DNA of 31,596 nt. Origin: Paecilomyces variotii (lineage: Eukaryota). Shown here piece by piece: positions 1 through 31,596 of the stretch; position 1 is the first letter of the stretch, and every line of letters begins with the position of its first letter. The DNA is taken from NCBI GenBank assembly GCA_004022145.1, contig RCNU01000039.1. One strand, given 5' to 3'. The notes under the pieces are model-generated. The model was not told where the DNA came from. It worked only from the letters and a program-made list of their open reading frames with translations, and searched no databases. The position numbers and the translations under genes were made by a program.

Positions 1-3000
1 AAAATAATTAGCTAAGTAATAAAAGCTTCTAGAAATAAAATATATAATAAAAATAAAGGAAGATATAGAAGATAATATTAAAGAAGGTTTTATATCTATA
101 TCTTATTTAAGCTTATTAATAGCGGCAATAAACTTAAAGGATAAAAAAGACTTAGTTACTATTAAAATATTATAATAATATATAAATTTAGCCTAAGTAT
201 TTAATAAGAAGAAGGCTAAGTACTTATCTCTATAAAGACTAAGTATTAATTATAAGATTAATCTTATTAAAGGAGCAGTATTATTATATAGATTATACTA
301 TTATTTATTAAAGTAAAAGTTAGAATTATTTAATAAGTTTTTAAATAAAAGGTTAAAATATAGATATATTTAATCTTCTAATATACTATATATCTTACTA
401 TTATTATTTATGCCTAAAAGGCTTAAAGTTCTATAACTTTATATAGATTTTAAAGCTATAAATAAGAGAATACTTAAGAATAAATACTTAGTTCTAATAA
501 TAAATAATCTATTCTTAAGACTATAAAATATAGTTATCTTTACTTATTTAAACCTTTACTTAGTATACTATTTAATCTATATAGTAAAGAGATATAAATA
601 AAAAATAGCTTTTTATATAAGATATAGCTTATTTAAGTAGTAGGTAATATTATTTAATCTCTATAATACTCTAATAATATTTTAAGTATTTATAGACTTA
701 ATACTTAAATACTATATTAATAAATACTATATAATATATTTAAATAATATACTTATCTTTAGCAGTAATAAGAAGCTTTATATCTAGTATATAAAAGTAG
801 TTCTTTAAAGCTTATTAAATAATAACCTATTTTATAAACTAGAGAAATATTTATTCTCTATTAATAAAATTATATTCTTAGGGTTTATAATTATACTTTA
901 AGAAGTAGTAATAAATAAATAGTAAATAGAAACTATTATTACTTAGCTTATACTAATATTAATAATAAGCTTAATTTAATTCTTTAATTTCTATAATTTT
1001 TATTATTAGTTTATTAAATATTATAGTTATATTATCTTTTTATTAACTTAACTTATAAAATATAATATACTATTTATATAGGGAGAAGAAGCCTAAATAA
1101 GCTTTTAAATACTTAAAAAATACTTTATAGAGATATTACTATTAAGGCATTTTAACTTAAATAAATAGTATATATTAGAGATAAATATAAGTAGGTTTAT
1201 TAAGTTAGCAATATTAAACTAAGTCTTTAAAGATAAAATATAATATCTTATTATATTCTATAGTGTAAAATTTATAAATATAAAATTATACTAGCTAATA
1301 TATAAGCAGAAATTATTTACTATTATTAATACCTTTAAAATCTAGAGATATTTTTTAATTAAAATAGCTAAACTAGTTAAAGTAATTATAGACTATAATA
1401 ACTTAAAACATTTTTTAATAATATAAATCTTATTCTAAAAATAAGCTAAATATATAAAATATCTCTTATAGTTTTATTTCTATATTAAGTATAGATTTAA
1501 AAAGTATAATTTTACTAATAGCCTATTATATTATAATAACTATAAATTATAATAAAGGCTAAAAAATATATTAGTATAACTCCTCTAAGTAAGCATAATA
1601 TAATATATAGAGAAATACTAGTACTTTAAGATATTATTATAAGATCTATTAGCAGACTAAGATTAAAAATAGAATATCTTTTTATAAGATAAGATTAAGT
1701 ATAGTTATATTAAAAAGACTAAGATAATAATATAAACTTAGCTAAAAGTCTATTAAAATAAGAATAATAATATTTTCTACTATAATTATACTAAGATATA
1801 TATTCTTATAGAAGAACTATAGCTAATTATTCTTTATAAATTCTATAACTTAAGAGCGGGTAATTATTAAGGTAAAGACTCTATAATTAAGAGAATTAAA
1901 AGATAGATATTTTAGCCTAGACTAGTATTAACAATAGCAGACTATATCTAGAGCTATTTAAAGAGTAAAGACAGTATAAATATATTACAGTATTTTAATA
2001 GTATTACTAGTACTTAATAAACTATAGGACTATATTATAGTAGATTTTATTTTAAAACTTCTTAAAAGTATAAATAGTTTAAAATTAAGTTATTTAATAA
2101 TCTTAGTATTTATTAACTAGTTTAGTAGAATAAGCTATTTTATAGTATATATTACAGAAACTAATATAAGAATCTTTGCTTAACTTTATATTAAGAATAT
2201 ATTTTATCTATATAGTATATAGAAATCTATTATCTTAGATAAAAAGTTTCTATTTATATTAAGCTTCTAGATAATATTAGCTAAGGCCCTTAATATAAAT
2301 TACTAATTATTAATAATATTTTATCTTTAAACTAATAGTATAATAAAATAGTTAAATTAAATATTAAAATAATATCCGAGAATATTTATAAATTAATAAT
2401 AGAATAATTAAGCTTATTTATTAGTAATTATAAAGTATATATATAATAACTTTTATCGGGCAGTAATAGAGATATCTTTATTTTTTATTTACTATAATAA
2501 ATACTTAAAACTATTAGACTTAATTAAGATTTTTATTTATAGAGAGCTAGTTAAATACTTTTTATTACTTTAAGATTAAATACTTAAAAAGTCTTTAAAT
2601 AAACTAATAGAGTTTATAATTAGTAATAAAGTCCTTTTTAATACTAGATATCTATATATAAATAGACTAAATAAGAAATTAGATAGTAAGTATTAGAGTC
2701 TATTTAAAGTCTTAATTAAAGTTAGCCCTTAAGCTTACTGCCTAAAACTGCCTTTTTTATATTAAATATATTTAGTTTTTTATATATCTCTACTATCTCT
2801 ATAGAAATAGAATAAATTATATATAGAATTAGAGCTAGAACTACTAGTTTAAGTCTTAGATAATATTAAGTAATATAAGGAGTAAAAAGTTAATAAAATA
2901 CTTAATATTAAAAGCCGCGATAAAATATTAAAATATTTTATAAAGTAGTATAGTTATAGATACTATAAGAATATATAAGAGCTAGCTAAATATATTAAGA

Positions 3001-3040
3001 ATATACTTAAAGTAATAAGATAATATTAGGTATTAATAGA
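1..3040 (+). pseudogene. pol: RIPped gypsy pol: reverse transcriptase, RNase H, integrase, chromodomain
   Basis: De-RIPped motifs: CVDF.A.N ~440-465; KTAFRTRYGLFE..VMPFGL ~600-665; YLDDILIFS (tat tta aat aat ata ctt atc ttt agc) from 737; ETDAS 1178-1192; HPQTDG 2322-2339; HPVFHVSLL from 2769; chromodomain EV.KIL...Y.VKW.GY....NTWEP ~2880-2985. Confidence 0.92.
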
Positions 3041-3639
3041 AAAGCTAGTCTATATCTTAAAAATAATATAATATTTTTATTTTAAATATTTCTTTATATT
3101 AAGTTTAATGCCTAATAATTAAATAGAAGGCTAAGTAATAAAACTTACTATTTAAGGCTAGAGCTAAGTAGAGAAATCTGCTATTTAGAGCTTTTATATA
3201 TATAGACTATACTTTAATAAGCTAAGTAATTAATCTACTGTTTAAAGTAATATATTATTAAATTAAGACTATATATATATAGTAATATAATTAAGTTATA
3301 GATAAACTAAATAAGCTATTTTATTTTACTCTTTTAAGTTATAAATAAATTAAGTTAACTATTTAAATCTTAAGAATAAGTAATAAATTAAATTAGCTAT
3401 TTAAATCCTAAGAATAAGTAAGATATAAGTATAATCTAAGAGCTAAGCTATAAGATAGCTATTTAAAGCTAAAGTATATATACTTATTTAATAAAAGCCT
3501 TACTAAGAGACTAAATATAAGGTTTAACTAAATAAATAAATATCTTTAATATTTATATCTCTTTAATATTAATATCTCTTTAACTCCTATATCTTATTAA
3601 CTAGACTTTATTAAATTAAATCCTTACTAAAGATAATAT

Positions 3640-5190
3640 CTAATATTATAAATATAAATATAGAAAGTATATAAAAATTAGAAGATAATAACTTACTAAT
3701 TAATAAAAGGCTATCTTTTAATTTAATAAAAGAATTTTTAGATAAAATAAAGAAGAAAGTAAAGTAAGTAATTAGAGAATTAGATAATACTATAATTCTT
3801 AATAACTTATTAAAAATATTTACTTTACTTATTATATATTATATTTATATAAATAGCTAATAAGGGCTATAATAAATTAACCATATAATAATTTTAAAAG
3901 GTATAGAGATAATTAAGAATAATAAGTAAATTCTATAAATATATTTAACTAAACTAATACCTTTAAAAAAACTAAAGTCCTAATATAGGGTTTGCATTAG
4001 CTATATCCTTAAGAATTATCTAGTAAGCTTAAAGAAATTAAAGAATTAGTATAAGAGAAAGGATACTACTATTTAAAGAGAGATTATTATTTTATTAAAA
4101 CCTAGAATATTAGCCTATTAAAAGGTAAGTAATAATATATATCTCTATATAATAAAAGGAGCCCTAAAGCTATATATATACTAGTTTATAAATAAATAAG
4201 GGCAAATAGTACTATTAGCTAATATAGTAAAGAAACTAAATATAATAAATATAATAATAGAACTAGTATTAGTAAATAATAATAAAGAGCTTTAATAAGT
4301 AACTATATATAATCTAGAAATATAGACTTATACTATTAGAATAAAACTATATATAGCTATAGGGGGTATAAATAGAGAGAAAGATAAACTAAACTTTATT
4401 ATATTAAATATTAAAGCACTAAATATATTAGCTTTTATTAAGGTAATATCTAGAAGACTAAATAATCTCTCTAATTACTAGCAGTTATCTCTAGCCTATA
4501 ATATTATAAATCGTACTAGTAACTTAATTATACTTAATAAAGAAATTATATTAGAAAATATTAATAATAGAGACTAAAGAATTATAATAGAATAGCCTAA
4601 TAATAAAGATTAAAAAATTATAAAATAAGGTAATAATAAAGATTAAGGAATTATAATAAAATTAAGTAATAATAGAAATAAATAAAATTAGTAAGTTCTT
4701 AATATATTTAGCTAAGATAATAGTTCTCTAAATATATTAAATAATAGTTTACTAGTAATAGTAGAAGATAATAATAGATTTAATAATATAGAAGATAATA
4801 ATAGAGTAAATAATATAAAGATAAAATTAAAATAACTTATTTATTAAACTCTCTTAATTATTAATTTAATATTAGAATAAAAGACTAAATTAATAAATAT
4901 AAATATTAATTCTAAATAGATAATAAAAACTAAAGTAAATAGTATAATATTAGTAATTAACTTTATAGATAATAAACCTATTAAAAGAGAGGCTATATAT
5001 AATATAACTATTATATAGAATAAGAACTATAGAAAAGTTATTAAATTAAAAAGATTAAATATTTTTAAAGTAATCTCCCTACTTAAGAACTTAGCTAGAA
5101 AGGTAGACTAAAGCAGCTAAATATTTAGTAAAGAAAAAGTAGCTAGATATTTTATAGAGTATTACTCTTATAGTTTTTTTTTAAATAATA
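3640..5190 (+). pseudogene. Putative RIPped extra ORF (acidic, repeat-containing) between pol and PPT
   Basis: Imperfect repeats at 4563, 4599, 4632 (spacing 36 and 33) and 4764, 4791 (spacing 27) all lie in one frame, as expected for coding repeats; stops are TAA/TAG (RIP-compatible). Family not recognised; boundaries rough. Confidence 0.4.
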
Positions 5191-5495
5191 TATTTAAGAT
5201 AGTTCTGCTTATTCTTTTAATATCCCCTTATTATATTCTTATAATAATATTCTCTTATTATATTCTTATAATAGTATTTAATAATATTTCTCTTTTTTAT
5301 AACTATATTTAGTAATATTTCTCTTATATACTACCTTAATTTAGAATTTTAATTATAGCTACTATAATATGCTATAGGGACTTATAGCATAATATAGTAC
5401 TTAAAGGTATATAATAGTATTTAGTAGTATACTATAGTTTTTACTTTAACTTTTAAGACTTATATAGACTTAAGTCCCTTAAAAGGGGGGGCAAA

Positions 5496-5700
5496 TATTA
5501 TAGATAATAACCCCCAGATCTTACGGGGTTATATAACCTGCTAGTTATATAACTTACTTAGTATACTTAGGCTTTTTAAATTCTAAGATCTTTTCTAATC
5601 TTTAATAAGAATATCTTCGATCTTAATATTAATATATTAAAGTTTTAAAATTTAAAAACTACTCTTTATTAAGATAATATAAATTACTATTATAATTTAT
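5496..5700 (+). repeat. Putative 3' LTR of gypsy relic A
   Basis: Starts just after the PPT with RIPped TG; contains inverted repeat ATAACCCC...GGGGTTAT and two GTTATATAAC palindromes. No partner LTR in window, end uncertain. Confidence 0.55.
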
Positions 5701-6070
5701 AATTATACTATATTTAATATACTTAAATAATAATAAAACTTAAATTAATAAAATAAGATATATATTTTTAATAGTATAAATTTTATATATATTTATTCTG
5801 AGAATATATATATAGTTAGTAAAATATTTTAGTTTAAATATTTACTTATTATAAGAATTTTATCCTATAATAAGTTTAATAAGTTTATTCTTTAATAAAA
5901 TATAAGTAGTAAAGTTAGCTAAGACTAAGATATTAAATTAGTTAATACTAATAGAGTTAATATCTTAGAGGTTTAAAAGATCTTATATATTTAAATTAAG
6001 ATAACTTATATAAAGTATTTAGCTCGTATTTTTAATTAAATTTACAGAGTTAAATTAAACTTATAACTTC

Positions 6071-6206
6071 TTTAAGCTAATAAAAAAGCTTAATTAAAGA
6101 ATTATTTAAGGTCTTAATTAAGCTAAACTATTTAGCTATTACTTTATTAACTAAGCTAATTACTAATATAAGCGACTATTACTAAAGCCTCTAGAGGTAG
6201 TAAAAA
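6071..6206. repeat. ~135-bp LTR-derived segment, diverged direct repeat of 6623-6759
   Basis: Shared CTTAATTAAGCTAAAyTATyTAGCTATTACTTTATTAACTAAGCTAA...TATTACTAAAGCCT in both copies. Confidence 0.8.
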
Positions 6207-6210
6207 AATA

Positions 6211-7559
6211 TATTAAGGAAAATTAATTTCTTAGCTATATTAGCTAAGAGATAATAATATAATATATTTACTATAGAAATAAGTAATAAGTAAAAGTCTA
6301 TATAATAGCAGTTAGCTTATTAAGCTAATAAAGAAAATAATAAAATAAAAGAGTAATAATAGAGTAAAAGAGTAAGCCTATTAATATAATAAAATAGAAG
6401 ATAATTAATAAGCTATAAAGAAATTAACTAAGTGCCTTAATAAATTAAACTTAAATACTATTTCTATATTTAAATAATATTATTAGTATTTATAAGATAA
6501 TAGAGTTAATAAATACTCTTATAAAAGAAAGAAGTAATAAAGTAAATAAAGTAAATAATAATTTAATAATAATTAATAGAAAAGTAATAATATAGCTTAC
6601 TTAAAATAAGTAATAATATACCTTAAAGCTAATAAAGATACTTAATTAAGAAATTATCTAGAGGCTTAATTAAGCTAAATTATCTAGCTATTACTTTATT
6701 AACTAAGCTAACTATTAATATAAATAATTATTACTAAAGCCTTTAAGAGTATTAAAATACTCTCTTTAATTATATTAATAAATAGGCTAATTACCTAGTT
6801 AAGTAATTTATTTAATCCCTTTAAATATATAGTTTCTTTAATCTTATAAGCTTATATAACTCTTTAAATTTAACTTAATTTAATAGCTTTATTAAGCTAT
6901 TTATTAAATTTATTTTATTATTAATTTTTTATAGTTTAATTATATTATTAACTACTATAGTTTAAATAAAGAAATAATAATTATCTAGCTATTTAATAAT
7001 TAGCTTATAATCTCTATTTTTAATTAAAACTATAGCATTTACTATATTAGTTTAGACTAATATAAAGATCTTTAAATCCTATTTAAGACTTAAAGTATAA
7101 GCTAATTTTCTTATAAATATAGCTTCTTTTACTATAAAATCTAATATATAAAATTTAGTAATTATTATTAATAGAGCTATTATTTACTATTTTTTATTAA
7201 ACTAGTTAATAAATACGCCTTTATATAGAATTATAAATGCTTTAATTAAAGTCTTATTAAAGTTACTTTAATAATTAGTATTTATATAAACTTTAATACT
7301 TCTATTAAAATTTATTTTTAGTTTAATATTATAATTAAGAGCTTAGTAAATATATTATAATAAGTATTTTATTACTTTAATATCTTTATTATTTAAGTTA
7401 TTTACTTTTTATTATAAGTAATTTATAGCTTAAGCTAAATTTAGCTATATTTTAATTATTAATTAGCTTAACTTTCTAATATAATTTTAATATTTAATTT
7501 TAATATTTTTATCTGCTAATTCTTCTAAATACTTTAGTTTATATATAAATATTATAAAG
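6211..7559 (-). mobile_element. Ty1/copia relic, family B: RT end/RNase H, PPT and 3' LTR
   Basis: Minus-strand de-RIP: KKQQIVALST..AEF..L..AVKEAIF.RKL (~7100-7200), KWLDNRYFFVR (~6960-7000), NLADGLTKPL (~6880-6915); purine tract AAAGAGAG then TATT (TGTT) at 6759. Left LTR boundary (6211) is tentative. Truncated at 7559 by a family A LTR. Confidence 0.75.
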
Positions 7560-7851
7560 AGTTAAAGAGAATAGATAAAATAACTTATATTAGCTTTAAA
7601 AAAATATAACTTAAGATAAAGATAAAGTATAAGAAATAAAATTAATATTAATATATTCTTATAATATAGTTAGTTAATTATATTAAGTTAATTAAATTTT
7701 CCTTTTAAGCTAATATACTTAATATAAAAACTCTTTTATTAAGCTAATTATTTTCTATAACTATATATATAATTATTTTAAACTCTTTTATAAAGGAATT
7801 TTTTATATATTCTCTTTATAAATTACTAGTTCTAATTATTATATTATAATA
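7560..7851 (-). repeat. 3' LTR of copia family A copy 1
   Basis: Begins AGTTAAAGAGAATA and ends TTATAATA followed by a T-tract and AATTTAAACTT, paralleling 25517 (AGTTAAAAAGAATA) and 25791 (TTATAATA CTTTTTCTTAGTTTAAACTT). Confidence 0.75.
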
Positions 7852-9384
7852 TTTTTTTTAATTTAAACTTATTATCTTAATAAGTTTTAATTACTTAATA
7901 AATTTAATAAAGCCTATTTTTAAAAATAATTTAATAAATCTATTAGCTATTATATTCTTAGTCTTAATATATTTTATATTAATTTAATTCTTTTAATATA
8001 AATCTTATATATAATAATATATAATATTAATATATTTTAATTTATTATAAGTATAAGTATTTTCAATTAAAAATAATAATATTTAATTATTTCTAAAAAG
8101 TTTTACTAAAGAGCTTATTATAAAAAATAATTCTTTTTTATAATTAGCTTATATTAGTTTAAATTAATATATTTATTATAATCTATATTATATAGAAGTA
8201 ATATTAGCTATTATAATTACTTTATTACTTAATATATAGCTATATATTTAGCCTTTATTATTAAGGTTATAATAAACTTCTATTTTTAAATTAATTAATT
8301 AATTAAATAGCTTATTATAATAAAAATATTTCCTAGAATTAATATTTAGTCTATTTTATTTATTATATAATTTAAATTAAAATATTTAATAAATTTCTAG
8401 TCTTAGTTCTTATAAAATTAAAGGCTTAAGTATATAATTAATTATAAGTATCTTATTAAGGATTTTAATAGCTTAAAATAGCCTTTAAATAGGTTAAATA
8501 AATACTAACTTAATTATATTACTATAAATATAATATTTAATCTTATTAAAATAACTAGATAAATAAATATTTTAATAATCTTTTAATATTCTCTTTAATT
8601 AGCTCTTTTATCTTATAGATTAGCTAATTTTAAATAATTATATTTATTTAATAAGATATTAATAGAATAAATTTTCTCTTTATCTATTCTATATTTTAAT
8701 AAAATCTCTTAAGTATAATAAAATTAATTTATAAATAATATTTTTTTTACTCTATTATAAATAATCTAAATATTAAGTATTTTATTTATTTTTCTTAGGT
8801 TTTTAATCTTATATACTATTTTAAACTTCTATTTAAACTAATTAATATATTTTATCTGCTTTAAGCTAATTAAAATATTATTAATATATATTAGAATTAA
8901 AATCTCTTTTTTTAAGTACTATAGTAAGTATAAGTCTATATTTATTTAAATAAATCTTATTCTTTATAGTATTTTAATATAAAAATAGTTTTAATCTTAT
9001 ATTATTTATTTTAAACTATATAAAGATTTTAAGATTTTAAATATTATTTTTAATAAAATATTTATTTTAAGTAAAGCTATTATATAAATCTTCTCCTTTA
9101 ATATTAATTTAATAAAGGTATTATTAATATTTATTATATAATACTTATAATCTTTTATAGCTATTATAATTAAAAAAACTTATAATATATTATAATATAG
9201 AGTTAGAGTAAAGATATATTTAAAGTTAATTTTATATTTTTAAGTAAATCTATAAATAATAAAATAGGCCTTAAGCTTTTATAGAGAATTATTTAGATTA
9301 TATTTTATAACTAGTATTTATCTGCTAATTATAATATTATCTCTCTTTAATAAAATAATTATTTTAAAAGTTTTATTTACTTAT
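7560..9384 (-). mobile_element. Ty1/copia relic, family A copy 1 (3' LTR, RNase H, part of RT)
   Basis: LKSLYGLK ~9009-9033, ILVYVDDIL 8872-8898, SKHIDV.YH ~8010-8045, ADG.TK ~7930-7950; collinear with 21466-22650 and with the 25517-31329 element. Homology stops at ~9384. Confidence 0.88.
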
Positions 9385-10300
9385 TATACTTACTATAAAT
9401 ATATCTCTATTTATATTTAAATTTAAGCTTAATATTAAAAGACTTATAATTACTTTAATAGAAACGCTTAAAATACTTATTATTATATCTTTTTTTATCT
9501 CTAGATTTTTAAAGTAACTTTTAAACCTAGATAAATTTAAAAATAATTAAAAAGACCTTTAGTACTTTATAGCCTAAATTTAAAAGAAGATAATAATTAA
9601 TTAAGACTAATTTTTAACTTCCTAGAGCTATATAGTCTATATAATTAATTATTTAAAGAACGCGCCTTATATTTAAATATTACCTTATATTAAGAATAGG
9701 ACTTATACTCTTAGTAATTATTAAGAAATCTTAAATATCTTAAAGCGCGTATTTAATAACTTTAATTATATAAATAATATATATAGTAAATTATTTAACC
9801 TTTATTAAATTAATAAAAAATTTAAAACTTTCTTTATTAAGTTTTAATACTTAATATTAAAAAAAGAAATATTTAAAAAAATATTATTTACCTTACTTAA
9901 ATAAGCTATTAGTTAAAAACTTTAAGAAATATTATTATATAATTAGCCCCTAAGTTATAAATATTACTAATTTATTAAATTTTTATAAGATTTTAAAAAC
10001 TATTATTATTAATATATTATAAACTAATCTCTTATTATAAAAATTTATACTATTATTTTAAAACTTATTTTATATATTTAATTTCTCTTACTTATTTTAA
10101 ACTCTATCTTTATTATAAAAATTAATAATTAGCCTTAGAGAAACTTAGTATAAAAAAATAAACTAGCTCTAGTATAATAATATAACCCTATAAATTTAAA
10201 TATATTTAAATACTTAAGTAAAAGAAAATATAGCTTATTATATTATAAAACTAATACTTACTTTTATTATAATCTAAGTAAATAATATAAAACTTTAGCG
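9385..10300 (+). pseudogene. gag: RIPped Ty3/gypsy gag fragment
   Basis: De-RIP reading resembles fungal chromovirus gag: PDKF.G.RKDL..F.AQI ~9525-9585, QTNKEF.TFFAEFQRLALE ~9808-9865, LLEQAIS.EL ~9890-9925, DPM.L ~10183-10200, degenerate zinc knuckle ~10230-10275. No 5' LTR seen. Confidence 0.65.
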
Positions 10301-10440
10301 CGAAGCGCATTAAGCTAATTAGATTCCCTTAAGTCTCTTAGGCTAATTAAATCCTCTTAAATATAGAAAATACTAGTATAAAGCGACTAGAAGTACAGAA
10401 GCCTATAGGGACTTAGGGTCTCTTATTAGCTAAGAGAAAA

Positions 10441-10700
10441 TACTAAGTTAATATAGTTATATATAATAACTATCTATAAGAATATTAAAACTTTTTAAAC
10501 CTATTAACTTTTAAGTTCTTTAATTAGCTATATTAAACTAGTATAGTTATATATAATAACTATATATATAAATATTAAAATGCTTTAAACCTATTAATCT
10601 CCGGCTTATTTTATTAGCTAAATATATATACTAAGCTAGTATAGCTATATATAATAACTATAAGTATAAATATTAAAAGTATAAATATTAAAATTTTAAA
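10441..10700. repeat. Three tandem ~90-bp units
   Basis: Units start at ~10441, 10531, 10629 and share TATAGyTATATATAATAACTAT...AATATTAAAA; the first two continue TTTAAACCTATTAA...ATTAGCTA. Confidence 0.85.
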
Positions 10701-11029
10701 GCTTAAAGTAAATAACTATAATACTAAAATTATAGGTATTATATAGGTTTTAAGGCTAATTGCTTTAAAGTATAGAATAAAGAGATTCTTTTAATTATAT
10801 AACTGCTTAATTCGCTTATAAGATTTAAGTTTAGGGCTTTTAAAAGCCCTAAACCTAAATTATATTATATTTAATATCTCTAAATTCTCTATTTAAATCT
10901 AAGTATAAAGCTCTTATATATTAATATAGATTTAAAAAGGTAATAGTAATAGCTTTAAGTCTATATTAACTAGCTAGCTATAAAGTCTATAAGGAATACG
11001 CGTAGCGTAGCCTTAGGGCTTATTTTCTT

Positions 11030-12990
11030 AAATATTATATTAAAGACTATTTATATCTTAATAATTATTAGAAGATTTAAACTATAGCTATATATAAACT
11101 TTATCTTTAAATCTCTTAGGTAATATAGTTTTTAAACTTATATAATTTATTCTTTAATTAGTCTTTAATAAAAGAAGTAAACCTAGATTAAGTTATAGCT
11201 AAGCTTAAAAATTATATATTATTTAAATCTTTACTACTATTATTTATAAAACTAACCTTAAAGAATATTTATAATAATTAAATTTAATAATACTACTTAT
11301 AATATTAAAAAAGAAAAAAGAGAAAATTTATTTATTAATCTATATTTTACTTAATATTAAAGCTAAAAAATAAAAATTTATAAATTAAAAATAAGCTAAG
11401 AATTAAAAATTAAAGCTTATTCTCTTAAAAAACTTAATTACTCTATATATATATTTAATAAAAGAGAATTAAAGAATAAAAAGATTATATACTATATTTA
11501 AATAAATATAAGAATTAAAAATTATTTTAAGAAAAATATTAAGTTTTATATTATTTAATTAATATATTATCTTATTATTTTAAAACTTCTTTAGCTAAAA
11601 TATTATAATCTATATTTATAATTTATTATCTATAATATTACTTTTAATAATAACTATTATTAAAAAAATTATAATATATTTTTAAAGCTAATTAAAATAT
11701 TTACCTTATATAAAAGCTTTATTTTAATACTTATCTCTAAGATTTAAAGAATTAAAAAAGAGAAATATAGCCTTTATTTCTCTAGCTACCTATTTTATCT
11801 ATACTTAAAAAATATTTAAATATTTATAATTATTTTAGAAGACTTAAATATTATTTTAAAAATTAAATAAGTTTAAGAAAAAGACTTTATTTACTTACTA
11901 CTTAAGAAATTTAAGAATTATATTAATATCTTTTTTTTTAAAAAAAAGCTAAGTATTTATTATTATATTATTTTTATAACTATAATATTAAGCTATTAAA
12001 GAGAAAGTTACTCTTCTTTAAACTTCTATATATTATATCTTAAGATAAATTAAAGGTTTTAAAGGAATAAATTAAAAAAAACCTAAGAAAGAGATTTATT
12101 TACTTAAGCTTATTACCTATTATATTCTTATTTTTATTTATTAAAAAGCTTAGTAAAGGAATATAAATCTATATAAATTATTAAGCCCTAAATATAATAA
12201 TTATTAAAGATTAATATTCTCTACCTTTAATTAAAAAGACTTTAAATAACTTAAAAGAAATAAAGTACTTTATAAAGATTAATATTATTTCTATATTTAA
12301 TAATCTTTATATTAAGAAGAGATAAGAATATTTAACTGTTTTTTATACTTAACTTAGCTTATTTAAATTATTAGTAATATTATTTAGCTTAATAGAAATA
12401 TTAATAATATTTTAATAGTTTATTAATAATATTTTATAAAATTATCTTAATAATATTTTAGTATATAATATAATTTATTCTAAATATATTTAATATATCC
12501 GCGCTATTTTATAGAAGCTATATAAAATAAGCTTATATATAAAGGTTTAAAAGTATAAGTTTATTATCTTTAAGACTAAGTTTTTAAATATTATTATTAG
12601 CTAAGACTATATTAAAATAAACTTAAATAAGGTAAAAATAATTATTAAATAGAAGACCTTAATCTATATAATTAATATATAAGCCTTTATTAAGTTTAAT
12701 AACTTTTACTATTAATTTATTTATAACTTTTTTAAAATAATTATATTACTTATAAACTTAATTTAAAAAGAAATTCTTTTTAATTAAATACTTATTTATT
12801 AGTCTAGTTTTAACGCCTTAAAAAATATTTATTTAAGCCTTAATCTTAAAGCTATTTAATTAAACCTATAAGGTTATAATTAAAACTAACTTATTTAACT
12901 ATATATTAGCTAAAGTTATATCTTAATATAATAATAAAGAAATCTTATATTTTATTATATTTTTCTTAAAGAAGCTCTTTATTATAAACT
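11030..12990 (+). pseudogene. pol: RIPped Ty3/gypsy gag end + protease-RT-RNase H fragment (relic B)
   Basis: H.IKDCPYPDNR ~11032-11068; LLDTGA ~11347; IILGLPWL.HHNP ~11575-11612; VKKPGGG.RICVDYRALN..TIKDRYPLPLI 12140-12235; TAFRTRLGLFESLVMPFGL ~12335-12395; YLDDILVY 12443-12466; ETDSSDY ~12882-12902; VAFFSKKL ~12954-12978. Ends before integrase. Confidence 0.9.
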
Positions 12991-14786
12991 AAAAAACTAC
13001 TTATATATAATATTAAAGGAATAAAACTAATTAGCTTATTTAAAATATTAACTTAAATAGTAAAAAGATATAATTAATTAAAATAAAGACTACTAAAATA
13101 ATTAAACTAGAAAAGAACTAAAGAGATTATTATTAGTAATTATATATATAGCTTAGTTTTATAAGTATTAATAATACTATTAAAGTAAGAAATAAACTCT
13201 ATAAGCTCTATATAAAAAGCGATTAATTTTATAAGAGTTTAATCTGCAATTTAAATTATAAAGTTTTAATAAGTATAATAAGTTAGAGTAGTTTATATAA
13301 TTAAAGAACTAGTCTAATTAATAATATATAAAGAGCTAGTATAATTAAAGATATAATTAGCTAATATTTATATTAAGAGGTAATTAAGATTAAACTTATT
13401 AAATAGATAATAAATATAATATAATAAAGCTCTTAAATAGCTCTTATAATTAAACTTTAGTTTAAATACTTTAAAATAAATAAATAGAATAACCTTAATA
13501 TCTTTAATCTCTATTATATTATTATCTTTAATACTAAAAATATTATTAATATAATTAAGGAATAGAGTAAAGTAATTATTAAAGTAGCTTAAGATTAAAG
13601 AAGTATTAATAATAATTCTTAGATTATTAAGACTAATTAAGTTAACTAAAAAGAGAAGATAAGACTTATTAATACTATAATATTAATAATTACTTATTTA
13701 TATATAATTAATATAAGTATAATTAATAATATCGCTTAGTATAATATATTTATTAAAAAGGCTAAGACCCTAGCAGTAGTATATATATTAAAATAGCTAT
13801 ATATTACTATATAATTAAATTAAAATAGCTAGAATATAATAATTATTAAAAATAGTATTTTATATATAAGGTAAGTTATTATTATTTAAGCGCTATAAAA
13901 TACTATACTTTATATATATATAGCTAATAACTCTTAATATAAATTACTTATAATTAGTAAATTTATAAGAACTATTAAGTTATAAAGAGCCTTAGGGTTA
14001 TAGTATTATATAAGAGTATTACTAGTAAAATTAGCTAAAATAATTATATATTTAACTAAAAGGAAATTAGTCTAATTAATATAAGAATAAATAAAGGTTA
14101 AGTTAAGACTAAGATTAAGATTATAATAAGTAATATACCTAATTAGCTAAGCTAAATAAAGAATATAAAATAAATAGAATAAAGTTATATTAAGGACTTA
14201 ATAAATATTATAAGTATTAATTATTAATATAAGCTAATTAATAAGCAGATTTATAAGAAAACTATTAAAAAAGGCGTATAAAATATTTAATCTGCTTAAA
14301 ATATAATAAAATAAAGATATAAGATTATTTTTTATAAGAATAAATAAGCTATTTAAGGCTATATTATAATAAGAGATTATATAATAATTATAGCCCTAAT
14401 TATAAGAAGAAGTATAATAAAATATTAAGATTATAATAAATAAATAAGTAATAAGAATAAAGATAATTAAGGTATATAATATATAGAAAGTAGAGGAGAA
14501 ATAAAGATTAAGAGATAAATAGATAATTTAAACAGATATAAGAAAAATAATAAATAGAGAAGAAAAAGAAAAATATAATAATAAAAAGATATAAATAATA
14601 TATACCCTTAATTATTATAATAAATTATCTTCTAGGCCTTAACTGCTTAATAGAGATTTTTATTTAATTGTATTACTTAATTAAAACTAATAAATAAAGG
14701 CTAAAATTAAAATAAAGAACTACTTAGCTTAATAAAATATATATAATAATAATAAGTATTAGGTAATAAGCTCTATAGTTATTAAT
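12991..14786 (+). mobile_element. Possible LINE (Tad1-like) relic: ORF1 and start of APE endonuclease
   Basis: Weak de-RIP resemblance to ORF1 (I.DIAW ~13725-13740; NGI.VQGELL..ERY ~13850-13897) and a degenerate GDF..HH motif ~14652-14680; appears to continue at 21058. Confidence 0.35.
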
Positions 14787-14791
14787 CTTAT

Positions 14792-15034
14792 TATTACGCT
14801 TAAGCAGATTAAATTAGATTTATTAAAGCTTTTAATCTAGTAAGGTAATATAATAGAGAACTTTAAGCTAAAGAGAGAAAAGGAAAAGAATTTAAAGAAG
14901 AAATCTTAATTCTTTTATTTATAAGATTCTTTATTTCTTAATTACTTTTAAATAGTATAAGCAGTTAATAATTCTACTAGTTAATTTCTTACTCTATTTT
15001 TTTACTATATAAATACTAAGTTAGCACTGTAATA
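14792..15034 (-). repeat. 3' LTR of full-length chromovirus
   Basis: TATTACG...CTGTAATA (RIPped TG..CA); direct repeat of 20397-20639 differing by transitions; degenerate PPT adjacent at ~15035-15046. Confidence 0.95.
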
Positions 15035-15089
15035 TTACTCTTTATTTAAGCTAATTTATTCTTAAATTAGCAAGATAATTATTATCTTA

Positions 15090-18000
15090 TTAGTTCTCTA
15101 AATTAAAATTTTTATTAGTATAGTCGATTTAATAGTTTAAATTAGCTAGCGGCCTAGGTTTATTAGGGAATTTATTATAAAAATCTTAGAGCTTTAGCGG
15201 CGAATTCTTAAAGTTTTTAATAAAATATTATATTAAATTTTTATTATACTCTTTCTAAGCAGCCTTATATTAAAAATACTTATATTTAACTTAAATAGCT
15301 AAAATCTTATTAACTTTTTATTTTAATTTGCCTTAAACTTTAATCGGTAAGAACTCTTTATTAACTTAATATAGAATAGGATTATTTAATGCTTATTAGA
15401 GGTAATTTAAAGAAAATACTAAGCGGACTTTTATAGTATTAGGGAGTTTTAATTTTTAAATATTTTCTATCTTTTTAAAGATTTTAAAGGGGCTTTCTAT
15501 TTAATTACTAAGTTTTTATAAAGATTAATTAAATATTTAGTTTATAGGCTTAATAAAAACCTTATTACTAATATTAAAGTTAACCTCTTAATAATATTTA
15601 TTAGCCTATTTTTTCTACTATTCTTAAGCCTTTTTAATAGAGGCTTTTATTATCTTCTAGATTTATTAAAGCTAGTATATCTATTGCTAAGCTTTAGCCT
15701 AATTAGCTTTCTCTAATATTAAGGTAAACTGTAATACTAGGCGCTAGTTAAATAAGATATAGGGCTTATATCTATATTTAACTATAAATAAAGATATTTC
15801 TATAAATTCCTAGGTTAATACTATTATTATAAAATTAACTATTAAGAGATAATTTAATTAGTTATTCTAATAATAATTAATATAGGGCTATAGTCTCTAG
15901 GCTATATATTAGTTTAGAATCTCTATTTATCTATTTATTTAAGAGTATATAGCTAAAAAAAAGCTTTAACTTTATTTTTAGCAATAAACAGAATTTATCT
16001 TAAAAATTTAAAATAAATTATAGTTCTTAATTAAAAACTATTATATTAAGAGTATTTTTATAATAGTATATATATTTAAAGAAAATCTTAGTTATAGTCT
16101 GCGCTATAGCTATATTATAATAAGAGATAGAGATAAAGCGCTTATTAAAATAATTAATTACTATAAAAATAATATTATAACTATACTTATTCTTTAAAAA
16201 GAATTAAAAATCTATTAAGATATATTATTATAGTTATTTAAAAATAGGTAATAGTTAAAGTAATTTTAATAGAGAGTTTTATAAGTTCTTAATTTAGCAA
16301 TAGATTAAATAATTATTAATATATTAATTAATAAAGTTAGTTATTTTAGGCTAGTAATAGTAAGACTTTATTAATTACTATATTTTTCTATATCTTAAAT
16401 AAGTAGTAGAAACTTAATAATAGATTTTATTTAAAAGATATATCTATAAATCTCTCTAATTAAAGATAATTAATTATTTACTATATAATAGAAGCTTATT
16501 TATTAATTAATATAGAGAACTTTCTTAATTTATATCTTTATAAAATAGTACTAAGTCTATATTCTTATAATTCTCCCTAAGAATTTTATTTATTAAAATA
16601 AACTCTCTAATTAATATTAAAGCTAAAAGAATCTTTTACTTTATTAATTTTTTCTAGATTTATATATTTAAGACTTTAAGCCTTAGTAGGCGCTAGGTCT
16701 AGTATTAACTTATCTATTTCCTTTATTAAGAAATATCCCCTTCTTACTATAATAAGATATTAGCTAAAATATTTAGCTTTTTAAGGTAATATTAAATTAA
16801 GAAATAATAATATAATAAGAACTTTACCTATTAAGCCTATTTTAAATTTAATACTTTAGTAATTATAAAGTATTTAAAAGCATAATAATCTATTAAGATA
16901 TTAAATAGCTTATTAGTCTATAACCCTATAAGCTTTATATACTATTTCTTAAGGGCTTATATAATTACTAAGAGCTCTTTATTATAAATAGAATAATTAT
17001 ATTCGGCTAATATTATTGTCTTTAAATAATAGGCTATTAAATATTAAAAGTTTTATTTATCTTTTTATTAAGTAAGTATAGTAGCTATAATATTATCTAA
17101 AGTATTTATCTTAATATATATATCTTTATTAAGATTATAATTATATAGAATTAGCGCTAATTAAAGATATTCTTTTAGTATTTTAAAAGCCTTATAGTAG
17201 GTCTAATTAAAATTAAATAAATAATTCTCTTTAATTAGATTTATTATAAGTCTTATAATATAATTATAATTCTTAATAAATCTCCTATAAAAATTATAGA
17301 AGCCTAAAAATAAATAGACTTTATAGATTATTTTAGATTATTCTTAATCTTAGATAATAGTAATCTTTTTAAAGTTAACTTTAATACTCTTTATACTAAT
17401 AATAAAACTAAGGTATTTTATCTATATAATATAAAACTTATACTTCTTAATATTAGCTTATAGACTAGCTTTCTATAGATAAAATAGTATCTCTTTTACC
17501 TAGAGTTAATATTTCTATTTATTATTAAAATAGATTAAGATATTATTTAAATAAATACTTATATAGTTATTAAACAGGTTAAAGAAGAGATTATTTATAT
17601 ATTATTAGAATATAGCCGGTTTATTAATAAGCTTAAAAGAAAGTACTTAATACTTATAAATCCTATATTTTATATAGAAAGTTATTAAAGCTTTTAAATT
17701 AAAATCTATTTAAATCCTATAAAATACTTATTAAATATTTAGCTTTATAAAGATCTTAGCTTAGCTAACTTTAACTAGGGTTTTATTAATTAGCAGTAAG
17801 AAATAATAATTTTTCTTTATAATAATATTTAAACAGTAATAATTAATATAGAATTATAATTCTCTATTTACCTTTTTTATAAAAAGAATAAATAAGGTAA
17901 ATAATTCTTAGCTAAATATAATAAAATCTTTCTTTAAGTTATTAATTAGATATATCTTTAATATTTATAACTCTTCTAATAATTATTTATAGAGAGATTA

Positions 18001-18930
18001 ATATTTTAAGAGAATTTCTTCTCTAAGTTCTATTTTATAATTATAGGGCTAGTAAAAAGATAGTTTATTTAATATTTACTTAGAAAAAATATCTAAAAAG
18101 TCCTTATAAACTATAAAAAAATATTTATAGATTAACTTTAAGAGTTTCTATTCTTTTTATATAACTAGAGACTTTTATTTAATAATCTTATTAATCTTAT
18201 ATAGGCTAATAATAAAGACTTCTATATTCTTCTTATATAATATTTATTAAAACCTCTTAGTTTCTATATATATAATATCTAGTATTTTCCTTATATCTAT
18301 TATAAAAAAATATAGTTTTATAATTATTAAAGATAGAGGATTAAATTAATCTCTTAATTTGCATTATATTTTTATTAAAGCTAACTAGATATTAACTTAT
18401 TTAGTTTATAGCAGCTAATAATAGAGAGAATTCTCTTATTTTAAAATTTAGATCTATTTCTCTATTTATTAATCTCTTTTATTAATATTTTATTAGTATT
18501 TAAGGTTTAAAAGTAATCTTATTAGATCTTCCTTTATAATAATTAGCTTCTATTAAAATTAATAAGTTTATAAATTATTATATAGCTAAATTAATTATTA
18601 ATTTTAAATATTTAAAAAAATAAACTCTTTAGCTATTTATTTTTATCTAAGAATTAAATTATAATAACTTAAATTAGTAATTAGTATTAAGAGGTTTAAA
18701 TAAATCTTCCTATTAATCTTTAAGTTAATAATAAATATATAGCCTATTTATTCTTTAATTTTATTATTATAGCTATTAATAAATATAAGTTAGCTTAAAG
18801 ATTCTAGAGAAGCATTTAAAAATTAAATAATTAATAGGACTAATAAGCTATTAAAAAAATAAAGCTTATTTACTTTAAAATCTAATAGAATAAAGAGCTT
18901 AATACTATATTTATTTTTATAAATTAAGCT
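15090..18930 (-). pseudogene. pol: RIPped pol (protease, RT, RNase H, integrase, chromodomain)
   Basis: LLDSGAN ~18870-18890; ILFVKK.NG.LRFCIDY..LNAITKKNRY.LPLIDETL ~17890-17775; YLDD 17542-17553; ETDASD ~17095-17115; YDAIFVVVDR ~16150-16180; TPQTDGQTE ~15920-15948; chromodomain WEV.KILA...YKAAWKGY..D.TWY...NF.NSP.KL.DF...PNKP ~15150-15325. Confidence 0.92.
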
Positions 18931-18989
18931 AAGTTTAATAAGATAATTATTACCTAAGAGGTAATTAAGATTAATCTCTACTAATTCTC

Positions 18990-20330
18990 TATTAACCCCT
19001 AGGTTAAAATCTTAGCCTAGAGGTTAGCTTTTTTTAAGTTCTATTTATTCTCCTTTTTCTTAATCTCTAGATTCTTAATATCTATTATTATTTTTTTTAA
19101 TAAATAATTAGCAATAAGATATCTCTTTATTTTATAAAAAAAGTATTTTTTTTTATAAAGATCTTATAATTAATAGCGGAAGTTTTAATATTAATTTTAG
19201 GGATAAATAAATTACTACTAAATTAATTAAATAAGGTTTAAGAAAAAGTTTCTATATTTAAGTTCTTATTTTAACTAGCTTTATAATTATTTTTATTATT
19301 TCTTTAAAAAGTATAAGTAGATTAATAATAAATATCTTTAAAATTATTAAAGTCTTTAATTTAATAATATTAGCTAGTAATAAGACTTTTAAAAGATAAA
19401 GTAATCTTATTATATATCTTAGGTTAGTAATTATTAGAATAAATATTTACTTTTTCTGCTAGCCTTATAAACTCTATAAAAAAATTATTATATTTTTAAT
19501 ATATCTTTATATATAGATTAGTAAATTAGTATTTTATAGTCTATTATTAATTTAGATTATAAAATATAGCTTAGAAATAATTAAATATTTCTTTAATAGT
19601 TTAAAAGAAAAGATTTAAGTCTTTATAAAATCTTAAAGATATATAAGTTATAGCCTTTTTATCTAGGCAGCTCTAAATATATATAATATAGAGATATTTA
19701 TTTCTATAATAATTAATATTTACTTTTAGCTTATTCTTAATCTATAATAGTTAATTATTAAACTTAAGATCTTTTTTATTAGTAAAAAAAGGAGAGTTAA
19801 ATAGCTTAATAAAATATTAAGGCTATTTATCTCTAGATCTTAAGATATCTTTATATTTAAGGTAAAGAGCTATATTAGTAAAAGCCTCTTTATATTCTTC
19901 TTATTCTTAAATAAGTTTTATAATTTATTATTCTATCTCTATTATATAATATTTCTTCTAATAAATTTATTAAGTAAGGTTATAATTATATTTAATTTTA
20001 TATTAATTTAAGTATTTAATATATTTTAAATTATTAACTTTTTTTAAGAAGGTAGTAGTAATATAATACTATATATCTTAGATTTTAACAAGATTTTTTT
20101 TAAGAAGCTTTTAGAACTTATTCTAGGAAAGCTTAATTAGTTTATTATTTTAATAGAATAAGATATAATAATTATTAGTTCTTTTCTTTAGTTTTTAATT
20201 AAGCTATATACTATAATTCTTAGAATTACTCTAGGGGTATTTAAATTTATTAGTAGGCTTTGCTATAATAAGGCTTAGTTTAAAGTCTAATATTTAGTAT
20301 TTAATATTAGATAAGTTTTACAGGTAGCGA
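18990..20330 (-). pseudogene. gag: RIPped gag
   Basis: De-RIP PP.FTDGKDP.FDDW....ENKLEVN.DHY at ~19705-19800 and a CCHC-like knuckle ~19100-19145; start not defined. Confidence 0.7.
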
Positions 20331-20396
20331 AGTATACTTAAGCAAGAAACCTTATAGGAATAAAATAAATAAGATAATAGAATAAGCTTAAAGTAA

Positions 20397-20639
20397 TATT
20401 ATACTCAAGTAGACTAAATTAAATTTATTAAAGCTTTTAATTTAATAAAGTAATATAATAAAAAACTTTAAATTAAAGAGAGAAAAGAAAAAGAATTTAG
20501 GGAAAGAATTTTAATTCTTTTATTTATAAAATCCTTTATTTCTTAACTATTTCTAAATAGTATAAGTAGTTAATAGTTCTACTAGTTAATTTCCCGCTCT
20601 ATTTTCTTACTATATAGGCGCTAAGTTAATGCTATAATA
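20397..20639 (-). repeat. 5' LTR of full-length chromovirus
   Basis: TATTATAC...CTATAATA, same length as left LTR; minus-strand TATAAATA at ~20521-20528 followed by a pyrimidine-rich tract. Confidence 0.95.
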
Positions 20640-20645
20640 CTTATA

Positions 20646-21057
20646 TATTATAATAGTAATTAACTATTATTAAAGAGAATAATTAGTTATTATTTAATTA
20701 AAGAATATACTATAGTTTAAATTAAGCTCTTAAACTATAGATAGCTAAAGAATTAATAATAAGATATTATATTAATAGATATAATTAGTTTAAAGGGCTT
20801 AGGGAACTTTATAAGTATAAGAATTATAGATAATCTTAATTAAGTCTAATAAGAGAAAATATAATATTAAGATATTATATAATTTAAGTAATTAAGTAAG
20901 CGGCCTTTTAAATTAAGAGAACTAATTAGCTTAGCTAATTAGCTTATTTATTTATATAATAGAGCTTAGCCTTATTATATAATTAATTAGCTTAATTAAT
21001 TAGCCTATTTATTTATATAATAAGGCTTAGCCTTATTATATAATTAATCTTATAATC
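20646..21057. repeat. Probable solo LTR containing a 61-bp tandem duplication (20924-20984, 20985-21045)
   Basis: Inverted termini TATTATAA...TTATAAT; flanks TTATA/CTATA are a RIP-compatible TSD. The tandem units are directly visible; the LTR call is inference. Confidence 0.5.
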
Positions 21058-21465
21058 CTATAGAATATATAGATAGAAAGTATACTTACTTAAATAGAGG
21101 AAGTATATAATTCTTTATAGATAAATTTATAATAATACTAGTATAAGAAATAAGAGAATTTTAAAAAAAGCTACTTTAAGATATTTTAATAAGATAATTA
21201 ACTTATTAGCTAATACTTATTTAATTTAAAAGAGCGAAGCTTAAACTCTTCTAGATTATATAAGAAATTATATAATCTTATAAAGATATCTTTAATATAT
21301 AGCTTAATTTAGATTTAAGCTCTTTAAGCTATATTTTATTTACTAAGCCTACTTATAATAGCTTATTCTAGTTTAAATTAGCTAAATAGAGATCTTATAG
21401 TAGTCTTAGTATTAACTACTTTATTCTATTTATTTTAACCTGCTTCTTAAGCTTATATCTTAATA
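21058..21465 (+). mobile_element. Possible continuation of LINE endonuclease relic
   Basis: Joined to 14786 it reads V.NP.E..DGKYTY.DGGSV.SFIDKF, resembling the APE 'N...T+.....S.ID' motif, with a degenerate S(D)H.PI at ~21198-21215. Confidence 0.35.
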
Positions 21466-22920
21466 AATACTAGTTATTATAATTACTTTACTACTTAATA
21501 TATAGCTATATATTTAATCTTTATTATTAAGGTTATAATAAACCTTTATTTCTAACTTAATTAGTTAATTAAATAGCTTATTATAATAAAAATATTTTTT
21601 AAGATTAATATTTAATTTATCTTATCTATTATATAATTTAAATTAAAATATTTAATAAGTTTTTAATCTTAGTTTTTATAGAATTAAAGGCTTAAGTATA
21701 TAATTAACTATAAGTATTTTATTAAGGATTTTAATAGCTTAAAATAGCCTTTAAATAAGTTAAATAAGTATTAACTTAATAATTCTATTATAAATATAAT
21801 ATCTAGTTTTATTAAAATTATTAAGTAAATAAATACTTTAATAATCTTTTAATATTTTTTCTAGTTAGCTCTTTTATTTTATAGACTAGTTAGTTTTAAA
21901 TAATTATACTTATTTAATAGAATATTAATAAGATAAGCCTTCTCTTTATTTATTTTATATCTTAATAGAATTTCTTAAATATAATAAGATTAATTTATAA
22001 TTAATATTCTTTTTATTCTATTATAAATAATCTAAATATTAAATATTTTATTTACTTCTCTTAAATCCTTAATCTTATATATTATTTTAAACTTCTATTT
22101 AAATTAATTAATATACTTTATTTACTTTAAGCTAATTAAGATATTATTAATATATATTAAGATTAAAATCTTTTTCTTTAAATAATATAGTAAGTATAAG
22201 TCTATATTTATTTAAATAAATTTTATTCTTTATAATATTTTAATATAAGAATAATTTTAATCTTATATTATTTATTTTAAACTATATAAAGATTTTAAGA
22301 CTTTAAATATTATTTTTAGCAAGATATTTATTTTAAATAAAGCTATTATATAAATCTCTTCTTTTAATATTAATTTAATAAAGGTATTATTAATATCTAT
22401 TATATAATACTTATAATCTTCTATAATTACTATAGCTAAAAAAACCTATAATATATTATAATATAGAGTTAAAGTAAAGATATATTTAAAGATAATTTTA
22501 TATTTTTAAATAAATCTATAAATAATAAAATAGGCTTTAAGCTTTTATAAAAAACTATTTAAATTATATTTTATAACTAGTACTTATTTATTAATTATAA
22601 TATTAGCTTCCTTTAATAAAATAATTATCTTAAAAATTTTATTTACTTATAATATATTTATTTTAACTTTAAAAATCTTTTACTATAATTTATCTTATAT
22701 AAAATTATTAATTATAATTATAATTATATAGAAATTAAAGATTAAAATATATTTTTTAATAATAAAAACTACTTTTAATATATAATTTATATACTTCTCT
22801 TTATTTAAAATAATTCTTAGAATAATAAGGTTTAAAGTAAGTATTATTTTATAAAGCTTTATATTCTATTTATTCTTTATAAGCTTATATATTTCTATTA
22901 TAAATATAGCTTTACTATAG
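21466..22920 (-). mobile_element. Ty1/copia relic, family A copy 2 (RT fragment, no LTRs)
   Basis: Collinear and highly similar to 8200-9384; YVDD ~22143-22156; LKSLYGLK ~22275-22300; similarity to the third copy extends to ~22900. Confidence 0.88.
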
Positions 22921-25511
22921 TTATATTACCTATTTAATAGTAGTAGTATTAAACTGCCTTAGTAGCTATTTAGTAGTAGTATTCCCCTAGTCTAGAGAAT
23001 TAACCTTCTTATATTCTTATTTTACTATAGCTATACTATTATAAATAGTAATATATCTTAAATTAATTTAAGTATCTCTAATTATTTCCTCTAAGCTTTA
23101 AGTCTAGAATATTACTATTTTATTATTTTATAGAAAATCTATATATTTTAATAAGGATAATATTAATATCTCTATAATACTATATGTTTATATTCTTTAA
23201 TAACTCTCTCTCTTAATACTTTAAGCTTAAGCTAAATTTAAATTTTCTCTTTTAATACTTACTTATAATCTCCTTTTAAGTTATATTAACTACTTTTTAG
23301 CTTATAGCTTTCTAGGTAAGCTAGTTAAGCTATAGAGATTAATTCTATTAAGTTATATTATTCTTAATTAACTTTATTATTTTATTTTATTTAGTATTAA
23401 AAGAAACTTTAATATTAGCTTAATTTATAGTTAATTTAATTATATCTAGAGGTAATATTACCTTATAAATAGGAAATTTTTCTTTCTTAGCAGACTAGGT
23501 AATTAATTAAAATACTTTAAATTAAGCTATAAATAGCTTTTATAAGGTAATAAAAGTATTAGCTAATAATTTTACTTTTTTATTTTAATAATAAGAGTAA
23601 AAAGTATTATTAAGAGAGAAAGTAATATAAGAATTAATTAATCTATTAGGCTATAGCTATTCTAGAATATTATTATTATATATAATATAAATAAAAGCTT
23701 CCTTTAACTCTTAAAGAAGTACTATAATACTATTATTCTTAAAATAAGAATATATACTTAAATAGCTTATAGATATCTTTAATATTTCCTTAAAGTCCTT
23801 ATAAATATAATTTAATAAGCTATTATATTTAAAAACTAATTTTTATTCTTTAATTTTTAATATAAGATAATTATCTTTTAATATAAAAGCTAAGTAAAGT
23901 AAAAATAATATTATAATTAGCTAATAATAGAATAGAGAAATAAGTAGTATAAAAGATAAAAAACCTATATATAATATTATATTACTATTAATTAAAAGTA
24001 AAAATATAGATAATAATACTAGAGTAAGGCTATTAATAGAAGTTAATCTTAAATTCTTAATTTAATAAGTATTAATACTTTATTTATATAGATAATAAAG
24101 ATAATAGCTATATTAAATAAAATAATAACTAAGACTATAATAAAGCTAGTAAAGTAAAATTAAGGTATTTTATATAAACTTAATAAATAATAAGATTAAA
24201 ATATATAATTTAATAGAAATTACTTTATTTTAGATAATAATTATAACTATAATTAAAATACTACTAGTAATACTATAATAATACTAATAAGATTATATTT
24301 AAATAGCTTAATCTCTTAGAAGTAAAAAGAACTTAGATTTTTTTAACTAAATTTAAAGAACTATAAATATATAGAAATAAGGCTAATAATAACTATTAAT
24401 AGCTAGATATTTTATAGAAATATTTATTTATTTACTAAATATATCTAGAATCTTATCTTAATTAAAGGTAATAAGTTAATTTAACTATAGCTATATATAT
24501 TCTTTAAAAGATAAGCATTATAATAATATATAGTAAAGCTTTTTAAATTTAAATAAAATAGTTTATAAGTATATTTTATTAAGAAAGCTTAAATTCTACT
24601 ATTATTAAAGTAATTTAAAGTTAATATAAATACTATAGTATATAAGCTAAAAAAAATATTATATTCTATAATAAATATTTAAAATAATATTATATTATAA
24701 AACTTTATATAAATAGTTATTTAGCTATATAAAGCAATAAGACTTAGTATAACTTATATATAGCTTTATTTAATATAGATAAAGTTCTCTCTATATATAT
24801 AGAAAGACCTTATTTATCTTAATAAGAATATATTATTAATATAGTTTATAGAATTAGTAAATAAGGCTTATATAATATAATAGGACTAAGCTAATTTAAA
24901 GAATAATTAGTAGTTAAAATAATATAATTAATATAGTAACTATAGATATAATAACTAAGGCTATTTATAAGCGCTATTATATTAAATATATTACTATAAT
25001 AATTAAAGATAACTTAATCTAAGGCTATAACTATAATAATAATCTTTAAATATAAGGCTTATAGCTAATATTTCTCAGGATTAAATAAGATAATTTATTA
25101 ATAGAGGAAGTAAAAAAGGTAGATTTTTTATATTTTTCTAATTATTATTTATATAAAACTATAATTAAATAAATTAAGATATTATTACTTAATAAGTATT
25201 CTTATTAAACTATAATAAGGCTTAATAATTATTTATACTAAATTAAGACTAATTAAACTAAGGTAATATTATTCTCTAATAAATATATAATAAATATATT
25301 AATAATAAGTTAAAAGTAAAAAATCTACTATTTATATTATAATACTTAGATATTAATAATAAATAAACTAATTCTTTTATAAATAGATTTTACTAAGGTA
25401 TATACTATATAAAATATAGAGATATTAGATTTAATAATAGGCTAAATAAAGGTATTAAATATATTAAGAATATAGTAGACTATATAGGAGATAATAGCTA
25501 TAATTAATTTA
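22921..25511. other. Unassigned RIPped sequence; its right part continues at 31335 after the copia insertion
   Basis: Same RIP composition, no motif recognised; continuity across the copia follows from the TATAC TSD. Confidence 0.4.
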
Positions 25512-25516
25512 TATAC

Positions 25517-25791
25517 AGTTAAAAAGAATAAGTTCAGATAGAATTCCCTAGATTAATCTAATAGCTTAAAGAGCTAATAATACTTAGAGAAAAAGAATAT
25601 TAGTATATATAATAGATATAAAATATATTATTATATATTCTTAGTTAAAGTAATAGATTTTATATAAAGCTTAAGAAATAATTTTTTTAAACCGCCTAAT
25701 TTTACTAAAGTAAAATTATTCTTAAAAATTTCTTTAATATAAAATCTTTATTATATTAAAACTTACTAGTCTTAATTATTATTTTATAATA
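25517..25791 (-). repeat. 3' LTR of full-length copia (275 bp)
   Basis: Direct repeat of 31057-31329; adjacent PPT remnant CTTTTTCTT at 25792-25800. Confidence 0.93.
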
Positions 25792-25819
25792 CTTTTTCTT
25801 AGTTTAAACTTACTAAGTT

Positions 25820-28800
25820 AGTTAATCTTAATTAATTTAAAAATTTTAAAAAGTTTACCTTTAATAATAATTTAATAAAACTATTTATTATTATATCTTA
25901 TATTCTAATAAACTTAATACTAATCTTATTCTTTTAGTATAGGTTATATATATAATAATATATAATATTAATATACTTTAATCTCTTATAAATATAGGTA
26001 TCTCTAATTAATAATAATAATATTTAATTATCTCTATAGACTTTAACTAGAGAATTAATAATAAAAGCTTATTTTTCTCTTATTATTAGCTTAAATTTAT
26101 TTAGACTAATATAATATCTATATTCTATATTTCTTAAAAAAAGGGCTAATTATTAAGACTATTTTATAGCTTAATATATAGTTATATATTTAGCCTTTAT
26201 AGTTAAAGTTATAATAGACTTTTATTTCTTATTTAATTAGCTTATTAAACTATTAGTTAAAATAAAAATATTCTCTAAGATTAATATCTAATTAATTTTA
26301 TCTATTATATAATCTAAGTTTAAATATTTAATAAATTATTAGTCTTAGTTTATATTAAACTTAAGACTAAAATATATAATTAATTATAAGTATCTTATAA
26401 AAGACTTTAATACCTTAAAATACTTTTTAAATAAATTTAATAGATATTAACTTAATTTACCTATTATAAATATAATATTTAATCTTATTAAAATTATTAA
26501 ATAAATTAAGCTATTAATAATCCTTTAATACTTTCTCTAGTCTACTCTTTTATCTTAAGGGCTAAATAATTTTAGAGAGTTATATCTATTTAATAGGATA
26601 TTAACTAAATATATTTTCTTTTTATTTATTTTATATTATAATAAAAATTCTTTAGTATAATAAAATTAGTCTATTATTAATATTTAGTTTTACTTATTTT
26701 AAATAACTTAAATATTAAGAATCTTCTTTATTTCTCTTAAATTCTTTATCTTATATATTAATTTAAACTCTTATTTAAACTAGTAAATATTCTCTATTTA
26801 CTTTATACTAATTAAGATATTATTAATATATACTAGGAATAAAATTTCTTTCTCTAAATATTATAATAAGTATAGATTAATATTAGTCTATATAAAACCT
26901 ATTTTTTAAAGTATTTTTATATAGGTTTAATTCGGGCCTACACCTCGGCCCAGCCGGGGGCGAGCTCAGCCCACCCTAGAAGCTCAGCCCACCCGAGTAT
27001 TTTTACCATTTTTTAAGTGGGCCGAGCTTTTAAACTAAAAACTTCAAAAATTTATTAAAAGTCGAAACCTAAAGATATTTCACTCGAAATTAAATATTTA
27101 TATAGGTTATAACCTATATCTTATATATATAAAAAAAGAAAAATTAAATATCTAAAAATCGATTTTTAAGAATTAAAAAACCAAGAAAGATTTGTAATTT
27201 TCGAATTTCTATGTGTAATTTACTAACTCTTGCCCTAGCGTACCCAATTAAAATCCTAAAATCCTAATTTTAATATATAATGTAGACTAAAATATAAATT
27301 ATTTTATAATATTTTTTATATATTTCTACTATGCCTAAATAGGCTAGGAAAAATCAAAGTTTCTTGGGGTGCGCCGAGATCCCAAATACTTGGGTGGTAT
27401 GAGCTTTTAGGGTGGGCTGAGCTCGTCCCCGGCTGGGCTGAGCTACATCCCGGTTTAATTCTAATCTTTTATAGCCTATTTTAAATTATATAAGGATTAA
27501 AAAACTTTTAATACTATTTTTAATAATATATTTATTTTTAATAGAAGTATTATATAAATCTCCTTTTTTAATATTAACTCTATAAAGGTATTATTAATAT
27601 AATAATAGCTAAAAATATTTATAATATATTATATTATAAGATAGAAGTAAAAATATACTTAAAATTAATACTATATTTTTAAATAAACCCTTAAGTAATA
27701 AAATATATCTTAAGCTTTTAAAGGAAACTATTTAAATTATATTTTATAGCTAATACTTAATAGCTAATTATAATATTAACTCTTAATAATAGTATAATTA
27801 CTTTAAAAATTTTATTTACCTATAATATATTTATTTTAGCTTTAAATATACTTTACTATAATTTACCTTAAATAGAGTTATTAATTATAGCATAATATAA
27901 GTTTAAAATTAAAATATACTTTTATTATATATACTACTATTATAGTATTTAATACTTATTCTATATACTTTTCTTAGTCTATATTAATACCTAAAGATAA
28001 AAGATTTAATATAAGTATTACTTAATATAACTTCTTAGTATTTTATTTATTATTTAATAACTTAATCTTCTCTCTCTTATATTTTACTATATAGAGAATC
28101 TCTATATAAAATATAATTTATTTACTTAGTAAAAATAAGGGGTTTATCTATAAATCTTTATAATTATTTAAATTATTAAAATAAGAATAATTAAATATTT
28201 TCTCTTATTCTATAATTTTATTATAATAAAAAGTTTCTTTTTCTTTTTAAAAAAATATTTTAATTTCTTTTTAATAAAATACTCTTTTTTCTTTTTAAAG
28301 AAAAACTAGAACTTCCTTATAACTCTTTTCCTAATTATTAATATTATTTTTTTTTATTTAAAGATATATATATACTTAAAATAATAGGCTAAGTTATTAG
28401 TTAATCTCTTAAATTCTTTATTAATATTATATTTAATAATAATCTTTAAAGAATCTTAAGGTTTAAGTCTCCTTTTAATTTATTCTTAAAGAACTTAGCT
28501 TAATAAATCTTAATAATCTTTCTTATATTTAAAGCTTAAGCTTTTTATTATTTATTTATTTTTTTAATATATTCTATAAAAATATAGATTTTACCTTAAT
28601 TTATTAATTTATTCTTTTATATATTTTATAATAAAGATTCTAGGTTTATATATAATACTATCTAATATTTCTATACTTTTAAATAGTTAATTAATAGCTT
28701 AACTTTAGTAAAAGCTTTTTTTAAAGATATTTAAACATTATTAACTATTAATCTATTTAATACTTTATTTCTAATATATATATTAGTTTAAGCTATTTCT

Positions 28801-31000
28801 ACTTATAATTTAACTAGAAGGTTTAAATCTTTAAATATAGCTTTTATTTCTTTTTTAATAGTTTAATATACTTATTCTATAGCTTTATTTTATATTAATA
28901 TATATAGAACTATTAGTTTATAATATATACTAAACTATTTCTTCTAAATCTTAAAAAAATTCTTAAGTTTTAGTATATTATCTAATTATATACTAAGAAT
29001 TTAAAGACTTATTACTATCTTAATTTTTTTTTATTTATTTAAGATAAGGGTAGTATTAGATTTAGCTCTTATTAGAAATACCTATATTCTTTTTAAGAAA
29101 TTATTTATAATTATTAAAAAGTAAATATATTTATTCTTAGACTTTAGTATTTAATTATATATATCTATATAAATAAATTTAAGAATATTAGCCTTTTATA
29201 TATTAATAGTTTCTTTCTTATTTCTAATATTAACTATAATATATATTATATATTAGTAATTTATTATTACTTTAATAGGCTTCTTTAATATAATTAAGTT
29301 ATATAAATTTTTAATCTTTTTAGATTTAAAATAGCTAATTCTCCTATACTATAGTTAATACTTTTCTTAAATTTTATTTTAATAAAATCTTTTTTCTCCT
29401 TAATTTTATTTTAATAAAATCCTTTTTCTTAATCTATAATTATAGTATTAAGAATATTTTTAATAAAGAATAATATAATAAGTATATATTATAACTTAAG
29501 TATTTAGTTTAAAAAAACTCTTTTAATAATATAAACTCTATATTTAATAGTACCTTAAATTATAACTTTATTTAACTTATTTAATATAGATATTATTCTT
29601 TTATTAAAGTATTTATATATATTTAACTATTAGTAGAATGTCTTAATTAATAAGAGATTTACCTTAAGATTTAATATAAGTAATATATTTTTTAAGTCTA
29701 ATATCTTCCTATTTTTATCTTTTAAAATAGCTATTCCTATATATTTTAAATATAGAATTTCTCTATTTATATAAATATATCTTTATTAAATCTAAATTAA
29801 TAGTTCTTTAAAATAGTAGTTTTTATTAATTATATATAAACTAGTATTATTATTTATATACTATTAGAATAAATTCTTATTAGTAATATTTTTTAAAAGA
29901 TAAGTAATTTTATATAAGACTTAGTTATTAAAAGTAATTAAGCCTAAGGATTTTAATTAAGATTAGCTCTTTTTAGTATTTAAAGTTTCTTTTATATTAT
30001 ATACTCTATACTTTTTATTTTTTAATCTCTTATTCTTTAAAGATTAAATTTCTTTATAAATTTTATTAATTATCTCTATTATTATCTTATCTTAAATAAT
30101 AAGATTATTAAATATTTACTTAAGAGACTTCTTTCTCTATTTTTAATTATCTCTTATATTCCTTTAAATAGTAGATAAAAATAGATAATTTTTAATATAA
30201 TAATCTTTTTTATAAATATAGTATTTAATAAGAATTTACCTATTTTTTACTAAGAATATAATAGTTAGTTTTACTTAAAATTAAGTCTTTATTTTTTTTA
30301 AAATAGCTAAAATATTATTTGCTTTTAGATTCTTATATATATTAATTATTATCTTAATTATAATATATTCTTTAAATAATATTAAAAATAGTTATTATAT
30401 TTTAGCCTTAAGCTTAACTAAAAAAAATATTATATTATTAAATATTATAATTCTTTTTCCTATTTATTATAATTAACTCTAAGTATTTAAGATTATTTAT
30501 CTAAGAGTTATTTAAAAATATATAAATAATTAAATAAGTTAGTACTTTTAATTAAGGAGAGTTTTTATATATTTTATTTATAGAGCCTTTTATAATATAT
30601 ATATATTATTAGAATTAATAAATCTATCTTAATTATCTTTAAATAAATATTTAATAATCTAGTATTAAGTAGCTATATTAGCTTTATTAAACTAGTTATT
30701 ATCTAGCCTTTTAATAAACTTAATAGCTCTTTAGTAATCTTTATTAATAAGCTATCTTTTTATATAGATAAACTATTTCTTATAATTCTCTTTTAAAAAG
30801 ATAAAAATAAGTTTCTCTTTTTATTTTTAATATTATCTATTAAAGATATAATAATAATAAATTAATACTTTAACCTTTAATAAGATTTAACCCTTATTAG
30901 ATTTAATACTTAATATAGTATTAAAATAGTCTTATTATAGATTCTCTTATATAAAAATAATTTATTACTATTAGTTTAAACTTAAATATTTAGAATAGAA
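25820..31000 (-). pseudogene. RIPped copia gag-pol polyprotein
   Basis: Integrase VH.DVC...YFL.IVDDFSRR.WV ~29080-29180 and VRSDN ~28977-28995; RT SLYGLK ~27480-27500 and ILVYVDDI ~26816-26840; RNase H YGDNQ...HERSKHIDV.YHYVR...MVADGFTKPL ~25865-26040. 5' boundary approximate. Confidence 0.9.
26934..27451. mobile_element. Non-autonomous TIR DNA transposon (MITE-like), 518 bp, Mutator-like or hAT-like
   Basis: TIRs 26934-27002 and 27384-27451 (GGG..CTCrGCCCAGCCGGGGrCGAGCTCAGCCCACCCTArAAGCTCA..CCACCCrAGTATTT); flanked by identical GGTTTAATTC at 26924-26933 and 27452-27461; removing the element and one TSD restores collinearity with the other two copia RT copies; too short to encode a transposase. 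Confidence 0.93.
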
Positions 31001-31045
31001 TAATTTTTACTATATAGCTATTTCTCCTAAATTATTATAAACCTA

Positions 31046-31056
31046 GGCTTATAACT
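31046..31056 (-). other. Copia primer-binding site remnant
   Basis: Minus strand AGTTATAAGCC directly after the 5' LTR equals GGTTATGAGCC, a PBS common in fungal copia elements, with two TpG>TpA RIP changes. Confidence 0.75.
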
Positions 31057-31329
31057 AGTTAAAAAAATAGATTTAAATAGAATTCTCTAAACTAATCTAA
31101 TAGCTTAAAGGGCTAATAATACTTAAGGAAAAAGAGTATTAGTATATATAATAAATACAAAATATATTACTATATATTCTCAGTTAAAATAATAAATTTT
31201 ATATAGAGCTTAAGAAGTAGTTTATCTAAGCTACCTAATTTTATTAAAATAAAATTATTCCTAAAGATTTCCTTAATATAAATCTTTATTATACTAGAAC
31301 TTATTAGTCTTAACTGCTATTTTATAATA
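31057..31329 (-). repeat. 5' LTR of full-length copia (273 bp)
   Basis: Direct repeat of 25517-25791, differing mostly by transitions plus small indels. Confidence 0.93.
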
Positions 31330-31596
31330 TATACTATATTTATTTAAAAGCCTCTATATAAGAATATTATATATATTTATACGAGTTTAAATTAAATAAT
31401 AAACTATATTAATATCTTTAAAATATATTATTTAAATATAGTAAAAGAATAATAATACTGCAGATACCTATAATAATTAAAGATAAAATACCTTAAATAA
31501 TATACTCTATAGCCTTAACGCAGCTATAAATAAATACTAAATATTCTTTTAAAGGATAATATTATGCTAAAGTATTAATATATATAGACTTTTAAA

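What the first reader, a model, noticed from the sequence alone, without database searches (positions are those of the whole stretch)
26924..27461. RIP-escaping MITE inserted into a dead copia RT
Seen: the only stretch in 31 kb that keeps many CA, TG and CG dinucleotides; ~68-bp TIRs; perfect flanking duplication; it splits the copia RT between the SLYGLK and YVDD motifs, and two homologous empty sites lie in the same window (~8975-8995, ~22245-22262). Inference: it inserted after RIP had saturated the region, or it evades RIP. That implies a transposase active in trans more recently than any other element here. I do not recognise the family.
Basis: partly seen in the sequence, partly recalled or inferred. 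Interest (0 to 1): 0.8.

Follow-up and report, generated by a model that had tools for sequence, protein, structure and literature searches.

The report
Young MITE inside RIP-killed copia element
A 518-base non-coding DNA transposon, probably of the Mutator type, jumped very recently into a long-dead, mutation-saturated retrotransposon of a fungus; it is real and tidy, but it is an ordinary kind of event.

Summary
Window 26934-27451 is a 518-bp element with 69/68-nt GC-rich terminal inverted repeats and an exact 10-bp target-site duplication (GGTTTAATTC). It has no ORF over 23 aa. It carries 17-26% of the window's CA, TG and CG dinucleotides in 1.6% of its length.

With the element and one duplication copy removed, the flanks align without gaps to two paralogous sites in the window, at 8982-8991 and 22248-22257. 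The translated flanks match an intact copia polyprotein at residues 843-887 (…SLYGLKQAARD) and 889-1258 (…LLYVDD…). The insertion therefore sits inside the RVT_2 reverse-transcriptase domain.

Public runs show that the element is multi-copy. Contigs identical to this copy over 26934-27434 have about 22-29 times the depth of unique neighbouring pieces in three runs from three studies. Other contigs carry the element's left end behind different flanks.

My reading is a recently inserted MITE, mobilised in trans. The 10-bp duplication and long TIRs point to the Mutator superfamily, but no transposase partner could be sought because no genome is held. Whether the family evades RIP by being short, or simply moved after the last RIP cycle, stays open. 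MITEs that escape RIP are already in print. It is a new member of a known kind, of modest interest.

The parts
26934..27451 (+). Whole non-autonomous element (MITE). It is 518 bp and 34% G+C, against 15.7% for the window.
   Evidence: The longest ORF is 23 aa. There is no tRNA. The only Rfam match is U12 at 16.4 bits, E = 1, far below its gathering score of 53.
26924..26933 (.). Left copy of the 10-bp target-site duplication, GGTTTAATTC
   Evidence: family D12, 100% identical. The joints skip 528 bases with 10 letters fitting either side.
27452..27461 (.). Right copy of the 10-bp target-site duplication, GGTTTAATTC
   Evidence: family D12
26934..27002 (+). Left terminal inverted repeat, 69 nt and GC-rich. 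It holds two direct subterminal repeats AGCTCAGCCCACCC (26963-26979 and 26981-26997).
   Evidence: (I1, D2). The motifs GCTCAGCCCA, CCACCC and GCCCA occur 0 times in the rest of the window.
27017..27030 (-). A further, inverted and degenerate, copy of the subterminal motif (GTGGGCCGAGCT), just inside the left TIR
   Evidence: Read from the sequence. TGGGC at 27018 and GAGCT at 27024.
27003..27383 (+). AT-rich non-coding interior, 24% G+C. It still holds 15 CA+TG and 8 CG.
   Evidence: Contigs of zero difference cover it at high depth (records 14, 20, 29).
27384..27451 (-). Right terminal inverted repeat, 68 nt, with the mirrored subterminal repeats (27392-27412, 27410-27430, 27431-27451)
   Evidence: (I1, D1)
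27464..27598 (-). Host gene: RIP-degraded copia RT, the part upstream of the insertion, ending in SLYNLKxAIKD
   Evidence: P0001 residues 568-612. One search aligns them to P0004 residues 843-887, E = 2e-07.
25823..26932 (-). Host gene: RIP-degraded copia RT (from the LVYINNILI motif on) and the RNase H part, downstream of the insertion
   Evidence: P0002 residues 1-370. One search aligns them to P0004 residues 889-1258, E = 2e-72. One search gives 3498 hits. One search places RVT_2 at P0004 760-994.
8982..8991 (.). Empty-site homologue in paralogous copia copy B (AAAATAGTTT)
22248..22257 (.). Empty-site homologue in paralogous copia copy C (AGAATAATTT)

Best explanation
This is a miniature, non-autonomous cut-and-paste DNA transposon (MITE) of a RIP-proficient fungus.

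How it most likely works (inferred): a transposase encoded elsewhere in the genome binds the repeated GC-rich motif AGCTCAGCCCACCC in the two roughly 68-nt terminal inverted repeats. It excises the element and integrates it with a 10-bp staggered cut, which after repair gives the duplication GGTTTAATTC.

What is shown: this copy landed in the reverse-transcriptase region of a copia-type retrotransposon. That retrotransposon had already been driven to about 13% G+C by repeat-induced point mutation.

Superfamily (inferred): the 10-bp duplication and the long TIRs make the Mutator (MULE) superfamily the most likely source of the transposase. I put that part at about 0.55-0.6.

Age: the copy carries no private mutation over the 501 bases that could be compared, and it belongs to a family of roughly 20-30 identical copies per genome. 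The insertion is therefore recent and post-dates all RIP seen in the window.

Still open: why the family stays unmutated. It may be too short for RIP to recognise between unlinked copies, or no sexual (RIP-competent) cycle has happened since it spread.
For: Shown by tool results:
- Exact 10-bp duplication and 59-nt TIR core at 90%; 57 of 69 columns identical over the full TIR.
- Colinear, gap-free empty sites in two paralogues.
- No coding capacity and no RNA-family or tRNA match.
- The flanks are a copia pol split at residue ~888 of an intact homologue, inside RVT_2.
- CA+TG density is 57.9 per kb in the element against 3.6 per kb in the rest of the window.
- Contigs with 0 differences cover 26934-27354 (X2, depth 158.4), 27336-27434 (X2, 123.8), 27008-27382 (X4, 131.3) and 27112-27354 (X17, 1480.8). 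The other listed pieces of the same runs have depths of 4.8-10.5, 3.6-4.9 and 50-108 (table 8).
- 6 contigs in X17 and 4 in X15 begin the element at 26934 behind other, mutually unlike flanks (table 7), which means other insertion sites.
- No RIP-degraded copy of the TIR lies elsewhere in the window (2 matches, both the TIRs themselves; 0.10 expected by chance).

From the literature:
- MULE duplications are 8-11 bp and their TIRs unusually long. Ascomycete Hop-group TIRs are 51-99 bp and Mutyl duplications 9-10 bp (PMC6446971, passages and Table 1).

Inferred:
- Trans-mobilisation, binding of the subterminal motif, and the copy number taken from depth ratios.
Against: - No autonomous partner or transposase was seen, because no genome is held. 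The Mutator assignment rests on duplication length and TIR length alone.
- The outermost 13 columns of the two TIRs agree poorly (6 of 13), which is unusual for the part a transposase normally cuts at.
- The element's own RIP indices are not those of pristine DNA: TA/AT is 1.19 and (CA+TG)/(AC+GT) is 0.91. Light ancestral RIP of the family, or simply its AT-rich interior, cannot be told apart.
- Diverged copies of the end regions (7-10% different) also exist (records 4, 11-13, 21, 23). The kinds of change in them were not listed.
- Contig depth is a rough proxy for copy number, and the tool warns against reading it as such.
- No contig was shown bridging this locus's own junctions.
Confidence: 0.8

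Rival explanations
1. It is a MITE of a superfamily other than Mutator (hAT, P, Merlin or an undescribed one) that here made, or appears to have made, a 10-bp duplication.
For: Superfamily was inferred from one duplication and the TIR length only. No transposase was seen. The TIR tips are poorly conserved.
Against: In the source read, 8-11 bp duplications with long TIRs are described as characteristic of MULEs (PMC6446971). From recall, hAT gives 8 bp, Tc1/mariner TA, and PIF 3 bp. The 10-bp length is confirmed independently by the empty-site alignment and by joints with 10 ambiguous letters.
Confidence: 0.25
2. RIP is still active in this fungus and the family truly evades it, because 518-bp unlinked copies fall below the length RIP needs.
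For: About 20-30 identical copies persist in a genome whose longer repeats are mutated to saturation. Short high-GC MITEs and TRIMs are proposed to escape RIP by compactness in another wheat-associated ascomycete (PMC8549362, Discussion passage).
Against: 518 bp is above the ~400 bp limit quoted there for Neurospora. RIP can leak into neighbouring non-repeat DNA (PMC4943192, passage). This copy lies inside a highly repeated copia family (many contigs at least 90% alike over the flanks) yet shows 0 differences over 501 bases. That fits 'no RIP cycle since insertion' better.
Confidence: 0.35
3. The family spread after RIP stopped operating (clonal propagation, rare sex or lost RIP machinery). 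Its intact state would then say nothing about evasion.
For: There are zero private mutations in this copy and identical cores in three runs of three studies. Nothing else un-RIPped lies in the window for comparison.
Against: No data on the mating system, on RID, or on other young un-RIPped long elements could be obtained. Diverged copies of the ends exist and might be RIPped older members.
Confidence: 0.45
4. It is an assembly artefact: a repeat wrongly spliced into the copia sequence.
For: No listed contig bridges this locus's junctions. No run held more than 0.74 of the sampled words of 26700-27700.
Against: A mis-join would not create an exact 10-bp duplication that restores a gap-free, in-frame alignment to two paralogues and to an intact copia protein (residue 887, one split codon, then residue 889). 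De Bruijn contigs are expected to break at a multi-copy repeat.
Confidence: 0.02

Closest known systems
Fungal Mutator-like elements of the Hop group (Ascomycota), and Mutyl
   Same: Duplication length falls within 8-11 bp (Mutyl 9-10 bp). TIRs are long (51-99 bp in the ascomycete sub-groups), and the host is a fungus (PMC6446971, Introduction and Table 1 passages).
   Different: This element is 518 bp with no ORF, whereas those are autonomous and encode a transposase. No sequence comparison was possible, because no TE library or genome is held. Mutyl TIRs are only 22 bp.
High-GC, high-copy MITEs and TRIMs of Parastagonospora nodorum said to escape RIP
   Same: They are short, non-coding, recently active elements that keep normal G+C in a genome with strong RIP. 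The proposed mechanism is compactness (PMC8549362, abstract and passages).
   Different: Those average under 400 bp, and the named expanding MITE families are Tc1/mariner-type (DTT) or unclassified. This one is 518 bp with a 10-bp duplication. Whether the species is the same is unknown. The supplements with that paper's TE library could not be seen.
mimp / impala of Fusarium oxysporum (recalled; PMC3599309 seen only in a search listing)
   Same: A fungal MITE mobilised in trans by a transposase encoded elsewhere.
   Different: From recall, mimps are about 200 bp, have short TIRs and duplicate TA (Tc1/mariner type). Here the duplication is 10 bp and the TIRs are about 68 nt.
Mutator-derived MITEs of plants
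   Same: The same concept: small non-coding derivatives with MULE-type ends and duplications (search listing only; the 15 papers listed concern plants, an insect and an archaeon).
   Different: The host kingdom differs, and there is no RIP in plants. The phrase search listed no fungal example.

Membership tests
MITE (non-autonomous class II TIR element) | Terminal inverted repeats | tested here: met
   59 nt at 90%; 57 of 69 columns identical to the tips; fold z = -10.4
MITE (non-autonomous class II TIR element) | Target-site duplication, and an empty site that lacks the element | tested here: met
   Exact 10-bp repeat. Gap-free empty sites at 8982-8991 and 22248-22257.
MITE (non-autonomous class II TIR element) | Small size and no coding capacity | tested here: met
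   518 bp; longest ORF 23 aa
MITE (non-autonomous class II TIR element) | Many homogeneous copies at different sites | tested here: met
   Zero-difference contigs at about 22-29 times the depth of the other listed pieces in X17, X2 and X4. Element starts lie behind differing flanks in 6 (X17) and 4 (X15) contigs. Depth ratios are rough. No genome was available for a direct count.
Mutator / MULE superfamily | Target-site duplication of 8-11 bp | tested here: met
   10 bp. Range from PMC6446971.
Mutator / MULE superfamily | TIRs longer than in other superfamilies | tested here: met
   68-69 nt. Ascomycete MULE TIRs are 51-99 bp (PMC6446971, Table 1).
Mutator / MULE superfamily | An autonomous partner with the same TIRs encoding a MURA-type DDE transposase | not testable with these tools
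   No genome is held. There were 0 exact matches to the TIR 28-mer in metagenome, prokaryote-genome and viral collections. Four matches to a relaxed pattern were chance hits.
Mutator / MULE superfamily | Sequence similarity of the TIRs to a catalogued MULE family | not tested
hAT-derived MITE | 8-bp duplication and short TIRs (recalled definition) | tested here: not met
   The duplication is 10 bp and the TIRs about 68 nt.
Tc1/mariner-derived MITE (Stowaway or mimp type) | TA duplication (recalled definition) | tested here: not met
   The duplication is GGTTTAATTC.
Ty1/copia retrotransposon (the host sequence) | RVT_2-type RT lying C-terminal to the integrase in the polyprotein | tested here: met
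   Pfam on the RIPped translations found nothing. phmmer gave 3498 hits, best E = 2.4e-70. All 5 top hits scanned carry RVT_2, and the 4 long ones also carry rve upstream of it. The flanks are colinear with P0004 residues 843-887 and 889-1258.
RIP-affected DNA | Depletion of CpA/TpG relative to ApC/GpT, and excess TpA | tested here: met
   Flanks and window: index 0.09, TA/AT 1.36. Element: 0.91 and 1.19. That is about ten-fold less depleted than the window but borderline by the commonly used cut-offs (recalled), so the element itself is inconclusive.

The most novel reading that the evidence does not exclude
The family is transposing now, and its copy number differs about 20-fold between isolates of the same fungus. 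The summed depth ratio X15/X17 is a steady 6-8 over the copia flanks but 20-147 over the element (table 2). That would mean a MULE-type MITE burst is under way in a grain- and food-associated fungus whose other repeats are among the most severely RIPped known. It would give a natural system for asking how a repeat longer than 400 bp stays invisible to RIP.
Probability: 0.15. Interest if true: 0.5.

Novelty: new member of a known kind. Interest (0 to 1): 0.3.

Why it matters
The element marks the most recent mobile-element activity in an otherwise dead repeat block, and it shows that a DNA transposase has worked in this fungus after RIP saturated its retrotransposons. Such MITEs are practical markers for strain typing by presence or absence, and they can alter nearby genes. 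At 518 bp with 20 or more identical copies, the family lies near the length limit usually quoted for RIP, so it could help define that limit outside Neurospora. The principle that short non-autonomous elements survive in RIP-proficient genomes is already published, so the finding adds a case, not a concept.

Tried and rejected
- The whole genome was requested but none is held. Copy number, per-copy duplications and the autonomous partner could therefore not be examined directly.
- Pfam on the stop-as-X translations of both flanks gave 0 families. It was replaced by phmmer against the representative library, then Pfam on the hits.
- Rfam at E up to 1 gave only a U12 match at 16.4 bits against a gathering score of 53. 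I take that as chance. ARAGORN found 0 genes. The element is therefore not tRNA- or SINE-derived.
- A RIP-degenerate TIR pattern with up to 3 mismatches found only the two TIRs in the window.
- The exact TIR 28-mer gave 0 matches in metagenome contigs, 0 in genome contigs and 0 in viral contigs.
- A relaxed double-motif pattern in metagenome contigs gave 4 loci (L001-L004). Three are 71-72% G+C and one is a GC-42% tandem coding-like repeat. None has the element's structure, so all were rejected as chance.
- A first BLAST with permissive scoring gave hundreds of spurious 60% alignments in the AT-rich background. It was repeated with stricter scoring.
- A cluster look-up of the four best copia hits gave no organism or useful name.
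- Earlier findings by place, sequence and words returned nothing.
- A paper search for the subterminal motif found 3 papers, all unrelated.
- The joints that skip 528 bases in X15, X17, X2 and X4 (table 5) were considered as evidence of an empty allele at this locus. I rejected that reading. I had set likeness to 90, and sides are only 29-47 letters. In addition, 4 separate contigs in X17 and 2 in X4 run from 26933 into right-flank-like sequence with differences (table 7), so these most likely come from paralogous copia copies.
- Cover of this locus's own junctions by contigs was not shown. I draw no conclusion from that.
- The runs' habitat labels (grain, plant and fermentation metagenomes) are taken only as a loose hint of where the host occurs.

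Full report
**The window.** All 31,596 bases are extremely AT-rich (15.7% G+C; 500-bp bins range from 11 to 28%). [quoted passage not shown]
- There are only 82 CA, 61 TG and 73 CG dinucleotides.
- (CA+TG)/(AC+GT) is 0.09 and TA/AT is 1.36.
- Outside the element, 85% of the surviving C residues are followed by T.

A strict self-comparison shows three partial, diverged copies of one retrotransposon region: A at 25756-28056, B at 7816-9388 and C at 21466-22879. A is 77-81% identical to B and C, and B is 90% identical to C.

**The observation.** The element occupies 26934-27451.
- It is 518 bp and 34% G+C.
- It holds 14 of 82 CA, 16 of 61 TG and 14 of 73 CG in 1.6% of the window's length.
- The twelve richest 200-bp windows by CA+TG all overlap it.
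- Its AT-rich interior alone has 15 CA+TG against 1.39 expected at the rate of the rest of the window, P = 3e-11.
- The inverted repeats are 59 nt at 90% complementarity. Taken to the tips they are 69 and 68 nt with 57 of 69 columns identical.
- As a single strand it folds at -97.9 kcal/mol, z = -10.4.
- Each end carries two to three copies of the motif AGCTCAGCCCACCC, whose core words occur nowhere else in the window.
- The flanking direct repeat GGTTTAATTC is exact and cannot be extended.

**Empty sites.** When the element and one repeat copy are removed, the flanks align without a gap to copies B and C. The 10 bases at 8982-8991 and 22248-22257 correspond to the duplicated target. In the public runs, further contigs run from the left flank straight into right-flank-like sequence: 4 in X17 and 2 in X4 (table 7). 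Joints also skip exactly 528 bases with 8-10 ambiguous letters (table 5). Because I set likeness to 90% and these contigs differ from the window, I read them as additional paralogous copia copies without the element. I do not read them as an empty allele of this locus.

**The host gene.**
- Pfam found nothing in the RIPped translations.
- phmmer with the downstream flank, stops read as X, found 3498 proteins, the best at E = 2.4e-70.
- All five top hits scanned carry RVT_2. The four long ones show the copia order of gag or pre-integrase, then rve, then RVT_2.
- The upstream flank ends at residue 887 of the intact homologue P0004 (…SLYGLKQAARD).
- The downstream flank starts at residue 889 and runs colinearly to residue 1258, with LVYINNILI opposite LLYVDDASV.
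- One codon is split by the insertion.
- The Gly-to-Asn, Asp-to-Asn and Val-to-Ile replacements in these motifs are what G-to-A transitions produce.

**What the element is.** It has no ORF above 23 aa, no tRNA and no credible RNA-family match. No RIP-degraded relative of its TIR lies elsewhere in the window. Twenty public runs from nine studies hold half or more of the sampled words of 26700-27700. I laid four of them, from four studies.

Contigs with zero differences cover the following stretches:

| Run | Stretch | Depth | Depth of the run's other listed pieces |
|---|---|---|---|
| X2 | 26934-27354 | 158.4 | 4.8-10.5 |
| X2 | 27336-27434 | 123.8 | 4.8-10.5 |
| X4 | 27008-27382 | 131.3 | 3.6-4.9 |
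| X17 | 27112-27354 | 1480.8 | 50-108 |

Taken as a rough ratio, and the tool warns that depth is not copy number, this is about 22-29 identical copies per genome. Six contigs in X17 and four in X15 start the element at 26934 behind mutually unlike, mostly AT-rich flanks. One contig in X15 joins it to ordinary-composition DNA (table 7). Those are other insertion sites. Pieces 7-10% different from the end regions also exist (records 4, 11-13, 21, 23). In X17 the end bins sum to 2-3 times the core. More elements therefore share the ends than share the core, which is what a family with several internal variants, possibly including the autonomous one, would give (inference).

**Mechanism.** The anatomy is that of a cut-and-paste element moved in trans. 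The transposase most likely binds the repeated subterminal motif (inferred) and makes a 10-bp staggered cut (shown by the duplication).
- Duplications of 8-11 bp together with unusually long TIRs are given as the hallmarks of Mutator-like elements.
- Ascomycete MULEs have TIRs of 51-99 bp, and Mutyl gives 9-10-bp duplications (PMC6446971, passages and Table 1).
- hAT (8 bp) and Tc1/mariner (TA) are excluded by the duplication (definitions recalled).
- The decisive feature, a partner with the same TIRs and a MURA-type transposase, could not be sought. No genome is held, and the TIR has no exact match in the metagenome, prokaryote-genome or viral collections. Four hits to a relaxed pattern were chance.

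I therefore call it 'probably MULE-derived' at about 0.55-0.6.

**Timing and RIP.** The copy equals the multi-copy form at all 501 compared bases, so it has no private mutation. It sits in DNA where RIP has removed nearly every CpA, and RIP can leak into neighbouring unique DNA (PMC4943192, passage). The insertion therefore post-dates the RIP seen here. I cannot decide between two explanations for why the family stays intact:
- It escapes recognition by being short, as proposed for MITEs and TRIMs of P. nodorum (PMC8549362, passages). That paper quotes ~400 bp as the Neurospora limit, which this 518-bp element exceeds.
- No RIP-competent sexual cycle has occurred since it spread.

The element's own indices (0.91 and 1.19) are borderline by the usual cut-offs (recalled). 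That may only reflect its AT-rich interior.

**Comparison and novelty.** The kind is known: a fungal MITE that survives in a RIP-proficient genome. Mutator-derived MITEs are well known in plants (listing only). That phrase search listed no fungal case, and the motif itself is not in the searchable literature. These are narrow searches, and no TE library could be consulted. The supplements of PMC8549362, which may hold a TE library, were not seen. I rate it a new member of a known kind.

**An unexplained lead.** The summed depth ratio X15/X17 is a steady 6-8 over the flanks but 20-147 over the element (table 2). This suggests either a much higher copy number in one isolate or a library effect.

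**Verdict.** Interest is modest (0.3).

Noticed in passing
window 1-31596, excluding 26934-27451: RIP here is unusually complete and broad in context. Of the remaining C residues, 85% are CpT, 9.9% CpC, 2.8% CpA and 2.4% CpG. At 15.7% G+C the block lies near the low end of the AT-rich components surveyed across fungi, which range from 12.3% to 48% (PMC4943192, passage).
   Followed up: partly
window 26910-27458, as laid in runs X15 and X17: The element is about 20 times more abundant relative to its flanks in run X15 than in X17. The depth ratio is 20-147 over the element against 6-8 over the flanks (table 2). This is either a copy-number burst in one isolate or a library effect.
   Followed up: no
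window 5484-5530: An island of G and C runs (AAAAGGGGGGGCAAATATTATAGATAATAACCCCCAGATCTTACGGGG) survives in RIPped DNA. It looks like a polypurine tract next to an LTR end (guess from recall) and may mark a retrotransposon boundary.
   Followed up: no
window 9660-9667, 9745-9751, 10298-10309, 15150-15200: Most CpG outside the element sits in small GCGC-type clusters (AACGCGCC, AGCGCGT, AGCGCGAAGCGC, TAGCGGCC, AGCGGCGAA). This suggests that C in a GCG context is spared by the mutation process.
   Followed up: no
window 7816-9388, 21466-22879, 25756-28056: Three partial copies of the same copia pol region lie in one 31-kb window. B and C are 90% alike, while each is only 77-81% like A. This points to at least two rounds of duplication, or different RIP histories.
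   Followed up: partly
window 20923-21048; also 6070-6190 / 6622-6742, 14792-15011 / 20397-20616, 25517-25791 / 31057-31329: There is a 65-bp tandem duplication (92% identical) and three further dispersed repeat pairs at 86% identity. They may be LTR or other TE fragments and were not classified.
   Followed up: no
table 7 (flanks of other copies): Consensus flanks of other copies of the element are themselves AT-rich. The family may therefore insert preferentially, or survive preferentially, in RIPped blocks. One copy in X15 abuts DNA of ordinary composition.
   Followed up: no
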